Shown: positions 1 through 64,000 of the stretch, piece by piece
Numbering within the stretch: the first letter of the stretch is position 1
Layout: each line of letters opens with the position of its first letter
Virus record (IMG/VR): IMGVR_UViG_3300021137_000006
Span: 1 to 64,000 of that record
DNA from: a virus
Length of the DNA stretch: 64,000 nucleotides
Strand: one strand, 5' to 3'
Notes under the pieces: model-generated
What the model was told of the DNA's origin: nothing
Database searches by the model: none
The model's input: the letters and a program-made list of their open reading frames with translations, nothing else
Position numbers and translations under genes: made by a program

Positions 1-1
1 A

Positions 2-748
2 ACTACGTTGCACACTAAGTTGGGTGTTACAACCTTATCTGGTAGCAATACAGGTGATCAAACAATCACACTAACTGGTGACGTAACTGGCTCAGGTACC
101 GGTTCGTTTGCAGCTACTCTCGCCAATACAGCAGTAACAGCTGGTTCGTATACTCGTGCAAGCGTTACTGTTAATTCAAAAGGCCTAGTAACAGCTGCAT
201 CGAACGGTCCAGCTATCAATCTGGCCTCTGATGTTACTGGAAATCTTCCAGTGGCCAATCTAGCAAGTGGTACAGGCGCCTCCGCAACGACATTCTTGCG
301 TGGTGATAACACTTGGGCTACTCCAGTTGTTCCAGCTTCAGTCGGCATGGTTTCGCGCAAAGTAACTGCTGTAAGCAATGGCATCACTGGATACATTGTC
401 CTTGTTGGAATGGGAACACAATCAGACATGAATGCAATCACTGCAACGGTGACCGGCGGAAACATGATTACTCTCACCACGGTTCCGGCTAATTTATTCT
501 TAGTCTCGATGTCTGCTCACATTCCGTCTAATTTCAACGCAACTGCAACTTGGAGCTTTGTATATCCAGACGTTTATGGTGGACAGGATTTACTATCAAT
601 CAGCACTCCAGTGTTTGTGGGATACAATGAAGCAGGTGCCGGCCCAGCATCGTCTAATTCATACCTTGCTGTATCGGCTGGTATTATTACTGCAACTCGC
701 TCTGGGTTGGCACTAAATGCTGGTGCTCACCACAAACTATCGCTATAA
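2..748 (+). CDS. Tail fibre-like protein, C-terminal part (5' truncated by window edge)
   Basis: G/T/A/S-rich ORF open from the window edge; motif [18 protein letters not shown] resembles repeats in the neighbouring fibre genes. Confidence 0.6.
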
Positions 749-843
749 GTACCCTCACCCAGTTACTGGGTTTGGCCACTAAATCGTGACGTCTAAATAA
801 AACCATGTAAAAGCATGGTTTTGTTTTATCTAAAGGATTTTAA

Positions 844-2193
844 ATGTCATTAACAGTTTTCCAAGCTGGGATCACACTAACGAGTGTGATCGAAAACGGT
901 AACTACGGTTCGGGTAACTACACGACATCGTTTAATTTCACCGACCACGAGGGCGTATATCTAGGTACTGATGTGCGAGTTGGGGATGCGATTGTGTTAG
1001 ATACTTCCACTATTGATCTCGGAACGCTATCTAGATATACGATTACCTCGATCACGGCTCAGTCATTCGCAGCACTTACTGTCATTATGCAGTTTGATGC
1101 AGACAATGGAGTTCCGTCATCTGACTTATCAGGATACGACTTCACGATCGTTGGATTAATTACCCGAAAGACTCCAAACTACAGTTTACTCAATCTACCA
1201 TCGCTGTTGATCCAGGGGCTAACTGACAAGTTTGCATTCTATCTGATCAACTACATGAACGTTGGTATTGTAGATAATCTCACCTCTGGTGGCGGCGGTG
1301 CTTCAGTTAAACCGGATTGGAATGCACTATCAACAGCTCCTGCAGGTATTCTTAATAAACCTATTTTGGGTACAGCATCTCCGTTGAACGTTCCGGTGAC
1401 TGGAAACGCATCGTCGGTACAGGTAGTTCTAGGTAGCGACACTCGGCTATCAGGTCAAGTTCTCACTAATGGTTCCCCAACGCCAACTACTATTGGCGGA
1501 ATTGCTGCAGGTACAACATTCGCATCAATTCCGGTCGAAACAGTTTTGCAAAATTTGTTATATCCGTACCAAGTTCCTGCATTTTCATCATTTAATCTAT
1601 CTGGTCAGTCGACTCCAATTGAAGTTGGCGCGTCTGTCACCGGTGGATCACATACGTTTACTTGGGCGATCACGAATTCGTCCAATGTTACCGCAAATTC
1701 GATTTCGATCATCGATGCAACAACGTCAGTCACTCTTGCATCCGGACTGCCAAATACCGGAACAGATACACTATCGATGCCATCGGTTACTAATATTGTT
1801 GCAGCGACTCATCAATGGAAAATCCAAGCAGTTAGTACAATCGCTGCGACCTTTTCTACTACCTATTCAGTAACTTGGCAATGGAAGCGGTTTTACGGCG
1901 AAAGCATCAATACTTCACTCTCAGCCGCAGACGTACAAGCGTTGAGAGTTGGAGGATTATCCTCCACATTCGTAGGAACGTACGTATTTATTGCAGGAGG
2001 CTACAAATGGTTAGCGTACCCAACGTCGTTTGGCACAGCGACTTCCTTTAAAGATCAAAGTACGAATTTGGACGTACCGTTCCAAACAGTTCAAACTTTG
2101 AGTATAACAAATGCTAACGGTATCACGACTAATTATAACGTACACAGAACATTGAATGTCATTGGTTCTGCTATGACTATCGTGGTCGCATAA
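844..2193 (+). CDS. Virion structural / tail-associated protein
   Basis: 449 aa, T/S-rich; preceded by TAAATA (794-799) and AAGGA RBS; lies in the fibre cluster. Confidence 0.55.
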   Translation: MSLTVFQAGITLTSVIENGNYGSGNYTTSFNFTDHEGVYLGTDVRVGDAIVLDTSTIDLGTLSRYTITSITAQSFAALTVIMQFDADNGVPSSDLSGYDFTIVGLITRKTPNYSLLNLPSLLIQGLTDKFAFYLINYMNVGIVDNLTSGGGGASVKPDWNALSTAPAGILNKPILGTASPLNVPVTGNASSVQVVLGSDTRLSGQVLTNGSPTPTTIGGIAAGTTFASIPVETVLQNLLYPYQVPAFSSFNLSGQSTPIEVGASVTGGSHTFTWAITNSSNVTANSISIIDATTSVTLASGLPNTGTDTLSMPSVTNIVAATHQWKIQAVSTIAATFSTTYSVTWQWKRFYGESINTSLSAADVQALRVGGLSSTFVGTYVFIAGGYKWLAYPTSFGTATSFKDQSTNLDVPFQTVQTLSITNANGITTNYNVHRTLNVIGSAMTIVVA

Positions 2194-2205
2194 CAGGAAC
2201 AACCG

Positions 2206-3480
2206 ATGGCACTCATTCCAGGCTCAGTACGTGTAGCGGGCTTTATCGCTCCAACAGACTCCACAGACACGTACGCAGTAACAGACGAAACATACAACCG
2301 AGGTGGTTACCGAACAGTTGCTGACATAGCATCTCGTAATGCTATTACTTCCGATCGTCGCAAAGAAGGCATGATGGTCCGGGTTTCCGGAACAGGCGAT
2401 ACCTACATCCTAGTTGGTGGCATCCTAGATGCCAACTGGTCTCTAGTTAGTTTTGGAGGCACCAACAGTCTTCAGGTGCTAGCTATCGCACAAGGCGACA
2501 CTATACCTAACCCAGGCTCTCCTACATTGGTGTGGTCGAGTACGACTGGCACATTGCTGGTATGGAACGGGTCTAGTTGGATCGGAACACTTACTGATCC
2601 GGACTTACAGGCGATCACCAACCTCAATACTACAGGTATTATGGTTCGTACAGGACCAGGCGCTATTGCCACCCGATCCTTAGCAGGCACACCTGGACAA
2701 ATTCAGATTTCTACCGCTGATGGTATATTGTCTGGTCCAACAATTGCACTTACCAACACTGGTATAAATGTTGGTACGTACACGAAGATAACGGTCGATG
2801 CACAAGGTCGAGTAACAGCTGGCGATTCGTTATCTGTTACCGATATCCCGACAAATCTCCTCAACTTATATAAAGAAAACTTCACCACGGGTGGTGTAGC
2901 CAATGCTACTGGCGCTAATTCAGTCGCCATTGGAGATGGGGCTACTGCATCAGGTACAGATTCACTTTCGCTTGGTGCACGGTCATCTGCACAAGCCCCT
3001 AATTCCACTGCTATTGGTGAGTATTCGATCGCTCGTCAACAAGGCGCTGTCATGATGGCCGCTGGCCGCTTCGTTGTAAGTGGGGATGCACAAATTGGCA
3101 ACTACCTACTTAAAGGTGCGACGACATCTAACATACCTCGTCAGCTATACCTCGATGGACCTTCGGGTACCACCCCCCTAATTATTCCTGATAACAGCAC
3201 CTGGACATATAAAATCACAATCACTGCTCATCGCAGTGATGTTAGTGATGGGCACGCAGGGTACTTTATTAAAGGGGTAATATATAGACAGTCGGGGGCC
3301 GGAACGACTACTATGCAAGGAAGTGCCCAGATTGAAATTATTTCTCGAAGTAATCCAAGCTGGAGCATAAATACAAGTGCAGATAACGTGAATGGCTGTC
3401 TAGCCATTACAGTTACCGGCGAAACTGGTAAAACTATTCGTTGGCTAGCCCACGTTGAGACCGTAGAGCTTACGGCTTAA
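2206..3480 (+). CDS. Tail fibre protein with YadA-head-like repeats
   Basis: ANSVAIGDGATASG-type repeats, GTYTKITVDAQGRVT motif; C-terminal domain similar to that of 3517-8673. Confidence 0.65.
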   Translation: MALIPGSVRVAGFIAPTDSTDTYAVTDETYNRGGYRTVADIASRNAITSDRRKEGMMVRVSGTGDTYILVGGILDANWSLVSFGGTNSLQVLAIAQGDTIPNPGSPTLVWSSTTGTLLVWNGSSWIGTLTDPDLQAITNLNTTGIMVRTGPGAIATRSLAGTPGQIQISTADGILSGPTIALTNTGINVGTYTKITVDAQGRVTAGDSLSVTDIPTNLLNLYKENFTTGGVANATGANSVAIGDGATASGTDSLSLGARSSAQAPNSTAIGEYSIARQQGAVMMAAGRFVVSGDAQIGNYLLKGATTSNIPRQLYLDGPSGTTPLIIPDNSTWTYKITITAHRSDVSDGHAGYFIKGVIYRQSGAGTTTMQGSAQIEIISRSNPSWSINTSADNVNGCLAITVTGETGKTIRWLAHVETVELTA

Positions 3481-3516
3481 AGAAAAAATTGTTTTTAATT
3501 TTAAAAGGAAAAAACT

Positions 3517-6500
3517 ATGTTATTTAATCACGACAGTGGCCTGATTCAAAGCATCTTGACCATTGACACCTCCGTTGCTCCAGCCCTAGGTGGCAGCAAC
3601 ACCCTACAAATCATCGGTACTGGTGGTTTGATTTTACCAGTTGGTACTGCGGCACAGCGCCCACAGACTCCAGTTGCTGGTACACAACGTTTCAACTCCG
3701 ATCGTAATCAAGTTGAGTACTACAATGGTACAGCTTGGATCGAAGGTGCTGACGGTACTGTGCAGTCGATTACAGTTACAAGCTCTGATGTTGGTGGTCT
3801 AACCGTTAATGGCGGCGCTACTGCAACAGTTACGACAACTGGCACGTTCGCAATCGCTCTTGATCCAACTCTGGTCAATTTGGCGAAGTCGGTACCTTCA
3901 GCATCTGGTGGTCCAGTTGTTCGTCTAGCTGATGATACATTCATTAGCCGTTCGTTTTATGCTACTGCCCCAGTTACCATTGTAAATGGCGACGGCGTCG
4001 CTGGCGACCCAACGATCAGCGTCAATGCTGAATTGACTGGCTTGTCGACACAATCTGCAGTTGGTTATGTATATCGCACAGGCGCTGGTGCTTACACTGA
4101 GAAAACTCTAGCAGTTTCCGGCGATCTAACGCTAACACTATCTGGTGATACGACAACCTTCGGTTACACTGCATCGGGTGACCTAGCAGCTCTAACTGCA
4201 CTAGGCAACGGTATCGTTGTTAAGACTGGTGTGCATACGTATGCAGCTGGTACAATCGGCGTGTCTGGTACGGAACTATCTATCACTGGTGCTAACACAG
4301 CTACTCCAGTTATCACATACACACCATCCGCAAATGTTGCAGCAGTTAATGCTCTAACAGGCACTGGTTACGTTACTCGTCAAGCTGACGGCTCCCTAGT
4401 CCAACACTCCATCACTGGTACAACAAGCACCACCACTGGTTCTATCGTTGTTACAGACGGCGGCAGCGTAACTGGCACGTCAATCAGCTTCACACCAGGC
4501 GTTGAACTAGCTAAACTAGCTGCAACTGCTGCTCATGGTGTTCTAGTTCGTGATACAACTGGTGCTTACACTGGTCACAATATTGTTGGCGCACACAACA
4601 TCACTGTTACAAACGGTACTGGTGATACTGCTGGTGATATCACAATCGATTACAATGCAGGTGCCAATCTGACTGCTCTAGCTGCTCTAGCTGGTACAGG
4701 TTACCTAGTGCAAACTGCTTCCGGTGCGTTCGTCGAAAATACATTCGCCGTCGGCGCTGGTGTAACTGCTGGTCACCTAACTGTGACTAACGGTTCTGGC
4801 GTTGCTGGTGCTACCTCATTCGACTTCGTCGCAGGTACTGAAATTGCTGGTCTAGCTGCTCTAAGCACACTAGGTCTAGTTGCTCGTACAGCTGCTGGCG
4901 CTTACCTACCGGTCACACTAACTGCTGACGCAGCTTCTGCTACTGGCCAAATCACAGTCACCCATGGCGCTGGCGATGCTAACCCAGTTATCGGCTTCAC
5001 AGCTGGCACTGAAATTGCTGGTCTAGCTGCTCTAGGTACTTCAGGCCTAGTTGTTCGCACTGCTGCTGGCGCTTACACAGGCACTTCCCTAACTGGTTCT
5101 ACTAGCTCTGCTGGTACACTAAGCTGGACAAATGCTTCAGGCGTTACCGGTTCCCCTACTCTAGCGTTCACACCTGCTGCAAACATCGCTGCTCTAGCAA
5201 CAACTGCAGTTACAGGTCTACTATCCCGCGACGGCGCAGGCGCAATCACTGGTAAAACAGTTGTTGGTCAAGGTTCTATCGTTGTATCGTACTCTGGCGA
5301 CAATATCAATATCTCCTACACAGCTGGTGCTAATCTAGGTTCCCTAGACAGCCTATCTGGTCTAGGCTTCGTGATGCAAACAAGTGCACACGGCTTCGAA
5401 GAACGTGTTCTAGCTGGCGTAACTGGTAATACAGTTATCACAAACGCAAACGGCGTAAACGGCAACCCAACGGTTGACTTAGCTCCAGTTACCCAAGCAA
5501 CTTCTGGTACCTTCTCCAAGGTCACACTAGACAGCTTCGGTCGCGTTACAGGCAACACTCCAGTTACAACTGCTGACATCACAGCTCTAGCTGACGCAAC
5601 TTACGTAAATGTAACTGGCGACACAATGACCGGTGCTCTAAGCATGGGTGGGTTTGCAATCACTAACTTGGCTACTCCAACAAACAACACAGACGCTGTT
5701 ACAAAACTATACGTTGACGCGATGTCCACTGGTTTGTCATGGAAACAATCTGTCAAGGCTGCTACAACAGGTAATGTTGCTCTAACTGGTGCTCAACTAG
5801 TTGATGGTGTTACGATGGTTGATGGTGATCGTGTGTTGGTCCGTACTCAGACAAACCTAGCAGAAAACGGTATCTGGATTTACTCCGCTACTGGTGCTTG
5901 GTCACGCGCTGCTGATTTGGATTCTCCACAAGAATCCAAAGCTGCCACAATGTTCGTTGAACAAGGTGCAACTCTAGCTAACTCGGCTTGGACCCAAAAG
6001 GACATCGTTTCCGCAATCGGTTCTTCACCGCTAGAATTCGTTCAGTTCGCTGGTGCAGGTTCTTACTCTGCTGGTACAGGCTTGACTCTAACAGGTAACA
6101 GCTTTGCTATCACTTCTCCAATTGCTACTACCCTAGGTGGTACAGGCTTATCTACAATCGGTACATCCGGTCAAGTTCTAGGCGTTGGTGCATCTGGTAA
6201 CCTAGAGTACAAATCAATCGTAGCTGGTGCAGGCACTACTGTTACAGCAACTGCAGGTCAACTAGCTGTTGCTAACACCGGTGTTCTATCGAATATCGCT
6301 GGTACAGGCATCTCTATCGATGCAACAACTGGTAACAGTACAATCAGCAACACTGGTGTTCTAACTGTCTCGACAGTTGGTACTGGTATTGTTAACACAG
6401 TTGCTCACAATGGTGTTGTAACAATCACAGGTAACGCAGTTGCAACCGCAACCGCAGGCCGTGGTATTACTGCAGTCGTTACCGCAGGCGACATCGCAAT

Positions 6501-8673
6501 CACCAACACTGGTATCCTTTCTGCAACAGCAGCTGGTACAGGCGTGTCGGTATCTACAGACGCATTTGGCGCCTTGACAATCACTGGTTCTGCTACTGCA
6601 GTTCACGCTGGTCTAGGTATCAATGTAACTCAAACTGGTGGTGACGCTACAATCCGGAATACTGGTGTTGTCGTACTAGCCTCTGGTACAGCTTCTCTAG
6701 CAACCGCATTTGATGCAGTTACAGGTACAGCTACAGTCACAAACAACGGTATCACATCAGCAGTCGCTGGTACAGGTATCACAGTAAGCAACTCTGGCGT
6801 TGGTGCAGCTACGATCGCAAATGATGGTGTCCTAACAGTCGCAATCACAGGTTCTGGTATCACAAACTTCGCAGCTGCAAAGGGCGTTCTATCGATCGTT
6901 GGTACAGGCGTTGACACAATCGGTGTAGTTTCGGGCGTATCCGCTTCCATCACTGGTGGCGTTCTAGCAATCGCAAATACGGGCGTAACTGGACTATCGT
7001 CCACCAACACTGGTATCACAGTAAGCACAGCAACTGGTGCAGTTACCCTAACCAACACTGGTGTCCTAGGTCTAACGACAATTGGCGCTGGCGTAGCTGT
7101 AACAGGTACGAATGCAACCGGTCTAGTAATTACCAACACTGGTGTCACATCCAACGTTGCAGGTACAGGTATCCATATCGACAATGCGACTGGCGTAAGC
7201 ACAGTTAGCAACACTGGTGTTCTAAGTGTTACTACAACTGGTGCGGGTCTAACAGCTCTATCAAGCGCAACTGGCGTAGTCTCCTTCAGCAACACTGGTG
7301 TTACATCTACAGTTGCTGGAACTGGTATCACAGTTTCCGACGCAACCGGTGCAGTTACAATCGCTACAACAGCAGTTCTATCAGCTACTGGCGGAACAGG
7401 TATCAGTATCACAGGTACAAACGCAGGCGGCCTAACAGTTGCTAATACAGGCGTTGTAACCCTAGCAGGAACAGCTAATGAAGTAACAGTTGCAAATACT
7501 GGTACTGCATTCACAGTTAGCCTACCAGCTTCTGTAACGATCGACACAGCTCTAACCGTAACTGGTCTAGGTGCTAATAAGACTCTAATCACTGGTGCAG
7601 CCGGTCTAGTGTCTGGTGTTGCTCTAACAAATGGTCAGTTCCTAATTGGTGCAACTGGTGCAGCTCCTGCAGCCGCAACAATCACTGCTGGTACAGGCGT
7701 TACAGTGACTCCTTCTGCAAACGGTCTAACGATTGGCTTGTCAGGCGGTGCTGCTGCTGTAACAAGCGTAACTGGCGCAATTGCAGTTGGCTCTACTGCT
7801 GCTCTAACAGTGACAAACACTGGTACAGCACAAGCTCCTGTGATCACATACGGCGTTGCTGCTGGCCTAGAAAGTCTAACTTCTCTAGCAGCTCAAGCAG
7901 GTCTAGTATCTGTTGATGCAACTGGTACAGTATTCACTGCACGTTCGCTAGTAGCTGGAACAGGCGTAAGTCTATCCAACACAACTGGCAGCGGCGATAT
8001 TACAATCGCTAACACTGGCGTGACTTCTGTTGGTCTAGCTCTACCAAGCATCTTTGGCGTATCTGGTTCACCAGTTACAACGACAGGTACTCTAACAGCT
8101 ACCCTAGCATCACAAGCATCTGCCGTAGTATTCGCTGGTCCAGCAACTGGTTCTAATGCAGCTCCAACGTTCCGTGCTCTAGCATACACCGATCTACCGA
8201 TCGCTCTATATGCTGAAAGCACGACAGCTAAGACAGTTGATCTAACTGCTAACGAAGTGTCTCACGCATCTGGTAACTTTGCAGTTGCTGGTGACGCTGC
8301 TGCAGTAGAAATGGTTCTACGCAACACAACTGCTACCGCTACTCCTACAGAAGCGTTCGTTGACGGTGCCGCACTACGTGCAGCTCTACCAACAAATGGC
8401 ACATGGGTGTTCACAGTGCAAGTGGTTGGTCGCGGTACAGGCGCTGCTTGTGCATATCGTTTCGACGGTATCATCAGCAAAGACAGTGCAAATTCATCCA
8501 CAGCATTCATCGGTGTTCCATCGAAGGCAATTCTAGGTGAAACCACGACGTTGACTGACGCAAACGTCACAGCTGACGCTACAAACGGTGCTCTAGCAGT
8601 TACCGTAACTGGTCTAGCTGCTACTTCAATGAAGTGGGTTGCTACAGTTCGCGCTACGCAAGTTATCGGTTAA
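3517..8673 (+). CDS. Long tail fibre / adhesin-like protein (1718 aa)
   Basis: Many NTGV and AGTGI repeats, PTNNTDAVTKLYVD fibre motif, AAGGA RBS, followed by a strong terminator. Confidence 0.75.
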   Translation: MLFNHDSGLIQSILTIDTSVAPALGGSNTLQIIGTGGLILPVGTAAQRPQTPVAGTQRFNSDRNQVEYYNGTAWIEGADGTVQSITVTSSDVGGLTVNGGATATVTTTGTFAIALDPTLVNLAKSVPSASGGPVVRLADDTFISRSFYATAPVTIVNGDGVAGDPTISVNAELTGLSTQSAVGYVYRTGAGAYTEKTLAVSGDLTLTLSGDTTTFGYTASGDLAALTALGNGIVVKTGVHTYAAGTIGVSGTELSITGANTATPVITYTPSANVAAVNALTGTGYVTRQADGSLVQHSITGTTSTTTGSIVVTDGGSVTGTSISFTPGVELAKLAATAAHGVLVRDTTGAYTGHNIVGAHNITVTNGTGDTAGDITIDYNAGANLTALAALAGTGYLVQTASGAFVENTFAVGAGVTAGHLTVTNGSGVAGATSFDFVAGTEIAGLAALSTLGLVARTAAGAYLPVTLTADAASATGQITVTHGAGDANPVIGFTAGTEIAGLAALGTSGLVVRTAAGAYTGTSLTGSTSSAGTLSWTNASGVTGSPTLAFTPAANIAALATTAVTGLLSRDGAGAITGKTVVGQGSIVVSYSGDNINISYTAGANLGSLDSLSGLGFVMQTSAHGFEERVLAGVTGNTVITNANGVNGNPTVDLAPVTQATSGTFSKVTLDSFGRVTGNTPVTTADITALADATYVNVTGDTMTGALSMGGFAITNLATPTNNTDAVTKLYVDAMSTGLSWKQSVKAATTGNVALTGAQLVDGVTMVDGDRVLVRTQTNLAENGIWIYSATGAWSRAADLDSPQESKAATMFVEQGATLANSAWTQKDIVSAIGSSPLEFVQFAGAGSYSAGTGLTLTGNSFAITSPIATTLGGTGLSTIGTSGQVLGVGASGNLEYKSIVAGAGTTVTATAGQLAVANTGVLSNIAGTGISIDATTGNSTISNTGVLTVSTVGTGIVNTVAHNGVVTITGNAVATATAGRGITAVVTAGDIAITNTGILSATAAGTGVSVSTDAFGALTITGSATAVHAGLGINVTQTGGDATIRNTGVVVLASGTASLATAFDAVTGTATVTNNGITSAVAGTGITVSNSGVGAATIANDGVLTVAITGSGITNFAAAKGVLSIVGTGVDTIGVVSGVSASITGGVLAIANTGVTGLSSTNTGITVSTATGAVTLTNTGVLGLTTIGAGVAVTGTNATGLVITNTGVTSNVAGTGIHIDNATGVSTVSNTGVLSVTTTGAGLTALSSATGVVSFSNTGVTSTVAGTGITVSDATGAVTIATTAVLSATGGTGISITGTNAGGLTVANTGVVTLAGTANEVTVANTGTAFTVSLPASVTIDTALTVTGLGANKTLITGAAGLVSGVALTNGQFLIGATGAAPAAATITAGTGVTVTPSANGLTIGLSGGAAAVTSVTGAIAVGSTAALTVTNTGTAQAPVITYGVAAGLESLTSLAAQAGLVSVDATGTVFTARSLVAGTGVSLSNTTGSGDITIANTGVTSVGLALPSIFGVSGSPVTTTGTLTATLASQASAVVFAGPATGSNAAPTFRALAYTDLPIALYAESTTAKTVDLTANEVSHASGNFAVAGDAAAVEMVLRNTTATATPTEAFVDGAALRAALPTNGTWVFTVQVVGRGTGAACAYRFDGIISKDSANSSTAFIGVPSKAILGETTTLTDANVTADATNGALAVTVTGLAATSMKWVATVRATQVIG

Positions 8674-8694
8674 TTGTTAATCTAACTTCTCTAC

Positions 8695-8720
8695 AAAGGG
8701 GCCCTTCGGGGCCCCTTTTT
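8695..8720 (+). terminator. Rho-independent terminator
   Basis: AAAGGGGCCC-TTCG-GGGCCCCTTTTT. Confidence 0.9.
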
Positions 8721-8888
8721 GTTTCTTAAACTGGTACTGCACGTATCAATCCACCTTGTTGTAGATTACCACAACTCTATCCAGACGCTCCCGTACAATC
8801 TGTTGTTTGGTATACGGAATCGGTAAACATATTCGCTTGTATATTTTGTTACCCTTATAAATAAAGCTAGACTAGCACCGTACGTGTA

Positions 8889-9305
8889 ATGAATACAATA
8901 AAGACTCGGTTGGCAGACATCTTAATGCTGTCACTACGCCCAACTCAACTAATGCTCAGCGCATTCGCCGTTATGATGTTAGTAGCCATCCTATTTCAAC
9001 ATGCAATTCCGGGGATAGCGTACGTACCTTCTGTCAGTTCATATTGGGCCGTTGGACTTTTCGGATTATACGGCGCATTAAGTGCGTATTGTGGGTTTGC
9101 TGTAACTCGATCGCCTAGATGCGTTACTGTCCGGTATGGATCATCGTTTCTTGGAGTGGTGTTGTGGTCGCTTGTTTTCGCAGCAGAACTGGCAAACCAT
9201 GATTCGGATTCGATGATCGCTTATTTAATGCCTATATGTATAGAAGCTATGGTGATAGCTCAACTTACAGCTAAAGTGCGCGAACAAGATCGGCGGGCTC
9301 TATGA
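8889..9305 (+). CDS. Multi-pass membrane protein (holin-like candidate)
   Basis: About four hydrophobic segments; TATAAATA late promoter at 8856-8863. Confidence 0.45.
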   Translation: MNTIKTRLADILMLSLRPTQLMLSAFAVMMLVAILFQHAIPGIAYVPSVSSYWAVGLFGLYGALSAYCGFAVTRSPRCVTVRYGSSFLGVVLWSLVFAAELANHDSDSMIAYLMPICIEAMVIAQLTAKVREQDRRAL

Positions 9306-9682
9306 CTGAAAACGATCTAGTCACGTACGCATCTGGTACAGTTGCGGCGGTCGGCGGAGTAGTGTTCGGTCTACAAAAAATCATAAAGATGTGGTCGAGT
9401 GATAAGAAGGATATCTACAAGAACAGTGTCGAGACTGATCTGTTTCAGCGACTAAGTGACGAAACTAAACGATTGCACGAACAAAATATCAATTTATCCA
9501 AGACGATTGAACACCTTCGTGAGGAGCTTGGTAAGTTGCATGAAGAAATTACGATATTGCGTATCGAAAACACGACATTACGCAGAGAGATTAGTGCACT
9601 ACATGATGAGCTTGGTGAAATTAGAAGCGATCAAAAAAATTCGCGCATTCCGCCAACTGCACCAATGAACGTTCAGTTGTAA
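9302..9682 (+). CDS. Membrane-anchored coiled-coil protein
   Basis: N-terminal hydrophobic helix then heptad pattern; ATGA overlap with the upstream gene. Confidence 0.5.
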   Translation: MTENDLVTYASGTVAAVGGVVFGLQKIIKMWSSDKKDIYKNSVETDLFQRLSDETKRLHEQNINLSKTIEHLREELGKLHEEITILRIENTTLRREISALHDELGEIRSDQKNSRIPPTAPMNVQL

Positions 9683-9743
9683 CATTCCCCTAAATTAACA
9701 GCAAATTCAGTGTAGTAAATACCCTACATTCTTTGCTGTTACC

Positions 9744-10592
9744 ATGGAATACCAAAACCCACTCTTACGCACTCTTCGTCTCCCTGGTGAAACTGTTACC
9801 CTACCGAGCAAGGCGCTATTCTACGCAAATGGTGAAGTAGCTCCAAATGTTGTTGCCACTGGTGGTGAAATCTACGTTCAACCGATGACGTCGTACGAAG
9901 AGATCTTGATGAAGACCCCAGACCTGTTATTCACGGGTCAGGCAATTGTCCAGACGTTTGCAAATTGCATTCCACAAATCTATAACCCGCTTGAATTGCT
10001 TGCCGCTGACGTCGATTTTCTACTGATTGTGCTACGTAAAATTTCACTCGGCGCCCAGTTGGCTATAACATATCACCACAATTGCGAAAACGCGGCAACC
10101 CATGACTATATGATTGATATTGCTCAGTTCGTTAGACAGGCGAAATATGTTGATCCGTCGACTGTTCTTAATTCGTTCGTTCATACGTTGCCAAACGGTC
10201 AAGAGGTGCACCTTCGCCCCTTCCGATTGAAGAATGTTCTCGAACTTTCGCAACTCGCTGTTAATGAACCGCACGGCGCCGACGTTTCTTCGATGGAAGA
10301 GATTGATTTCGTAACGAGGTTGCTAACAGCAGGGACCCTACCAACCATTGAGTACGTCATCGCAGACGGAGAACGAGTGGATGATCCTCAGTTCGTGGAA
10401 GAATGGATCAAGGCACTACCTGGATTGTGGCTTAAGGAACTCGCAACTGTAATCGAGAGTGCTAATAAATGGGGTGTGGATCCAGCTGCACCGATAGTTT
10501 GCAAAGACTGTGGAGTTGAGTTATCGGTACAAATTCCATTGAATCCTCAGAATTTTTTTACACTACCCTCCGATCAGGAAATCCTGAACTAA
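9744..10592 (+). CDS. T4 gp26-like baseplate hub / tail assembly protein
   Basis: LPS...PMTSYEEILM, DVDFLLIVLRKISLG and C-terminal CKDCG motifs; sits upstream of the tape measure gene. Confidence 0.7.
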   Translation: MEYQNPLLRTLRLPGETVTLPSKALFYANGEVAPNVVATGGEIYVQPMTSYEEILMKTPDLLFTGQAIVQTFANCIPQIYNPLELLAADVDFLLIVLRKISLGAQLAITYHHNCENAATHDYMIDIAQFVRQAKYVDPSTVLNSFVHTLPNGQEVHLRPFRLKNVLELSQLAVNEPHGADVSSMEEIDFVTRLLTAGTLPTIEYVIADGERVDDPQFVEEWIKALPGLWLKELATVIESANKWGVDPAAPIVCKDCGVELSVQIPLNPQNFFTLPSDQEILN

Positions 10593-10789
10593 TCTCTGAG
10601 TTGTTCAAGGGGTTGGAGGGAGAGGTAGAAGCGTTGTTAAAAGAAATAATCGAACTTACGTATTTTATGCGGGGGGCGATTACGTATGATCAGATGATGA
10701 CTCGTACGCACTTGGAGCGTAAGATGATAAGTGAGTTTTTATCTACGCGACTTGAAGCAGAATCTGCAAAAATGAATCCGAACTATTAA
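10553..10789 (+). CDS. gp51-like small tail assembly protein, probably reached by -1 frameshift from the upstream gene
   Basis: No ATG at its 5' end (TTG at 10601); the frame is open from the T7 run at 10553-10559; IIELTYFMRGAITYDQ...ER motif. Confidence 0.55.
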   Translation, partial: FFYTTLRSGNPELISELFKGLEGEVEALLKEIIELTYFMRGAITYDQMMTRTHLERKMISEFLSTRLEAESAKMNPNY

Positions 10790-10829
10790 CTGGGTGTGCT
10801 AAATACCTGTTACTCACCAATCTCACTAA

Positions 10830-13800
10830 ATGGCTACACAAGGCGCGGGCGGACCAACTACACAGCCTCAGGGCGGATCAACTACTCCACCTCCGGGAGG
10901 ACCAACTGCTTCTCGAGCTTCGACAAATAGAGGTGACAATCCAGCTATCGACTCAGTTAATAACGGCCTTCAGGTATTAACAGCTAAACTTGCATCTCTT
11001 GCAGCTACTGTAGTTGCAACTCAAGTTGCAATGATGTCGACTTCTAAGACAACTGCAGCTCTCGCTGGACAGACGAACTCTCAACTTAAAAAGCTGACAG
11101 AAGCGTCGATCAATTCAATTACTTCCGAACTTGCAGCACTCGAATCTGCGTCTACAACAGCTGCTCGAGTTATTGACGAATCCACTGCTGCTACTCGTGT
11201 TAAAACCAAAGCAGTTGATGCGGAAATTGCTGGAATTTTCCAAAAAGCCCGCGCAGATGTAGAAGCGACAGCTGCAGCTAAAGCAGCAGTTAACACACTC
11301 ACCAAAGCAAAAGAGGCTGAAGCAATAGCATCAGGCAAGTCTTTTGCTATGTTAAAATCTTCGATACTAAGCATCGAATCGGAGCAAAAGCGTGCTAGAG
11401 AAGCACTAGCCAACTCCGCAGCCGCTTTAGCAAAGTTGGAAGAGGAGTACAACTCTGCTACCGTTCGTACCAAAAAGCTAGATGATCAAATTACACAAGC
11501 TGGAAAAACACTCGAAGGGCATCGCAAGACAGTAGAAGAAGTTGATATCCGATACAATGCCCATGGCGTCGCTCTTGGTAAGCACGTTAATGTGATGGAT
11601 GTTGTGACTACTAAGCTGCTTGGATTTAGTGCAGCTCTGTCCTTTGCTCAAAATGCTAGCAAACTATACGACGAAGCGAATGAAGCCAAGAAAACCGGTA
11701 ATTACGGTAGTTCGTGGGAATTTATGTTGGGTCAAGTTCGTGCTGGTGTATTAGGCGTATCTTCCAAAGTTTATAACGAGCTAAACGCACAAACGCGTGG
11801 ATCTGCATTAACCGACGCTGGTGGACAAGGATCGTTCGATCGGAAGCTCTGGTCGGCTACTAACAAAATGACTGAAATGGCTGGCAATCGTGAAGAGGGT
11901 GCGAAATTAGCTGCTCACACTTTTGAAGCTACTGCAACTGTAGGAGTTAGTTCGAAAATCGCTTCCGAACGGATGGACGAATTAGCCGATGGGTTCAATC
12001 GACTATCTAAAATCACAGGTAAAACAGTCGGAGAAATGGCTGAACTCACGTTTGCTATCACAAAGGATGTCGATCACCGTGCGATAATGCTCGGAATGGC
12101 ACCAGAGGAGCGGGCAAACTACATGCTAAAGCAGCAGCAGGATTTAGTCGATCTAAAGCTACAAGGGTACAGTATTGAACAAGGGCAAGCGTTGCAAAAA
12201 ATCGCAATGCAGCAACGTACTGATACACTTGCTGCTCGTGTGCACAAGCAAGCAAGTGCACAACAAACGATGTACACGATGGCATCGCAAGTCGGTGGCA
12301 AAACTGGCCAGGAAATGCAATCGATTGCGCAGCGTCGTCAAGCTGTGGATCAGGAGCTGATGAATAAGCAGCACACGACAGAAGAGCGGGATAAGCTTCG
12401 GAAGGACCGCGCCGTACTTGATGCAGAATTTCAAGCCAAGTATGAACAAGCAGGAGCATCTGGTGAATTAACCGGGTTGCAGGAAGCTCAGCTTGAAGAA
12501 CAAAACGCGAAACTAAAAAGTAGCACTGGTGTGACAGCAGCACAGTCTGCGATGGAAAAACCAAACGCAGCTAAAATTAAAGAGAAAAGTGAAGAAAAAG
12601 CTCAAGGTTCAGACATTGTATCAAAAACCGTCGATACTGCCGCTGGCTATGCCAGTGCTCTTAGTCACAATACGATGGCGTTAGTAGCATTGTCGGGGGT
12701 AATGACAGCATTTATGTTTTTCAAGGGTGGCGGAAAACTTAGTCTAGGTGGAGCAGCGGAAATCAAAGATGCAATATCTAAACATTTCAATTTCGGCAAA
12801 CAAGCATCAACAGCTGGTAAGGCATCAGAGTTTATCGGCCCACTAAAACCAACTGCAGCTGAGATGGTTGGTCCAGCTAAACCAACTCTTGGTCAAAACC
12901 TTTCTAAAATAAAAGCTGCGGCCCCTGCCGTTGGAGCCGAAGCGCTGCAAGATCTCAAAGGTGGTGCAGTGACGCGCAATCTTAGTAAACTTGGTAAAAT
13001 CCCAGGCGTAAAGAGTTTAGGGATGATTGGAACAGTAATTGGAGTTGCATCAGCAGCCTCTGATATATCCGATATCAGCAAAGAGGTTAAGGCTGGTGAA
13101 CTAACGGAAAAACAAGGCACTGTAAAAAAGGCAGGGGTAGTGGGTAGTGCAGTTGGAAGTATGGCCGGCGCCGCAGCCGGCGCCGGCCTAGGTATGTGGG
13201 GTGGTGCTGCAGCTGGTGCAGCAATTGGTAGCGCAGTCCCTGTCGTTGGAACTGTCATCGGAGGGTTAGTTGGTCTTGCTATCGGCGCCGCCGCTGCATA
13301 TGGCGGCTCGAAACTTGGTGAAATAGCTAGTGAAAAAATAGCGGAAGTTGTCACATCCGACAAGACAGAGGGTGCTATTAAGCAAGTTGCCGAACCACTA
13401 GCGTTAACTGCGAAGGTTAAAGGAGGGCTACCAGTCTCACCAGTCCCACCTTCGTCTGCTCTAATCATGGGTATTGAATCAGCTAATTCACAAGCTCAAA
13501 CTGGTAACCTCGCCCCGATTAGTACATGGGGGGGTACTGCATCGAAGCCGGACCGCGATTTTGATCCACTCAGTACATCCATATACCTCAAGCCGAATAA
13601 AACTGCTGGTATTGCTCCATCGGGCGGAGGATTCGGGATTGCATCGAAGCTGGACCGCGATTTTGATCCACTCAGTACATCCATATACCTCAAGCCGAAT
13701 AAAACTGCTGATTTAAACAAAGGCATCTCGGAGCCTAGTCCTGCAGCTTCTCCGCCCATAGCGGCTCAAACCTCTATTGAAGCGTTGCAACGCACCTTCT

Positions 13801-13952
13801 ATCAGAAAGGGATCGCATTCTTTGATGCTTCCGATCCGTCAGCGAGCCATGATATGCGTCAAAAATATCTCAACGTGTTGCGATATACTGCCACTAATAC
13901 TGCACTATCATCTTCTGCGTTTTCTCAAGCACCGGTAACACAAGGGGCATAA
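10830..13952 (+). CDS. Tape measure protein
   Basis: 1040 aa, Ala-rich helical, GAAAGAAIG...VGTVIGG hydrophobic glycine stretch; position after the gp26-like gene. Confidence 0.7.
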   Translation: MATQGAGGPTTQPQGGSTTPPPGGPTASRASTNRGDNPAIDSVNNGLQVLTAKLASLAATVVATQVAMMSTSKTTAALAGQTNSQLKKLTEASINSITSELAALESASTTAARVIDESTAATRVKTKAVDAEIAGIFQKARADVEATAAAKAAVNTLTKAKEAEAIASGKSFAMLKSSILSIESEQKRAREALANSAAALAKLEEEYNSATVRTKKLDDQITQAGKTLEGHRKTVEEVDIRYNAHGVALGKHVNVMDVVTTKLLGFSAALSFAQNASKLYDEANEAKKTGNYGSSWEFMLGQVRAGVLGVSSKVYNELNAQTRGSALTDAGGQGSFDRKLWSATNKMTEMAGNREEGAKLAAHTFEATATVGVSSKIASERMDELADGFNRLSKITGKTVGEMAELTFAITKDVDHRAIMLGMAPEERANYMLKQQQDLVDLKLQGYSIEQGQALQKIAMQQRTDTLAARVHKQASAQQTMYTMASQVGGKTGQEMQSIAQRRQAVDQELMNKQHTTEERDKLRKDRAVLDAEFQAKYEQAGASGELTGLQEAQLEEQNAKLKSSTGVTAAQSAMEKPNAAKIKEKSEEKAQGSDIVSKTVDTAAGYASALSHNTMALVALSGVMTAFMFFKGGGKLSLGGAAEIKDAISKHFNFGKQASTAGKASEFIGPLKPTAAEMVGPAKPTLGQNLSKIKAAAPAVGAEALQDLKGGAVTRNLSKLGKIPGVKSLGMIGTVIGVASAASDISDISKEVKAGELTEKQGTVKKAGVVGSAVGSMAGAAAGAGLGMWGGAAAGAAIGSAVPVVGTVIGGLVGLAIGAAAAYGGSKLGEIASEKIAEVVTSDKTEGAIKQVAEPLALTAKVKGGLPVSPVPPSSALIMGIESANSQAQTGNLAPISTWGGTASKPDRDFDPLSTSIYLKPNKTAGIAPSGGGFGIASKLDRDFDPLSTSIYLKPNKTADLNKGISEPSPAASPPIAAQTSIEALQRTFYQKGIAFFDASDPSASHDMRQKYLNVLRYTATNTALSSSAFSQAPVTQGA
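13538..13710 (+). repeat. 71-bp direct repeat (13538-13608 and 13640-13710, one mismatch) in the tape measure gene
   Basis: Encodes ASK(P/L)DRDFDPLSTSIYLKPNKTA twice, period 102 bp. Confidence 0.95.
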
Positions 13953-14019
13953 CTTTTGTGTAGCTGTTGACTACACGCCCTAAATACTGTGATATTAAAG
14001 TCAAAGAATCCCATCTCTA

Positions 14020-15657
14020 ATGGCAAAAACAGCAAAGTTCGCAGGGTACTTTAAACTCATCAATGCTGATCCGACCCCAGCAGAAATTACAGACAATGTC
14101 GTATTCGATAGCGTTGCTGTTGGAAACATCACCGGTTGGTATTCAAACATCGTGACCGGATCAGGCAATCGTACTGCAAAGTACGCAGAATATGATCTAA
14201 TGGATGCTGATATTGAGGTGTCACGAGCGCTTGATATTATTGCAGAAGAAATGTCAAACGGCCGTGGCGATGCTCTTATCACACTAGACGTAGAGAACGA
14301 CTCGCTCACAGAAGCTGAACATGTTACGTTGCACACTGCACTCGGTCGGTGGAAAAAGAGTCAAGGTTTAGACTCTAAACTGTTTGATATTGCTCGTCAG
14401 CTTGTCAAGTACGGAGACGTGTTCTTCAACAAACCCGAACCATTCAGTAAGTGGGATTACATTCCGCCAAAGCAGGTGACTGGTGCATACGTCAATGAAA
14501 ACAATGCATCACAAGTGCTTGGATTTGTTGTTAACGAAGGTTATAAAAATGCGCAACACGCTGGTTACAACGTTGGCGTGAAGCAACAAGAGCTTGTTAT
14601 CAAGCCTGTTGCTAAAATCATTCGGTTCACGTTGAATAATGACATGAGTGATTCTGCTCCATTTGGTAAGTCGATCCTCGCATCGGTTTATCGTGCGTAT
14701 CAGCAAAAGAAGCTGATTGAGGACTCGATCATTATTTACCGTGTGCAACGTGCTCCAGAAAAGCGCGTATTCTACATCGATGTCGGTCGCATGCCGCCAA
14801 ATCGTCGTAAGCAATATCTCGAGCAGGTTAAGCTTGAAATGCGTCAGCGTAAGATTCCCGCACTAAGTGGTGATGGGAACGGATCTACAGTTGATACGGT
14901 ATACGATCCACAGGATATGATGGAAGACTTTTTCCTTGCTACTGGTGCAGAAGGTAAGGGAAGTAAGATCGAAATTCTACCAGGTGGACAAAATCTTGGT
15001 CAGTTAGAGGATTTGAATTATTTCGCTGATAAGCTCAGTCAAGGTTTGCGTGTTCCCTCGTCGTGGTTACGTGATGGCCAAAATGGCCCTGCAGTGGTCA
15101 ACGACGGTAAAGCTGGTGGCGCATTCATTCAAGAACTGCGCTTTGCTAAGTTTATCGAACGTCTGCAAGACCGGCTAATCGACACGCTTGATCAAGAATT
15201 TAAATACTTTTTGAAGAACGTTGGTATCCGTATCGATAATGAAGCGTTCTACTTACAGCTACCAGAACCATCCAACTTTGAAGCGTATCGTCAAGCAGCT
15301 AAGGATGCTGATTTGTTAAACGTATTCGCGAGCACAACTGGCATTCCGCAACTATCTCCACGATTTGCGATGAAACGATTCTTGCAGTTGACAGAAGCTG
15401 AAATCTCTGAAAACGAACGCTTACTTCGTGAAGAAAAAGACCTTACAGTAGATGATCCACAACTGTTAATGAAATTGTATCAACCTGATGCAGCCGCAGA
15501 AGGTGGTGGTGGCGGAATTGATGCAGGTGGCGGCGGTCTCGGTGATTTGAGCCTTGATACTGAAATTCCACCAGACGAGAATGCGGGAGAAGAAGGGGGA
15601 GAAGAAGCTCCGGCAGCTGAGGCTCCAGCAGCTGAGGAACCAGCTCCAGAAGTATAA
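14020..15657 (+). CDS. Portal protein (T4 gp20-like)
   Basis: IIIYRVQRAPEKRVFYIDVGRMP, MMEDFFL and LPGGQNLG motifs. Confidence 0.95.
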   Translation: MAKTAKFAGYFKLINADPTPAEITDNVVFDSVAVGNITGWYSNIVTGSGNRTAKYAEYDLMDADIEVSRALDIIAEEMSNGRGDALITLDVENDSLTEAEHVTLHTALGRWKKSQGLDSKLFDIARQLVKYGDVFFNKPEPFSKWDYIPPKQVTGAYVNENNASQVLGFVVNEGYKNAQHAGYNVGVKQQELVIKPVAKIIRFTLNNDMSDSAPFGKSILASVYRAYQQKKLIEDSIIIYRVQRAPEKRVFYIDVGRMPPNRRKQYLEQVKLEMRQRKIPALSGDGNGSTVDTVYDPQDMMEDFFLATGAEGKGSKIEILPGGQNLGQLEDLNYFADKLSQGLRVPSSWLRDGQNGPAVVNDGKAGGAFIQELRFAKFIERLQDRLIDTLDQEFKYFLKNVGIRIDNEAFYLQLPEPSNFEAYRQAAKDADLLNVFASTTGIPQLSPRFAMKRFLQLTEAEISENERLLREEKDLTVDDPQLLMKLYQPDAAAEGGGGGIDAGGGGLGDLSLDTEIPPDENAGEEGGEEAPAAEAPAAEEPAPEV

Positions 15658-15693
15658 CATATAAATAGGGCATATACTGCCCTATTTTGTTAT

Positions 15694-16335
15694 ATGAAAA
15701 CTTCATTTTTGCACGAGCTCTACACACCAGAGCAATCCCAAACTGTTACTGAATCGTTCGTTGACGAAGCAACAGGCCGTCGTAGCTGGTACCTAAATGG
15801 TATCTGTATGATGGGGGATGCTGAGAATCGTAACAAACGTCGTTACCCTGTGCAAGAGATTGCTAAAGCAGTTGAGTCTCTCCAAGAAGCTGTTAAGAAT
15901 AAGCAATGCTTCGGTGAACTGGACCACCCGCTTGATTCCCGTATCGCTATTGAACTTAAGAACGTTTCTCATATGTTCGAATCGTTAGCAATGCAAGGCT
16001 CTAACGCAGTGGGCCGTATCAAAATTCTTGAGACTCCAATGGGATCGATCGCTGCTAAAATTCTCGAGGGTGGTGGCCGTCTAGGAGTATCGTCTCGTGG
16101 TACAGGTGACGTAATGGAAGGCGGAGTTGTTAAGAACTTCCAGTGCTCTTGCATTGACTTGGTTGCTACCCCGTCTGCACAGAACGCAATGCCAGAATCG
16201 ATATATGAAGCATTGCAACAAGATGCACAGGGTCGTCGTGTACAAACTCTTGCAGAAGCACTGCAAGAAGATAAAGTAGCTCAGAAATACTTCGATAAAG
16301 AGGTTACTAAGTTTCTACGTAGCTTATTGGGTTAA
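15694..16335 (+). CDS. Prohead protease (T4 gp21-like)
   Basis: NRNKRRYP, GELDHP, GVSSRGTG and DLVATPS motifs. Confidence 0.95.
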   Translation: MKTSFLHELYTPEQSQTVTESFVDEATGRRSWYLNGICMMGDAENRNKRRYPVQEIAKAVESLQEAVKNKQCFGELDHPLDSRIAIELKNVSHMFESLAMQGSNAVGRIKILETPMGSIAAKILEGGGRLGVSSRGTGDVMEGGVVKNFQCSCIDLVATPSAQNAMPESIYEALQQDAQGRRVQTLAEALQEDKVAQKYFDKEVTKFLRSLLG

Positions 16336-17969
16336 AACACCATCGGCATTTCATCAAAATCAGAATCGTCATCGTCAAACTCGTGCTTGCTCTCTTCACT
16401 TTCCTCAGTGGAGTAGAGCATGTCAAACGCCTTGTCGTCAAAGGCAGACAACTGTTTAACTACTCTACACGCTAATATTGACGACATTACACAATCATCC
16501 GTCATACCTTCCTTCGCCTGGTACGAACCTCCAACTAACACAAAGTTCTTGATTTCATGCACTAAGTCACGGCTATTAATTTTCATCTTGCCACTTTCGA
16601 CCATTTCCTTGAAAATCTTGCACCCTTGCGCTTTTGATCGTTTACTGGTGTTCAATCCGATCTGACCGTCTTCGGATACCATTTCAACATTCTCAGGCAA
16701 GGCTTCGTCGGTTTCGAATAGTGTAACAATACCTTCACCAACTCCATTATTCTCGACAGAAAAGTACACTTGCCAACCTGCAACATCAGCCTTTTCCCAA
16801 ATTCGTTTGATAGCAATATAGATATCGCCAGTTTTTGATTTATTAGACCGAAGTTCCATCATTTGTTCCATGCTTGGGTACTCAAATACTTCAACTACTG
16901 TAAAATCCTTACCAACTCCTTTACTCGGATCAACCGTTACGATGCACTGTTTTGCATAATCCTGTGACTCGACCTTGTGATGACGTTCAGGATTTTGCCA
17001 ATTGTTGTGTAAGTTTTGTGGTTGCCACAAATTAGGCTCGTGTTGTGCATACACAACCTTTTGCTGCTTCTCAAATTCTTTCCAAATTTTTACACCAAGT
17101 TCCTGAGATTTATGTTCGTGGGTCTGCAAATTAATTGCTTTCAAGCTATCGATTAGCAACGGATCACTTGACACCATCACACATTCGAACTCCTGCTCCC
17201 ATTTGAGAATTCCATTCTTTGCAATTTCACGTTTCTTGAAGTTTTCGTCTCGTCCAGGTACTTGGTGCCACTTGATTGTGAGTGGGGTCATTCCGTTAAT
17301 GTCTGCAACAGCCCCACGCCACAGTGTTGCAAATAAGTCGGAGTCCCCGTTGGGGGTGGATGTCATAAACAATTTACCACCAGTAGCTAGTGTAGGCGAA
17401 ATAGACGCCCAGAATTCTGTCTGGATCATTGGCCGCACGAACGCGGTTTCATCGCAGTATAGAATGGAGAATGACCCACCTCGCCCAGTCGTTTCGGATG
17501 TAGCATCTGATATGATCCGGCTACCGGTTTCGAATTTTAGTGATAGTTTATTCCAACCATCGTCGGTTACTCCGGGTTTTAAAAAGTCCGGAAGGTTTTC
17601 ATACATGTACTTGATGCGTGATATCATCTCGCTCGAGTTTTTATGCTTATTACTCGTTATAAGAACGGTCTTGTCTTTGTGGAAGATGCTAAACCAGAAC
17701 AAGTACGCGCAGCTTGTTTCGGACTTACCAGACTGTCGAGGAAACAGTGTAATAACATCCTTGTTATTGTGATATGCGAGGATCAGTTCGATTTGGTAGT
17801 CGTACAATCTGAATAGCGTGCGGCCGGTAACAGGGTGTCGAACGTACAAATACGTTTGAATGAAGTACACAGGTTCTCGAGCGCACTTCGCGAACTCCCT
17901 AACTTGGTCTGGAGTCATCTCAACTGTCGTTGCGTTCCCCTTCTTGACGTTTATATTCTTAGTTGCCAT
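16332..17969 (-). CDS. Terminase large subunit (T4 gp17-like)
   Basis: PRQSGKS Walker A, LYCDE Walker B, STPNG, VDPSKGVGKD nuclease motif, DDCVMS. Confidence 0.95.
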   Translation of the reverse strand: MATKNINVKKGNATTVEMTPDQVREFAKCAREPVYFIQTYLYVRHPVTGRTLFRLYDYQIELILAYHNNKDVITLFPRQSGKSETSCAYLFWFSIFHKDKTVLITSNKHKNSSEMISRIKYMYENLPDFLKPGVTDDGWNKLSLKFETGSRIISDATSETTGRGGSFSILYCDETAFVRPMIQTEFWASISPTLATGGKLFMTSTPNGDSDLFATLWRGAVADINGMTPLTIKWHQVPGRDENFKKREIAKNGILKWEQEFECVMVSSDPLLIDSLKAINLQTHEHKSQELGVKIWKEFEKQQKVVYAQHEPNLWQPQNLHNNWQNPERHHKVESQDYAKQCIVTVDPSKGVGKDFTVVEVFEYPSMEQMMELRSNKSKTGDIYIAIKRIWEKADVAGWQVYFSVENNGVGEGIVTLFETDEALPENVEMVSEDGQIGLNTSKRSKAQGCKIFKEMVESGKMKINSRDLVHEIKNFVLVGGSYQAKEGMTDDCVMSSILACRVVKQLSAFDDKAFDMLYSTEESEESKHEFDDDDSDFDEMPMVF

Positions 17970-18004
17970 CGCACATACTGTAGTTTGCTACTATTTACGA
18001 CAAT

Positions 18005-18029
18005 AAAAAAGGGGCTAAAAGCCCCTTTG
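18005..18029 (-). terminator. Terminator downstream of the tail tube gene
   Basis: AAAAAAGGGGCT-AAA-AGCCCCTTT hairpin with an A-tract on the + strand. Confidence 0.75.
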
Positions 18030-18047
18030 TTCATGCAATACTGCGAG

Positions 18048-18638
18048 TTATCCGTTTAGACCAACACCACCTAGTGCCATGTTGTTAGCAACCGCGTTAG
18101 GGAAAGTTTGATACATGTGGTCGACTGAGATCGTCAAATCGATTGTCATAATATCAGATTTTGCGTAATCTACTTCGCTGCTTTTGTATTGAGAAATCAT
18201 ACAACCTTCATAGGTCCATGTTTCTAACACAAGACTATTACCATTTAGTAAATCAAGGATGGTAGCAAACTTGTACAAGCTACCTTCTTGACTAGAAGCG
18301 AGGAATGGTGCGCCGGCGCCAATAATCGACTGTTGTAACTGTAGTTGAGCTTGAACGATGCGACCAACGGATCCGCCGATATCGTCATCTAGCTTTAAAG
18401 TTAAATCACCAATATCATGCTTGCCAAGTACTTTCGCTGTAGAATTGTAACGATGTAACTTTTGGACTTCAAACTTCAACTCAGGACGGCCAATACTTTT
18501 AGCTTGCATTGATAGTGGAGTCGTGTTGGCCAAATCGCCAAATCCTAGGAAACTAACTCTCCATTTGTTCGATAGTTTTGGTTGTAGAAACCCGGTTCCG
18601 ATGTCCGGAACGCCACCGACTTGTGATAATGTGCTCAT
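18048..18638 (-). CDS. Tail tube protein (T4 gp19-like)
   Basis: QPKLSNKWRVSF, ETWTYEGC and DYAKSDIMTIDLTISVD motifs. Confidence 0.85.
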   Translation of the reverse strand: MSTLSQVGGVPDIGTGFLQPKLSNKWRVSFLGFGDLANTTPLSMQAKSIGRPELKFEVQKLHRYNSTAKVLGKHDIGDLTLKLDDDIGGSVGRIVQAQLQLQQSIIGAGAPFLASSQEGSLYKFATILDLLNGNSLVLETWTYEGCMISQYKSSEVDYAKSDIMTIDLTISVDHMYQTFPNAVANNMALGGVGLNG

Positions 18639-18741
18639 TTTAAACCCTGTGTAGAAAAATGTATAACCTTATTTATGCTATTGCACAGAACCTGCGAAAA
18701 AAAAGTTTATGCTAAATACCCAATCGCCTCTTTGTACCATT

Positions 18742-21129
18742 ATGAAACTTTCTACCCCCAACGCAACTCCGCTAGTTGAACGTGCTGTGACAGAGTTCTC
18801 AGACAGTCCGGATATTCAGGAAGGGGATGTTGCCAATCACGGAATGGTAGGTAACGTCAAAGTCTACCGTATACACGGTAACATAGCTGAGGTGATTGAC
18901 CGCAATGGCAAACATTTGAAGTTGCAGTTGAGTAGTTTACACCCAGGTGCAGTAACTGAAAAGGTATCCCCACCTGTTGCAGAAAATTACGACAAACACT
19001 CTGCTGCTGCTGCTCAACATGACAAGTTTATCCAAACTGGTAGCACAGATACTGCTACGTACAAAGCTGCGATCAAGCACCACGAACGTGCCGCAAAGAC
19101 TGCTCCTAACGACACGTTGCAAAACCTACACGCTCGCAAAGCAGAGCAATATCTAATTAAATCGAAAACAGCAAATGAAGCAACTGTATTGGAGCTCAGC
19201 ATTGATACTCTACAGGGTGTGCTCCGGAGCGAAGCACATAAACAAGTAAAGCACCTTAGTGATGCTGGTAAGCAACTTCGGGTGACTAGATCCGCGCGTG
19301 AAAAAATCGCACAAAAACAAGCTGAAGATATACTTGCAGCAAAAGGAGATTCGAGAGTGAAAACAGACATTAAAGAAGCGGGATTTCCACACGATGTTGA
19401 TCACATGCCTGGTCAAACGGTTCGCAACGCTCCTATGTCGACGGATGACGTACGCACTGCGGATTTTGCTCGGTGGGACCGCGCCGTAGATTCGATAAAT
19501 ACTAAGATGTTTCACGACGATTGTGAGTACGTTACCCACGGCGAACGTAAAAAAATATTTAACCCTGCTGGTGAAGTATTTGCCATTTGGGATGGCGTTG
19601 GTCAAGTAGGTTGGTTTAACTCTCGTGGTCAACGAGTTCGCACTGTGAAAGAAAACGCAGTAGCCGAAAGCGTTATGAGTGCTATTAAAAACGTAGGCAA
19701 AGCACTCGCTAAGCCAGTAATCAGTGATAAGGAAGTGGCTGATTATGCTACTGCAGCTCAGGTCGTTAAGCGTACGAAACTGGACCCAGCTTATAAAAAG
19801 CGATTCACTGCAGATCCAAAGGGTGCTACATCGGATGTGTGGAAAGAAGCCACTGGCGTACAAGAAGCTTCCCAACGATTTAATGTCGGTGATGTAGTGC
19901 ACGTGAAATGGCACTCAACCTCTAAACCAGTCAATCATGGTACTACCAATATCGATAAAGCATCTGCAACGTTCGCGCACGCTAAGCATCCTGAATCTGG
20001 TGACACAATTAAAGTACGTCAAGATACTGGCGCTGAAGCTGGCGCATCTGATGTAAAGGGTCACTTTAAATTCCATAAGAAAGTATCCGAAGCGCTTGAC
20101 GTGGCTGCATTGCAGGTAGGCGACCCTGTCCGGATTATTGGTAATGTCCAAGGCGCAGGCGAACAAGGCACGTTCGTCGATACAGGTATCAACGGCGCCT
20201 TTGTTGTAATTAAGATGGATGATGGAAGTAAACGATCATTTCACAGTAGCAATGTTGAGTACTATGACGGCGACGAAGGAGAAGATGAGTATGACGAGGA
20301 TGACCTCGGTGAACGTGTTGAAGAAGCTCACAAGTTAGGTGATGTTGTTACGATTACGAAAGGTCCGAAGAATACGGTTGGTAAAACTGGACATATCGGA
20401 GAGATCCGCCACGGTGCTTTCAAAGGGGCCAACAAAACATACACGATTGACCATGAAGGTGGATCTATCCAATTGTCAAAAACTCAATTTACTGGCGAAA
20501 AGGGTAAAAAAATGGTAAAAGAATCAATTCTAAGAGAAGCGCTCGTCGAAGCACCGGGTCAAGGGTACGGCCGCGAACGCTGGGATACTAATAATCAGGG
20601 GTATCAGGACCGCGAACAGGATCGTATGGACCAGTCTGGTCGCGATTTTAGACGTGCTGAAATGGATCAGGAACTTGCAGATGAGCATAACAATTATGCA
20701 GTTAATATCGATGGCCGTCAGTGGAAGGTGTTTTATGACCAACGCCGCGCAAATAATGTCGCTCGTTCGGTTATGCAAAAGTATCCTAACAAGAAGGTCA
20801 GCGTTCACGCAACTGGTGCAGCCGTAACTGAGGCAACACAAGAGGACCGAAAAGATACACGAACTCGTGCACTAATCGCTGATTATGAAAAACGTGCCAA
20901 AGCTACGACAAGCGATATCAAGAAACGGCACTTAATGGCAATGGCTACCCAGCTCCGTGACAACCTCAAACTAAACGAAACAGCTAAGCCTAAACAGCAA
21001 GCTGTTGCACCACGCAATTTCGTTGCAAAACACAGTCCATCAACTGGTGCGGGTACACATAGCAATAAGAAAAAAGCTGCACAACGTGGTGACGTCAAGC
21101 ACAAAGGAAAACAAATAGACCCCGAATGA
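18742..21129 (+). CDS. Modular late protein, candidate internal head polyprotein
   Basis: TAAATA falls inside the annotated 5' end, so ATG 18742 is preferred; KOW/SH3-like GDVV/GDPV modules separated by [VIL]xE sites. Confidence 0.55.
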   Translation: MKLSTPNATPLVERAVTEFSDSPDIQEGDVANHGMVGNVKVYRIHGNIAEVIDRNGKHLKLQLSSLHPGAVTEKVSPPVAENYDKHSAAAAQHDKFIQTGSTDTATYKAAIKHHERAAKTAPNDTLQNLHARKAEQYLIKSKTANEATVLELSIDTLQGVLRSEAHKQVKHLSDAGKQLRVTRSAREKIAQKQAEDILAAKGDSRVKTDIKEAGFPHDVDHMPGQTVRNAPMSTDDVRTADFARWDRAVDSINTKMFHDDCEYVTHGERKKIFNPAGEVFAIWDGVGQVGWFNSRGQRVRTVKENAVAESVMSAIKNVGKALAKPVISDKEVADYATAAQVVKRTKLDPAYKKRFTADPKGATSDVWKEATGVQEASQRFNVGDVVHVKWHSTSKPVNHGTTNIDKASATFAHAKHPESGDTIKVRQDTGAEAGASDVKGHFKFHKKVSEALDVAALQVGDPVRIIGNVQGAGEQGTFVDTGINGAFVVIKMDDGSKRSFHSSNVEYYDGDEGEDEYDEDDLGERVEEAHKLGDVVTITKGPKNTVGKTGHIGEIRHGAFKGANKTYTIDHEGGSIQLSKTQFTGEKGKKMVKESILREALVEAPGQGYGRERWDTNNQGYQDREQDRMDQSGRDFRRAEMDQELADEHNNYAVNIDGRQWKVFYDQRRANNVARSVMQKYPNKKVSVHATGAAVTEATQEDRKDTRTRALIADYEKRAKATTSDIKKRHLMAMATQLRDNLKLNETAKPKQQAVAPRNFVAKHSPSTGAGTHSNKKKAAQRGDVKHKGKQIDPE

Positions 21130-21172
21130 GTCCTCGTAAGTTTGTAGCAACCCCATAAATAGACGCACTACA

Positions 21173-21907
21173 ATGCGATTTATGAACTACACCCTGCACT
21201 ACGACAGGTTGATGCTAAAAGCATCTACTCGGGACTTACCCTCTACTGTGTATACGGAAACTCATCACATTATTCCGAGATGTATGGGTGGGACGGATGC
21301 CAGCGTCAATCTAATTAGATTGACGCCAGAAGAGCACTTTTTGGCTCATCAGCTGTTAGTAAAAATGCATCCGGAGAATGTGAATCTAATATGCGCCGCC
21401 CACCTGATGTGTTATGGGAACAATGGTACTAGAATGCATAATAAGTCATTTGGTTGGATTAAACGTAAACTAGCACTAGTGACATCTGAACGATTTAAAA
21501 TAGTTAATAAACGACCCCAACAGACGGCAGAGTGTCCGCATTGTGGCAAAGTGGGAGGGGTTAATGCGCTACAACGATATCATTTCGAACGATGTACGTA
21601 TCATCCAGATAGTGCCCAACGTCAACACAACTTGACCTCGAGGGTTGGTAAACCACAATCTGATGCAACCAAAGCAAAACGAAAAGCAACTCAACGAGAT
21701 AACCCCCCACATCGAGGCAAACAACACTCTGCTGAAACAAAAGAACGACTTCGTGAGATCAAACTCCGCCCCGATAACCCTCGCCGTGGAATAAAAGCTG
21801 GTCCACAACCAGTTGTTACTTGCCCTCATTGTGCTAAAACAGGTGGAAAGAATAATATGGTAAAACATCATTTCGATAAATGCAGGATGAAAGACGCTGC
21901 TAAATAG
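21173..21907 (+). CDS. HNH homing endonuclease with NUMOD3-like DNA-binding repeats
   Basis: ETHHIIPRCMGG...NLIRLTPEEHFLAHQLL, HSAETKERL, CPHCGK. Confidence 0.85.
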   Translation: MRFMNYTLHYDRLMLKASTRDLPSTVYTETHHIIPRCMGGTDASVNLIRLTPEEHFLAHQLLVKMHPENVNLICAAHLMCYGNNGTRMHNKSFGWIKRKLALVTSERFKIVNKRPQQTAECPHCGKVGGVNALQRYHFERCTYHPDSAQRQHNLTSRVGKPQSDATKAKRKATQRDNPPHRGKQHSAETKERLREIKLRPDNPRRGIKAGPQPVVTCPHCAKTGGKNNMVKHHFDKCRMKDAAK

Positions 21908-21953
21908 TTCCACTACCTATCTAACTAAATAGCCTCTATATGGGGCTATTTTA

Positions 21954-22382
21954 ATGTCAAAATATCATCAAGGTCGTTATCGCCCTGCCAATCCAATAAA
22001 GTTCGAAGGCGACCTCAACAATATCATCTTCCGTTCATCGTGGGAGCTACGGTGCCTGCAGTTTTTCGATAATAACCCATCGATCACAAAAGTGATGAGT
22101 GAAGAGATTAAGATTCCGTACTTCAACCCAGTTAAACGCAAGCCAGCGAACTACTATCCAGACTTCTACATAGAACTAACAGATAAAAACGGCAATAAGC
22201 GTAAAGAATTGTTGGAAATCAAACCTAGTGCCCAAATCCAGGAACAGGCTAAAGAAAATACGTACGCAAAGTTGATGAGAGCTGTGAATTACGCTAAATG
22301 GGAAGCTGCTGCAAAGTGGTGTGTTGAGCGTCAAATTACGTTCCGGTTGATCGATGAACATCAAATATTTGGAACAAAATAA
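21954..22382 (+). CDS. Head completion nuclease (T4 gp4-like, TnsA-type)
   Basis: FRSSWE, SEEIKIPY, YYPDF, LEIKP and NYAKWEAA motifs. Confidence 0.9.
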   Translation: MSKYHQGRYRPANPIKFEGDLNNIIFRSSWELRCLQFFDNNPSITKVMSEEIKIPYFNPVKRKPANYYPDFYIELTDKNGNKRKELLEIKPSAQIQEQAKENTYAKLMRAVNYAKWEAAAKWCVERQITFRLIDEHQIFGTK

Positions 22383-23428
22383 TGAAACTATCTAAAGTAT
22401 TCACACTTACTGAACAATATCTACAGAATGGTGGCTGGGACTCAACAGCTACTCAAAGTACAGTTGTTACCCCTGCTGTAGTAAAACGTGCTCTAACAGT
22501 TATACAAAAGTTTGCAGCAGATTTTAACCAATGGTTACTCAAGCAAGGGTTAGACGATCAAATCAAAGTTGGACATCCACTTGGTAGCAGCGCATACCAT
22601 GAAGTAGATCCAGAGGAAAAGGTATACGGCGATATCGATCTGCAAATCGTTGTACCGGATATGGAAGGTACTCACTCTGCGATGCAAAATCTGTGGAACG
22701 CTCGACAAGATCAATTCTTACAAGACACTCACCCAGATTATGTGCTGATGGATGCTGGCGAAAGTAAACCAGGCCACCCAATCTGCAAAATAGGTCCAGA
22801 TCAATACGTGCAGGTTGATTTTATCTGGCATATTGAACGTAATGCAGAGTGGGGACGGTACCGAACCACTCCAGAGCGTGGATTGAAAGGTCTGTTGAAT
22901 GGCAACATGTTCTCTGTGCTTGGGTCACTGTTGGATATGAGTATCCAACACGCAGGCGTGCAGTTAAAAGTATCCGCGGAAGGTAAGCAAGTGCCATTCA
23001 CAAACCGCAAGAACGTCACACTACACACAATTTCAACTTCTCCAACAACATTCATTCTTGATATTTTGTACTATGTTGCAACTCAATCTGGTCTTGATCG
23101 TAAGCAAGTAAAAGTTTCCTCGCAATTAAAATCTCACCCAGGTGTACAAACAGATAATGTCAAAGTGCAAGCACTAGCGCAAGGCATTAGAGGCCTCGCG
23201 CAAAGTTTTGAATTAAACCAGTTATATGGTAAGGGGATGCTTGCTGCATATGACTCAGTCGACTCGTTCTTGCATGCATTTACCGAAACGTACGCTACGA
23301 AAGTTAAAAACGAAATCGCATCAGCCAAGCGAGATAAAGCAGCCACCCCTGAAGCAATTGCTCGGGCTGATCAAGATAGACAGGTGATTCAACAAGGGTT
23401 AGACACTGTATTATCGTACTTCCAATAA
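22382..23428 (+). CDS. Pol-beta-superfamily nucleotidyltransferase-like protein
   Basis: LGSS...YGDIDL and VQVDF motifs. Confidence 0.55.
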   Translation: MKLSKVFTLTEQYLQNGGWDSTATQSTVVTPAVVKRALTVIQKFAADFNQWLLKQGLDDQIKVGHPLGSSAYHEVDPEEKVYGDIDLQIVVPDMEGTHSAMQNLWNARQDQFLQDTHPDYVLMDAGESKPGHPICKIGPDQYVQVDFIWHIERNAEWGRYRTTPERGLKGLLNGNMFSVLGSLLDMSIQHAGVQLKVSAEGKQVPFTNRKNVTLHTISTSPTTFILDILYYVATQSGLDRKQVKVSSQLKSHPGVQTDNVKVQALAQGIRGLAQSFELNQLYGKGMLAAYDSVDSFLHAFTETYATKVKNEIASAKRDKAATPEAIARADQDRQVIQQGLDTVLSYFQ

Positions 23429-23453
23429 ATACCCCATCATTTAAGCAGCACCC

Positions 23454-24662
23454 ATGTCAAAACAATTAACCCCGTCCATGATCGACACCCTTCGTAGAGA
23501 GTATGCGAAGATTGATCGTATTAATCCAGACTCTGCCAATTACAAGAACTTGGTTGCTAAGTTGGATAAATCTACACCAGAGATTCTACAACAACTTGCT
23601 AACTCAAACATCAAATTTGTATCCGGGCTTGCCCGCAATCGTGTTAAAAAATCACCCGCTCGTGTAGAAGAAGATAGTTCACCATCGTCTACCCATTCTG
23701 AGATTCTATCGAAGATGACCAGCGAACTCATGGCTCAGCCGTTCCTATCTGACGAAATAGCATACAAACGTGCAGTCCGTCGTTTACTGGTTGATAAGCC
23801 GGTGATTCCGGCAGCTCAAGTTGAACAGTTTGTTCGACGTTACATTAGCGCAAATCCGTACAACAAATATAAAGCATTGAAACGCGCATCGTCTAACCCT
23901 ATGCAAGCAACTCCAGAAATCCAACAAGAAGCCACAACGCTTGTAAAGACACAAACGAGTGGCAAAAAGACTGCTAAAGTCTATAAGGATACTGAGACTG
24001 GTGAATTTATTGTTAAGTTTTACGTTGACGGTAAGTATCAAAAAGATGCTGACTATCATACTGATAGCAAACAAGATGCTATGGATACAGCAAAAACCGA
24101 GACGAAAAAAGCTAACGAGAGTGTCGTTCGTGAAGCTGAAGCAGACGCCGCTGGTAAAGATGATAGCGATCCACGTGACATTGAAAAACGTACTCCAGAA
24201 GAACTAGACCTCGACTGGATTAGTAAATTCGACTTGGGTGAGATCAAAGAGGCTATCCAGAAAATCATCGACCACTTATCCGAAACGGATGATGAAGAAC
24301 AAATCGACTTGCTGCGTAACGACATCCGTATTCTTGACAATTTGCACGGCGCGTTGGGTAAAAAAGACAGCGCTGAAGTCAAGAAAAATTGGAAAATCGC
24401 AAAGTCTGAAGGTTCTGCAGAACACCTGCACGATGAGTTCAACCGTCGCATGGACGATGCTCTTGAATCAAAGTCCATGCGTGAAGGTTACATCGCCGAG
24501 ACGGAAGAGCGTAATACGTACAAAACTAAGTCAAAGTGGGATAAAGCAGCTCGTCAGTTCCGTGTTAAAGACACTGGTAAATCAAAGACAGCGTACTGTA
24601 AAGATACTGGTGCTATGATGGGCCGTTGGTCTGGTGAAAAAGGTTGGCTCGAAGTTTGCTAA
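23454..24662 (+). CDS. Modular late protein, candidate internal head protein
   Basis: TAAATA upstream; short charged modules separated by xxE|A/S/D sites. Confidence 0.5.
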   Translation: MSKQLTPSMIDTLRREYAKIDRINPDSANYKNLVAKLDKSTPEILQQLANSNIKFVSGLARNRVKKSPARVEEDSSPSSTHSEILSKMTSELMAQPFLSDEIAYKRAVRRLLVDKPVIPAAQVEQFVRRYISANPYNKYKALKRASSNPMQATPEIQQEATTLVKTQTSGKKTAKVYKDTETGEFIVKFYVDGKYQKDADYHTDSKQDAMDTAKTETKKANESVVREAEADAAGKDDSDPRDIEKRTPEELDLDWISKFDLGEIKEAIQKIIDHLSETDDEEQIDLLRNDIRILDNLHGALGKKDSAEVKKNWKIAKSEGSAEHLHDEFNRRMDDALESKSMREGYIAETEERNTYKTKSKWDKAARQFRVKDTGKSKTAYCKDTGAMMGRWSGEKGWLEVC

Positions 24663-24707
24663 GCTAACCTAAACCCTCTGGCAGCTTGTGTAGTAAATAC
24701 CCTATTA

Positions 24708-25151
24708 TTGAGTATTGAAATGCAAGCTGTTCCCACCTCCCATCCACTAGAGCAAGTATTCGATCTTGAGACTAACTCTACTCAACGCTCGTTAGTTACG
24801 CCTACTCCTATCGAAACTTTACCAGCTGTTGTTACTGCTCAGTATGACGATAAAGATTCGTCGATCGATAGTGAACTCGCCGCAGTCCACGCAGAAGCGA
24901 TGGCGGTTGCTAATGAGATGAAATCTCAAATGACGTTTGCCGATCCACGTGGATTGCCGCGAATGGGAGAAGTCGCAATTCAAGCACTTAACACTGCTTT
25001 AGATGCTATTAAGCAAAAAGCCGACATCAAGAAACACAAAGATAAACTAGCCGCTTCTGGTGGAATCGATGCTGTGAATAACGTCACAAACAACACTCTA
25101 ATTATCGATCGCAGTGCACTGTTGGATCGTATTATGGCTGGGGAACTATAA
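24708..25151 (+). CDS. Terminase small subunit (T4 gp16-like)
   Basis: PRMGEVA helix and NNVTNNTLII C-terminal motif; ATG 24720 is an alternative start. Confidence 0.65.
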   Translation: MSIEMQAVPTSHPLEQVFDLETNSTQRSLVTPTPIETLPAVVTAQYDDKDSSIDSELAAVHAEAMAVANEMKSQMTFADPRGLPRMGEVAIQALNTALDAIKQKADIKKHKDKLAASGGIDAVNNVTNNTLIIDRSALLDRIMAGEL

Positions 25152-25261
25152 GACTCCCTCGCCGTAAGGTGACTTTTTTCGCTGGCATTCGGCTAACTTT
25201 AATAAATAAAGTAAATACGCCCACACTCAGTGCGCAATATACCCGCAAAGGACATTTAAAC

Positions 25262-26221
25262 ATGGCAACCGAAATTTTCCAAAAGCTACTCGAAAACGAT
25301 GTGCTGAATGAAGACACCAGAGCTTCTATCAAGACAGCTCTCGAGACTATTATTCAAGAAGCTAAGGACCAAGCTCGTGCAGAAGTTACGGAAGAACTAA
25401 CTGCCCGCTTTTCAGAAGACTTCGTAAAAGAACGTGATACCCTAATCGAGTCGATCGATGAGATGGTGTCTAAAGCTGTCATCGAGCATACTGAACAAGC
25501 CGGCAAATCATTGTCTGAGCATATCGAATCCCACGAAGCTGACATCGCTGCGTTCCGTGACCTAGAAGCTGAACAAGCAACTCGTCTAGTCGAATCGCGT
25601 CAAGAGCTCGTCGAATCGACAAAGAAGGATATCAAGGTTCTAGTTGAAAAGCTAGACGCATTCTTGGATACCGCGATTATTGAAGAATTTGAAGAGATCA
25701 AAGAAGACTTAGTTGAATCTCAACGTCTGGCACTTGGTTCGAAAATCTTCGAAGGCTTCCGCGCTGAATTTGAGCAATTTTACCTACAGAGCACTGGTGT
25801 TGCTAGTAAGGTCACAGAACTGTCCGAACAAGTTAAAGCTGCACAAGCTGAAAACGAAGGACTAAAAGAAAGCCTTGCTGCTGTAACACGCACAACTACA
25901 ATGTCGACAGTTTTGTCTTCATTGGAAGGCAAATCACGCAAAGTGATGGAAACAATTCTAGCAACTGTCGCTACTGACAAATTGCAAGAGACATACGAAC
26001 GATTTATCGACCGTGTGATCAAGGAAGGTGCTACCGCACCTGTAGCCGGGACCAAATCAGAGAAGGAAACTAAAGAAGTACTAGCTGAGTCGAAAGTAGA
26101 TCCCAAAACTGTAACGCTGAAGACTGGTGACACAAAGGCTAAACAAGCTGTTGTGACCGAAAGTGTTGGACTATCCGAAGCTGATAAGAAACGCCTATTG
26201 GCGACTGCGGGATTAGCGTAA
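25262..26221 (+). CDS. Prohead core scaffold protein (T4 gp22-like)
   Basis: Acidic coiled coil directly upstream of the capsid gene; AAGGA RBS before ATG 25262; many LVE|S-type sites. Confidence 0.85.
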   Translation: MATEIFQKLLENDVLNEDTRASIKTALETIIQEAKDQARAEVTEELTARFSEDFVKERDTLIESIDEMVSKAVIEHTEQAGKSLSEHIESHEADIAAFRDLEAEQATRLVESRQELVESTKKDIKVLVEKLDAFLDTAIIEEFEEIKEDLVESQRLALGSKIFEGFRAEFEQFYLQSTGVASKVTELSEQVKAAQAENEGLKESLAAVTRTTTMSTVLSSLEGKSRKVMETILATVATDKLQETYERFIDRVIKEGATAPVAGTKSEKETKEVLAESKVDPKTVTLKTGDTKAKQAVVTESVGLSEADKKRLLATAGLA

Positions 26222-26255
26222 TATTTTTACGCAAACTCACTAAAAGGAAATTGAA

Positions 26256-27578
26256 ATGAACTTATTTGAAAATTGGAGCGAAACGAAAGAAGTTTTGCTA
26301 ACTGGCCTACAGGGCGAAAAGCGTAAAGTTGTTGACACTCTTCTTGAGAATCAAAAAACTTACAACCTAAACGAATCCGCAGCTTCTGGCTCAATCGCTG
26401 CACAAGATATCGCTGGCTTCCGTAACATCTTGATCCCTATGATCCGTCGTATTATTCCTGGTACGATTGCAACTGAACTAGTTGGTGTACAGCCAATGAA
26501 GGCTCCAGTCGGTATCGTTTACTCGATGCGTTACAAGTACAACGAAACTCTAGCTGCTCCTGGTACAGTGACAGCCGGTGAAGAAATGTTCGGCAATGCT
26601 GAACCAGTTCGTCGTTACTACTCCGGTGCTACTGATACTGCTCCTGCTGCTGGTGCATCTGGTATTGATAGCGGCACAGGTCAACCAAACATCACAGGCA
26701 TTCCATCTGGTCAAGGTTGGGGCGCAAATGCTGGTCACTCGGCACTAGACGGTTGTACCGTTGGTGGTTCTGGTGGTCAACTAGAAGGTTCTGGCGGCCG
26801 TAAGGTTTCTTTGGAACTAGTGTCACAAGCTGTTGAATCAAAGAGCCGTAAGCTACAAACTGGTTGGACCATCGAAGCGATGCAAGACTTGAATAGCCAA
26901 CATGGTATGAACATCGAAACCGAAATGACGACAGGTATGTCTGCTGAAATCGTTCAAGAAATTGACAACGAAATCATCAGCGACTTGCTAGCTCTAGCTG
27001 GTACAGTTTCTAACTGGGATGGTTCGCTACCTGGTGCCCCTGGTTACTATCGTCCAACATTCGGCGGTGATCGTTTTGCTCAACTAGGCATTATCATCAA
27101 CTACGTCGCGAATGAAATCGGACGCAAGACTCGTCGCGGTACTGCTAACTTCATCGTAGTTTCCCCAATGATCGTTTCTATTCTTCAGTCTGCTGCTAAG
27201 TCCGTCTTCGCCCCAGCTATCGAAGGTTCGTTCAAGGGTCCTAACAATACGATGTTGGTTGGTACTCTAAACGGTTCAATCAAAGTGTACTCATACTTGT
27301 GGAATCAAACCCAATCGACTGACATCGGTGGTACTGGTAACGACCAGATCCTAATCGGTTACAAGGGTGGTAACGGCGAGCAAGACGCTGGTTACTTCTA
27401 CTGCCCATACGTTCCATTGATGAGCACTGGTGTTATTATGAACCCAGTGACAATGCAACCAGTGATGTCCCTAATGACACGTTATGCTAAGGCTCAGTTC
27501 ACTAGCTCAGCAACGTCTCTTGGGAATTCTGCAGATTATTATGGAAAAATCACTGCAACAGGTGTTTCCTTCGCGTAA
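26256..27578 (+). CDS. Major capsid protein (T4 gp23-like)
   Basis: LLENQ, LVGVQPM, SRKL, EAMQDL, EID, YCPYVPL and MTRY motifs. Confidence 0.97.
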   Translation: MNLFENWSETKEVLLTGLQGEKRKVVDTLLENQKTYNLNESAASGSIAAQDIAGFRNILIPMIRRIIPGTIATELVGVQPMKAPVGIVYSMRYKYNETLAAPGTVTAGEEMFGNAEPVRRYYSGATDTAPAAGASGIDSGTGQPNITGIPSGQGWGANAGHSALDGCTVGGSGGQLEGSGGRKVSLELVSQAVESKSRKLQTGWTIEAMQDLNSQHGMNIETEMTTGMSAEIVQEIDNEIISDLLALAGTVSNWDGSLPGAPGYYRPTFGGDRFAQLGIIINYVANEIGRKTRRGTANFIVVSPMIVSILQSAAKSVFAPAIEGSFKGPNNTMLVGTLNGSIKVYSYLWNQTQSTDIGGTGNDQILIGYKGGNGEQDAGYFYCPYVPLMSTGVIMNPVTMQPVMSLMTRYAKAQFTSSATSLGNSADYYGKITATGVSFA

Positions 27579-27602
27579 TCTAACAGAGTTTTCAAACTCA
27601 CC

Positions 27603-27630
27603 AAAAAGGCCTCGAATCGAGGCCTTTTTT
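27603..27630 (+). terminator. Rho-independent terminator
   Basis: AAAAAGGCCTCG-AAT-CGAGGCCTTTTTT. Confidence 0.9.
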
Positions 27631-27820
27631 GTTACCTGTTATATATGTCTCCTCACTAAGACCTGACGATTCGTATAGTCGAACGTTGATCACTATATCC
27701 CGTTTCTGTTAAGATTTATTTTTGAGTCAACCTGTCGTTTCGGACATCGATCCTCACTAAATAACTTCCTCGATTGGAATTTCTCCAATCTTCACGAACA
27801 CAATCACAAAGGAAAATCAA

Positions 27821-30034
27821 ATGGCAATAGGCAAACAAATGCTGTCGGAATCTAAGTTCTACATGGGTTACAGTAGATGGATCGACGGCGAAAGTCGCTA
27901 TGAAACGTGGGAAGAGTCCGTTAGTCGAGTGATGAATATGCACCGGGAAAAGTATGCTGACAAGATGACAGCAGAGTTGGAAACTCTAATCACTTATGCA
28001 GAACAAGCGTACAAAGACAAGCTGGTACTTGGCGCCCAACGCGCTCTTCAATTCGGCGGGGACCAATTATTTAAGCACGAAGCGCGGATGTACAACTGCT
28101 CAGTCTCTCATGCTGATCGGCCTTCATTCTTCAACGAAACGATGTACCTACTGCTATGTGGCTGCGGAGTTGGATTTTCCGTTCAACGTCACCACATTGC
28201 TAAGCTCCCATCGGTTGCACGTCGGTCACAAAAGAAGGTAAAGATTTTCCAAGTCCCGGATTCAATTGAAGGTTGGGCTGATTCATTTGCAGTATTACTA
28301 AGTAGCTATTTCACAGAAGGTGCGACTCATCCAGAATATCGCGGCTGTCAAGTGCATTTCGACTTTACAAAAGTTCGTCCAAAGGGTGCTTTGATCTCTG
28401 GCGGATTCAAAGCCCCAGGACCTGATGGGCTGCGTGCTGCACTCGTTAAATGCGAAGAGATGATCGAAAACCTACTGAGAGATGCACCAGTGACCAGCAT
28501 CACTAGTATCGTTGCATATGACTTTATCATGCACATGAGTGATGCAGTACTATCTGGTGGTGTCCGTCGCTCTGCTACAATTTGCGTGTTCGACAAAGAC
28601 GATAACACAATGTTGAAAGCAAAGACTGGTAATTGGTTCGTGGATAATCCACAGCGTGGTCGCAGTAACAATTCTGCACTGCTAATTCGTGACGATCTAA
28701 CGCGTGACGAGTGGGCCAACATTATGAAGTCTGTTAAAGACTTTGGTGAGCCTGGGTTCATTTTTGCAGACGACAAAGAGTTTATGTTTAACCCTTGTGT
28801 TGAAATTGGCATGTTGCCTGTTACTGAATCTGGTACCTCCGGCTTCCAATTCTGCAACTTAACTGAAATCAACGGCGGTCAGTGTACTACGAAAGAAATG
28901 CTCATTCGTGCATGCAAGGCAGGCGCCATTCTTGGGACACTCCAGGCTGGATACACGAATTTCAAGTATGTTTCGGCAGCTACTCGCGAAATCACTGCGC
29001 GCGAAGCTCTAATTGGGGTCTCTATCACTGGTTGGATGAATAATCCTGATATCCTATTTGACAAGCAGAATATGGTGGACGGCGCTACTCTTGTAAAAAC
29101 AATCAACAAGCAAGTAGCTACACTAATCGGCATCAATCAAGCTGCTCGCACAACTTGTGTTAAACCGTCTGGCAATGCAAGTGTTGTACTTGGGACTGCG
29201 TCTGGTATTCATGGTGAACACGCACCAAAGTACTTCCGGCATGTGCAGATGAATGCTGACGACGAAGTTGCGCAGATCATCAGCAAGATCAATCCGAAGA
29301 TGGTAGAAACCTCGGTTTGGTCGGCTAACGGTACAGATGTCGTGGTAGCGTTCCCGGTTATCACAAAAGTCGGGTCTAACTACAAACAAGATCTGATGGG
29401 TGTTGCACAATTGGAGTTTGTCAAACTCGCACAACAGTTCTGGGTAGAAGCTGGCACAAATGTCGAATTGTGTCGCCATCCGAAGCTGCGCCACAATGTT
29501 AGCAACACGATCTCCGTTGACAACTGGGACGAAGTCGAGCAGTATATTTTTGACAATCGTGCGCACTTCGCTGGGATTTCACTATTGAGCTCGTTTGGCG
29601 ATCGTGCGTACGTACAAGCTCCGTTTGCAGAAGTGATTGATGCTAAAGCAATTCTCGAACTGTATGGTGAGGGTTCACTGTTCGCATCTGGCCTAATTGT
29701 CGAAGCCTTACACGCGTTCAACGAAAACTTGTGGATCGCTTGTGATACAGTGATGGGATATGGTTTGAAATTAGATGAAGAAAACTCATCGGATATTCTC
29801 AAGCGAGATTGGGTACGTCGAGCGAACAAATTTGCAAAGAATTACTTCAAGGGGGATTTGCAACAAATGACGTTCTGTTTGAAGGATTGTTACAATCTAC
29901 ACAAATGGAATAACATTGTGCATACGATCAAATCTATTGACTTTGCAAGTGATTTATCGCAGAAAAGCTTTGTTGAAGTCGACTCCCTAGCAGGTGCGGC
30001 CTGCTCAGGAGGGGTTTGCGAGCTTACCTTCTAA
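27821..30034 (+). CDS. Ribonucleotide reductase, class II (monomeric NrdJ/RTPR-like)
   Basis: MYNC, SGGVRRSA, GEPG, NPCVEI, CNLTE, KPSG and C-terminal ACSGGVCE; class assignment is by eye. Confidence 0.85.
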   Translation: MAIGKQMLSESKFYMGYSRWIDGESRYETWEESVSRVMNMHREKYADKMTAELETLITYAEQAYKDKLVLGAQRALQFGGDQLFKHEARMYNCSVSHADRPSFFNETMYLLLCGCGVGFSVQRHHIAKLPSVARRSQKKVKIFQVPDSIEGWADSFAVLLSSYFTEGATHPEYRGCQVHFDFTKVRPKGALISGGFKAPGPDGLRAALVKCEEMIENLLRDAPVTSITSIVAYDFIMHMSDAVLSGGVRRSATICVFDKDDNTMLKAKTGNWFVDNPQRGRSNNSALLIRDDLTRDEWANIMKSVKDFGEPGFIFADDKEFMFNPCVEIGMLPVTESGTSGFQFCNLTEINGGQCTTKEMLIRACKAGAILGTLQAGYTNFKYVSAATREITAREALIGVSITGWMNNPDILFDKQNMVDGATLVKTINKQVATLIGINQAARTTCVKPSGNASVVLGTASGIHGEHAPKYFRHVQMNADDEVAQIISKINPKMVETSVWSANGTDVVVAFPVITKVGSNYKQDLMGVAQLEFVKLAQQFWVEAGTNVELCRHPKLRHNVSNTISVDNWDEVEQYIFDNRAHFAGISLLSSFGDRAYVQAPFAEVIDAKAILELYGEGSLFASGLIVEALHAFNENLWIACDTVMGYGLKLDEENSSDILKRDWVRRANKFAKNYFKGDLQQMTFCLKDCYNLHKWNNIVHTIKSIDFASDLSQKSFVEVDSLAGAACSGGVCELTF

Positions 30035-30125
30035 TGTAACTCAACTAACCACCCAACTGGCAAACTCTCAGCCAGTTGGGTCCTTTTTCTTTGTCGCTAC
30101 ATACTTAACCAACCTCAATATTACT

Positions 30126-30413
30126 ATGCAAATCAAACCTCTCCACGATTTTATCACCATTGAATTAGACATTCCTGCAACCGTTTCCGAAGGTGGTATT
30201 GTACTAATTCAACGCACTCCAGAAAAGGGTACCGAGACTGGTACCGTCGTTGATGTCGGCCCAGGTCTTTACGTTGATGGACGATTAGATGAGATGGTTG
30301 TTAAAGCAGGTGACAAAGTGCTGTTCAATAAAGGGACTGGCGCCCTGGTCGAACTCGACAGCAAAAAAGTGTTGTTTTTGAAGCAACGCGATATTATGGG
30401 AATTCTGCGTTAA
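30126..30413 (+). CDS. groES: Co-chaperonin GroES
   Basis: IKPLHD...SEGGIVL...GTVVDVGPG...VKAGDKVLF; likely start is ATG 30126. Confidence 0.9.
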   Translation: MQIKPLHDFITIELDIPATVSEGGIVLIQRTPEKGTETGTVVDVGPGLYVDGRLDEMVVKAGDKVLFNKGTGALVELDSKKVLFLKQRDIMGILR

Positions 30414-30646
30414 TCTGTCAGCTTTTCCCAAGCTTCATCATCTACTAAATGCATTTGGCCATCGTCTTCGATGGCCACCCATTGCCCGTCGGGGCATGAT
30501 GCGTATCGTAGCTTTACTTTGATTGGCATGATGCATCCGCACGCTTTGCACATCTTTACTGAATTGAATAGTGGACACTGTTTACAGATGTTGTACCGTT
30601 CTTGTGCAATTTGCACAGTGGTGAACATACTACTGATTAGCGACAT
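30410..30646 (-). CDS. Small Cys-rich protein
   Basis: RYNICKQC...CKACGC...K...CPDGQW pattern. Confidence 0.7.
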   Translation of the reverse strand: MSLISSMFTTVQIAQERYNICKQCPLFNSVKMCKACGCIMPIKVKLRYASCPDGQWVAIEDDGQMHLVDDEAWEKLTD

Positions 30647-30647
30647 G

Positions 30648-30929
30648 TTAGGCTAATGACTTTACAATAGTGATTGGCATTTTACGTAAGTGCAACATAC
30701 CGTTGATTAGTGAAAACTCAATCCCAGGCAAACCTACTTGCATGATACTCAACTCTTCGTCGCTAAGGGTAACCCCAATCGGCGTCACTCGGTAGTTCGT
30801 GTAGAATCGATCAAGTGCTTGGGTAAGCGACTTCGCTGGATTAGCTGCATCAATTGGATATCCTACTGATTGTAGTGTAGTTTTTCCACTGCCGCAACAA
30901 CTAGACTTATTGACAAATGTAAATTTCAT
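30648..30929 (-). CDS. Hypothetical protein
   Basis: 93-aa ORF abutting the downstream gene; TAAATA upstream on the minus strand. Confidence 0.6.
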   Translation of the reverse strand: MKFTFVNKSSCCGSGKTTLQSVGYPIDAANPAKSLTQALDRFYTNYRVTPIGVTLSDEELSIMQVGLPGIEFSLINGMLHLRKMPITIVKSLA

Positions 30930-30983
30930 AATTACTCTACTAAATGTATATTTAGCGGGGGCGAAATGCCCCCTACTGACACT

Positions 30984-31814
30984 TTAGTACCCGAAACTTT
31001 CACAAGCCATAATCCAAGATTTGACTAAACTGCTTCGTACGATATCATCAACTGTAAACTCAACACAGGTGAAGTCCCGCATTGTTTTTGCAATCTTGAT
31101 GAATTCTTGCAATCCTGAAATGTCGTGCTTCGATTTTATCAAATCGTTCTGTTTCATATCCCCCGAAAAGATGATTTTGGAACGGTAGCCAGTACGACTC
31201 ATTACAGTATTCAACTCATGGAAACTCATTGATTGGCATTCGTCGACGATAATGATCGCATCATCAATGGAAATGCCACGAATAGCTGTTGTTGTAATGA
31301 AACGAGCATACCCTTGTTCTTTCAGGCGATCCCACGCGTCTGGTCTGTCGAACAACGTAGCACATATTTCCTTGTATGGCTGTTCGTAAATTTCTTGTTT
31401 TTCCTCGATGCTACCTGGCAAGAACCCTTGATCACGAGTCTGCACAGCAGAGCGAACTACGACAATATTTTTGAATGGGTTAGAACGATCGAGTACTTCA
31501 CCTAGTGCCTGATATAGTGCAATAAACGTCTTGCCAGTACCAGGTGATCCAAACAATCCCATAAAGTAGTCGCCACCCTTGTATGCCTTGAAAAACGCTG
31601 CTTGATTTGCAGTGAGCGGATCGAAACTCTTTAAATGATCTAATTTGAGTTTGAGAGCATTACTTACAACTGGCTGATGCCGATTCTTGCGCTCATCGTT
31701 CTCTACATGCTCTACTCGCTTTTGCAATCCAGACGGTTGAGGTTCGTGGTATTCAACTTGACCTGTTTCGTGTAAGAGCGCTGAGTGTTTTTGTCTTTTG
31801 GTATTTGATGCCAT
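30984..31814 (-). CDS. phoH: PhoH family ATPase
   Basis: GSPGTGKT, GFLPG, IRG, IVDECQ, SGDMKQND and DIVRS motifs. Confidence 0.95.
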   Translation of the reverse strand: MASNTKRQKHSALLHETGQVEYHEPQPSGLQKRVEHVENDERKNRHQPVVSNALKLKLDHLKSFDPLTANQAAFFKAYKGGDYFMGLFGSPGTGKTFIALYQALGEVLDRSNPFKNIVVVRSAVQTRDQGFLPGSIEEKQEIYEQPYKEICATLFDRPDAWDRLKEQGYARFITTTAIRGISIDDAIIIVDECQSMSFHELNTVMSRTGYRSKIIFSGDMKQNDLIKSKHDISGLQEFIKIAKTMRDFTCVEFTVDDIVRSSLVKSWIMACESFGY

Positions 31815-31868
31815 TTACATCTTTCTTTGTTATCTTCAAACAATCATTCCGGATGCGTGACTGTTGCT

Positions 31869-32336
31869 TTAGACTGGAGGCTTACTGAGGTTGGATTGGG
31901 GTTGTGGCAATGAAGGTGGGGCGGGCTCCTGCTTTTGTTGGGGTTGAGCTTGTTGAGGCTTCTTACCTGGTTGGGCGTCTTTATCAATATCTATGGCAAG
32001 TTGCTTGACGGCTTTAGCGAGGTCCGTCTTAGTGGTAACAGTGCGAGTTTCCCAATGCACTAGATTTTGCTCAGTTTTTGCAAGCATGGTTGGAGCACGA
32101 GTGCCAATTTGCGCTACCTTGTCGGCTGTTTCTTTCGATGTTAAGTTAGACTTGATACCGTCGAATTCCCCCTGCTTTAGCTTGAGAACTTCGTGATATT
32201 TTGGGTTACTCAGTACCTGAAGCCCAGTGATAATCGCAGCAACGCGCTTACGTTGCTTCTCTTTGAGCTCGGTGATCTTACCAGATGTCATTGCACCAAG
32301 TACTCTCGATAAATATTGTCCTGCGTTGCTTGCCAT
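31869..32336 (-). CDS. Hypothetical protein with Pro/Gln-rich tail
   Basis: ORF; ATG 32336 follows a minus-strand TAAATA. Confidence 0.55.
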   Translation of the reverse strand: MASNAGQYLSRVLGAMTSGKITELKEKQRKRVAAIITGLQVLSNPKYHEVLKLKQGEFDGIKSNLTSKETADKVAQIGTRAPTMLAKTEQNLVHWETRTVTTKTDLAKAVKQLAIDIDKDAQPGKKPQQAQPQQKQEPAPPSLPQPQSNLSKPPV

Positions 32337-32399
32337 TGGTGCTATTCCGTTTGTAGTATTTATAAACAAAAAAGGAGGAGCATTGCGCTCCTCGGTTGA

Positions 32400-32870
32400 T
32401 TACGTTGTTAACAACTTATCGTGTAGTGATTTTGATGTATTTTTACCACCGATCGGTACCGCCTTTGACTTTTTAGCCTCTGGTACGATGCGACTTACAC
32501 CAATTGTCAACATTCCATTTTCGAATGCAGCACCTACGACCTCCATATCCACTCCAAGTTGCCAGCGCCGCTCGAAAGCGCGTTGACTAATCCCACGGTG
32601 GACGTATTGCAGATCCTTATCTTCCGGTTGATCGAGTTGTTTTGCAGTCTTGACGATCAGCTGCATCTCTTCTGTGACGATTTCTATATCGTCTGATGAG
32701 TAGCCCGCAAGTGCAATTTGAATCACCCAGTTATCGTCCTTACGGATGATGTTGACTGGTGGATAGTTACCGACAAAACGTCTCACTTCAGTTGAGCGAG
32801 CGTGTTCGATTTGATTTACGATACGTTGGAAGTCGAGCATGAATAGCCCAGCGATGTCATTAGTAGTCAT
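32400..32870 (-). CDS. Small heat-shock protein (Hsp20/IbpA-like)
   Basis: NYPPVNI, IALAGY, YVHRGISQRAFER and AAFENGML motifs. Confidence 0.93.
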   Translation of the reverse strand: MTTNDIAGLFMLDFQRIVNQIEHARSTEVRRFVGNYPPVNIIRKDDNWVIQIALAGYSSDDIEIVTEEMQLIVKTAKQLDQPEDKDLQYVHRGISQRAFERRWQLGVDMEVVGAAFENGMLTIGVSRIVPEAKKSKAVPIGGKNTSKSLHDKLLTT

Positions 32871-32997
32871 TATGTTCTCCTGTTAAGCAAGTATGACTTG
32901 TATGGACCCAAATAGGCATCCATAATCGTATATATTAGAGATCGTCGAGGGTGGCGCAATTTTTCACTAAATAGTTGACAATTGCACCGTACTACTG

Positions 32998-35901
32998 ATG
33001 ACTTCACAACCGTTTTTTGATGCTCCTGGTGGAATTCGCCGGGAAGGTAATGACCAAACCCTAACCTTTACCCGAACATCGCCGACGACTGGCACAGTAT
33101 GTTGGGCACCAGTTTCGACTAACTGCACCCCAAGTGGCAACTATACAGGTGGCGTACTCGTTGGTAGCACATCAGCCATCGGACAATCAGAAAAGCCAAG
33201 CGACGGAACGTGTTGCTATACTGGTGACCCTACGTTATCTCAACAACTTTTTGCTGGAGATGTACTCGGTAATGCAAAAGTGCTATGGAGTAGTAACACC
33301 GATGCCCAAACTGGATGCATCGACGTTACTGGGCTGGATGGGAATTGCTCAGCATACTACTTCGCATTTTTCGCCATCGATAACGTTTGTCGGTACAACC
33401 AAGACGGTATTTTTAGCTACTCCCAAGCACTATCCACCACCATCGTAGATTGCACTCAAGGTCACCAATGTCTACAGGCAAATGGCGCACGTCCGACGGA
33501 TCAATTGAACCTACTAACACCTGGTGGCGATGGGATCGATCCAGCCACTAAAATGTATGCTGTTACGTTAAATCTAGATGGTAGCCGGTACGACATTGTG
33601 CTCAGAGGTTCTTATCTAACGACGTATCAATCACTTGTTGATGAATTTTCAACTGCTTGGCAGCGAGTGGGTTCCCAATTGATCGAAACTCCGCACCCAC
33701 CGCACTATGGCGAATTTGTGTTTGCTAACGGAATATGGACGCAATTTGATGGAATCGTCGCTCGCCAAGTATTTCCATTATTCAGTAGCACCGATCCGCT
33801 TTCAGCAAGTGTAGGCGCGGTGTGGTTGAATACTATCGATAACTCACTCAACGTCTGGGACGGTATTAATTGGAATGCTGCCTCCCCAGCTATTAAATTT
33901 CCACAAGATCCGTCAATCGTCGCTTGTGACCAATATTGGTTCGACGGGCAGGTTGCCAACCAATTTGACGGAGTAACGTGGATCGCTCAACCTACGTATA
34001 CTCAGTTAACTGATCCGGCGAGCGCACCAGTCTTAACTTGCAGCTCGTTTTGGATCAATGATCAAAACTTCAGTCGCTGGAATGACACATCATTTGCTTG
34101 GAATCTAGTACAAGTGACACAATTTGCTGTTGATCCTATGAATGTGCCAAACGGAACATACTGGTTCAACCCACTCAACCTATCTCTCCAACTTTGGAAC
34201 GGCCTAGTGTGGGTCGGTCAAGTATTTGTTAATAGCACCGTACAACCTAACGAACCTCTTGCTAATGCACTGTGGTTCAATGGAGCTGCGAATACGCTTG
34301 CCAAATATAATGGACTAACCTCATTGTGGGATACACTCTCGGTTACAGTGCATTTCAAACCAGTCAATAATATCCATATCGGAGAATTGTGGTTCAATAC
34401 CACAATTTTCGCACTATCTGAATACACAGCAACTGGTTGGGTAGATGTTATGGCAGCGACGGTCACCTCGACGACCAATCCGGCACTACCACCAATTATG
34501 ACAGAGGGTACAATGTGGAAAAACACCACATCTGGCATTTGGTTTACTCGAAGTGGTACCAAGTGGAGTGGCGTCAATGTGGTTGATAGTGCAGTGGATC
34601 CGAGATCGTTAGTTACTGGATATTGGTACAACCCAGCTACAACTTCGTGGTATCAACGCGCTGGCGCTATGTGGATACTAGTAGTTCCAGATTTCAGTAC
34701 AGCATACTCCCCGACGACCGCTCAGCTTGGTTCTACGTGGTGGGATGGTACTCAACTCTGTCAACAGACTACAGTAGTTGCAGTTCCTTTTTCCTCTCCG
34801 TCTAGTCCAATCTCCAGTTGGACTGTAGTTCCATTTTCGACCACCCCAGTCTCTATATTAGTAGGTCAACGTTGGTTAAATACGACGTCTAATGTAGTTT
34901 CTCAGTGGTCAGGCAGCGCTTGGGTGGAGCAAGTTGCTCCGTATACAGTCGCATTTAACGCGAAAAATGACATTTTGCTAACCTCCACGACGTGTGGAGA
35001 ACCCTCGTCGATTGAGTTGATCAATGCTCCAGTAATATTCTCCCTACTCCGGTTGATCCCGTCGCACCCTGTGCCAGGACTAGACGGCAAATCAGGAACG
35101 CCAATGTATTTGGAAGTCGGCGTCGGCACGGATGGCAGCGTAGACGAACGTCGTTCAGTAATTGACAATCTGTACACTAGACTTGGTCACCCGATCGTTA
35201 ACGTTGAGCTAACCCGTAGTCAGATGGACTTAGCTGTGCAAAAGGGATTGGATTACATTCGTCGAGACAGTGGGGCTGGATACAGTCGTGGATATTTCTT
35301 CCTTGACCTGCACGCAGGTCAGCAGCACTATACACTAACAAGCAAAACTGTCGGATTCAATAAAATTGTGGATGTGTTGTACTTGTACAGACCACGCGGC
35401 GGTTTCCTAAATTCGACATTCGGTGGGGAAATTTACGGACAACAAATGTTACAGCAGTTGTACGTGTCTGGTACGTTCGATATCTTAACGTATCATTTAC
35501 TTGCTAGTTATCAAAACGTCGTTGCAAAAATGTTTGCATCTGAACTGCAGTATCAGTGGAGCGAGCGAACCCGAGTTCTTGCGATTATGCGTAAAATTGG
35601 CCGTAAGGAACGTATTCTTGTGGATGCAGTAATCGAACGTACTGAACAAGACTTGTTCACAGACCGCATTACGAAAAACTGGGTTGAAAACTGGGCATTA
35701 ACAGAAGCAAAAATTATGCTCGGTGAAATGCGCGGTAAGTATACGAGTCTGCCGGGTGCAGGCGGAGCAATCTCAATGAATGGGGAATCCCTCAAAACCG
35801 AAGCACTAGCCTCGCAGGCTCTGTTAAAAACAGAGTTGGAAGACTTTCTCGCGTCTGATGTCGAAACGTGGGGCATTGGTGCAAGTATCACCAAAGGATA
35901 A
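32998..35901 (+). CDS. Neck protein (gp13-like C-terminal domain) with a long Trp-rich repeat extension
   Basis: C-terminal RLGHPIVNVELT...LGEMRGKY..LPG.GG.ISMNG; N-terminal repeats WFN...L..WNG..W. Confidence 0.75.
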   Translation: MTSQPFFDAPGGIRREGNDQTLTFTRTSPTTGTVCWAPVSTNCTPSGNYTGGVLVGSTSAIGQSEKPSDGTCCYTGDPTLSQQLFAGDVLGNAKVLWSSNTDAQTGCIDVTGLDGNCSAYYFAFFAIDNVCRYNQDGIFSYSQALSTTIVDCTQGHQCLQANGARPTDQLNLLTPGGDGIDPATKMYAVTLNLDGSRYDIVLRGSYLTTYQSLVDEFSTAWQRVGSQLIETPHPPHYGEFVFANGIWTQFDGIVARQVFPLFSSTDPLSASVGAVWLNTIDNSLNVWDGINWNAASPAIKFPQDPSIVACDQYWFDGQVANQFDGVTWIAQPTYTQLTDPASAPVLTCSSFWINDQNFSRWNDTSFAWNLVQVTQFAVDPMNVPNGTYWFNPLNLSLQLWNGLVWVGQVFVNSTVQPNEPLANALWFNGAANTLAKYNGLTSLWDTLSVTVHFKPVNNIHIGELWFNTTIFALSEYTATGWVDVMAATVTSTTNPALPPIMTEGTMWKNTTSGIWFTRSGTKWSGVNVVDSAVDPRSLVTGYWYNPATTSWYQRAGAMWILVVPDFSTAYSPTTAQLGSTWWDGTQLCQQTTVVAVPFSSPSSPISSWTVVPFSTTPVSILVGQRWLNTTSNVVSQWSGSAWVEQVAPYTVAFNAKNDILLTSTTCGEPSSIELINAPVIFSLLRLIPSHPVPGLDGKSGTPMYLEVGVGTDGSVDERRSVIDNLYTRLGHPIVNVELTRSQMDLAVQKGLDYIRRDSGAGYSRGYFFLDLHAGQQHYTLTSKTVGFNKIVDVLYLYRPRGGFLNSTFGGEIYGQQMLQQLYVSGTFDILTYHLLASYQNVVAKMFASELQYQWSERTRVLAIMRKIGRKERILVDAVIERTEQDLFTDRITKNWVENWALTEAKIMLGEMRGKYTSLPGAGGAISMNGESLKTEALASQALLKTELEDFLASDVETWGIGASITKG

Positions 35902-35904
35902 TCA

Positions 35905-37665
35905 ATGAGTATTTTTCTCGATCCGTCTATTGTCCCACAATCCCCACTTGCTCCGGAAGTCCGCCTGCTTTTCCCTAATACGGATAAGTTTCTTGATCGA
36001 AACACCTGCCCGGATGTATGCGAGACTGGGGATTGCGCACCTCTCGCGTACCTCGCTCCGCTTCCTTCGACGCAAGGGCCTGGCTGCATCATCATTCAGC
36101 CGAATGGGTCAGTTGTCACCCCAACTCCCTCTGTAAAAATCCCAGCTGCTGGTCAATTAACTAACCGTTTAGCTGATAACAGTTATATCAACACAATTGC
36201 TCTCAATCAACTTGATATGGGCGGAGCAAACGCGTGCGTATTCAAGCTACTTGGAGTGCATCAACAAGGTACCTTAATCGACGCAGCTGGATTTGGCACC
36301 GCAATCGCAAGTGACTTTGTTCCGGATTTCCCGCCAAGTAACGCATTCGATCGATTCGCAACTCATTGGGTTAGTGATACGGCCGGTACAGGATTAATGC
36401 AATCGTGGGTGGGGTACGATTTCGGGGTAGTTAAGCGTCCTAACGGTCTCCAACAATATTCAAACGAGGCGGACGCAGAAGCTCGTAAGCACATTACTAG
36501 CATTGCGATTAAACAAGCTGGAACGATGCAAAACTGGGTATATCGTGCTCGAGTGGAACGCAGTGACGACGGAATCCGTTGGTTTGGAGTTGATGTTATC
36601 ACAATTCCACAAACGACAGACCGCAGCATCATTGCAGTCAAGATGAGTGTACCATCCCGAATGTGGAGATTGCATCCGATCTCTAGTGGCAACGACCGCT
36701 GGATTGTTGACACCCTAGAGTTGTTTGAATTTGTACAGACTGACATTGCTAACATTCAGGAGAGTCCTTTATTTCAAGAAAACCGTGACCGTTCGTACTG
36801 TGTAAATCCGGTTAAGATGAAGATATTTTATGATCTGATTGACATCAACACTGAGTTAGCGCGGTTCGGAATTGACTTACCGTCTGCAACCCTATCCATG
36901 ACGACGCACTTCGGCGAGACACTTCGGTTGCTTGGTCGAGGGTTTGTGATTGGGGATGTTGTTGAAATACCAAGTGAATTGCAGTTTACTCCTGACATGA
37001 AAATAGTACGGAAGTACGTTGAGGTAAGTGACGTTAGTTGGTCGACAAGGGGTTACACACCTGGTTGGACGCCGTTGTTCCAACGAATTACCGCCCGCCC
37101 GATGCTTGCTAAACAAGAGACGTTGGACATCATTGGTTCGCTAGAGCCGAATATTGGTGCTGACGGAGACGGATTCAACTCAATGAACACAGTGTTCTCT
37201 ACCGGCCCGTTTCAAGCAAATGAAAATATCCAGATTGCTGCGGATAGCATGACCCAACAACTAGGGATTGATGAACAGGTTGTTGCAAATATCGGAGAGT
37301 TACCCCAACAACAGATTGAGGTAGCTGCATCGATTGGAGTGAATCTTGCTAAACTTACTACCAACTACAACACAAGTGACGCTACCCGTACTGGAATGCC
37401 ACCAGCCGGTACAAAGCCAGCTATGTTTACCACATCGGACGAAACTGCTGGGTGGCCTGAGAACCCGAAAAACAATCAGTACCATCGGGTGACGTACGAG
37501 AGTCATACCACGGAGCAAATTCCTCCACGTCTGTACAAGTATAGTAAGGCTAAGAATCGCTGGGTGTATCTCGAAACTGATGAACGCTGGGCACAGCAAG
37601 CTAACAAGACGGCCCTGAAGTCATATTTAGTGGACGTTGATAGTAAACCAATTGAGGACATCTAA
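35905..37665 (+). CDS. Neck / head-closure protein (gp14-like) with a discoidin-like insert
   Basis: LFQENRDRSY, LARFGI and GDVVEIP motifs; insert NAFD...WVGYDFG...SDDGIRW. Confidence 0.65.
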   Translation: MSIFLDPSIVPQSPLAPEVRLLFPNTDKFLDRNTCPDVCETGDCAPLAYLAPLPSTQGPGCIIIQPNGSVVTPTPSVKIPAAGQLTNRLADNSYINTIALNQLDMGGANACVFKLLGVHQQGTLIDAAGFGTAIASDFVPDFPPSNAFDRFATHWVSDTAGTGLMQSWVGYDFGVVKRPNGLQQYSNEADAEARKHITSIAIKQAGTMQNWVYRARVERSDDGIRWFGVDVITIPQTTDRSIIAVKMSVPSRMWRLHPISSGNDRWIVDTLELFEFVQTDIANIQESPLFQENRDRSYCVNPVKMKIFYDLIDINTELARFGIDLPSATLSMTTHFGETLRLLGRGFVIGDVVEIPSELQFTPDMKIVRKYVEVSDVSWSTRGYTPGWTPLFQRITARPMLAKQETLDIIGSLEPNIGADGDGFNSMNTVFSTGPFQANENIQIAADSMTQQLGIDEQVVANIGELPQQQIEVAASIGVNLAKLTTNYNTSDATRTGMPPAGTKPAMFTTSDETAGWPENPKNNQYHRVTYESHTTEQIPPRLYKYSKAKNRWVYLETDERWAQQANKTALKSYLVDVDSKPIEDI

Positions 37666-38423
37666 TGAGATCACAACCATATTTTTATTCGCATCAAATC
37701 GAACGGTACTTGATTCAGTTCACCAATATATTTTCCGGATTTGGTGTTAAAGTAGGATTAGGCGCACGCGAACAACAGATCACGGTCCCGGTGATGTACG
37801 GTAGCATCGATAAAGTTGTAGCATCTATCCAAGCTGGCAATACTCAGAACAAACCAGTGCGCTTGCCTGTAATCTCAGCATTTATGACCGGAATTGAACT
37901 CGCTCCTGATTTATACAAAGGTGTCGGACAGGAAGAACGTAGCTCGTATCTACCAAGTGGTGGACTACTACCGGATGACATTAAGGTTATTCATCGGTAC
38001 ATGCCCATTCCGTACCGAGTGACTGCGGATGTTTACGTATTTGTTAGCAATCAGCAGCAACAGTTGGAGTTACTGGAGCAGTTACTGATTTTATTCGATC
38101 CTACGTTACTGATACAAACAAACGACAGTAAGTTCGATTGGACTAAGTTGTCATACGTTGAATTAAAAAGCATCACATTAGAAGAGACGATCCCTGCTGG
38201 ATCTGAACCACGTAATATTCTCGCCAGATTGTCATTTAGCTTTCCAGTGTGGCTAACGCCTCCTGCAAAGTTAAAGGCTGACTTTGTTGAAAAAATATAC
38301 GTTCGTGTTGGGATTGCAGACGAAATGGATCCGAACACTATTGTAGAATTCTTTGACGGAGTTCCGCTTGATTATACGAAGGTAGCAGACGCTACTGAAT
38401 TTTTCACCCCGACTTCTGTGTGA
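37665..38423 (+). CDS. Tail sheath stabiliser / terminator (gp15-like)
   Basis: YFYSHQIERYLIQF, VPVMYG, RYMPIPY and LEQLLILFDP motifs. Confidence 0.85.
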   Translation: MRSQPYFYSHQIERYLIQFTNIFSGFGVKVGLGAREQQITVPVMYGSIDKVVASIQAGNTQNKPVRLPVISAFMTGIELAPDLYKGVGQEERSSYLPSGGLLPDDIKVIHRYMPIPYRVTADVYVFVSNQQQQLELLEQLLILFDPTLLIQTNDSKFDWTKLSYVELKSITLEETIPAGSEPRNILARLSFSFPVWLTPPAKLKADFVEKIYVRVGIADEMDPNTIVEFFDGVPLDYTKVADATEFFTPTSV

Positions 38424-38695
38424 ACACACTGCTTGGAGCAGTAGGTATTATATCGGTTTTTGTGTAGATTGAACGTAACGAACTTGGTGCACTTTCGGCA
38501 CCCTGTTGGTTCGTCCTTCCCATTCAGTAAGCAGTAGATTTGCTCCCGCACTCCTCCGTCGCACCAATCATATAGGTCTTGGAAATGTTGCCATGTCGAT
38601 CGGTGAATTTGTGCATATAACTCCCAGTGTGGGTTGAGCGTATACTTGCCGTGTTTGAGTACAAGTATTTTACTGCTTACTAATTTCCCTTGCAT
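38372..38695 (-). CDS. Hypothetical Zn-finger-like protein
   Basis: CRKC...YCSKQC. Confidence 0.5.
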   Translation of the reverse strand: MQGKLVSSKILVLKHGKYTLNPHWELYAQIHRSTWQHFQDLYDWCDGGVREQIYCLLNGKDEPTGCRKCTKFVTFNLHKNRYNTYCSKQCVHTEVGVKNSVASATFV

Positions 38696-38763
38696 GTTGG
38701 TACGAAAGCGGATGTAATCCTGTATTTAGGGATAAGTACGGTAGTACATTAAAAGGATCCATT

Positions 38764-40887
38764 ATGGCATCACTAGTTTCCCCAGGCGTAACAACTCAAT
38801 TAACCGACCAGTCGTTATTCGTTCCAAGCGTAGCGGATACCGTTCCGTTGTTTTTTATCGCCACTCAACAAAGCAAAAAGCAAACGGACGGCATTACAAC
38901 AGCTCTAGGTACAACAGAAAGCAACGTCGTTCGTACAATCACTTCATTGCAAGATAGTCTGACCCAGTACGGCATTCCATCGTTCCTTACAGCAACCTCT
39001 GGCGCAGCGCTACACGGTGATGCTCGTAATGAAGTTGGTCTGTTCACGTTAAATCGCTTCCTAGGAATCGGTAGCCTTGCGTATGTCGTTCGTGCTAATG
39101 TTAATTTGAGCGATGACTATACAGCCACGTCAACGTCTTGGACAGCTAAATCATCCGCCGCTGCTGCTGAACTCCAATCATTGATTTCAGCATATCTCAA
39201 CGCATATAACATGCAAAATGGTTACTTACCAACAGATCCGTTGTTTAAGATTACAGTTACGAACGTGGAATTGACTACGTTCATTAACCAAGTGATGTCG
39301 TCGATTTTTGCCGAAAACACATTCAGTAAAACCGAGGCTGACTTTTATCTAAACCGTTGGATGGCGGGCATTAGCGCAGCAGGCTCTCAAACTATCAGCT
39401 TCAGTGGTGCTGCAAGTTCAACTTCGGCAACTGGACTGGCTAATGATGCCACAGCATATACTGCAGTTATCGTTGTCGATGGCGTAGCCAAACCAGTGGT
39501 GGTAAGCGGATCAGCTGCTCAGACGATCGGAAACTTACTTGTTCAAATAAATGCCAAACTTGGTGGAACTGCAATTGCTTCGTTGACAGGCGGTAACATA
39601 GTAATTACATCAGCAACTGTTGGTTCAAACTCCTCAGTTCTAGTGATCGACACTAACTTGTTCACTTCTGTAATTGGTTACCGTTCCTTATTGTTAGCCA
39701 TTCCAGGCGCAAGCGCAATTTCGCCACTAAACGTGTATGCGAATGGCTTCAATCAGCCATCTACTAGTGAATATCTAGGCATGAAGGGCGTGATCGCAGT
39801 TTGGTCGAATGCTCTCGCATCAGGCGGCGGGGCAAGCGCAAATCCATACGAGTGGACAGCAATTGAAGCTTCACAAACGTTGCTAAATGCTACTGATGAT
39901 TTCGTCGTGACAGCTGAGTTCTCCAATGAGACTAGTCTAGGCGCTGCTGATGCTGAAAAACGTCAATCGATTGTCACCGCACTCCAAGCTATTATTAACA
40001 GCAACACAGAAGTTCGCTCTGAATTGTATGAGTATAACCTAGTTGTTTGTCCAGGTTTTGCTGAAGTTGTGGACGACTTGTTGACTCTAGTTGAAGATAT
40101 TGGCGAAGAAGCGTTCGTAATTGGTGACGTTCCTTATCAACTAACTCCAGAAGCAGCTGCCAATTGGGCTGTTGCTCCTGCGTCTGCTGCAGATAGTCGC
40201 CGCGTTAACCGCAATGTCGCTTACTACTATCCACACGCAATCGCATCGAATGTTGATGGTAATGACGTGTTCGTCCCTGCATCGGCAATTGCCTTGCGTA
40301 CCTACGCTTATAGTGACACCCAGAGTGAAGTTTGGTTTGCACCTGCTGGTGTTACTCGTGGTACCGTTACAGGAATCTCACGAGTTGGCTATATCAGTGG
40401 CATTCTAGGTCAACCTACCTCCTTTGTGGATGTTGCACTAAACAAGGGCCAACGTGACGCATTGTATCAGTATTTCAGCAACATCAACCCAATTGCTAAT
40501 CTACCAGGCCGTGGCATTCTTGTATTTGGTCAAAAGACCTCACAAAATGTTGCTAGCGCACTTGACCGTGTTAACGTCGCTCGTTTGGTTGCGTATATTC
40601 GCCGTCAAGCGCGTAAGCTTGGATTTGGATTCTTGTTCGAACCAAATGATACTATCACTCGTGCAAACTTCAAGTCGGCAATCGATGGTATGTTAAGCAC
40701 GATTATGACATCACGCGGCCTCGTCGATTACCTATCAGTATGCGATACTTCAAACAACACCCCTGCTCGTATTGGTGCAAATGAGTTGTATCTGGATATC
40801 GCATTGAAACCAATGATTGCAGCTGAATTTATCATCATCCCAATCACTGTTAAATCACAAGGAGCGAGTTTATCAGCATCGTCTTAA
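38764..40887 (+). CDS. Tail sheath protein (gp18-like)
   Basis: LVSPGV N-terminus; WFAPAG..RG, FGQKT, ALDRVNVARL and FEPND motifs. Confidence 0.95.
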   Translation: MASLVSPGVTTQLTDQSLFVPSVADTVPLFFIATQQSKKQTDGITTALGTTESNVVRTITSLQDSLTQYGIPSFLTATSGAALHGDARNEVGLFTLNRFLGIGSLAYVVRANVNLSDDYTATSTSWTAKSSAAAAELQSLISAYLNAYNMQNGYLPTDPLFKITVTNVELTTFINQVMSSIFAENTFSKTEADFYLNRWMAGISAAGSQTISFSGAASSTSATGLANDATAYTAVIVVDGVAKPVVVSGSAAQTIGNLLVQINAKLGGTAIASLTGGNIVITSATVGSNSSVLVIDTNLFTSVIGYRSLLLAIPGASAISPLNVYANGFNQPSTSEYLGMKGVIAVWSNALASGGGASANPYEWTAIEASQTLLNATDDFVVTAEFSNETSLGAADAEKRQSIVTALQAIINSNTEVRSELYEYNLVVCPGFAEVVDDLLTLVEDIGEEAFVIGDVPYQLTPEAAANWAVAPASAADSRRVNRNVAYYYPHAIASNVDGNDVFVPASAIALRTYAYSDTQSEVWFAPAGVTRGTVTGISRVGYISGILGQPTSFVDVALNKGQRDALYQYFSNINPIANLPGRGILVFGQKTSQNVASALDRVNVARLVAYIRRQARKLGFGFLFEPNDTITRANFKSAIDGMLSTIMTSRGLVDYLSVCDTSNNTPARIGANELYLDIALKPMIAAEFIIIPITVKSQGASLSASS

Positions 40888-40905
40888 TCCGTTAAGAAGG
40901 TACCC

Positions 40906-40935
40906 AAAGGAGGGCTGTTTAGCCCTCCTTTCCTT
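40906..40935 (+). terminator. Terminator after the sheath gene
   Basis: AAAGGAGGGCT-GTTT-AGCCCTCCTTT. Confidence 0.8.
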
Positions 40936-41062
40936 TGCCTATATACTCAGGCATGGTCGCTCGATTCGCAACGATCATTAAAATCCCAAAGTAGTTGTTG
41001 CATACAAATCTCGATTAGTGCATTATGAAATGGCTCTCTTATTACTTTAAAGGAAATTACAA

Positions 41063-41323
41063 ATGGCAAAGAAAGACACCAAGGCAGTTGAAGTTGCAGC
41101 TACAGAACCTACCATCACCGTTGATGGTGAGCAGTTCACAATCAGTGCACTGTCCCCACAAATTCAAAATGCAATCGTACTATTGAATAAGTGGAACGCG
41201 GACAAAACCGAAGCTGAACAAAAGGTGGTTCAATTGCAATACGCAGTGAACGCTCTATCGGTTGAGCTTGCAAAGGCAATCAAGCCTGCTGAAGAAGTAG
41301 CTGCTGAAACTGCTGCTGAATAA
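41063..41323 (+). CDS. Hypothetical small coiled-coil protein
   Basis: AAGGA RBS; ITVDGEQF..SALS motif; followed by a terminator. Confidence 0.7.
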   Translation: MAKKDTKAVEVAATEPTITVDGEQFTISALSPQIQNAIVLLNKWNADKTEAEQKVVQLQYAVNALSVELAKAIKPAEEVAAETAAE

Positions 41324-41342
41324 TTAGCTCCCAAGCTACTCT

Positions 41343-41369
41343 AAAAAGTCTCCTACGGGGGACTTTTTT
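41343..41369 (+). terminator. Terminator
   Basis: AAAAAGTCTCC-TACG-GGGGACTTTTTT. Confidence 0.85.
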
Positions 41370-41370
41370 G

Positions 41371-41398
41371 TTGCCTTTTTGTGAAACTTATGTATAAT
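41371..41398 (+). promoter_or_regulatory. Sigma70-type promoter
   Basis: TTGCCT-N16-TATAAT. Confidence 0.55.
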
Positions 41399-41405
41399 GG
41401 GGTCT

Positions 41406-41564
41406 ATGCAAAACGAAACCGTATACACATTTACCTCTTCACAACCATTGACCAAGCAACAGCTTGAATATCTCAATAGGTGCATGTATAATATGCCAAG
41501 TGCAGACACTGAAGATTTTTCTGATGTCCCTGAATATACGACTGATATCGTCGAGGTAAAATAA
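41406..41564 (+). CDS. Hypothetical 52-aa protein (absent from the ORF track)
   Basis: MQNETVYTF...VEVK; starts just after the -10 box and abuts the next gene. Confidence 0.5.
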   Translation: MQNETVYTFTSSQPLTKQQLEYLNRCMYNMPSADTEDFSDVPEYTTDIVEVK

Positions 41565-41565
41565 A

Positions 41566-41820
41566 GTGTCAGGATTTTCAGGGGACCCAGATGCAGAAGC
41601 AACCCACGCGTTAATACTTGCGGAAAACGCTCTGTACGCAGCTCGTCAAAATCTGTATACATCTACCAAATCTGCTGCAGAATGTGATGATTGTGGAGAC
41701 TCTATTCCCGAAGCGCGCCGCAAGGCTATGCCGGGAGTTTACCAGTGCATTGTGTGCCGGTCTTTGTTCGAAAAGACAATGCACAAGCAGAAAATCAAGA
41801 TGCTCGACAGAATCTTATAA
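41566..41820 (+). CDS. TraR/DksA C4 zinc-finger protein
   Basis: ECDDCGDSIPEARRKAMPGVYQCIVC. Confidence 0.9.
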   Translation: MSGFSGDPDAEATHALILAENALYAARQNLYTSTKSAAECDDCGDSIPEARRKAMPGVYQCIVCRSLFEKTMHKQKIKMLDRIL

Positions 41821-41851
41821 ATAAAGCGTAGCACTCTAGGATACTTATAAA

Positions 41852-42226
41852 ATGGATATTAACACACAACGTCGCATGCTTGAAATTGCCGGAATGTCTG
41901 GCGTAGTTCTGACTGAAGCGAAAAAGAAAACAACCGTAAAAGAAGACGCTCAGCAGTCTCTAGAACGCAAGTTTGGTGCCATCGGCACTGCAGTTGCTGA
42001 CATCATCGACAACTATAAGCAGATGGCGACTGAACCAGACATAGCGGATGAAATGGATGCAGCGCGCATGAGCCCAGGTAATATGTGGGGATACGTCGAA
42101 GACATGATCAACGACGCTCTCGCAGAAATCAAAGACAGCGAGGAGTACAAGCAATTGTGCGCAAGTCTGGCGGGTCAAACTACTCAAGTTAAGGCTGCGC
42201 CAGACCAAGGTATTTTAGACGTTTAA
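41852..42226 (+). CDS. Late protein with scaffold-like leader
   Basis: TATAAATA upstream; N-terminus RRMLEIAGM...VLTE|A. Confidence 0.6.
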   Translation: MDINTQRRMLEIAGMSGVVLTEAKKKTTVKEDAQQSLERKFGAIGTAVADIIDNYKQMATEPDIADEMDAARMSPGNMWGYVEDMINDALAEIKDSEEYKQLCASLAGQTTQVKAAPDQGILDV

Positions 42227-42285
42227 CACATCTTTTGTTTCGTATAAATTAAGAGGACATTCGTGTCCTCTTTTCCTTTTCCCAA

Positions 42286-45267
42286 ATGTACATATCCGCA
42301 AGTAAACAATTTGACAAAGTAATCGTTTGGGAGCAACGCACCAATCGTACGACACTTAATATTCGAACATTCATTGCACCTAATGAGTGTTACGTTCGTG
42401 TGCATGATTGGAAAGCGTGCAAGGCCAATCTTAAGCAAGCAGTTGCAGATGGTAATATGGAAGATATTACAGTTCTGAAACAGTTCCTCGGACTTGGTTC
42501 GAATGCTATTGATACTGTAGATACTCACGTATCGATGTACGGTGATCCTCTATATAAATTGACATTTTCTAAGTCAAAAGAGTTTCGTGCATTTACTGGT
42601 AGTGTCCCTGTCAATATTCGATTGTACGAAAGTGATATCCCACCAGAGTTAAAAGTATTGTCTGCGAATTATTATCAAGCAGAACTTCCAATACTTAATG
42701 TTACGTTTTACGATATTGAAGTTGAAGCGATTACTCGTATTCGTGATCCAGAGCAGTTGATTAATGTCCGTAGTATTATGGACGGCTCTGTGTATGAAAT
42801 GAAACTTCGTCACTTACGTAAAGTTGATAAAACAGACCACGATCAGTATGAATATAAGGAAAGACCTACTCAGCCATTTCGTCCGTTGACTAATTCCCCA
42901 CTGTTGTACGATGAGTTCGATCATTACTCGTCCGTAATGGATGCTGAAGCTCCAATTAATTCAATCGCATTTTATCACGCGTGGTTGGATGAGTATGTGT
43001 GCTATTGTGTGCCACCAACCACGTGGTCTATGGAAGAGTGTCAACAATACTTTAATTGGGACTTATTCCGAGACATCCCGGTCAAGTATAAAGTAATATT
43101 TTGTCAAAATGAAGCCGAGTTGCTAACATACTCGGTTGAAGAGATTCAGAATACGGACGTCTTATCAGGATACAATGCGTCAGTATTCGATGATCCGTAT
43201 TTTTCACAACGAGTGCAAACGGTGCTAGGTGAAGAGTGGTTTCATATGCTATCATTTCCGAAGGGTAAGAAACCGTATTATACTGAGCGTGAGATATTCT
43301 TTCGGCCGCAAAAGCAAGTTCAATTTGATGGTCGTATTACAACTGATTATTTAGAACTGTTTAAAAAGTTTACAGTCGAAGACCGAGATAGTTGGAGCTT
43401 GGAAAGCGTTGCTCAAGATCACCTTGGTGAAAAGTTCAAAAAGCTCGATTATGAAGGCACTTTGCACAGTCTATATCACGAGAATTTTCCTAAGTTTGTC
43501 CGATACAATATCCGAGATACTGAAATTCTACGCGAACTCGACCGTAAGTACAAATTTATTCAAACTGGTAACAGCCTAATCCACCAATCTACGTGTCATT
43601 ACAAGAATATTGTAGGTACAATCCGTACTGCGGAAATGTCTATCAATAATTACTGTTGGCATGAGTTGGGAATGCGAGTGCCAGATACGCAGGTGCTGGA
43701 CGAACAAGGCCAAGCAGAAGGCGCGTACGTGCTTGTTCCACAGACTGGTCTGCAAGATTGGTTGATTTGCGTCGACATCAACTCATTGTATCCAAACACC
43801 GAGCGTACTCTCAACTTGTCGCCGGAAACGATCATGGGTCAGTTTACAGAGTTTGGTAAAGCGTGGGAGGAGATTTTCCATAATACTGACGCTCAACTCA
43901 CACTGAAGTGGGAAAAGACCAATCGGACCGACACTCTACCTGCGTCTGAATGGCGTAAGAAGCTGTGGGAGCTGAAGTTCAGCGTATCTGGTTATGGTAC
44001 TGTATTTGACCAGAATAAAGAAGGTATTATCCCGCAGTTGCTTGGTAAATGGTACGCAGATCGTAAAGCATTCCAAGCAGCTGCAAAAAAAGCTGCGGCT
44101 AGAAAAGCCGAGCTCGAAAAGAACGGCGGCAGTCAAGATGAGATCGACGCAGCACAATCCGACTATGAATTTAATGACATGGCTCAATACGCTATGAAGA
44201 TTAAGCTCAATAGTCAGTATGGCGCACTGCTTAACCAGAACTTCCGATTCTACGATAAACGAATGGGACAGAGCGTTACGGCAACTGGCCGTCGCATTTT
44301 GCAACATCAGTTGCGTAAAGGTTGTGAGATCATTGACGGTGACTACAATATTGATCCGATCGTCGACGACGAGGATCCGCGGGCAATGCGAGGCGAGATT
44401 GCAAGCCCTTGTTTGATTTATGGCGATACCGATTCTGGTTACTTTTCGATCAAGAACATCGTTCCATCAGGTGCCACTACTGCATTCATTATTAAACTGG
44501 CTGACGAAATTGCTAACGAAATCAATGCATCTTTTCCGGAGTTTAATCAAAAAGCATTCTTATGTCAGCCTGGATACGATAGGTTCATTAAAACTGGTCG
44601 AGAACTTGTAGCAGATCGCGGATTCTTTATTCGGAAGAAACGTTACGTTATTCATGTGATTGACAAAGAAGGTAAAGCGAAAGATGAACTCAAGGCCATG
44701 GGTGTCGAAATGCGTAAAACCACTACTCCTCGTGACGTTAAGGTGTTTCTGCGGTCTTCGGCAACCATGTTATTAAAAGGTACCCCGGACAAAGAACTTG
44801 ACGAGTACATCGTTACGTATCGAGATAAGATTATCGATGATGTACCGCTGATGGAGATTGGTCTACCGAAAGGCATCAAGAAGATTGAATTCTACACAGA
44901 TAACTTTAGAGATGATCCTCATACTCGTTTGCCAGGCCACGTTGCAGCAGCGTTATTATATAATGAGTTTCGAGAACATAATAAGGATAACCAATCGTTG
45001 CAAATTGCCAGTGGAATGAAACTCAAAGTGTTCAACTTCAAATACAAGTTCGAGCACGAAGGTCGCATGTTTAACTCTATTGCGTTGCCGACAGACACAG
45101 AAGAGATACCCCATTGGTTTACAGAAGATTTTGCACCACTGATAGATAGAGTGATGCATTCGAAAAAGCTGGTTGATAATATGTTACATAACATGTTTGA
45201 TTCCATTCCACGACATGTGCCAACTCGGCACATGCAAGCAATTGAAGAAGAATTTGATTTTAACTAA
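42286..45267 (+). CDS. Family B DNA polymerase (gp43-like)
   Basis: YDIE (ExoI), GYN...FD (ExoII), YNIRD (ExoIII), DINSLYP, KIKLNSQYG and YGDTDS. Confidence 0.97.
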   Translation: MYISASKQFDKVIVWEQRTNRTTLNIRTFIAPNECYVRVHDWKACKANLKQAVADGNMEDITVLKQFLGLGSNAIDTVDTHVSMYGDPLYKLTFSKSKEFRAFTGSVPVNIRLYESDIPPELKVLSANYYQAELPILNVTFYDIEVEAITRIRDPEQLINVRSIMDGSVYEMKLRHLRKVDKTDHDQYEYKERPTQPFRPLTNSPLLYDEFDHYSSVMDAEAPINSIAFYHAWLDEYVCYCVPPTTWSMEECQQYFNWDLFRDIPVKYKVIFCQNEAELLTYSVEEIQNTDVLSGYNASVFDDPYFSQRVQTVLGEEWFHMLSFPKGKKPYYTEREIFFRPQKQVQFDGRITTDYLELFKKFTVEDRDSWSLESVAQDHLGEKFKKLDYEGTLHSLYHENFPKFVRYNIRDTEILRELDRKYKFIQTGNSLIHQSTCHYKNIVGTIRTAEMSINNYCWHELGMRVPDTQVLDEQGQAEGAYVLVPQTGLQDWLICVDINSLYPNTERTLNLSPETIMGQFTEFGKAWEEIFHNTDAQLTLKWEKTNRTDTLPASEWRKKLWELKFSVSGYGTVFDQNKEGIIPQLLGKWYADRKAFQAAAKKAAARKAELEKNGGSQDEIDAAQSDYEFNDMAQYAMKIKLNSQYGALLNQNFRFYDKRMGQSVTATGRRILQHQLRKGCEIIDGDYNIDPIVDDEDPRAMRGEIASPCLIYGDTDSGYFSIKNIVPSGATTAFIIKLADEIANEINASFPEFNQKAFLCQPGYDRFIKTGRELVADRGFFIRKKRYVIHVIDKEGKAKDELKAMGVEMRKTTTPRDVKVFLRSSATMLLKGTPDKELDEYIVTYRDKIIDDVPLMEIGLPKGIKKIEFYTDNFRDDPHTRLPGHVAAALLYNEFREHNKDNQSLQIASGMKLKVFNFKYKFEHEGRMFNSIALPTDTEEIPHWFTEDFAPLIDRVMHSKKLVDNMLHNMFDSIPRHVPTRHMQAIEEEFDFN

Positions 45268-45275
45268 GGACTACT

Positions 45276-45548
45276 ATGAATGACCAAATCGACGATGTGA
45301 TAGATAAAAATGACCCAACTTTAATAGAGTTAGTTGCAACACCAACGGAGTTCGTCTCTACTGAGGGTACGCAATCTGTTGATTTAGATCCGACCAACGC
45401 GGCTCTGGATCCAAATAAACTCAACAGTGCGGATCTTGCGCAGTTCCGTAAAAATGTTCGCCGTCTTCAGGAAAAAACCCAAATTGAACAAATGAAGAAA
45501 GTATCTCACTTCAATCTTGGGGCGTTTTTCCCTATTGGTAAAAAATAA
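45276..45548 (+). CDS. Hypothetical protein
   Basis: AAGGA RBS; 90-aa ORF following the polymerase. Confidence 0.65.
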   Translation: MNDQIDDVIDKNDPTLIELVATPTEFVSTEGTQSVDLDPTNAALDPNKLNSADLAQFRKNVRRLQEKTQIEQMKKVSHFNLGAFFPIGKK

Positions 45549-45584
45549 CATAAATATGCGAAACCACGAGGCTTCGCATATATT

Positions 45585-46007
45585 ATGGGACCATGGGACT
45601 TTCTTTTAAAACCAACTAACCTTGTTATTTCGGTACTGTTGCTTACCGCTGGACTTTCCAGCGGTATTGCGTACTACATGTACCACCAAAATCTTACATT
45701 GCATGAACAAGTTGCAGTACAACAACGCGAATATCAAATATACGTTGAAACCCACAACCAGCAAATTAAACTATTAACTGCAACTATCGATGGACAAAAT
45801 AGTTCAATCGACGCGTTTAAGAAGAATGGCGACAAACAAGTGATCGAGATGGGTAAAGTGCAAACAAAGGTTGATCAAATGCGGGTTACTGCAGAACAAC
45901 AGCTTGCTGAACTACGTAAAACTAATACCGCAACCTACACGTGTGATCAGTCTATTCGATTTCTAATTGATCAGTCGAAAGTGTTAACATGGGGAGCAGC
46001 CAAATGA
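45585..46007 (+). CDS. Inner-membrane spanin (Rz-like)
   Basis: N-terminal TM helix plus coiled coil; overlaps a lipoprotein gene. Confidence 0.75.
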   Translation: MGPWDFLLKPTNLVISVLLLTAGLSSGIAYYMYHQNLTLHEQVAVQQREYQIYVETHNQQIKLLTATIDGQNSSIDAFKKNGDKQVIEMGKVQTKVDQMRVTAEQQLAELRKTNTATYTCDQSIRFLIDQSKVLTWGAAK

Positions 46008-46294
46008 ACTACCTTATTGTCGCCGTAGCGCTTGTATTAACCGGTTGCCAAACGTGTCCAGCTCCGATGATCCAAGTAGAAACTCACGAAGTAAAAGTAC
46101 TCGTTCAACAACCATACCCTTTGATTAGTACTATTCCGCATCCCGTATTGGAAATCACTAAACTTGACACAACAGTTCCACCTGGAGTGGTAGTGCAAGC
46201 GTATCAAATTACTGTGCAACAGCTACTTAATCTGGTTGACCAGCTTGAAACTGAAATTACTGGAGTGAACAATGCGCGTCAACCAAGTCCTTAA
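46004..46294 (+). CDS. Outer-membrane spanin lipoprotein (Rz1-like)
   Basis: MNYLIVAVALVLTG-C lipobox, Pro-rich; ATGA overlap. Confidence 0.8.
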   Translation: MNYLIVAVALVLTGCQTCPAPMIQVETHEVKVLVQQPYPLISTIPHPVLEITKLDTTVPPGVVVQAYQITVQQLLNLVDQLETEITGVNNARQPSP

Positions 46295-46589
46295 TCGCGT
46301 CAATGAAAGTTGGCTACCATTGTTACTAGGAGCAGCTGTTGGAAATATAGCTAAACGGTCTGGCGCAGGAAATACGCTTGCACTCATGGTAACTGCTGGA
46401 ACATATGCCGCTTTAACCAACCTTGCTCCAGCACATCGTAAGCAAGTGGTAGTCACCGCGACTACTCAATCAGAGGCGCTCGCTAACCAACGAGTTGTGC
46501 AAAATCTGATTGATAAAATGTCATACAAACTGGACGATGTTGAGTACATTGGGGCCCACGGCCGTAAATGGACACTCTCCGCTAAATAG
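46272..46589 (+). CDS. Hypothetical protein with hydrophobic segments
   Basis: N-terminus MRVNQVLNRVNE|S followed by hydrophobic helices. Confidence 0.55.
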   Translation: MRVNQVLNRVNESWLPLLLGAAVGNIAKRSGAGNTLALMVTAGTYAALTNLAPAHRKQVVVTATTQSEALANQRVVQNLIDKMSYKLDDVEYIGAHGRKWTLSAK

Positions 46590-46615
46590 ATACTACAGAA
46601 CGGACCTATACTGAT

Positions 46616-48184
46616 ATGGAAAAAACTGACGCATACGTTGTGATGACGAATAACGCAATCAACATTGTTACTACTGACCCAAATGTAGCTGACCAAGCCA
46701 AGGCTCAAAACCCCGGCTCCGTTGTCAAACGCTTTCCGCTAACTGCAAAAATGCAAAACGGAAATGGCATCGTTGGTGAAGCACTAGACGGTGACTTCGA
46801 TACTGGCGAAGGCTCAATTGGAGCCGATGACGTGGAGTTTGTTGATGGCCCACCTCCAGGCGAAGACGGCGAAGAGCAGCCAATGGACGATATGGGTGAT
46901 GACGAATTTGGTGGTGAAGATGAAGAGAACGCAGACGTAATCTGCATGGATACTGAACTTGCTGTTCGTGTGTTTGAATACATTGCGCAAAATCAACTCG
47001 AAGGTGAAGAACTTCAAGCCATGGCTGACAAGATGGCTGACCTTGGCAATCAATCAGACGACGTCCTTACAGTAGAGCATTTTGACGAAATCACCGGTGG
47101 TGAACAAGGTAGTCAAGACGACATGGGTGACGAATTCGGCGAAGATGATTTCCCAGAAGAAGATGGCGATGATGAGTTTGCTGATGATAGCATGCAATCA
47201 CCTGAAGGTGAACAAGATGTCGAGCAAGACCTCGAAATCGGCGAAGACGCTTTTGATGGCGATACTTCGGACGACCAACTTACTGACGAGCCAAAATATG
47301 GTGCACAGACTAGTGAAGTTGACCCATATGAAGAAAAACTAGTGCAGCAGTTCTTATCAGGTCAAATGAGCCGTGAAGCCCTAATTGATGCCCTACAGAG
47401 TGGAGCCTCCACTGACTACTCTATGCACCAAGGTGAAATGGGTAATCCAGATATGCGTGACGATATGCAACAAGGCCGTCAGCGAATGATGGATCCGTAC
47501 GGTGATGATGTTACAGATGACTTCGGTGAGTATGACCGCGAAGACGATGACGAGGAATTCGACGAGTGCATGGATTACCGTTTAGGCGAAGATGCGCCAC
47601 CAGGCCAGCAGCAACAAAACGACCCAACTATTGATGCTCAGTATATGAATGGCTACAACACTGGCAAACGTGGCGGTCAAGCTACTCCACAAAATATCAA
47701 TACTCCACAAGGCTCGGCATATAACTCCGGCTTCAGTGATGCTAAAGGTGGCAAACCATCTGTTCCGCCAAGCAAGCGTCAAGGTGAAAGTGTTCGTGAA
47801 GCAAAAGCAGCCCCAACTGGTGCGTGGGTTGCGTACGCATCGTCTACAAAGTTCAAGAGATTCAAAACTCGTGAAGGCGCAAAGAACTTTGTAGAAGCTA
47901 ATACTGGATGGAAACTCGCAAGCTCTGAGCACTATGCTGACAAAATCCAAGCTAAATCTGTCAAAGAAGGTGTAGAAACATTCGCATCGTTCCTAGCTAA
48001 AATTGATAAGCCATCTCCAGGTGTGACTACTGTTGCTGCTTTATTCAAGGCTAAAAAAGGTGCAAAGACTATTGACAACACTGAAGACAAGCACTTCGAG
48101 ATTGTTCAGGATCCAAAAACGACAGCTGTGAAGATCACCAATGACTCTACGACAGGCGTTCACAAAACTTCCAACTCGTACTAA
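46616..48184 (+). CDS. Highly acidic late protein, candidate prohead core / internal protein
   Basis: TAAATA upstream; D/E-rich; sites VGE|A, IGE|D, LGE|D, VRE|A, VKE|G. Confidence 0.55.
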   Translation: MEKTDAYVVMTNNAINIVTTDPNVADQAKAQNPGSVVKRFPLTAKMQNGNGIVGEALDGDFDTGEGSIGADDVEFVDGPPPGEDGEEQPMDDMGDDEFGGEDEENADVICMDTELAVRVFEYIAQNQLEGEELQAMADKMADLGNQSDDVLTVEHFDEITGGEQGSQDDMGDEFGEDDFPEEDGDDEFADDSMQSPEGEQDVEQDLEIGEDAFDGDTSDDQLTDEPKYGAQTSEVDPYEEKLVQQFLSGQMSREALIDALQSGASTDYSMHQGEMGNPDMRDDMQQGRQRMMDPYGDDVTDDFGEYDREDDDEEFDECMDYRLGEDAPPGQQQQNDPTIDAQYMNGYNTGKRGGQATPQNINTPQGSAYNSGFSDAKGGKPSVPPSKRQGESVREAKAAPTGAWVAYASSTKFKRFKTREGAKNFVEANTGWKLASSEHYADKIQAKSVKEGVETFASFLAKIDKPSPGVTTVAALFKAKKGAKTIDNTEDKHFEIVQDPKTTAVKITNDSTTGVHKTSNSY

Positions 48185-48185
48185 G

Positions 48186-48497
48186 ATGATTCTATCAAAA
48201 GAGCAACAGGCGCTGATTGCTCAGCTTATTATTAAACGGGACCAGCCAGAGGAATGTTTTTCTCTGGTTCGTTCTAATGCTAAAACCTATTCATTTGGGC
48301 GATTTTTTGAAAAGAATGGGTTGCTATCGATTGACGTTGACTCAGTTACTCTAAATCCAGCATTATTCGTGCAAGCATATAGAAATGGTATTACAGACGA
48401 GGCGGGTGAGTTAACAGATGAGGGTACCAAAATGTCACAACAATCAATTGAGGAAACTTACAGGTTCCTTAGAGTGATGTTATCCGGCGCTTCTTGA
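48186..48497 (+). CDS. Hypothetical protein
   Basis: ATG 48186 lies directly after the upstream stop. Confidence 0.6.
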   Translation: MILSKEQQALIAQLIIKRDQPEECFSLVRSNAKTYSFGRFFEKNGLLSIDVDSVTLNPALFVQAYRNGITDEAGELTDEGTKMSQQSIEETYRFLRVMLSGAS

Positions 48498-48807
48498 TTA
48501 TTACTGATTGTTTAGGTACTGTCATTCCAACGACCTCTACTTGGGATGATGGCAATGACTGATACATTGAATACAGATGTTGATGTATTCGAGCATCGGT
48601 TAGTACGAGATTCAGATACACACTGAAGTATGATGATTGACTTCCACTACAGTAGTTGGTCCATAGTGTGTGCACTTGTTCAACGAATTGAGATCCGATA
48701 TCGACCAAAAACCCTTTGGTGAGGTCGTCTACTGTAACATCCGGAAAAAACCAACACGTCTTACCGTTGCGTATAATCTTCTGACATTTTGTCGCGTTAA
48801 CTGTCAT
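48469..48807 (-). CDS. Hypothetical protein
   Basis: 112-aa ORF filling an otherwise empty gap. Confidence 0.5.
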   Translation of the reverse strand: MTVNATKCQKIIRNGKTCWFFPDVTVDDLTKGFLVDIGSQFVEQVHTLWTNYCSGSQSSYFSVYLNLVLTDARIHQHLYSMYQSLPSSQVEVVGMTVPKQSVIIKKRRITSL

Positions 48808-48883
48808 ATTCCCGGTGTAATCATCGTTGTACCCTCATACTTATGTGGGAATCGATAAATATAAAAAAGTTCCCATTACTACA

Positions 48884-49339
48884 ATGAAACTCATTGCAAT
48901 TTTCGAAGCAGGATTTGTCGATTATACTCGTGACGGAGATAGTAACGATAACACTCCACAAGATGCTACAAATCCTCCATTATCTGATGACCAGCCAGAG
49001 GGCGATGATGAATTCCAACAAGATGATGCGACGCAAGATGCCCAGCAACTAGACGGACAGGATGACCCCGATCGTCAAGGGAGCATTCGCACTGTACCGG
49101 AAGCTCATCTTGTCTATAAACGTAAGAATGAGAATAACTTATTCGACGAGCTGTGGATATACAAACAAAATCAACATGACACGTGGACAATGAAAACATA
49201 TGATGCAATTGTTGCTGGAAGTGATATTCCGAAGGGTGCTACCACGAGTCCGGACGGTTCTCAAACAGTTGACAGATGGGAAGTGGGAGACCCGAAGAAT
49301 ACGCTCGTGTTTGTTGAAATTAAAGGAATGGCGAATTAA
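48884..49339 (+). CDS. Late hypothetical (probably virion) protein
   Basis: TAAATA upstream of ATG 48884; leader MKLIAIFE|A; DPDRQGSIRTVPEAHLVYKR. Confidence 0.6.
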   Translation: MKLIAIFEAGFVDYTRDGDSNDNTPQDATNPPLSDDQPEGDDEFQQDDATQDAQQLDGQDDPDRQGSIRTVPEAHLVYKRKNENNLFDELWIYKQNQHDTWTMKTYDAIVAGSDIPKGATTSPDGSQTVDRWEVGDPKNTLVFVEIKGMAN

Positions 49340-49340
49340 T

Positions 49341-49562
49341 ATGTTTGTATCAAGCGACCAATTTTATCTAAATGTCCGATTGCTTCGTGGATTGCAAGGA
49401 TTGGGTATGAATATCCCCCCTACTAAAATGGCACAAAAGCAACTAATTGCCCGCCTTCTAATTGCTGAACTTGTTGATCCTCGTACAACTTACGTAGACA
49501 CCAACGCAAAGTCGATGTATATTGCAGAGATTAGGGCATTCTGTCCTGATTTGTTCCATTAA
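49341..49562 (+). CDS. Hypothetical protein
   Basis: ATG abuts the upstream stop. Confidence 0.5.
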   Translation: MFVSSDQFYLNVRLLRGLQGLGMNIPPTKMAQKQLIARLLIAELVDPRTTYVDTNAKSMYIAEIRAFCPDLFH

Positions 49563-49574
49563 CTTTATACATCT

Positions 49575-49865
49575 GTGATTACTGAAAAAACTCCCAAAGT
49601 GTACCTCAGTCGACGTAATTTACTTGCGTTGCTATCGAAACTGGACCGCGATGCTGAGGGCGACGAAACTACTTGCATGTTGATTAAGCATCAACAGCTA
49701 TCTCCATGCTACAAGCAAACAATGAGGTCAATTGCCGTTATTGCAGTTCAAGACGAAGAGTATTACAGTACTCAACAACGTCCAGCTGGTGAAGTTCACC
49801 CTGCTGATGAAATTAAGCTCACAACCCCCTCCACTGGCACTCAATTCGCTGGTCAAGTCATTTAA
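49575..49865 (+). CDS. Hypothetical protein
   Basis: GTG start, VYLSRRNLLALLSKLD. Confidence 0.6.
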   Translation: MITEKTPKVYLSRRNLLALLSKLDRDAEGDETTCMLIKHQQLSPCYKQTMRSIAVIAVQDEEYYSTQQRPAGEVHPADEIKLTTPSTGTQFAGQVI

Positions 49866-49881
49866 CTCCGAAAGTCCCTAT

Positions 49882-50112
49882 ATGCAAACACGTCAGATTG
49901 CGCTTGTTGCGCCAAGTCTTGCTATCACCTCGTTCGAATTAGCGGATGTCGATGTCGACAGTTACATTCGGCATACTCGGTCCATGAAGCCGTCACATTG
50001 TGTATTCGTTGACAACGAAGTTGTTTATACTGGACTATTTGATTCCGAAACGATTTCTAAAGTTAAGAAGAAACTGAAGAAACAAACTGAAAAGGAACTT
50101 ACTAATGTCTAA
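49882..50112 (+). CDS. Hypothetical protein
   Basis: Likely start ATG 49882; overlaps the next gene start. Confidence 0.5.
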   Translation: MQTRQIALVAPSLAITSFELADVDVDSYIRHTRSMKPSHCVFVDNEVVYTGLFDSETISKVKKKLKKQTEKELTNV

Positions 50113-50956
50113 ATCACCATCATTCTGCACTATTGCTCCAACCGCATATCTTCCCGAATACGCCAGATATACAGGGAGCAAGTTTCACCTATTGCTTGCT
50201 CACCTATTACATACTGAATCAAAATATTATGACCCGGAGTATCTTGCTTTTTATCGGGACACTAAACAACCAGGGGAAGTGTATATTGGAGACAACGGGG
50301 CTTTTGAACTGGGAAATTCCTACGACCCTGATAAATTAATCACAATTGGCCAATCAGTTGGTGCAGATATTTTGGTACTTCCTGATTACCCAGGCATCCA
50401 TCACCAGATCACAATAGACGCTGCCAACGATCATATCCCGCAGTTTAAAGCAAATGGCTTTAAAACATTCTTCGTGCCACAATCTAAACCAGGCGACTGG
50501 AATGGTTGGATGACAGCATTCGAGTGGGCTCTGTTCAATCCTCAAATTGATGTCATCGGTATGTCCATTCTCGCGCACCCAATCGCACTACCTGACTATC
50601 CAAAGGGATATGCACGAGTAGTTGCAGCTGACCGTATTCGTCAATGGCTTGATGCGGATAAATCTCGTGCAGCTGCATACGAAGCAAAACACATTCACTG
50701 GCTTGGTTTGTTATCTCCAGGTCTTGAACTTGACCCACTGCTGAAGATGGGTATGGTTGATACACTTGATTCGTCAGGCCCAGTGCACTTTGGACATTGT
50801 GGGATCGGATATAACACATTTAATGAAAGTTGGGCGATTGATAAACAGTATGTACCAGAAGTTGATTTTGGTGCACATATGAATAAACGTGCCAAGCCTA
50901 TCATTGAGCACAATCTAACAATCCTGAACAATAAGTTCAAACAGTATCAAAAATAA
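50105..50956 (+). CDS. TGT (tRNA-guanine transglycosylase)-like TIM-barrel protein
   Basis: DNGAFE, VLPD, VPQ, HWLG and DTLDSS motif order resembles the TGT/DpdA superfamily. Confidence 0.5.
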   Translation: MSKSPSFCTIAPTAYLPEYARYTGSKFHLLLAHLLHTESKYYDPEYLAFYRDTKQPGEVYIGDNGAFELGNSYDPDKLITIGQSVGADILVLPDYPGIHHQITIDAANDHIPQFKANGFKTFFVPQSKPGDWNGWMTAFEWALFNPQIDVIGMSILAHPIALPDYPKGYARVVAADRIRQWLDADKSRAAAYEAKHIHWLGLLSPGLELDPLLKMGMVDTLDSSGPVHFGHCGIGYNTFNESWAIDKQYVPEVDFGAHMNKRAKPIIEHNLTILNNKFKQYQK

Positions 50957-50959
50957 ACC

Positions 50960-51517
50960 ATGATTATTTCCCCACAACGTGCTTTTGCTGAAGGGTTCGT
51001 AACCAATGTTGCCAATCCAGCTAAACAAGTCGGAAGCGACGGCATTGATTTAACTCTACTCGCTATTAATCGGGTCAACGACGATGACAAGTACCCTGCG
51101 GTATTAGCCGAAGACAAGAAGTTGACAATGCACCGATCCCACACTCTGGTCACGCCAGTCAACCTGACGCAACTGTATGGAATCAAAAGCGGGTACATTC
51201 TCGAACCGGGCATATACGATTTCACGTTCAATGAGGGATGTGAGTTAGTTGGTGGGATTGCTGGTTTATTGCTATTGCGTAGCACATTCGTCAGAAACGG
51301 TTGCATCGGCCAATGCGGGCTCCACGACAATGGGTTCAAAACTACTAACCTGGGGATGATGGCTCATGTGATTCGACGCACCGTCGTTGAAGCTGGTATG
51401 CGCACCGCCCAGATTGTTTTGTGGGAAAGTGCCTCGGCTAAGGAATACGACGGTACATATCAAAATCAACTAGGTACGAGCTGGAAAGCAACCGCATCTA
51501 CAAACATTGTTCATTAG
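50960..51517 (+). CDS. dUTPase / dCTP deaminase family protein
   Basis: GIDLTL, RSTFVRNG, GLHDNGF, RTAQIV and YDGTYQ motifs. Confidence 0.8.
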   Translation: MIISPQRAFAEGFVTNVANPAKQVGSDGIDLTLLAINRVNDDDKYPAVLAEDKKLTMHRSHTLVTPVNLTQLYGIKSGYILEPGIYDFTFNEGCELVGGIAGLLLLRSTFVRNGCIGQCGLHDNGFKTTNLGMMAHVIRRTVVEAGMRTAQIVLWESASAKEYDGTYQNQLGTSWKATASTNIVH

Positions 51518-51518
51518 T

Positions 51519-52115
51519 ATGTCAAATAAAACGAAAATCCTATTCATCGACGTCGAAACTTCAGGTTACGATTTAAACGACATGATGGACCGGTCAGGGA
51601 ATGGTAAATTCCAAATGACCTCCCTTGGCGCGATCGTTGCTAATGCTACTACACTAAAAGAAGTGGACACATTCTATACGGAGTTTAAGTTCATGGATGC
51701 ATGCCAATGGGATCCGGGCGCAGAACGTGTTCATGGACTATCTAAAGAATACCTCGAAGAAAATGGAGTTTCGTATGAAGATGGGTTTGTCCTGTTTGTT
51801 GAGTTTCTTTGCAAGCATTTCGATCCATCTCGTGCTATCACACTCGGTGGCCACAACGTAGCGACGTTCGACCGGCACTTCGTTATTCGGTTCTTCGAAC
51901 ACAACGACGCGGTCATCCAACTATCTGGTCACAGTGTTGATAGTTACACACTAGGTAAAGTGCTACTCAATGCGAACAATTCAAATGAATTGTTCGAACA
52001 AGTTGGGATCGATCGAGATACTCACAACGCGCTGGAAGATGCACGGGCTTCACTCAAGGCTGCCCGCCTTGTTAAAAAATTGTACGAAACTGCTCTAAAT
52101 ACTCAATTAATGTAA
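51519..52115 (+). CDS. DEDDh 3'-5' exonuclease
   Basis: DVETSG, GHNV..FD and HNALEDA motifs. Confidence 0.9.
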   Translation: MSNKTKILFIDVETSGYDLNDMMDRSGNGKFQMTSLGAIVANATTLKEVDTFYTEFKFMDACQWDPGAERVHGLSKEYLEENGVSYEDGFVLFVEFLCKHFDPSRAITLGGHNVATFDRHFVIRFFEHNDAVIQLSGHSVDSYTLGKVLLNANNSNELFEQVGIDRDTHNALEDARASLKAARLVKKLYETALNTQLM

Positions 52116-52120
52116 TTCAG

Positions 52121-52606
52121 ATGTTCACCTTCTTTCGCACCTTACTTGAAACACTTGAGGATACCCGCAAAACTGGTCACTATGTGGCTGCTAAAGTATC
52201 AAAGCAGACCACAGCTGACTTAAAAAAGTGGTGCAAAGAGAATAAAGTACCGACGTCGAAAGACTTTTTCGATAACTTGCATATCACGATCTGCTATTCG
52301 ACAAAAGTTTTCCCAATTGACGAGAATGATACGATCGATGACTTGTCGGACTGGAATGTGGATCCGATCGCTTTTGCAGAGTTCGGAAAAGATAATGATA
52401 AAAAATACTTGGTTCTAAAAGTTAAGAGCAACCAATGCGCTAGTCGTTGGCAACATTACCTCGATCAGGGCGCGAGTTACGACTTTGATGATTATCTTCC
52501 GCATATTTCACTTGCTCTGAACTTTAAGGGCGACCTCAATTCACTTGATCTGGATACCTTGCCAAAACTAGTACTAGATAAAGAGTACTACGAAAAACTT
52601 TCCTAA
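52121..52606 (+). CDS. acb1: Acb1-like 2H phosphoesterase (anti-CBASS nuclease, T4 57B-like)
   Basis: G.YVAAK, LHITICYS and GASYDFDDYLPHISL; two HxT/S motifs matching my recollection of T4 Acb1. Confidence 0.8.
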   Translation: MFTFFRTLLETLEDTRKTGHYVAAKVSKQTTADLKKWCKENKVPTSKDFFDNLHITICYSTKVFPIDENDTIDDLSDWNVDPIAFAEFGKDNDKKYLVLKVKSNQCASRWQHYLDQGASYDFDDYLPHISLALNFKGDLNSLDLDTLPKLVLDKEYYEKLS

Positions 52607-52607
52607 A

Positions 52608-52847
52608 ATGGCTGACGATCAACTTCCCTTCTCACGTCTGCGGTACAACGTCGATAAAAAACGCAACCAAATCATTACTCACCAAGCCGAGTTGGTGGAG
52701 ATGGAGCGCGAATTGCAGTTGCGTTGTGATCACCTTGATATTGAGAGATTTCAAGAGCAAGCGGTTGGCGACTTCTATAGCGGCCCAGTTGTTGTTAATG
52801 TCATTCGCTGCAAGACTTGTGGATTTGTACGTAGACTTGCAGCATAA
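52608..52847 (+). CDS. Hypothetical protein
   Basis: 79 aa with CxH and CKTCG. Confidence 0.6.
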   Translation: MADDQLPFSRLRYNVDKKRNQIITHQAELVEMERELQLRCDHLDIERFQEQAVGDFYSGPVVVNVIRCKTCGFVRRLAA

Positions 52848-52924
52848 CTATACCCTTACCCCCGCGTACGTGATACAAGCCTGCTTGTAAATAAGCGCGC
52901 AACTCGCATGCGACAAGGGAAATT

Positions 52925-53602
52925 ATGCAAAAATTCAACAGAGCTTCAATAAAAAATGACATCGAAGACGAATTAGCTGACGATGAGCTTGCCCCTCGTC
53001 CTAAGTTTGGGTTCACTCGGACAATTCATGTTAAACATCATAACTTCTATCTCTATTCGGATATCGGACCTCCTGAAAACTACATCGAACTAATTCAAAC
53101 AATTCGAACTGCTGAAGCTACTGATCAAATTTATTTACACCTCAACACTGCCGGTGGTCACCTCGATACTGGCATTGCTATCGTGTCTGCAATTGCAGAA
53201 TGTCAAGGTACGGTTACTACTGTACTCGACTCACAAGCCTGCTCGATGGGCGCAATCTTGTTCCTTGCTGGTCACCAGTATATCGTCCACGATTGTGCAA
53301 TGATGATGTTCCACACGTTCAACGGAGGATTCGTCGGTAAGAGTTCCGATGTTGATAAACAGGTACAAGCGTACAAACGTCAGTACACGATGCTTGTCAA
53401 AAAGACGTGCTCTAAGTTTTTGTCAGCAGACGAAATTAAACGGATCGACAACGGTGAAGAACTGTGGTTCGCATCGGACGTAATTGGTAAACGACTGCGT
53501 GTGCTGCACAAAGAACAAATAGAAGAAACTCACACAAAGCCCCGTAAATCTAAAAAAGGTGTCGCCACTCTAGTAATCGAGGACACACCACCACTTGAAT
53601 AA
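52925..53602 (+). CDS. ClpP-like serine protease
   Basis: LHLNTAGG, ACSMGA (catalytic Ser) and MMMFH motifs. Confidence 0.85.
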   Translation: MQKFNRASIKNDIEDELADDELAPRPKFGFTRTIHVKHHNFYLYSDIGPPENYIELIQTIRTAEATDQIYLHLNTAGGHLDTGIAIVSAIAECQGTVTTVLDSQACSMGAILFLAGHQYIVHDCAMMMFHTFNGGFVGKSSDVDKQVQAYKRQYTMLVKKTCSKFLSADEIKRIDNGEELWFASDVIGKRLRVLHKEQIEETHTKPRKSKKGVATLVIEDTPPLE

Positions 53603-54594
53603 TGTTCGAAACTGAAACACTTGAAAATGTAATTAAACAGAGCGGGATCTTGGGAACGAGGTCTCCCTCTTCCTCAGGTTGGCACATAGTTAAATGCAAG
53701 ATTTGCAACGACTACAAAGCTCGTGCTGGATTTATATTCGAAAATGGTGCTAGCACCTTTCATTGCTTCAATTGCGGCCACGCTGCTGGACATGCCCCAT
53801 CTTCGCAGAAATTCTCAAAAGGCATGTACGAGGTACTAACTGCGTTTAATGTAGACATTTCTGCAGCAAAAAAATCACTCTTCGCCTCGTTTGGTGCACA
53901 AGAAGACACAACGGAAGAAGCGATTCACCGTGAGCAATATCGTCAGCCTCCTCCAATCGAAGTCCCTTCAGAATTCGAATTCCTTAATGTTACTAATCCA
54001 ACCCATGCAGAAGCTATCCGATACACCGAAACCCGGTTCGTAGACTATGCAAAATACGGGTTGATGATATCGACAACAACTAACTCCAGAAACAAGTGGT
54101 ACAAGCGGATCATCGTCCCTATGTACAATCGTTCTAACCAAGTAATCTACTACCAGGGACGAACCTACGACAATCATGCCAAGCGTTGGGACAGTCCATC
54201 TGACCCAAAGGCGAATGTGTTATTTGGTTACCACAATCTTGATGATTACTCCAAAGACTACATCATAATCTGCGAAGGTCCGTTTGACATGATGAGTATT
54301 GACGGTGTAGCAATATTAGGAAGTGAGTTCTCCCCATATCAGATTCGAGTACTTACGGTGAGTAGTAAGAAGAAGATCGTCGTTCCGCAGCGAGATAAGC
54401 GGGGATACGCTCTTGCGTTACAAGCTCTTGAGCAAAACTACTCACTCAGTTTCCCAGATATTGGTGGTGCACAAGATATAAATGATGCGATCGTTAAGTA
54501 CGGAAGACTGTACACTGAGCAGCAAATAGTTGCCAAAATGACATCTTCTAAATACGAAGCGCAACTGAAGCTCGGCATGTGGTGTTCCACATAA
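53602..54594 (+). CDS. DNA primase (gp61-like)
   Basis: CKIC...HCFNCG Zn finger, RIIVP, YQGR, TOPRIM EGPFD and DIND. Confidence 0.9.
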   Translation: MFETETLENVIKQSGILGTRSPSSSGWHIVKCKICNDYKARAGFIFENGASTFHCFNCGHAAGHAPSSQKFSKGMYEVLTAFNVDISAAKKSLFASFGAQEDTTEEAIHREQYRQPPPIEVPSEFEFLNVTNPTHAEAIRYTETRFVDYAKYGLMISTTTNSRNKWYKRIIVPMYNRSNQVIYYQGRTYDNHAKRWDSPSDPKANVLFGYHNLDDYSKDYIIICEGPFDMMSIDGVAILGSEFSPYQIRVLTVSSKKKIVVPQRDKRGYALALQALEQNYSLSFPDIGGAQDINDAIVKYGRLYTEQQIVAKMTSSKYEAQLKLGMWCST

Positions 54595-54615
54595 CTTTAC
54601 TATAACCTCACCTAT

Positions 54616-55212
54616 ATGATCACTTTCCCAAAATACCAACCAATCGCCAACGTCGTACTATCTGTGGATCTCAACAACGCAGCTACCCAGAATTCTACCG
54701 ATCTGCTACCGACGATTGGATACATCGGATTTGCTGAACCCCAAGGGGCAAAGGCAGTAATTGAGATCGATAGCCAAGGTAAAATTCTTGGTACCAATTC
54801 AAAAGCAGCGACAAAGTGGGCAAACGCCAACACCAGGTCGTTACTCTTAATTCACTCTAACCTTGTCGCAGCGCACGGCCTCCTGCCGGACAATATGACA
54901 CTAACCCTGGTTGGTTATATTTTTACAGGTTCGCTCACGCTGATCGACGCCCAGCTCGCCATAGACGGTAAACATAGTGTGTACTGGTTATCAGTCAAAG
55001 TACTCAATGAGTTGGTCGTGCGGGTGAGTAAAGTGCAAACTGCATTTGCTGACAACGCACTGTTCACTGAAATCAATTTCAACCAACCTGAATTGTTCGT
55101 CGAAGCAGCCACTCAAGCTGCAGACGGCGTGCCAATGTTGTGGCAAATCAGTCCCCACACTGAATTTGCAATCGCTCCTGTGCTACGTGACCCGTACCGC
55201 ATTGCTTTGTAA
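54616..55212 (+). CDS. Hypothetical protein
   Basis: 198-aa ORF. Confidence 0.6.
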   Translation: MITFPKYQPIANVVLSVDLNNAATQNSTDLLPTIGYIGFAEPQGAKAVIEIDSQGKILGTNSKAATKWANANTRSLLLIHSNLVAAHGLLPDNMTLTLVGYIFTGSLTLIDAQLAIDGKHSVYWLSVKVLNELVVRVSKVQTAFADNALFTEINFNQPELFVEAATQAADGVPMLWQISPHTEFAIAPVLRDPYRIAL

Positions 55213-55214
55213 TC

Positions 55215-55379
55215 ATGCCAGCAGTTGCACGAAAGGGTGATCCGGATTCAAATGGAGACTCGATTACACAGGGCTCTCCATCTGTTTTTGCAAACGGCCA
55301 ACCTGTTGCACGAAAGGGTGATCCGGATTCAAATGGAGACTCGATTACACAGGGCTCTCCATCTGTTTTTGCAAACTAG
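55215..55379 (+). CDS. PAAR-like spike tip protein (54 aa; absent from the ORF track)
   Basis: MPAVARKGD...ITQGSPSVFANGQPVARKGD...ITQGSPSVFAN. Confidence 0.8.
   Translation: MPAVARKGDPDSNGDSITQGSPSVFANGQPVARKGDPDSNGDSITQGSPSVFAN
55224..55376 (+). repeat. Perfect 72-bp direct repeat, period 81 (55224-55295 and 55305-55376)
   Basis: Identical copies make up the two PAAR units. Confidence 0.95.
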
Positions 55380-55381
55380 CA

Positions 55382-55565
55382 AAACAACCTGTTGACCCAC
55401 TTTGTGAAATGTGTTACATTAGACAAATCGGGTAGCAGAAAAAGTTAAAAAGAAATTTTGAAACAACCTGTTGACCCACTTTGTGAAATGTGTTACATTA
55501 GACAAATCGGTTAGCAGAAAAAGTTAAAAAGATCTGTTGACCCAAAAAGTTTTTTGATTTATAGT
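55382..55565 (+). promoter_or_regulatory. Three tandem sigma70 promoters; the first two lie in a near-perfect repeat of period 79
   Basis: TTGACC-N17-TACATT at 55392-55420 and 55471-55499 (both with TGn); TTGACC-N17-TATAGT at 55537-55565. Confidence 0.85.
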
Positions 55566-55616
55566 TAGCCTTTTGGCATTGAGCCATATATACTCTTACA
55601 GTAGAAAGTTTTTGAA

Positions 55617-55721
55617 ATGTCTTCGTCCTTCGTGATTATTAGCAAACATACAATGAGTGAGCGCTTTAGCGATCGTTCGGATACTATGTGCGCCCTTGTT
55701 CAAGAAGGATGGGATGATTAA
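55617..55721 (+). CDS. Leader peptide of the tRNA array (34 aa)
   Basis: MSSSFVIISKHTMSERFSDRSDTMCALVQEGWDD; AGAAAG upstream; lies between the promoters and a terminator. Confidence 0.75.
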   Translation: MSSSFVIISKHTMSERFSDRSDTMCALVQEGWDD

Positions 55722-55776
55722 AGAATCGTTCTAACCGGATAAGAAACAAGGGCTCCAAATAGGGGCCCTTTTTATT
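55692..55776 (+). terminator. Attenuator: antiterminator (55692-55700 with 55745-55753) versus intrinsic terminator (55748-55773)
   Basis: GCCCTTGTT is the exact reverse complement of AACAAGGGC, which overlaps the 5' arm of AAGGGCTCC-AAATA-GGGGCCCTT-TTT. Confidence 0.8.
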
Positions 55777-55805
55777 GCCTAATCGATCGAGGTTGGTGCA
55801 AGTAA

Positions 55806-55820
55806 GATCATTAAAAATTT
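55806..55820 (+). promoter_or_regulatory. boxA-like antitermination element
   Basis: GATCATTAAAAATTT versus rrn boxA GCTCTTTAACAATTT (12/15), just before the first tRNA. Confidence 0.45.
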
Positions 55821-55834
55821 GCGTGTGTTTTTAT

Positions 55835-55910
55835 CCCTGTGTAGCTTAATGGCTAGAGCAATCGGCTTTTACCCGATCAGGTGTCCGTTCGACTCGGATC
55901 ACAGGGACCA
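55835..55910 (+). tRNA. tRNA-Lys(TTT)
   Basis: CCCTGTG/CACAGGG acceptor; ATCGG-CTTTTAC-CCGAT; CCA. Confidence 0.93.
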
Positions 55911-55925
55911 AAACTTATTCAATAG

Positions 55926-56138
55926 CTGTGTCCTAATTGTCACAGTATCACGGATACTTGGCGCGGTCGAAACAAACCCGCCAATAATGGAAAAAACGTT
56001 GTACAGGATAAAACGTTGTTGCAGCACTTACAAGACGCTCCTAACATCCGTCAAGGATTACTAAGAGCCGGATTAGCAGCAAAAGGCGCTAACTACGAAA
56101 GAGCGAAACAGTTATTGAATAAGAATTTGGGAGCGTAG
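55926..56138 (+). pseudogene. C-terminal remnant of an HNH endonuclease
   Basis: Reads LCPNCHSITDTWRGRN...GLAAKGANYERAK with a stop immediately upstream and no start. Confidence 0.7.
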
Positions 56139-56206
56139 CTCAACTGGCTAGCAGCAATCGGCTCTTACCCGATAGGTTCTGGGTTCAAATCCCAGTGCTC
56201 CCACCA
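56129..56206 (+). tRNA. tRNA-Lys(CTT)
   Basis: ATCGG-CTCTTAC-CCGAT; GGTTCAAATCC; CCA. Confidence 0.93.
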
Positions 56207-56215
56207 CAACATTAT

Positions 56216-56290
56216 GCCCGGACAGCTCATCGGTAGAGCACTCGACTGATAATCGAGCGGTGATTGGTTCGATTCCAATTCCGGGCACCA
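56216..56290 (+). tRNA. tRNA-Ile(GAT)
   Basis: CTCGA-CTGATAA-TCGAG; CCA. Confidence 0.93.
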
Positions 56291-56295
56291 ATTTT

Positions 56296-56370
56296 AGCCG
56301 CGTAACTCAGAGGCAGAGTAATCCCTTGATAAGGGATAAGTCGACATTTCGAAATTGTCCGTGGCTACCA
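56296..56370 (+). tRNA. tRNA-Ile(GAT), second divergent copy
   Basis: ATCCC-TTGATAA-GGGAT; CCA. Confidence 0.88.
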
Positions 56371-56377
56371 GAAATAT

Positions 56378-56455
56378 ATCACTGTCGTCTAATTGGAATA
56401 GGACACTAGACTTTCAATCTAGCAAATGCGGATTCGACTTCCGTCAGTGATACCA
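56378..56455 (+). tRNA. tRNA-Glu(TTC)
   Basis: CTAGA-CTTTCAA-TCTAG; CCA. Confidence 0.92.
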
Positions 56456-56456
56456 T

Positions 56457-56501
56457 ACTTTGTGATCGTCTATTGGTTAGGAGTTCTAACTCATAAATAG
56501 A
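56457..56501 (+). pseudogene. 5' portion of a tRNA-like sequence interrupted by the endonuclease gene
   Basis: TCGTCTATTGGTTAGGA D-arm-like segment, then TCTAA-CTCATAA-ATAGA; a possible 3' remnant ends in GCCA at 57215. Confidence 0.45.
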
Positions 56502-56517
56502 CATAGGAGGACTTTTT

Positions 56518-57198
56518 ATGTCTATGGGTGGTTATCGAGAAGGCTCTGGTAGGAGCAAAACAGGGTACTACAATGGAATCTATTGTGGTAGCACTTACGA
56601 GTTGTGTTGGGTGATATATTCTATAGATCACGGAATTAACTTTACCCGATTTCCGGGATTATTGGAAGCTAATGGTGTCCGGTATTATCCAGATTTCCTA
56701 CTAGGTGACGGTAAGACTATCGTCGAGACGAAAGGGTATGAAGCCCAATTAGCAGTGGATAAGAAAACGGCTGTAGCAATTTCTCATGGGTATGTTGTGC
56801 AAGTTCTCCGTAAGGATGATCTAAAATACGCTTTCGATTATGTATCTGAAAAGTATGGCACCAAGCGATACCACACTTTGTATGATGGATACGCACCGAC
56901 GTATGACTATATTTGTGATTGTTGTGGACAGCCATTTCGAGTCGATTCTAAAAAGAAAACAGAACGAAAATTCTGCAATAGAGTATGTGCGGGTAAATTC
57001 CGAAAACAACTAATCCTGCAACAAGATGACTGGAGAGACCGAATTTCAGCATCCTTAACGGGACGGAAGGTTAAGCCGTATCAAAGAAAATATAAACAAA
57101 AGTGGATTACTGACGGTAAACTTAATACGAAGATTCAGTTTGATCTTTGTATACCGGATGGATTTCACCAAGGGCGAACAAATTCTGTGCAGGACTAA
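56518..57198 (+). CDS. PD-(D/E)xK-type putative homing endonuclease
   Basis: STYEL, YYPDF...ETKG, CDCCG...FCNRVC and KWITDG; AGGAGG RBS and TAAATA upstream. Confidence 0.75.
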   Translation: MSMGGYREGSGRSKTGYYNGIYCGSTYELCWVIYSIDHGINFTRFPGLLEANGVRYYPDFLLGDGKTIVETKGYEAQLAVDKKTAVAISHGYVVQVLRKDDLKYAFDYVSEKYGTKRYHTLYDGYAPTYDYICDCCGQPFRVDSKKKTERKFCNRVCAGKFRKQLILQQDDWRDRISASLTGRKVKPYQRKYKQKWITDGKLNTKIQFDLCIPDGFHQGRTNSVQD

Positions 57199-57220
57199 AC
57201 TCCTCAGCAGTGCCATTTAT

Positions 57221-57295
57221 ATCACGTTGGACTTCTAGTGAGGTCATCTGCCTTTCACGCAGACCAGACGAGAGCGTAACTCGTACGTGATGCCA
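57221..57295 (+). tRNA. tRNA-Glu(TTC), atypical T loop
   Basis: TCTGC-CTTTCAC-GCAGA; T arm ACGAG-AGCGTAA-CTCGT; CCA. Confidence 0.85.
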
Positions 57296-57379
57296 TTTAC
57301 CGCCCATCCTGTGAAGGACCGGCTTCGTGATGACTCGTTTATTGACCGAGGGATACCAAATAGTCAATAAGAATTTTAT

Positions 57380-57457
57380 GGCCTATGAGTCTGCTTGGTG
57401 TGGACGCTACCCTGTCACGGTAGAGATAGATCGGTTCAAATCCGATATAGGTCGCCA
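57380..57457 (+). tRNA. tRNA-Asp(GTC)
   Basis: CTACC-CTGTCAC-GGTAG; CCA. Confidence 0.9.
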
Positions 57458-57507
57458 ATTATGTTCGGGATCGAATCATAAATATGTTCGATCACATGGA
57501 GTAGTGT

Positions 57508-57921
57508 ATGAAGAAAGTATGTTCTAAATGCCAGCAAGAAAAAGAGCTGTCGGAGTTTAGAAAAGACAAATCCCGCAAGGATGGGGTAATGTCAAGCTGC
57601 AAACAATGCACTAGACAGTTTTACAAAAGCCAGTATGTGACAAAGTACGGCGACAAATATGCGACTGCAAACAGAAAGCGTAGAGCTAATCAAGCAGCCA
57701 TGTTGTACGAATATAAGAGTAAGCAGAAGTGCTTATTTTGTGACGAGCGAGAGCCAGTCTGCTTAGAGTTCCATCACACCGATCCGTCAATCAAAGATTT
57801 TGGAGTCGGTTCGAGCGTGGGACGCAACTGGGAAAAGATCCTCGCAGAGATTGAAAAATGTGTGTGCCTGTGCAGCAATTGTCACAAAAAGGTACATGCA
57901 GGTTTATTAATTATACAGTAG
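57508..57921 (+). CDS. HNH endonuclease
   Basis: CSKC...CKQC, CLFC...LEFHH...EIEKCVCLCSNCHKKVH. Confidence 0.88.
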   Translation: MKKVCSKCQQEKELSEFRKDKSRKDGVMSSCKQCTRQFYKSQYVTKYGDKYATANRKRRANQAAMLYEYKSKQKCLFCDEREPVCLEFHHTDPSIKDFGVGSSVGRNWEKILAEIEKCVCLCSNCHKKVHAGLLIIQ

Positions 57922-57990
57922 TAGCATAGCGGCTAATGCACCTCCCTGTCTAGGAGACTACCGCGGGTTCGAGTCCCGTCTACTGTGCCA
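57915..57990 (+). tRNA. tRNA-Asp(GTC), second copy
   Basis: ACAGTAG/CTACTGT acceptor; loop CTGTCTA; CCA. Confidence 0.88.
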
Positions 57991-57995
57991 AATAT

Positions 57996-58067
57996 GGGTA
58001 GCTTAGCATAATGTAAATGCGCTCACGTTGAGTGAGAGATATTGAGCCATCTCAATAGACGCCCCCA
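57996..58067 (+). pseudogene. Degenerate tRNA-like cloverleaf
   Basis: D-arm-like GCAT/ATGC, CTCAC-GTTGA-GTGAG with only a 5-nt loop, ATTGA/TCAAT arm, ends in CCA. Confidence 0.5.
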
Positions 58068-58073
58068 AGTTTA

Positions 58074-58134
58074 AGGATACGAACAGCAAATCTAAACAAT
58101 TTGACCTTTTAATTCAAACCTAAAGTGTATCCTG
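58074..58134 (+). ncRNA. Small structured RNA with a tRNA-Lys-like anticodon stem-loop
   Basis: AGGATAC/GTATCCT outer stem, ACAGCAA segment, inner TTTGA-c-CTTTTAA-t-TCAAA. Confidence 0.55.
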
Positions 58135-58143
58135 TCTTATTTT

Positions 58144-58219
58144 CCACTTCTAGCTGACAAAGTATTAGCGCTGGGCTGAAAATCCAGAGATCCTGGGGCG
58201 GTACCAGGGGAGTGGGCCA
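58144..58219 (+). tRNA. tRNA-Phe(GAA), atypical T loop
   Basis: CTGGG-CTGAAAA-TCCAG; T arm CCTGG-GGCGGTA-CCAGG; CCA. Confidence 0.85.
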
Positions 58220-58226
58220 ATTTTAT

Positions 58227-58302
58227 GCAGCCATAGCTCAGTTAGGAGAGCACCGGATTGAAACCCCGGGTGTCGCTGGGGCGGATCCAGCTGGTTGCAC
58301 CA
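58227..58302 (+). tRNA. tRNA-Phe(GAA), second copy, atypical T loop
   Basis: Loop TTGAAAC; T arm GCTGG-GGCGGAT-CCAGC; CCA. Confidence 0.85.
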
Positions 58303-58333
58303 TTTTATAAATATACTACCTCAGGAGAGTATT

Positions 58334-58657
58334 ATGAAGAAGATTCTTGTAAGTTTACTATTAGCTGTCGCAGCAAGTTCCGCATTTGCTGATCGTTGTT
58401 GCTACCGAGGTGGTTGGGGTCATGGAGGCGGCTGGATCGGTCCAGTACTCAGTGGTGTCATCGGGTATGAAATTGGACAAAGTCAGCGTCAGACGGTACT
58501 CGTGCAACAACAACCTGCGTATGTACAACCTGTGTATGTACAACCTGCTCCGATCATTATCACAGATCCCAACCAAGTTGTAATCAACGGCAAGCTGTAC
58601 CGCAAGCAATTGATGAATATCGATGGCGTAGTGCAGGAAGTGCTCGTAGCACAATAA
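58334..58657 (+). CDS. Small exported protein (signal peptide, Gly-rich, YVQP repeats)
   Basis: AGGAG RBS, TATAAATA upstream, MKKILVSLLLAVAASSAFA signal. Confidence 0.75.
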   Translation: MKKILVSLLLAVAASSAFADRCCYRGGWGHGGGWIGPVLSGVIGYEIGQSQRQTVLVQQQPAYVQPVYVQPAPIIITDPNQVVINGKLYRKQLMNIDGVVQEVLVAQ

Positions 58658-58663
58658 CCACAT

Positions 58664-58737
58664 GGTTCGTTAGCTCAATGGTAGAGCACTGCTTTGACTC
58701 GGCAGACACAAAGGTTCGATTCCTTTACGATCCACCA
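58664..58737 (+). tRNA. tRNA-Val(GAC)
   Basis: CTGCT-TTGACTC-GGCAG; CCA. Confidence 0.85.
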
Positions 58738-58744
58738 AACAAAT

Positions 58745-58832
58745 GGAAGGTTAATCTCACTGGGTGAGACACTGCTTCGAACGCAGTCGGACTCCGCAAG
58801 GGGTTAGAGTTCGATCCTCTATCCTTCCTCCA
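58745..58832 (+). tRNA. tRNA-Ser(CGA)
   Basis: ACTGC-TTCGAAC-GCAGT; long variable arm; CCA. Confidence 0.85.
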
Positions 58833-58853
58833 ATTTTTACAAAGCATAGAGGT

Positions 58854-58926
58854 GTGACGTTAGTGTAGCGGCAGCACCCCAGATTGTGATTCTGTTAGTA
58901 CGGGTTCGACCCCCGTACGTCACCCC
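58854..58926 (+). tRNA. tRNA-His(GTG)
   Basis: GTGACGT/ACGTCAC acceptor, C73, loop TTGTGAT; ends CCT rather than CCA. Confidence 0.85.
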
Positions 58927-58945
58927 TGTGTGCTTTGTAACGTTC

Positions 58946-59022
58946 GGTGCGGTAGTATTATTAGCAATACGCGGTCCTCATAAGGCTGAATGAAGGGAGT
59001 GCAAATCTCCCCCGCACCACCA
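58946..59022 (+). tRNA. tRNA-Met(CAT) (elongator Met or Ile2)
   Basis: CGGTC-CTCATAA-GGCTG; CCA. Confidence 0.85.
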
Positions 59023-59028
59023 AATCTG

Positions 59029-59057
59029 TTGACCTTTTTGGAAATAGGGTAGATAAT
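59029..59057 (+). promoter_or_regulatory. Sigma70 promoter
   Basis: TTGACC-N17-GATAAT. Confidence 0.75.
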
Positions 59058-59085
59058 TACCGTATTGACAAACAAAGGACACAAA

Positions 59086-59274
59086 ATGAAGATCACAATC
59101 CACACTTGCCCTTACAAAGGTTTCCGCCACATCACCGTTGGTGGAGATAGTTCATCTTACACTGCTAACCTGTACGGAAAGTGCTGGAGCGTGTTTTACA
59201 AGGGACAGTTGATTGGTGCTACTCCGAAAGTGCGTCGGATTGAATTCATCATTGCTGAAAGTTTGAAGCCGTGA
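59086..59274 (+). CDS. Small early hypothetical protein
   Basis: AAGGA RBS before ATG 59086. Confidence 0.65.
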   Translation: MKITIHTCPYKGFRHITVGGDSSSYTANLYGKCWSVFYKGQLIGATPKVRRIEFIIAESLKP

Positions 59275-59311
59275 CTAAATACGCTAATACACACAACACG
59301 AAGGTATAAAA

Positions 59312-59668
59312 ATGTCCCCAGAACAATTCTTGACGCTGGCTGGTATACCAGTAACAACACAGATCGTTCGTCGATTGAACGAAGCAGTTAAGTCAGGTGA
59401 TCAGTTTTCACAATCTAAAGCCAGAGTACTGGCGGTGATTGATACTTTCTACCAACAGTACGGGATCAAAGGGTATGTGAATAGGTTCTTTGATGCCGAA
59501 GCTGCAGCCCAGGGAATATTCTTTAAAGCTGAAGTCGGTAATTATAATCCGGAAGAAGTAGATGTGTCGGAAGTACTCGATGAGTTGAATAGCATCCCAG
59601 GAGTGCATGCTGAGGAGTGTTATACGGCAGATCAAACATATGGAGTAGAGATTACAATTAATCGTTGA
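59312..59668 (+). CDS. Late protein with scaffold-like leader
   Basis: TAAATA upstream; QFLTLAGI...RLNE|A. Confidence 0.6.
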   Translation: MSPEQFLTLAGIPVTTQIVRRLNEAVKSGDQFSQSKARVLAVIDTFYQQYGIKGYVNRFFDAEAAAQGIFFKAEVGNYNPEEVDVSEVLDELNSIPGVHAEECYTADQTYGVEITINR

Positions 59669-59693
59669 CTTGTTTGTAGTGTGGTGAGATAAT
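59665..59693 (+). promoter_or_regulatory. Sigma70 promoter
   Basis: TTGACT-N17-GATAAT. Confidence 0.75.
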
Positions 59694-59699
59694 TATCAC

Positions 59700-59876
59700 A
59701 TGAATAAATTTAAAGCACTTGCAGCGAAGTATGATTTCACCTTGTGGTACGATCGTAGTTTGAAATTGTGGTCACTGACTGATAATACAGGTCAGAAAGA
59801 TGCGTATTACTTCACCAAGCACTTGATAGTGTCTGTGTCACTGGAGGCATTCGAACATTATCACTTCAATGACTAG
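59700..59876 (+). CDS. 58-aa hypothetical protein, probably leaderless (absent from the ORF track)
   Basis: ATG 7 nt after the -10 box; MNKFKALAAKYDFTLWYDRSLKLW... Confidence 0.6.
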   Translation: MNKFKALAAKYDFTLWYDRSLKLWSLTDNTGQKDAYYFTKHLIVSVSLEAFEHYHFND

Positions 59877-59877
59877 C

Positions 59878-60093
59878 ATGCTGGTTAAAACTTACAAAAA
59901 TGTGTACAGCTCTGATCTACGAGCGCGAGCAGGGCATCCGCCTGATGTGCTGCAATTGCGAATCGTGGACGAAACTGGAGTCCTCCATTGGGTTGGAGAG
60001 CATGCGCTGCCAGAAGACGATGACGCATATCGTGCGAATCTTAAGCGAGTGAGAGCTCGGTTGGTGTACGCTGCGAAAAAACATGGGTATTGA
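59878..60093 (+). CDS. Hypothetical protein
   Basis: ATG abuts the upstream stop. Confidence 0.55.
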   Translation: MLVKTYKNVYSSDLRARAGHPPDVLQLRIVDETGVLHWVGEHALPEDDDAYRANLKRVRARLVYAAKKHGY

Positions 60094-60132
60094 CCAGTTG
60101 CTAACTTAATCAATTACAACGACTATTGACAT

Positions 60133-60387
60133 ATGATATACAAACAAACGGTTATCGCAATTTCTATTCACCAAACGGGTGTGAATCCAATCTTCGGTGA
60201 AGGTGCCACGCACGTTAAGTTGTGTGATGATGCAGCTGGGTATTTCATTGAGTTGAGTCAGGCAGACGAATCTGCTGAAAATGGTGTAGTGCGATTTGAC
60301 CCAACGGAATGGGAAGCAATCAACGCTGCAGTGAAGACGCTGCTAAATAGCGCACCAGTTGCAGACAACTTTGCTAGTGTTGTATAA
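60133..60387 (+). CDS. Hypothetical protein
   Basis: NPIFGEGATHVKLCDDAAGYFIEL. Confidence 0.65.
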   Translation: MIYKQTVIAISIHQTGVNPIFGEGATHVKLCDDAAGYFIELSQADESAENGVVRFDPTEWEAINAAVKTLLNSAPVADNFASVV

Positions 60388-60397
60388 TAAGAATATT

Positions 60398-60485
60398 GGG
60401 GTGTGGAGGTACTGGGTACCAAGCGGCTTTGAATACCGTTCCACTGTTAATAGCGGTGATAGTTCGATTCTATCACGCCCCGCCA
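60398..60485 (+). tRNA. tRNA-Ser(TGA)
   Basis: Loop TTTGAAT, long variable arm, G73, CCA. Confidence 0.82.
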
Positions 60486-60491
60486 AGATTT

Positions 60492-60583
60492 GGAAGATTT
60501 TCTAGTCAGGGATACTAGCCGCGCTTGGAAAGCACGTGGAGCGTCAATGTGCGCCGGAGGTTCGAATCCTCAGTCTTCCGCCA
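60492..60583 (+). tRNA. tRNA-Ser(GGA)
   Basis: Loop TTGGAAA, long variable arm, G73, CCA. Confidence 0.85.
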
Positions 60584-60591
60584 TGAAATGT

Positions 60592-60708
60592 AGTTGCTCC
60601 TGCTGGGCCAGGAGTTCCCACCGAGGGTAGTATGCTATTCGATTCAGCTGAAAGTATGGTACACATAAATCCGCACGGTTCGGAAAGGTTCGAATCCTTT
60701 AGCAACTT
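60592..60708 (+). ncRNA. tRNA-like RNA with acceptor stem and T arm but a non-canonical middle of about 85 nt
   Basis: AGTTGCT/AGCAACT stem stacked on AAAGG-TTCGAAT-CCTTT; no CCA. Confidence 0.55.
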
Positions 60709-60716
60709 CGTATATT

Positions 60717-60791
60717 GCCCTTGAAGTGTAGACAGCGACACACTTGTTTCGTAATCAAGAGAGTGGTGGGCAGGTCACCACAAGGGCACCA
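60717..60791 (+). tRNA. tRNA-Thr(CGT), atypical T loop
   Basis: Loop TTCGTAA; T arm TGGTG-GGCAGGT-CACCA; CCA. Confidence 0.83.
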
Positions 60792-60871
60792 TTTAAAAGA
60801 GTTTTCGTCCCCTGCGAGAATTCTTCTAAATGGTCGGATTTTTCAGACTATATACATTAAGCGGATACAGA

Positions 60872-61288
60872 ATGGCGTACAGCAAGCACAATATAACATG
60901 CTTACACTGTGGCACGGAGCGAGAACAGAGCAAACACTCAGCAAGAGGAAAGTTCTGTTCAAACAGGTGTCAAGTTGATTACCAGTACAACCAGTTTATA
61001 CAGCGTTGGTTAGCTGGCGAGGAGACTGGTTTGAGTGGACAGCGTGGAATAAGTTTGCACGTTCGACGTTTTGTATTTGAAAAGTTTGATAGCAAGTGTG
61101 TTGAGTGTGGCTGGAATCAAAAGCACCCAACAGATGGTCGAATTCCACTGGAAGTAGATCACATAGATGGTAACTGGATGAATACGACGGAATCTAATTT
61201 GCGGTTGTTGTGTCCAAACTGTCATTCACTTACGATAACTTATAAGTCGAGAAATCGACAGAGTAGTAGAAAGTACAAGCCCGATTAG
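60872..61288 (+). CDS. HNH endonuclease
   Basis: FCSNRC, CVECG and LEVDHIDGN...NLRLLCPNCHSLT; ATG 60830 is an alternative start. Confidence 0.9.
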   Translation: MAYSKHNITCLHCGTEREQSKHSARGKFCSNRCQVDYQYNQFIQRWLAGEETGLSGQRGISLHVRRFVFEKFDSKCVECGWNQKHPTDGRIPLEVDHIDGNWMNTTESNLRLLCPNCHSLTITYKSRNRQSSRKYKPD

Positions 61289-61426
61289 CTCAGGGGTAGA
61301 GCAACCGCCTTTTCGGAGAGGATAATGACCTCTCTCCACAGGAGATTCTCACGAGTCTCCTGTACAGGAGGATAACTCCAAAAGGTAAGCGGTAGGTCGT
61401 CTGTTCGAATCAGACATTGGGCACCA
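61279..61426 (+). tRNA. tRNA-Thr (TGT or GGT) with a 73-nt insert in the anticodon
   Basis: Canonical halves GCCCGAT...ACCGC-CT(T) and (G)GTAA-GCGGT...GTTCGAAT...ATTGGGC-ACCA flank three hairpins. Confidence 0.85.
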
Positions 61427-61433
61427 AAATTTA

Positions 61434-61508
61434 GCTCCTAAAGTGTAGATGGCGACACACTGGTTTTGTAATCCAGAAAGCGAGGTTCAAGTCCTCGTGG
61501 GAGCACCA
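61434..61508 (+). tRNA. tRNA-Thr(TGT)
   Basis: Loop TTTGTAA; CCA. Confidence 0.9.
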
Positions 61509-61513
61509 TATAT

Positions 61514-61588
61514 GGGTCGTTAGTTCAGCGGTAGAACTCTATCCTTACACGGTAGCTGTCGGCGGTTCGATCCCGTCACGACCCACCA
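61514..61588 (+). tRNA. tRNA-Val(TAC)
   Basis: CTATC-CTTACAC-GGTAG; CCA. Confidence 0.93.
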
Positions 61589-61594
61589 CCTTAT

Positions 61595-61669
61595 ACGCGG
61601 GTAACTCAGAGGCAGAGTAACTCTGTTACATAGAGAAGGCCGGGATTTCGAAATTCCCCCTGCGTACCA
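61595..61669 (+). tRNA. tRNA-Val(TAC), second divergent copy
   Basis: CTCT-GTTACAT-AGAG; CCA. Confidence 0.85.
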
Positions 61670-61673
61670 ATTT

Positions 61674-61748
61674 GCCCATTTATTTCAGTGGTAGACAGCT
61701 TTCTTGGTAAGAAAGAGGACATTGGTTCAATTCCAATAATGGGCACCA
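61674..61748 (+). tRNA. tRNA-Thr(GGT)
   Basis: CTTTC-TTGGTAA-GAAAG; CCA. Confidence 0.9.
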
Positions 61749-61792
61749 CTTATTGCCACCAATTCCCAGCAATCTCTGCTGTAAGTAACTAC

Positions 61793-62506
61793 ATGGCAAA
61801 AATCTTCTTACGCTTACCATCCACGTCTTCAGTGGACCTACGACCAGATGCTGATTATGTTATCAATCAGCAATCGTACGGCTCTTGTACAGCAAACGCA
61901 GGGTGCGCGTGCATGGAAATTATGTACAAGCAACGTAATGATGTGTCGATCGAATTTAGTAGATTGTTTTTATACTTCTGTGAGCGGACATTAGAAGGTG
62001 CACCCGACGACGATGTCGGTGCACCGGCTGTTCTAATTGGAGAATCTTTACTAACTTACGGAGTGTGCAAAGAAGAATTGTGGCAATATAATAAAGAGAA
62101 TATGTTCGATACTCCACCCCAAGCTGCGTTTGATCAAGCACTCTCTTATAGAATTGCTGGATATCGACTATTAGATGGAGCCTTACTTACCGCAATTAAA
62201 ACCAGTTTGAATAACGGTGTCCCAATTTTGCTTAGTTTAATTGTAACAACGTCATTCAGAACCTTGACGGGACCCTGGAAGACTCATAACTGGAACACTA
62301 CAATAACACGTAGTAATAAAGTACTCGGTGGACACGAAGTTGCGATCATTGGATATGATGATGCTGCTAAGCGACTGTTAATTGAAAATTCCTGGGGACG
62401 CGGATGGGGAGATGGTGGATTCGGCGGCATTCGATATAGCGCTATCGATTCTCAACTATTCGGAGACCTGTGGGTCCTACAACCAAATTTTGCGACTGTA
62501 TCATAA
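61793..62506 (+). CDS. Papain-like (C1) cysteine peptidase
   Basis: VDLR, NQ..YGSCTANA, SRLFLY, GGHEV..IGYD and NSWG..WGDGG; start moved to ATG 61793 to avoid the tRNA. Confidence 0.9.
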   Translation: MAKIFLRLPSTSSVDLRPDADYVINQQSYGSCTANAGCACMEIMYKQRNDVSIEFSRLFLYFCERTLEGAPDDDVGAPAVLIGESLLTYGVCKEELWQYNKENMFDTPPQAAFDQALSYRIAGYRLLDGALLTAIKTSLNNGVPILLSLIVTTSFRTLTGPWKTHNWNTTITRSNKVLGGHEVAIIGYDDAAKRLLIENSWGRGWGDGGFGGIRYSAIDSQLFGDLWVLQPNFATVS

Positions 62507-62568
62507 CTGGATAATGTCCAACCTTGCGAGGGTTGATTATGGAGGTTCAAGTCCTCTCGGTCGCACCA
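62492..62568 (+). tRNA. tRNA-Arg(GCG)
   Basis: CAACC-TTGCGAG-GGTTG; CCA. Confidence 0.88.
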
Positions 62569-62599
62569 CTAAATAAACACACGCAATTTTGATAGTTTT

Positions 62600-62685
62600 G
62601 GAGAAGTGGCGAAATGGTAGCCGCACTTGTTTGCTAAACAAGCACTGGAAACGGTGTGCAGGTTCAAGTCCTGTCTTCTCCGCCA
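62600..62685 (+). tRNA. tRNA-Ser(GCT)
   Basis: CTTGT-TTGCTAA-ACAAG; long variable arm; CCA. Confidence 0.92.
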
Positions 62686-62710
62686 ATTTATACAACTAGG
62701 AGCTTAACAC

Positions 62711-62881
62711 ATGGCACGCAAGCACGGTAGAGAACTAATTAAACTAGAGTCCACATCCGGTTCAGGACACTTCTACACAACTGACAAGAATAAGAAGACT
62801 ACTCCGGGGAAACTGGAGTTCAACCTGTACGACCCAATCATTCGCAAGCACGTCGCTTACAAAGAAGTTAAGCTCAAATAA
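62711..62881 (+). CDS. rpmG: 50S ribosomal protein L33 (Zn-free type; absent from the ORF track)
   Basis: [56 protein letters not shown]; AGGAG RBS. Confidence 0.93.
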
Positions 62882-62887
62882 CAGAAT

Positions 62888-62993
62888 TTTGTAGTTAAGT
62901 CGGTCAGACTTTGGTAAAGGCGATGCGGAATGGTTTAGGCCACGTTAAATATCGAAGCGCATCTTAATGATAATGTGTGCAGCCTACTACAAA
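62888..62993 (+). ncRNA. Candidate structured RNA
   Basis: TTTGTAGT/ACTACAAA closing stem and GATGCG/CGCATC inner stem. Confidence 0.4.
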
Positions 62994-62996
62994 TAT

Positions 62997-63074
62997 GCGT
63001 CCGTAGCTTAACTGGATAAAGCACTGGAATTCGAATCCAGTAGATTGCACGTTCAAGTCGTGTCGGGCGCACCA
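62997..63074 (+). tRNA. tRNA-Arg(TCG)
   Basis: CTGGA-ATTCGAA-TCCAG; CCA. Confidence 0.9.
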
Positions 63075-63119
63075 TTTTACCCTACTGTGATAAATAAAGT
63101 ATCACACATAGGGCTCACC

Positions 63120-63410
63120 ATGTCTCTCAACACTGTCTCTACCATATACGACTACGATATCGCTGATATCGCGTACTTCATCGTACCTCGCACACAAGCT
63201 GATACTACCTTCAAGCAGATCTCATTAAAGAAGTGCCAAATCCTTGCAAAACGCAGCTACGTTCAGCCAACTCAATCGACTCCGACTATTATCGGACCAA
63301 ACATTTCAGTTGTTCAGTATGATGTCAGATTCCTAGACAACACTACTCTCACGGTGATTCCGTCCCAACTACTCTCAGGGATTGAAGCTGTTGCTAACAT
63401 CATTGCATAA
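63120..63410 (+). CDS. Late hypothetical protein
   Basis: ATG 63120 downstream of TAAATA (63091-63096). Confidence 0.55.
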   Translation: MSLNTVSTIYDYDIADIAYFIVPRTQADTTFKQISLKKCQILAKRSYVQPTQSTPTIIGPNISVVQYDVRFLDNTTLTVIPSQLLSGIEAVANIIA

Positions 63411-63433
63411 ATAACTGAAATAATCCACATACT

Positions 63434-64000
63434 ATGTCATCACTACTAGAACGCCTCGCCAACATGGCTGGAGTCTCACTAAAAGAATCTGAGTTCCCTC
63501 GGTTCAAGACTATCAAGATTCCTCTAGTCGATGTCGGTCTCGATGATCAACCAGAAGCTGTCATTATGCAGTTCGCGCAAAAAGTCGCAGAACAGAATGA
63601 CGTACTAACAATCGAAGACTGTCGCGTTAACCGTAAGGCTGGTACTCTTGAATTTGATCCAATGTTGTCAAACGGGGAAGTATCACCGCGTCAAATCGCA
63701 GCTTTCCGCAGCTTCGCAATGGATTTTTTGAGCGATCCTGAAAACATTGACACGTACGAGAGCGTGCAAAAAGGTAAAACTGAAGATACTGCTAACTATG
63801 AAAAAGTACTCGGACATAATAATGCAATGTCGGGCTCTAGGCATCCAACAGCTATAAAACTAAAAACCGCACCTAAGGGATATAAGTTTAATGCTACTGG
63901 TCATCTCATACAGGAAGCTACTGGTAGCAACACACCGTATGATGAACTTGGTGCTTGGAAAGCTGCTGCAGCGAAAGCTGGTCTTGAAGTGTATTCACAA
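63434..64000 (+). CDS. Late protein with scaffold-like leader (3' truncated by window edge)
   Basis: TAAATA upstream; MSSLLERLANMAGVSLKE|S...LIQE|A; open to the window end. Confidence 0.65.
   Translation, partial: MSSLLERLANMAGVSLKESEFPRFKTIKIPLVDVGLDDQPEAVIMQFAQKVAEQNDVLTIEDCRVNRKAGTLEFDPMLSNGEVSPRQIAAFRSFAMDFLSDPENIDTYESVQKGKTEDTANYEKVLGHNNAMSGSRHPTAIKLKTAPKGYKFNATGHLIQEATGSNTPYDELGAWKAAAAKAGLEVYSQ

Follow-up and report, generated by a model that had tools for sequence, protein, structure and literature searches.

The DNA analysed here is a viral stretch of 64,000 nt (the window; positions 1–64,000 of IMG/VR record IMGVR_UViG_3300021137_000006), in which a jumbo-phage array of tRNA genes is preceded by what is, on the evidence of its sequence and that of its relatives, likely to be a ribosome-mediated (leader-peptide) transcription attenuator. 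The phage probably makes the tRNAs of this array mainly when ribosomes slow on the codons that match them. A sequence-only reading of the region had proposed such an attenuator, with host nucleases that destroy tRNAs as the trigger. The attenuator is supported by the comparative tests described below; the nuclease trigger is not, the sequence favouring defence no more than supply and demand. Coordinates are those of the window, and the promoters, the leader with its pairing segments, the terminator and the array all lie on the + strand.

Promoters, leader ORF and tRNA array

Three tandem promoter sequences were recognised upstream of the array. By pattern, P1 (55392–55420) consists of TTGACC, a 17-nt spacer and TACATT with a preceding TG; P2 (55471–55499) is a tandem repeat copy of it, again with TTGACC and a 17-nt spacer; and P3 (55537–55565) has TTGACC, 17 nt and TATAGT (10 of 12 matches). 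P1 and P3 are kept in relatives. The 20-nt core of P1 and P2 was matched twice in the pattern count, against 0 expected, and occurs nowhere else in the window, and the P1 unit is conserved in L002, L044, L041 and L058. Promoter-like sites between 54500 and 64000 are no commoner than in shuffled sequence (19 vs 16.9, sd 4.0), so that the case for P1–P3 rests on the tandem repeat and on conservation. An internal promoter-like site within the array (59029–59057) could feed its distal half, bypassing the attenuator.

The 5' untranslated leader (55566–55602) contains the block TTAGCC...CATATATAC, which was delineated by alignment and exact-pattern scan and is invariant in all three copies of this leader (leader 1). 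The ATG of the leader ORF lies about 45 nt 3' of the start expected from P3, and a purine tract, AGAAAG (55603–55608), which is weakly Shine-Dalgarno-like, lies 8 nt 5' of it. In a subset of the genes of this phage AAAGGA is found 6–9 nt 5' of the ATG, and many have no obvious site. The ORF itself (55617–55721; ATG, 34 codons, TAA) specifies the peptide MSSSFVIISKHTMSERFSDRSDTMCALVQEGWDD. Both the sequence and the ORF list place it where it had been described, between the three promoters and the first tRNA and followed by a terminator.

The 25 tRNA genes of array 1 (55835–63074) serve K, I, E, D, F, V, S, H, M, T and R. Strict ARAGORN returned 20 of these; Rfam added Phe GAA (58227–58299), Thr CGT (60717–60788) and Val TAC (61595–61666), the anticodons of which were read by eye, and relaxed ARAGORN added a second Phe (58145–58220) and a Thr (61280–61427) split by a 73-nt insert. 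The two programs together recovered the 25 tRNAs serving exactly 11 amino acids that had been read from the sequence alone, along with one doubtful intron-bearing call from relaxed ARAGORN. Interspersed among the tRNAs are HNH endonuclease genes, small ORFs, a papain-like protease and bL33. Many of the array-1 tRNAs have atypical loops.

The codons of the leader match this array closely. Under standard wobble, array-1 anticodons can read every one of the 23 post-ATG codons from 2 to 24, and by hand tally these codons draw on 14 of the array's 19 different anticodons. The 11 amino acids of codons 1–24 are those that the array serves, as had been claimed, and the statements made about isoacceptors (four Ser tRNAs; Arg codons of the CGY type only) were right. 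The earlier chance estimate of 2e-7 becomes P ~1.6e-6 with the codon use of the phage itself; in 37 long ORFs, with 17,247 codons in all, the 31 in-set codons make up 56%. Among the 483 ATG ORFs of at least 25 codons on the 81.9-kb contig, the longest in-set run is that of the leader, at 23 codons, with 10 for the next best; the next best among all 2,514 ATGs of the contig is 11.

Terminator, antiterminator and the proposed switch

The intrinsic terminator (55748–55776) has arms at 55748–55756 and 55762–55770 that form a terminator-like hairpin of 9 pairs, 6 of them G-C, around a 5-nt loop (AAATA), followed by a T-rich tail (TTTATT). The hairpin has a predicted energy of -15.2 kcal/mol here and of -13.4 to -16.1 across all five leaders of the clade, in each of which the terminator pairs are kept. 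Segment A, GCCCTTGTT (55692–55700), occupies leader codons 26–28 and is the candidate 5' strand of an antiterminator; segment B, AACAAGGGC (55745–55753), is its 3' strand and shares 6 nt with the 5' arm of the terminator. The complementarity of A and B, reported in the sequence-only reading together with this overlap, is an exact 9-nt match; when the 163 upstream bases were shuffled 200,000 times, 0.27% of the shuffled sequences had one of this kind. Segment A is invariant in the three leader-1 copies and, among the differences listed, in the variant X11 as well. A and B form 9 of 9 pairs in all five clade leaders, a T-A pair of leader 1 being G-C in leader 2; this both-sides change supplies the compensatory change that had been called for, and covariation among the five distinct clade leaders compared is that of this one pair. 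The A:B pairs were tabulated by script; the MAFFT alignment had placed a gap within segment A. Between the stop codon and segment B the distance is 23–28 nt across the clade leaders. The spacer from the terminator to the first tRNA (55777–55834), defined by alignment, is nearly invariant between G000 and G001 and is better conserved than the tRNA-Lys gene that follows it.

In the switch that we propose, transcripts from the three sigma-70-type promoters would start with the 34-codon leader. A ribosome slowed at roughly codons 1–17 would let segment A remain unpaired; free A would pair with B as it emerges, no terminator hairpin would form and RNA polymerase would enter the tRNA genes. With fast decoding, the ribosome would lie over A, or in the A–B interval, during synthesis of B and C; the terminator would then form, and most transcripts would stop at about 55776. 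Since the first 24 codons are all from the array set, slow decoding of any of them would favour readthrough, and the leader would act as an OR-gate with inputs from about 11 amino acids and no fewer than 14 anticodons. The outcome would be negative feedback, the array being made when its own products or their host equivalents run short. We infer from these features that the leader is translated, and likewise the direction and size of the regulation and its physiological trigger.

Folding with a ribosome footprint, modelled as 30 masked nucleotides, produced the switch expected. With the A-site at codons 1–16 (leader 1) or 1–17 (leader 2), the nascent RNA as far as B pairs A with B. For leader 1, segment A is masked with the A-site at codons 22–33; for leader 2, masking sets in at about codon 19 or 20. 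A ribosome on the stop codon (k = 34–35) leaves A uncovered in this model, and A:B pairing is predicted again, so that the OFF state would need timing, steric hindrance or refolding of A with an upstream segment. Such a segment 1 (55621–55643), a predicted anti-antiterminator, appeared in the consensus fold of the three leader-1 copies as naked RNA, which folds well (z = -3.2). Its pairing with the antiterminator strand, and hence the refolding, is predicted for leader 1 and not for leader 2, in which it is not dominant and the fold without a ribosome already has A paired with B. The terminator is present in every thermodynamic fold of the full transcript; antitermination would therefore have to be kinetic. 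The consensus fold of the leader-1 copies also contains an internal hairpin over codons 13–21 (55654–55679), possibly an RNA polymerase pause hairpin.

Leaders and arrays in related phages

In relative G001, whose primase is 69% identical, the leader is kept: 34-codon copies with 23 of 23 codons in-set are found in G001 (L002, 13318–13422) and in L044 (669–773). Where leader 1 differs between relatives, the change is either synonymous, at the third position, or an exchange of one in-set residue for another (such as S/F, S/T, D/T and T/D), one of these exchanges being a three-base codon change (GAT to ACC). The ORF is free of indels, which begin just past the stop codon. In-frame composition, synonymous or in-set changes and the lack of indels before the stop are indirect signs that the leader may be translated. 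In the X11 variant of leader 1, codon 8 is GCC in place of ATT (Ile to Ala). No Phe tRNA was found in the fetched parts of array 1 of G001, the leader of which has two Phe codons.

The sequence-only reading had predicted a second array, for the remaining amino acids, with a matching leader of its own, and this was found in two relatives. About 29 kb further on, G001 carries Trp, Pro, Tyr, Asn, Pro, Ala, Leu, Leu and Cys tRNAs (array 2) behind three promoters of their own, a 35-codon leader and a terminator of the same type; exactly two such terminators occur in G001, one for each leader. Twenty of the 21 codons in the head of this leader 2 come from L, P, A, G, Q, N, Y, C and W (binomial 6e-7). 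Leader 2 of L051/L058, with 34 codons, has 19 of 21 head codons in the set (8e-6) and precedes Tyr, Asn, Pro, Gln, four Leu, Trp and Cys tRNAs, its five Leu codons facing four Leu isoacceptors. Each leader fits its own array and not the other one, as the logic of such a circuit would demand, the heads of leaders 1 and 2 differing with a Fisher p of 1.2e-11, and ORF length is 34–35 codons in all five clade leaders. On this evidence the clade would divide its tRNA genes among two or more regulons of this kind, whose leaders complement one another. Between relatives the leader-2 peptide shows swaps such as L/Y, Q/P and A/L, with its composition kept. Foreign codons in leader 2 number one or two (V; T and R). 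Gly tRNAs lie 3' of array 2, yet the leader-2 heads have no Gly codon; no Gln tRNA was found in the fetched parts of array 2 of G001, the leader of which has five Gln codons. The ORF tails were tried as an opposite-set cross-control and dropped, the counts varying too much: array-1-set to array-2-set residues are 4:6, 6:4 and 6:4 in the leader-1 tails and 11:2 and 7:5 in those of leader 2.

A more distant comparison is offered by G002, a 324 kb jumbo phage with a primase 24% identical, whose tRNAs are sorted differently. Two G002 leaders, unrelated in sequence, track the sorting of that phage, with 34 of 36 codons in-set in one and 39 of 44 in the other, where the final run is 33; both ORFs rank at the top of 422 small ORFs, and set-exclusive residues agree between leaders and arrays with a Fisher p of 1.6e-9. 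That leader content should co-vary with array content had been proposed as a check, and the G002 leaders follow suit. The end of the ORF itself would serve as the antiterminator strand in G002 leader A, and this strand would be masked solely with the ribosome at codons 33–38. No leader and terminator module was seen by eye in the 700 nt upstream of the G003 array (L185) or of G002 array C (before the Ser genes), a reading by which one could have been overlooked.

Relatives were sought in several ways. In GenBank phages, megablast with 55000–58000 and blastn with 55380–55830 gave no match, and the best tblastn hit with the primase was 28% identical. Exact and degenerate scans of IMG/VR with the terminator, the back-translated leader, the 5' leader block and the promoter core returned only G001. 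The degenerate terminator pattern was set aside as too generic, with at least 119 stretches; of 118 loci screened, none had a tRNA downstream. A contig scan with primase alignment gave 14 pattern matches, none of them confirmed. The metagenome scan with the promoter core gave 22 stretches, three of which are true relatives (L044, L051 and L058); the other 19 were dropped, their flanks being unrelated. Ten further primase homologues at 57–82% identity were found, one of them on a 320-kb contig. RNA runs X22–X24 match only tRNA-like stretches with unlike flanks and leave 55380–55823 uncovered, and have no bearing on expression.

Precedents and alternative explanations

Multivalent attenuators are known in amino-acid operons: the thr leader responds to Thr and Ile and that of ilvGMEDA to Ile, Leu and Val, and trp, his, leu and pheA are controlled in the same manner. 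The phage leaders resemble these in having a short ORF with regulatory codons, a terminator before the first regulated gene and a mutually exclusive antiterminator with its 5' strand inside or close to the ORF, the position of the ribosome being the signal. Ribosome stalling is the signal in attenuation of the trp/his type (PMC1183508). The genes regulated there are for enzymes, whereas here they are tRNAs; the amino-acid leaders use runs of one to three amino acids, whereas here nearly the whole ORF is used and 9–13 amino acids are involved. In addition, the phage leaders cover most of the anticodons of their arrays and form several complementary regulons per genome. A cmscan of 54000–64000, with E up to 1, matched none of the Rfam leader families (Trp, His, Leu, Thr and Phe) and no T-box; its only matches were the tRNA clan and three weak Plastid-ycf2 hits antisense to tRNAs.

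The attenuator of E. coli pheST (the pheM leader) controls phenylalanyl-tRNA synthetase. It is likewise a case of leader-peptide attenuation of the translation apparatus in which the decoding speed of a product's own codon is reported, but it is cellular rather than viral, deals with a single amino acid and has a protein enzyme as product. T-box riboswitches also choose between terminator and antiterminator according to the state of a specific tRNA, and control translation-related genes, but they bind uncharged tRNA through a specifier codon and the T-box bulge, with neither ribosome nor ORF. The trn operon of Anabaena sp. PCC 7120 is likewise a long spare tRNA array, normally silent and switched on by stress when translation is impaired (PMC8421152). 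Its control is through the ribbon-helix-helix repressor TrcR (PMC10272220), and it differs from the phage arrays in this protein repressor and in being bacterial and plasmid-borne; it is not known to have a codon-matched ORF, and the terms 'attenuat', 'leader' and 'terminator' do not occur in PMC8421152 (2021). A literature search found no published account of leader-peptide attenuation of tRNA genes. The accounts found of such attenuation all concern protein-coding operons, namely those for amino acids, antibiotic resistance and a few others.

If the attenuator reading is true, the virus gauges how well the infected cell decodes each codon and supplements only the tRNAs in short supply, and the sorting of jumbo-phage tRNA genes into blocks is explained. 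The rule that the text of a leader equals the content of its block would then find regulons and predict co-regulated tRNAs, and the leader would be a compact natural sensor of tRNA availability, portable into reporters. The leader would name the shortages that matter to the phage, so that the question of why phages carry tRNAs would become directly testable. A tentative extension, which we regard as possible and rather doubtful, is that giant phages run a near-complete tRNA complement as demand-driven regulons, each block with a 'roster' leader that covers almost all of its anticodons and lets transcription through once any of them is read slowly, a many-input sensor of translation stress. This logic would have arisen, or been retained, in lineages separated down to 24% primase identity. 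Nuclease cleavage would be among the inputs and would be answered with resistant tRNAs, and leaders would be rewritten as tRNA genes move.

The same switch might instead be a counter-defence sensor that turns on replacement tRNAs once those of the host are destroyed by its anticodon nucleases or by other defences aimed at tRNA, which we think unlikely. An OR-gate over many anticodons would register the loss of any single tRNA, atypical loops are found in many of the array tRNAs, and phage tRNAs are reported to replace those of the host and rescue infection from tRNA-targeting defences (PMC10264068, PMC11555353 and PMC12409363); sensing or attenuation of the tRNA genes is not mentioned in the available portions of these papers. 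Nothing in the sequence, however, favours defence over supply and demand; detection of nucleases would need no coverage of all 20 amino acids in two regulons, and an identical signal would come from decay or dilution of host tRNA over a lengthy jumbo-phage infection. Speculatively, the anticodon nucleases of the host (PrrC, RloC, AriB and VapC) may be one input among several.

Because a stalled ribosome reports on charged tRNA, lack of any amino acid of the set would also open the switch, and the leader could be a sensor of uncharged tRNA, like the classical biosynthetic attenuators, rather than of tRNA abundance. This seems quite improbable: extra tRNA brings no relief from amino-acid starvation, and the feedback would be without benefit, while the way in which leaders are sorted by array and draw on several isoacceptors of one amino acid (four for Ser in leader 1 and four for Leu in leader 2) points to the sensing of tRNA species, not of amino acids.

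It is very improbable that the ORF is untranslated, the leader acting as RNA only, as a constitutive partial terminator or a processing signal, with a codon pattern that is a by-product of RNA constraints. The weak Shine-Dalgarno-like site, the extension of high conservation to non-coding flanks, the good fold of the naked RNA and the resemblance of A:B followed by TCCA to an acceptor stem would all agree with this, but it leaves unexplained the in-frame set membership in four unrelated leaders of two lineages, the multi-base codon swaps that stay in the set, the indel-free frame with indels just past the stop and the fit of each leader to its own array. That the ORFs are functional micropeptides sharing a terminator-bearing early transcription unit, with a coincidental resemblance to the arrays, is hardly credible: small early phage genes with their own terminators are common, but here composition is kept while the peptide changes, as in leader 2, the ORF tails are free to diverge and the chance figures are 1e-6 to 1e-11.

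One further observation concerns the attenuator itself: the A:B pairing with TCCA added is identical to that of the tRNA-Thr(CGT) acceptor stem, a likeness that raised the idea of the leader as a decayed tRNA gene.

Leader 1 and its tRNA array

The virus contig of which the window makes up the first 64 kb is 81,867 bp long (G+C 45%). Its primase is 25–28% identical to the primases of jumbo phages of 340–380 kb (e.g. RsoM2USA and the 121Q group), and its closest relative retrieved, G001, is a 110-kb contig rated 32% complete; by these two features the window is taken to be part of a jumbo phage, of freshwater metagenome origin. Strict ARAGORN settings gave 20 tRNA genes in array 1, Rfam added three (anticodons Phe GAA, Thr CGT and Val TAC, read by eye), and relaxed ARAGORN settings yielded two more, another Phe gene and a Thr gene interrupted by 73 nt, as well as one doubtful call, which makes the count of 25 in the sequence-only reading a fair one. 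The amino acids they serve are confined to K, I, E, D, F, V, S, H, M, T and R, and no further tRNA was found elsewhere in the 81,867-bp contig.

The control elements lie on the plus strand between a PAAR-motif gene (PF05488; 55215–55379), which immediately precedes the promoters, and the start of the first tRNA gene at 55835. They comprise three tandem promoter-like sequences with TTGACC and a 17-nt spacer (55392, 55471 and 55537; the first two share a core with no other copy in the window), a 34-codon leader ORF (55617–55721), recognized in the sequence and the ORF list, with a weak ribosome-binding site, a terminator-like 9-bp G+C-rich hairpin with a T tract (55748–55776), and a 58-nt spacer (55777–55834) before the first tRNA gene. 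The complementarity behind the proposed antiterminator is present in the sequence: GCCCTTGTT (codons 26–28) is exactly complementary to AACAAGGGC, 6 nt of which are common to the 5' arm of the terminator, and 0.27% of 200,000 shuffles produce such a match.

The 31 codons readable by the array account for 56% of codon use in 37 long ORFs of this phage. Under the phage's own codon use, the run of 23 in-set codons in the leader head (codons 2–24) has P = 1.6e-6, and the next-longest run is 10 among 483 ATG-initiated ORFs of at least 25 codons in six frames, or 11 among all 2,514 ATGs. Leader 1 stands alone in this respect, and the correspondence between leader codons and array that was originally observed is confirmed. 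By our own tally the 23 codons sample 14 of the 19 distinct array anticodons, among them three or four of the four for Ser.

Leaders and arrays in related phages

An IMG/VR primase search returned one close relative, G001 (69% identity). Metagenome contigs were also scanned with the promoter core, an anchor independent of the leader sequence, and three of the 22 stretches obtained were true relatives. The leader recurs, again with 34 codons, in G001 (MFSSSVIISKHTMSERFSDRSDDMCALVHVGVEF) and in the metagenome locus L044 (MFSTSVIISKHTMSERFSTRSDDMCALVHVGVEV), and 23/23 head codons are in the set in each case. They differ from the window by synonymous third-position changes at codons 3, 4, 14, 15 and 21 and by replacements that stay within the set (S/F, F/S, S/T, D/T and T/D), one of which alters all three codon bases. 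The differences listed for a fourth variant, on a contig of the DNA sequencing run X11, include synonymous ones (codons 3, 4, 7, 14 and 15) and replacements within the set (codons 2, 5, 22 and 23); the one listed that leaves the set is at codon 8, ATT to GCC (Ile to Ala). The six tail codons of leader 1 vary freely, the position of the stop codon is constant, and indels start directly 3' of it. The two antiterminator strands, segments A (55692–55700) and B (55745–55753), and the terminator are unchanged or compatibly changed among the leaders, the comparison within the clade covering only five distinct leaders.

A second array with a matching leader of its own had been predicted beforehand, and it is present in G001 about 29 kb beyond array 1. 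This module has three promoters and a terminator like those of the first, a 35-codon ORF (MNAVLLNQQPLCAQPNYWLQQAFVHSFSASSVETL), and genes for Trp, Pro, Tyr, Asn, Pro, Ala, Leu, Leu and Cys tRNAs; those for Tyr, Asn and Ala appear at relaxed thresholds only, with sound cloverleaves. The head of leader 2 in G001 was taken as the 21 codons after the ATG, up to and including codon 22 (Ala), with which segment A begins; 20 of these are from the complementary set L, P, A, G, Q, N, Y, C and W (binomial 6e-7), the exception being one Val. The metagenome loci L051 and L058, identical across the leader, have MTALYLNPQPLCLQPNYWLQRAFVHSFLEGSGYC, with 19/21 codons in the set (8e-6); behind it lie an insert-bearing tRNA-like gene and then Tyr (two), Asn (two), Pro, Gln, Leu, Trp, Leu, Cys, Leu and Leu, and five Leu codons of the leader cover four Leu isoacceptors. 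Between the two versions of leader 2 residues are swapped (V/L, L/Y, Q/P and A/L) and the set is retained; the heads of leaders 1 and 2 differ with Fisher p = 1.2e-11. Foreign codons amount to one or two in leader 2 and one Ala codon in one variant of leader 1. G001 has exactly two terminators of this type, one for each leader. The end of the window's contig (81427–81617) aligns about 3 kb upstream of the second leader of G001; the second module of the window's genome probably lies just beyond the contig end. Phe and Gln tRNAs are absent from the parts of the G001 arrays examined, although the leaders retain Phe and Gln codons; as the G001 contig represents a third of a genome, these genes may be located elsewhere.

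A distant jumbo-phage contig, G002 (324 kb, IMG/VR, rated 86% complete, primase 24% identical), has 48 Rfam tRNA matches, and ARAGORN placed 45 tRNA genes in three blocks within the two stretches examined. Block A serves Y, N, K, Q, D, R, M, I, E, L, P, W and A, and 34/36 residues of the 37-codon ORF ahead of it belong to that set. Block B (P, R, V, F, C, T, H, L and M) is followed by block C (S, G and L), and the ORF ahead of B has 39/44 residues, including the last 33, in the set of B and C together. Both were the top-scoring among 422 small ORFs from three G002 loci, and set-exclusive residues divide 29:2 versus 5:23 (Fisher 1.6e-9). These leaders have no sequence in common with that of the window, and the sorting of amino acids is not the same either, with K, I, E and D grouped with N, Q, Y, W and A in G002 and with F, V, S, H and T in the window. 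Leader content therefore covaries with block content. By eye, no leader/terminator module was seen within 700 nt upstream of G002 block C or of the array of a further genome, G003.

RNA pairing and proposed control

Segments A and B form 9/9 standard pairs in all five distinct leaders (GCCCTTGTT/AACAAGGGC in leader 1; GCCTTTGTG/CACAAGGGC in leader 2, ending in GGGT in L058), and the terminator pairs in 5/5. The terminal A:B pair is T-A in the leader 1 family and G-C in the leader 2 family, both sides having changed, and two pairs of leader 2 are G-U wobbles. A C to T change in segment B of L058 retains both antiterminator (G-U) and terminator (U-G). The stop codon lies 23–28 nt from B, and the A-B loop measures 44–46 nt in leader 1 and 61 nt in leader 2.

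In the predicted fold of naked leader-1 RNA the ORF forms a long imperfect hairpin that sequesters A, with the terminator behind it (-60.4 kcal/mol, z = -3.2); this is also the consensus of three leader-1 copies, with five pairs retained through changes on both sides. Folding with a ribosome footprint, an earlier suggestion, was run on the transcript just after B emerges, pairing being forbidden within 30 nt. In this model B pairs with A when the A-site is at codons 1–16 (leader 1) or 1–17 (leader 2), and a ribosome at codons 22–33 in leader 1, or from about 19–20 in leader 2, masks A and leaves B free for the terminator. The terminator is present in every full-length minimum-energy fold; as in trp, then, kinetics must decide between the alternatives. 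With the ribosome at the stop codon (k = 34–35) the simple footprint model leaves A uncovered, and the OFF state would then depend on timing, on a ribosome inside the A-B loop, or on segment 1:A refolding. In leader A of G002 the strand pairing with the terminator 5' arm consists of the last two codons and the stop codon; in the footprint fold it is free with the ribosome at codons 1–31 and masked at 33–38, a geometry of the classical leader-peptide attenuator type.

The matching leader of the second array, the A:B pairs, the footprint folds and the G002 covariation all support the original proposal of a leader-peptide attenuator. Judged from sequence, the codon-matched element is quite probably a ribosome-mediated attenuator exerting negative feedback on tRNA supply, with OR-gate logic across many anticodons. 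Slow decoding at any point in the leader head would leave A free, A:B would form and pre-empt the terminator, and the array would be transcribed; fast decoding would allow the terminator to form. Because the head is written in array-served codons, the feedback would act on the supply of those tRNAs, whether of host or phage origin. One possible trigger is a fall in host tRNAs as a long infection proceeds; others are the codon requirements of late genes and an attack by tRNA nucleases of the host. The nuclease trigger, favoured by the sequence-only reading, seems rather unlikely.

The element would work like the multivalent leader-peptide attenuators of thr and ilvGMEDA, to which it conforms in leader ORF, terminator and antiterminator, and would be a variation on established leader-peptide attenuation, applied to tRNA genes. 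An Rfam scan of 54000–64000 (E up to 1) gave no leader-family or T-box match, and no published account of leader-peptide attenuation of tRNA genes was found in the full texts searched, a collection with few subscription journals. The closest published parallel found comes from Anabaena, where a silent tRNA array is induced by translational stress and reported to be controlled by a protein repressor, TrcR (PMC10272220); the words attenuat-, leader and terminator are absent from the 2021 paper on that array (PMC8421152).

Other features of the tRNA region

The PAAR-motif ORF region (55200–55380) contains an internal tandem duplication of about 72 nt. The spacer following the terminator (55777–55834) and a 29-nt block of the 5' leader (within 55566–55602) are near-invariant across the window, G001 and L044, exceeding the adjacent tRNA-Lys gene in conservation, and TTATTG, GATCG and TCATTAAAAATT are shared with leader 2 on the 3' side of the terminator; these blocks may be processing or factor-binding sites. 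Cover in RNA sequencing runs is confined to the tRNA-like parts of the region. The antiterminator helix (55692–55757) starts with GCCCTTG...CAAGGGC, followed by TCCA, and the same 7 bp form the acceptor stem of the array tRNA-Thr(CGT) (60717–60788), there with ACCA behind. In G001 the Thr(CGT) stem is altered to GCCATTG/CAATGGC and its leader counterpart is unaltered. The helix may mimic an acceptor stem, for example to give RNase P a site on readthrough RNA, or it may preserve a trace of how the switch arose.

Several array tRNAs (58145–58303, 57221–57295 and others) have atypical T loops, e.g. GGCGGAT or GGCGGTA and not TTCGAAT, and fall under the ARAGORN default threshold or are absent from the Rfam matches; array tRNAs sharing one anticodon have very different bodies. 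Rfam and ARAGORN also revealed tRNA genes with short inserts (16–73 nt) in or beside the anticodon loop, scoring 36–54 bits with the Rfam tRNA model, at 61280–61427 of the window (plus strand) and, on the minus strand, at L040 7346–7450 and 14735–14845 (G001), L041 1847–1949, and L058 13059–13159 and 1323–1434; in L058 such a gene is the first past leader 2. The inserts are far shorter than group I introns and could be introns, extended anticodon arms or decoys. A G001 tRNA (L040 1783–1853, minus strand; 44 bits on Rfam) has the anticodon CTA according to ARAGORN, would read the amber stop and is a possible suppressor.

Three HNH-type endonuclease genes identified with PHROGs (56518–57198, 57508–57921 and 60830–61288, plus strand) are interspersed in array 1, homing endonucleases in phage tRNA regions being a known arrangement. 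The array also encloses, on the plus strand, a papain-family cysteine protease domain (61739–62506; PF00112, 44.5 bits), its gene just 3' of tRNA-Thr(GGT) (61674–61748), and a 56-aa homologue of ribosomal protein bL33 (62711–62881; Pfam PF00471, 57.6 bits, cut-off 25), which is probably co-transcribed with the array. A promoter-like site at 59029, inside array 1, could feed its distal half.

What the first reader, a model, noticed from the sequence alone, without database searches (positions are those of the whole stretch)
61279..61426. tRNA-Thr interrupted in the anticodon by a 73-nt three-hairpin insert
Seen: both tRNA halves are canonical. The insert is 61311-61383 (giving GGT) or 61312-61384 (giving TGT and ending in G). 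It folds into GGAGAGG/CCTCTCTCC, ACAGGAGA/TCTCCTGT and GGAG/CTCC hairpins; two of these carry GAGGATAA, and CCTTTT/AAAAGG closes the insert across the junctions. Established: bacterial tRNA introns are self-splicing group I or II introns, much longer than this. Inference: this could be a trans-spliced or nuclease/ligase-processed mini-intron, a way of shielding the anticodon until needed, or a tRNA scaffold displaying an aptamer. Intact Thr(TGT) and Thr(GGT) genes lie next to it, and an HNH gene ends inside its 5' end.
Basis: partly seen in the sequence, partly recalled or inferred. Interest (0 to 1): 0.75.

Follow-up and report, generated by a model that had tools for sequence, protein, structure and literature searches.

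The report
Conserved 73-base insert splitting phage tRNA-Thr
A giant freshwater phage carries a threonine tRNA gene whose anticodon is split by a 73-base folded insert that is too small to splice itself, yet is kept almost unchanged in a distant relative, so it looks like a still unexplained kind of tRNA intron, with a DNA-cutting "homing" gene parked beside it.

Summary
Window 61279-61426 is a tRNA-Thr(UGU) gene with a 73-nt insert at 61312-61384, between U34 and G35. Thirty-three uninterrupted copies of the same tRNA in other viral contigs fix these boundaries and the anticodon as TGT, not GGT.

The insert is not a scar. A much-diverged, syntenic phage contig (L206) has the same insert at the same site. 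The insert is 69/73 identical, against 68.6% for the rest of the array. The L206 exons are only 68-77% identical but keep a perfect cloverleaf.

It is not a group I intron and has no BHB motif. Its two junctions face each other in a 5-bp helix with a 2-nt 3' stagger.

The upstream HNH gene is a separate arrival, because L206 lacks it. It belongs to a clade that sits next to tRNA-Thr genes in 76 of 127 loci, and 15 of those genes carry long introns, mostly shown to be group I.

My reading: a conserved intron-like element, probably removed by proteins (0.4). Rivals are an unspliced tRNA-scaffolded RNA (0.3) and a DNA-level selfish or immunity insert (0.2). No RNA evidence was obtained.

This scan had already noted what looks like the same insert on other DNA (e1-5786363), and other non-group-I inserts in phage tRNAs. 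Devoto 2019 reported "enigmatic" phage tRNA introns.

The parts
61279..61311 (+). 5' exon of tRNA-Thr(UGU): acceptor 5' strand, D arm, anticodon stem 5' strand, C32 U33 U34
   Evidence: ARAGORN -i and Rfam tRNA at 52.3 bits. It is 33/33 identical to uninterrupted alleles in L005, L006, L011, L017, L018, L023, L026 and L030.
61312..61384 (+). 73-nt insert (intron-like element). It starts UUCGG and ends AAAAG, and holds three hairpins: 61315-61335, 61338-61363 and 61367-61379.
   Evidence: Boundaries are fixed by 33 uninterrupted alleles. Fold. It is 69/73 identical in L206. No Rfam family matches.
61385..61426 (+). 3' exon: G35 U36 A37 A38, anticodon stem 3' strand, variable loop, T arm, acceptor 3' strand, A73 and encoded CCA
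   Evidence: The 28-nt stretch 61396-61423 is exact in 33 viral contigs and absent from the genome-contig collection.
61309..61313 (+). 5' strand of the closing helix (pairs with 61381-61385). The 5' junction 61311|61312 lies inside it.
   Evidence: MFE structure. The helix is invariant in L206. The junctions are offset by 2 bp, which would give 2-nt 3' overhangs (read from the fold; inference).
61381..61385 (+). 3' strand of the closing helix. The 3' junction 61384|61385 lies inside it.
60872..61288 (+). Free-standing HNH homing-endonuclease gene. Its stop codon TAG at 61286-61288 lies inside the tRNA's 5' end.
   Evidence: Pfam HNH, 24 bits. The start at 60872 is set by alignment with 19 homologues. 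The clade is linked to tRNA-Thr genes. The gene is absent at the syntenic site of L206.
61434..61508 (+). Second, uninterrupted tRNA-Thr(UGU), 7 nt downstream. It is a possible functional back-up.
   Evidence: ARAGORN and Rfam at 54.2 bits. A Thr(tgt) gene holds the same position in L206.

Best explanation
The stretch is a phage tRNA-Thr(UGU) gene carrying a conserved, non-self-splicing, intron-like element of 73 nt between anticodon bases U34 and G35.

Shown:
- The element is precise.
- It is inherited or retained in two diverged phages.
- It is the best-conserved piece of the whole tRNA array.
- It sits in tRNA bodies that keep a perfect cloverleaf.

Inferred:
- The precursor is trimmed like any tRNA, and the element is then removed by proteins, not by RNA catalysis.
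- The element folds by itself into a three-hairpin junction. Its 5-bp closing helix stacks between the anticodon stem and hairpin 1.
- The two junctions lie opposite each other in that helix with a 2-nt 3' stagger. This is the geometry RNase III leaves.
- Such cuts would give tRNA halves with 3'-OH and 5'-phosphate in the anticodon loop. An Rnl1-type RNA ligase could seal them, restoring tRNA-Thr(UGU). A gene of that family lies in the relative's record.

The HNH gene just upstream is a separate, later arrival. It is a free-standing homing endonuclease of a clade that lives next to tRNA-Thr genes. An anticodon loop that is already interrupted would make this gene a safe neighbour, as in collaborative homing.

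Odds: conserved intron-like element and not a scar, about 0.8. Actually spliced, about 0.4. Spliced by RNase III plus ligase, about 0.15.
For: Precision:
- All 33 viral contigs with the same 3' half have the uninterrupted gene, and the window's exons match these alleles base for base.

Conservation (L206):
- L206 has a 73-nt insert at the same 'gcctt|gtaag' site that is 69/73 identical.
- The exons are 23/34 and 30/39 identical.
- The rest of the syntenic array is 683/996 = 68.6% identical. The binomial P of 69 or more matches in 73 at that rate is 6e-8.
- Both tRNA bodies are perfect cloverleaves that differ by 7 two-sided pair changes: 3 in the acceptor stem, 2 in the anticodon stem, 1 in the T stem and 1 in the D stem.
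- None of the 4 differences in the insert breaks a stem. Three lie in loops or linkers, and one removes a terminal G.U pair.

Structure:
- The fold is strong: z -5.4, 0 of 300 shuffles.

Ligase:
- An Rnl1-family ORF lies in the relative's record (PF09511, 48 bits against a cut-off of 28.3).
- T4 Rnl1 seals anticodon-loop breaks (PMC3400036, passages read).

HNH gene:
- It is extra DNA relative to L206. Window 60584-60838 aligns at 84.8%, and then the tRNA follows at once in L206.
- No homologue is found in the 110-kb record G001.
- The nearest tRNA within 200 nt is a tRNA-Thr in 76 of 127 HNH loci. Fifteen of these carry introns of 150 nt or more. Ten of 11 such introns tested resemble Rfam-confirmed group I introns.

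Precedent:
- Unclassifiable, highly conserved introns in phage tRNAs, including a tRNA-Thr(TGT), are reported in PMC6784885.
Against: - There is no RNA evidence. The two RNA runs laid held only the uninterrupted type, with foreign flanks.
- Only two distinct sequences of the insert exist, with no compensatory change inside it, so its structure rests on energy and invariance alone.
- The window's exons are identical to an allele that circulates uninterrupted in 33 unrelated contigs. The intact cloverleaves could therefore reflect recent insertion into working genes and not selection on an interrupted gene.
- A second tRNA-Thr(UGU) lies next door in both phages, so decoding does not need this gene.
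- No splicing enzyme was found in the window's own record. RtcB, PF09414, PF09511 and tRNA_int_endo all gave no hit, but the record is only 23% complete.
- The Rnl1-like ORF of the relative is short: 202 aa, covering the first 150 of 227 profile positions.
- The helix offered to RNase III is broken by a 3-nt bulge and a junction. No such splicing route is known.
Confidence: 0.4

Rival explanations
1. The RNA is never spliced. The tRNA body serves as a processing and stability scaffold (RNase P, 3' trimming, CCA). The 148-nt RNA, which displays the three-hairpin module in place of the anticodon loop, has a job of its own. Possible jobs are a decoy or sponge for a host factor or an anticodon nuclease. 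The neighbouring tRNA-Thr(UGU) does the decoding.
For: - The insert is more conserved in sequence (94.5%) than any tRNA of the array (50-88%). This fits a module that is recognised as such.
- The tRNA body is kept.
- An intact Thr(UGU) sits next door in both phages.
- Phage tRNA clusters are known to encode stable non-tRNA RNAs. A drum RNA was seen in L056. T4 species 1 and 2 RNAs are recalled only.
Against: - No Rfam family matches, YrlA and the other tRNA-like families included.
- The anticodon-loop bases C32 U33 U34 / G35 U36 A37 A38 are all kept, which a mere scaffold would not need. They are, however, also part of the closing helix.
- Two tandem Thr(UGU) genes also occur where neither is interrupted (L011, L017, L030), so the back-up copy is not specific to the interruption.
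- The family is rare. The model found no further member in 200 loci or in 50 whole viral records.
Confidence: 0.3
2. The insert works at the DNA level, and its RNA is irrelevant. It may break the recognition site of tRNA-Thr-targeting homing endonucleases, giving immunity in the way an intron does in collaborative homing or the 50-nt insert of T4 gene 60 does next to mobA. Or it may itself be a tiny mobile element. The interrupted tRNA is then dispensable because of the neighbouring copy.
For: - An HNH gene abuts the interrupted tRNA.
- Its clade sits by tRNA-Thr genes in 76 of 127 loci. In 15 of these the gene is interrupted 2 nt away, at 36/37, by long introns, mostly shown to be group I.
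- A second case was found of an HNH gene followed directly by a tRNA with a short insert (L049, 13 nt after the HNH).
- Both alleles co-occur in one sample (X4).
- The concepts of free-standing endonucleases and collaborative homing come from PMC2988022 and PMC3984707 (passages read). The gene 60/mobA cassette is recalled only.
Against: - L206 keeps the insert without the HNH, at the site and in its whole 110-kb record.
- The closest HNH homologue found (L046, 66% identical) sits before an uninterrupted tRNA-Thr with the same GCCTTGTAAGC loop region, so immunity does not require an insert.
- No other copy of the insert was found anywhere else that I searched, which argues against an active transposon.
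- Near-perfect sequence conservation and strong structure are not needed merely to break a site.
Confidence: 0.2
3. The insert is the shrunken remnant of a group I intron at the classical 'position 3, U-1/omega-G' site. It is now dead, or depends on a ribozyme core supplied in trans.
For: - The 5' exon ends in U and the insert ends in G.
- The site (CUU/.../) is the one used by the tRNA-Leu(UAA) intron in Williams' naming scheme (bioRxiv 10.1101/2020.01.27.920355, whole text read).
- A 4-bp P1-like pairing, CCUU/GAGG, can be drawn (from the sequence; inference).
- Group I introns do occur in phage tRNA genes near these HNH genes (L059, L060, L133 and others).
Against: - No Intron_gpI signal appears at E<=10.
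- No blastn similarity to the group I introns of L059 or L060 was found.
- 73 nt cannot hold a P3-P9 core.
- The related tRNA-Thr introns sit at 36/37, not 34/35.
- A decaying remnant would not be 94.5% conserved.
- U-1 with omega-G arises by chance about 1 time in 16.
Confidence: 0.05

Closest known systems
   Same: Both are inserts in the anticodon loop of phage tRNAs, a tRNA-Thr(TGT) among them. They could not be classed with Rfam, are almost identical wherever they occur, and have no known splicing route.
   Different: The Lak tRNA-Thr insert is described as possibly encoding a tRNA itself. The insert here has no T loop and no tRNA signal of its own and is a three-hairpin junction. The host phage is a freshwater XacN1-like jumbo myovirus, not a gut Lak phage.
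Collaborative homing: an endonuclease-less intron plus a free-standing homing endonuclease next to it (described in PMC2988022 and PMC3984707, passages read). The F-CphI/psbA example is recalled and appeared only in the listing of PMC6083498.
   Same: A free-standing HNH gene lies beside a gene interrupted at a highly conserved site. The relative L206 shows the 'intron without endonuclease' stage. Other members of the HNH clade sit beside tRNA-Thr genes with real group I introns.
   Different: The interrupting element is not a self-splicing intron. Cleavage of the insert-less allele was not tested. The closest HNH homologue sits by an uninterrupted tRNA-Thr.
[quoted passage not shown]
   Same: It lies in the anticodon loop, has U at -1 and G at the last position, and uses the same loop position as the classical tRNA-Leu(UAA) intron.
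   Different: It is 73 nt, against about 190-240 nt for the tRNA-Thr introns found here. It has no catalytic core, no Rfam hit and no sequence similarity.
[quoted passage not shown]
   Same: The endonuclease ORF lies inside a tRNA array. The end of the ORF overlaps the next tRNA, so tRNA 5' processing would cut its mRNA, as described for segB. The HNH here has 45-48% identical homologues in T5-like phages next to tRNA-Thr.
   Different: Those systems have no insert in the neighbouring tRNA.
T4 gene 60 50-nt bypass insert with mobA (recalled; only mobA/gene 60 is mentioned in PMC2988022)
   Same: A short non-intron insert lies in an essential-type gene beside an HNH homing endonuclease, and is tolerated by an unusual read-through mechanism.
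   Different: That case is a protein gene with ribosomal bypassing. Here the gene is a tRNA, and the way the insert is tolerated is unknown.
RNase III-excised intervening sequences of 23S rRNA (PMC4990558, abstract seen in a listing)
   Same: A structured insert replaces a loop, closed by a helix in which a staggered double cut is possible.
   Different: rRNA pieces are not rejoined. A tRNA cut in its anticodon loop would need ligation to decode.

Membership tests
Group I intron | Conserved catalytic core (P3-P9) detectable by Rfam RF00028 | tested here: not met
   There is no Intron_gpI match in 61200-61500 at E<=10. The same model finds L060 (121 and 89.5 bits), L059 (54.4 bits) and L133 (28.6 bits).
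Group I intron | U before the 5' splice site and G as the last intron base | tested here: met
   U61311 | ... G61384 |, with boundaries fixed by the uninterrupted alleles. This arises by chance about 1 time in 16.
Group I intron | Self-splicing with guanosine | not testable with these tools
   This needs an in vitro assay.
Archaeal/eukaryal protein-spliced tRNA intron (BHB) | Bulge-helix-bulge motif at the two junctions | tested here: not met
   In the predicted fold both junctions lie inside one continuous 5-bp helix, offset by 2 bp. The only bulge is UAA at 61386-61388, on one strand.
Archaeal/eukaryal protein-spliced tRNA intron (BHB) | Splicing endonuclease (PF01974) encoded | tested here: inconclusive
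   No match was found in the window's 81,867-base record, which is only 23% complete. The family was not searched in G001.
'Enigmatic' phage tRNA introns (Lak type) | Anticodon-loop insert in a phage tRNA, without an Rfam class, and near-identical between variants | tested here: met
   Paper passages.
'Enigmatic' phage tRNA introns (Lak type) | The insert is itself tRNA-shaped (T arm, acceptor-like stem) | tested here: not met
   Rfam finds no second tRNA inside the insert. The loops are AUAAUGA, UCAC and GAUAA, with no T loop. Inserts with a T-arm-like hairpin do occur in L049, L074 and L156.
Collaborative-homing pair (intron plus free-standing endonuclease) | Endonuclease gene adjacent to the interrupted gene, with relatives at the same gene elsewhere | tested here: met
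   The HNH ORF ends inside the tRNA. tRNA-Thr is within 100 nt of the HNH in 9 of 11 phage isolates. A tRNA-Thr is the nearest tRNA in 76 of 127 loci.
Collaborative-homing pair (intron plus free-standing endonuclease) | The endonuclease cuts the uninterrupted allele at or near the insertion site and spares the interrupted one | not testable with these tools
   This needs a cleavage assay. Both alleles co-occur in run X4.
Miniature transposable element (MITE / IS200-IS605-derived) | Several copies in the same or other genomes | tested here: not met
   There is one copy in G000 and one in G001. No copy was found in 200 loci or 50 whole viral records. Exact-pattern scans of viral contigs and genome contigs found none.

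The most novel reading that the evidence does not exclude
The 73-nt element is a true tRNA intron removed by a two-enzyme, protein-only route not known in bacteria or phages. Host RNase III makes the staggered double cut in the closing helix, after U34 and after the insert's last G. A phage Rnl1-type ligase, otherwise known for repairing anticodon-loop breaks, then joins the 3'-OH and 5'-phosphate halves into tRNA-Thr(UGU). Production of the tRNA would then depend on the phage ligase. The split anticodon loop would also protect the gene from tRNA-Thr-targeting homing endonucleases.
Probability: 0.15. Interest if true: 0.9.

Novelty: new variant of a known kind. Interest (0 to 1): 0.66.

Why it matters
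Bacterial and phage tRNA introns are taught as self-splicing group I ribozymes. A 2014 review states that all phage introns known then lay in protein genes (PMC3984707). Since 2019 a few "enigmatic" short inserts in phage tRNAs have been on record, with no mechanism.

This case adds a structurally different insert with three properties:
- It has exact boundaries.
- It is conserved across diverged phages while the surrounding tRNAs turn over.
- It lies next to a homing endonuclease whose relatives partner with real group I introns in the same tRNA.

It therefore offers a small, clean substrate of 148 nt for asking how phages handle such tRNAs. The possible answers are splicing by proteins, use as a scaffolded RNA, or mere tolerance. 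It also lets one test whether interrupting an anticodon loop is a way to live with tRNA-targeting homing endonucleases.

Tried and rejected
RNA evidence. Read laying on RNA runs X23 and X24 gave no contig over 61329-61365. One RNA contig (X23, record 2) joins 61311 directly to 61385, but all X23 pieces run on into sequence unlike the window. An uninterrupted allele with foreign flanks also stands in DNA run X4. This is therefore another phage's uninterrupted gene and no evidence for or against splicing.

Close relatives through proteins. The search for related loci with the peptidase and with the single HNH protein found nothing.

Phage isolates. blastn of 60800-61800 and of 61300-61395 found only tRNA-level matches or chance matches.

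Other copies of the insert:
- Exact or degenerate patterns of its hairpins gave 0 hits in viral contigs and 0 in genome contigs.
- blastn-short against the own record found only itself, plus a 14-nt internal palindrome.
- Covariance model R1 found no further member in the window plus 199 loci. L147, at 19.9 bits, was inspected and dismissed.
- R1 also found none in 50 whole viral records.

Mini-ORF. ATG 61325 to TAA 61375 (16 codons, behind GGAGAGG) is rejected, because the ATG is CAG in L206.

Alternative fold. The switch through the palindrome CTCCTGTACAGGAG is not conserved (A61364 is C in L206).

GAGGATAA as a motif. The count is not significant and the motif is not conserved.

Enzymes. 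RtcB, PF09414, PF09511 and PF01974 were not found in the own record, which is only 23% complete. For PF09511 the control genomes did not ring either.

Host origin. The 3' half of the tRNA allele is in no genome contigs record.

Synteny. None of the 33 contigs with the uninterrupted allele is syntenic with the window beyond the tRNA, so no HNH-less, insert-less "empty site" of the same phage was found among them.

Boundaries of other short inserts. I looked for uninterrupted homologues of the tRNAs in L049, L074, L054, L051, L124 and L141. None was close enough.

Alignment A4 misplaced a gap in the acceptor stem. I did not use it and counted stem changes by hand from the ARAGORN drawings. A2 was off by one base and was replaced by A3.

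Papers. Searches did not turn up any description of a three-hairpin insert of this kind. I ran no search aimed at this exact structure. Supplements, for example Table S6 of PMC6784885, were closed and may list similar inserts.
Full report
What is there.

The window is part of an 81,867-base viral record estimated to be 23% complete. It has a T4-type portal, a tail sheath and a family B polymerase. Its portal is 42-44% identical to those of the Xanthomonas, Stenotrophomonas and Ralstonia jumbo phages XacN1, Xoo-sp13, CM1 and RsoM2USA. Positions 55.8-63.1 kb hold an array of at least 20 tRNA genes.

Rfam's tRNA model gives 52.3 bits with one long insertion in the anticodon loop.

The 148 nt fold into a cloverleaf whose anticodon stem is continued, after a UAA bulge, by a 5-bp helix (61309-61313 with 61381-61385). 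That helix closes three hairpins of 7, 11 and 4 bp. The energy is -61.1 kcal/mol, z -4.87. The insert alone gives z -5.4, with 0 of 300 shuffles as stable.

Exact boundaries.

A 28-nt piece of the 3' half occurs in 33 other viral contigs. All 33 carry the gene uninterrupted, reading ...ACCGCCTTGTAAGCGGT.... Only removal of 61312-61384 gives that sequence. The insert therefore lies between U34 and G35, the anticodon is UGU, the 5' exon ends in U and the insert ends in G.

The window's exons are identical to the alleles in L005, L006, L011, L017, L018, L023, L026 and L030. None of the 33 contigs shares anything else with the window, and the allele is not in the 185,579-species genome collection. 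It is thus a phage-borne tRNA that circulates widely.

Not an artefact.

Contigs from two further freshwater DNA runs, from other years and studies, cover the HNH gene and the insert without a single difference (X4, 60817-61414; X5, 60995-61647). Run X4 also holds the uninterrupted allele on another contig with different flanks.

The decisive relative.

My exact-pattern scans for the insert failed. A looser pattern then found L206, a 109,810-base viral contig.

Its tRNA array is syntenic with the window's: Ser(tga), Ser(gga), a spacer 84.8% identical, then Thr(tgt) with a 73-nt insert, Thr(tgt), Thr(ggt), Arg(gcg), Ser(gct).

- The insert sits at the same 'gcctt|gtaag' site and is 69/73 identical.
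- The exons are 23/34 and 30/39 identical.
- The other positional tRNAs are 50-88% identical.
- Everything but the insert is 683/996 = 68.6% identical. The binomial P of 69 or more matches in 73 at that rate is 6e-8. Against the best-conserved neighbours (85-88%) the excess is modest.

The L206 tRNA body is again a perfect cloverleaf. It differs from the window's by seven two-sided changes in stems. The four differences in the insert are:
- a terminal G.U pair of hairpin 1 (61315);
- two loop bases (61325, 61326);
- one linker base (61364).
No stem is broken.

These changes remove the ATG of a 16-codon mini-ORF, the first GAGGATAA and a 14-nt palindrome, so none of those features matters. With only two sequences there is no covariation inside the insert.

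What it is not.

- There is no group I signal and no similarity to the group I introns I found nearby in other phages.
- 73 nt cannot hold a ribozyme core.
- There is no BHB motif.
- No tRNA, Y-RNA-like or small-ribozyme family matches inside the insert.
- It is not a multi-copy element.

The HNH gene.

The ORF 60872-61288 is an intact HNH protein. Its start is set by alignment with 19 homologues, and it holds every residue that is invariant across the 20 sequences of that alignment. Its stop codon lies in the tRNA's first 10 nt. 5' processing of the tRNA would therefore cut its mRNA, as described for T4 segB (PMC2330249).

Relative to L206 the HNH gene is extra DNA, inserted exactly between the conserved spacer and the tRNA. 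The L206 record has no homologue.

Homologues (1338 at E<=1e-10) are typical residents of phage tRNA arrays:
- In 11 phage isolates from at least six lineages, a tRNA-Thr(tgt) lies within 100 nt of the HNH in 9.
- In 171 loci in all, near-duplicates not removed, 127 have a tRNA within 200 nt.
- For 76 of those 127 the tRNA is a tRNA-Thr: 38 tgt, 21 cgt, 2 ggt, 14 tgt with a long intron and 1 ggt with a long intron.

The long introns (192-241 nt; 17 loci) lie after U36 and end in G. Ten of 11 tested resemble Rfam-confirmed group I introns. L133 itself scores 28.6 bits, E 1.5e-5, which is below Rfam's cut-off.

So this clade lives next to tRNA-Thr genes, often ones whose anticodon loop is interrupted. 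That is the layout called collaborative homing (PMC2988022 and PMC3984707). L206 then shows the stage without the endonuclease, and the window the stage with it.

Against a strict need for the insert: the closest homologue I could place (L046, 66%) precedes an uninterrupted tRNA-Thr with the same loop region.

How it may work.

Shown: a precise, conserved element in a tRNA gene whose body stays intact. Everything about the RNA's fate is inference.

I favour removal by proteins (0.4). The exons and all seven anticodon-loop bases are kept. The element folds apart from the cloverleaf. The two junctions face each other in the closing helix, offset by 2 bp. Cutting there leaves 2-nt 3' overhangs, the signature of RNase III.

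The cuts would lie in the middle of a quasi-continuous stack: anticodon stem 5 bp, closing helix 5 bp, hairpin 1 7 bp. Such cuts give 3'-OH and 5'-phosphate ends in the anticodon loop, which is the substrate of T4 Rnl1 (PMC3400036).

The L206 record encodes an Rnl1-family ORF. The ORF is short. The matching part of the window's phage is probably beyond the end of its record, which is my estimate from the two records' coordinates.

This route is unproven and has no precedent that I know of. I give it 0.15.

The main rival (0.3) is that the RNA is never spliced and the tRNA body is a scaffold for the conserved module. The next rival (0.2) is that the insert matters only as DNA. Under either rival, the neighbouring Thr(UGU) gene, present in both phages, would do the decoding. 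Tandem Thr(UGU) genes also occur where neither is interrupted.

A caution applies to the compensatory changes. The window's exons equal an allele that works uninterrupted elsewhere. The two interrupted genes may therefore have arisen by transfer of the insert into two working alleles, and not by descent. That would make the insert a site-specific mobile element, which is still not a scar.

Context.

The same loci showed other short, non-group-I inserts in phage tRNAs. Two programs confirm four of them:
- L074, two cases, at 59.7 and 53.8 bits;
- L124, at 56.5 bits;
- L051, at 36.5 bits.
L141 scores 50.4 bits.

Several of these carry a T-arm-like hairpin inside a long stem. One is a whole tRNA nested in another (L156). 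In L049 such an interrupted tRNA follows an HNH homologue by 13 nt. ARAGORN's intron mode also gives false calls, so calls not confirmed by the second program stay uncertain.

Earlier notes of this scan report similar things in many phages. Devoto et al. 2019 reported conserved, unclassifiable tRNA introns in Lak phages. The present insert has a different shape from those. I found no description of it in my paper searches. Supplements were closed.

Verdict.

- Observation confirmed.
- Interpretation partly supported.
- The element is conserved and intron-like, of unknown processing, and paired here with a tRNA-Thr-linked homing endonuclease.
- It is a new variant within the small, unexplained group of short phage tRNA inserts.
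- Interest 0.66.

Noticed in passing
L133, L134, L139, L158, L161, L165, L166, L168, L169, L174, L175, L176, L181, L182, L183, L185, L188 (for example L133 1127-1441): Seventeen metagenome loci hold a tRNA-Thr (16 tgt, 1 ggt) with a 192-241-nt intron after U36. In 15 of them the intron-bearing tRNA lies 60-139 nt upstream of an HNH homologue. [quoted passage not shown]
   Followed up: partly
L049 1900-2055; L074 1072-1224 and 2206-2360: Inserts of about 80 nt in tRNA anticodon loops share one architecture: a small hairpin, an A-rich linker, and an 8-10-bp stem enclosing a T-arm-like hairpin (loops TTCGATT, TTCGAAT, TCCGACT). The L049 and L074a inserts differ by compensatory changes. The L049 tRNA follows an HNH homologue by 13 nt.
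   Followed up: partly
L156 770-960: A complete tRNA (acceptor GCGGGAU.../...AUCCCGCACCA) appears nested inside the anticodon loop of another tRNA (ARAGORN call plus fold).
   Followed up: no
L060 305-533 and 588-777; L059 2350-2537: Rfam-confirmed group I introns occur in viral contigs. The L060 588-777 intron lies inside tRNA-Arg(tct), and the L059 intron inside tRNA-Leu(taa). L060 has two in one array. The tRNA around L060 305-533 was not identified. A 2014 review stated that none was known in phage tRNA genes.
   Followed up: partly
window 60717-60788 (and the aligned part of L206): A tRNA-Thr(CGU)-like gene with an aberrant T loop (GGGCAGG) is missed by ARAGORN but scores 35.3 bits with Rfam's tRNA model. 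It lies in a spacer that is 84.8% conserved with L206. Upstream, at about 60590-60710, is a further long element with a canonical T arm.
   Followed up: partly
L036 2096-2215 (Xanthomonas phage XbC2) and L037 2371-2491 (Cronobacter phage GAP32): A conserved, unannotated tRNA-like element of about 120 nt lies downstream of the HNH gene in both Mimasvirus genomes. It has an expanded anticodon region that contains a CTTGTAAT loop.
   Followed up: no
L002-L034: One tRNA-Thr(UGU) allele, with at most a few differences, occurs in 33 otherwise unrelated viral contigs. It is absent from 185,579 prokaryote species genomes. It is a cosmopolitan, phage-only tRNA.
   Followed up: partly
L056 2737-2848: A drum RNA (Rfam RF02958, 59.1 bits) lies inside a phage tRNA array, next to a possible interrupted tRNA-Thr (2851-2992).
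   Followed up: no
window 58227-58299 and 61595-61666: Two tRNAs are found by Rfam (49.8 and 43.4 bits) but not by ARAGORN.
   Followed up: no
L208 1483-2088 (-): The Rnl1-family ORF in the relative's record is only 202 aa and covers the first 150 of 227 profile positions. Small ORFs follow on the same strand. It may be split, truncated or a short form.
   Followed up: partly
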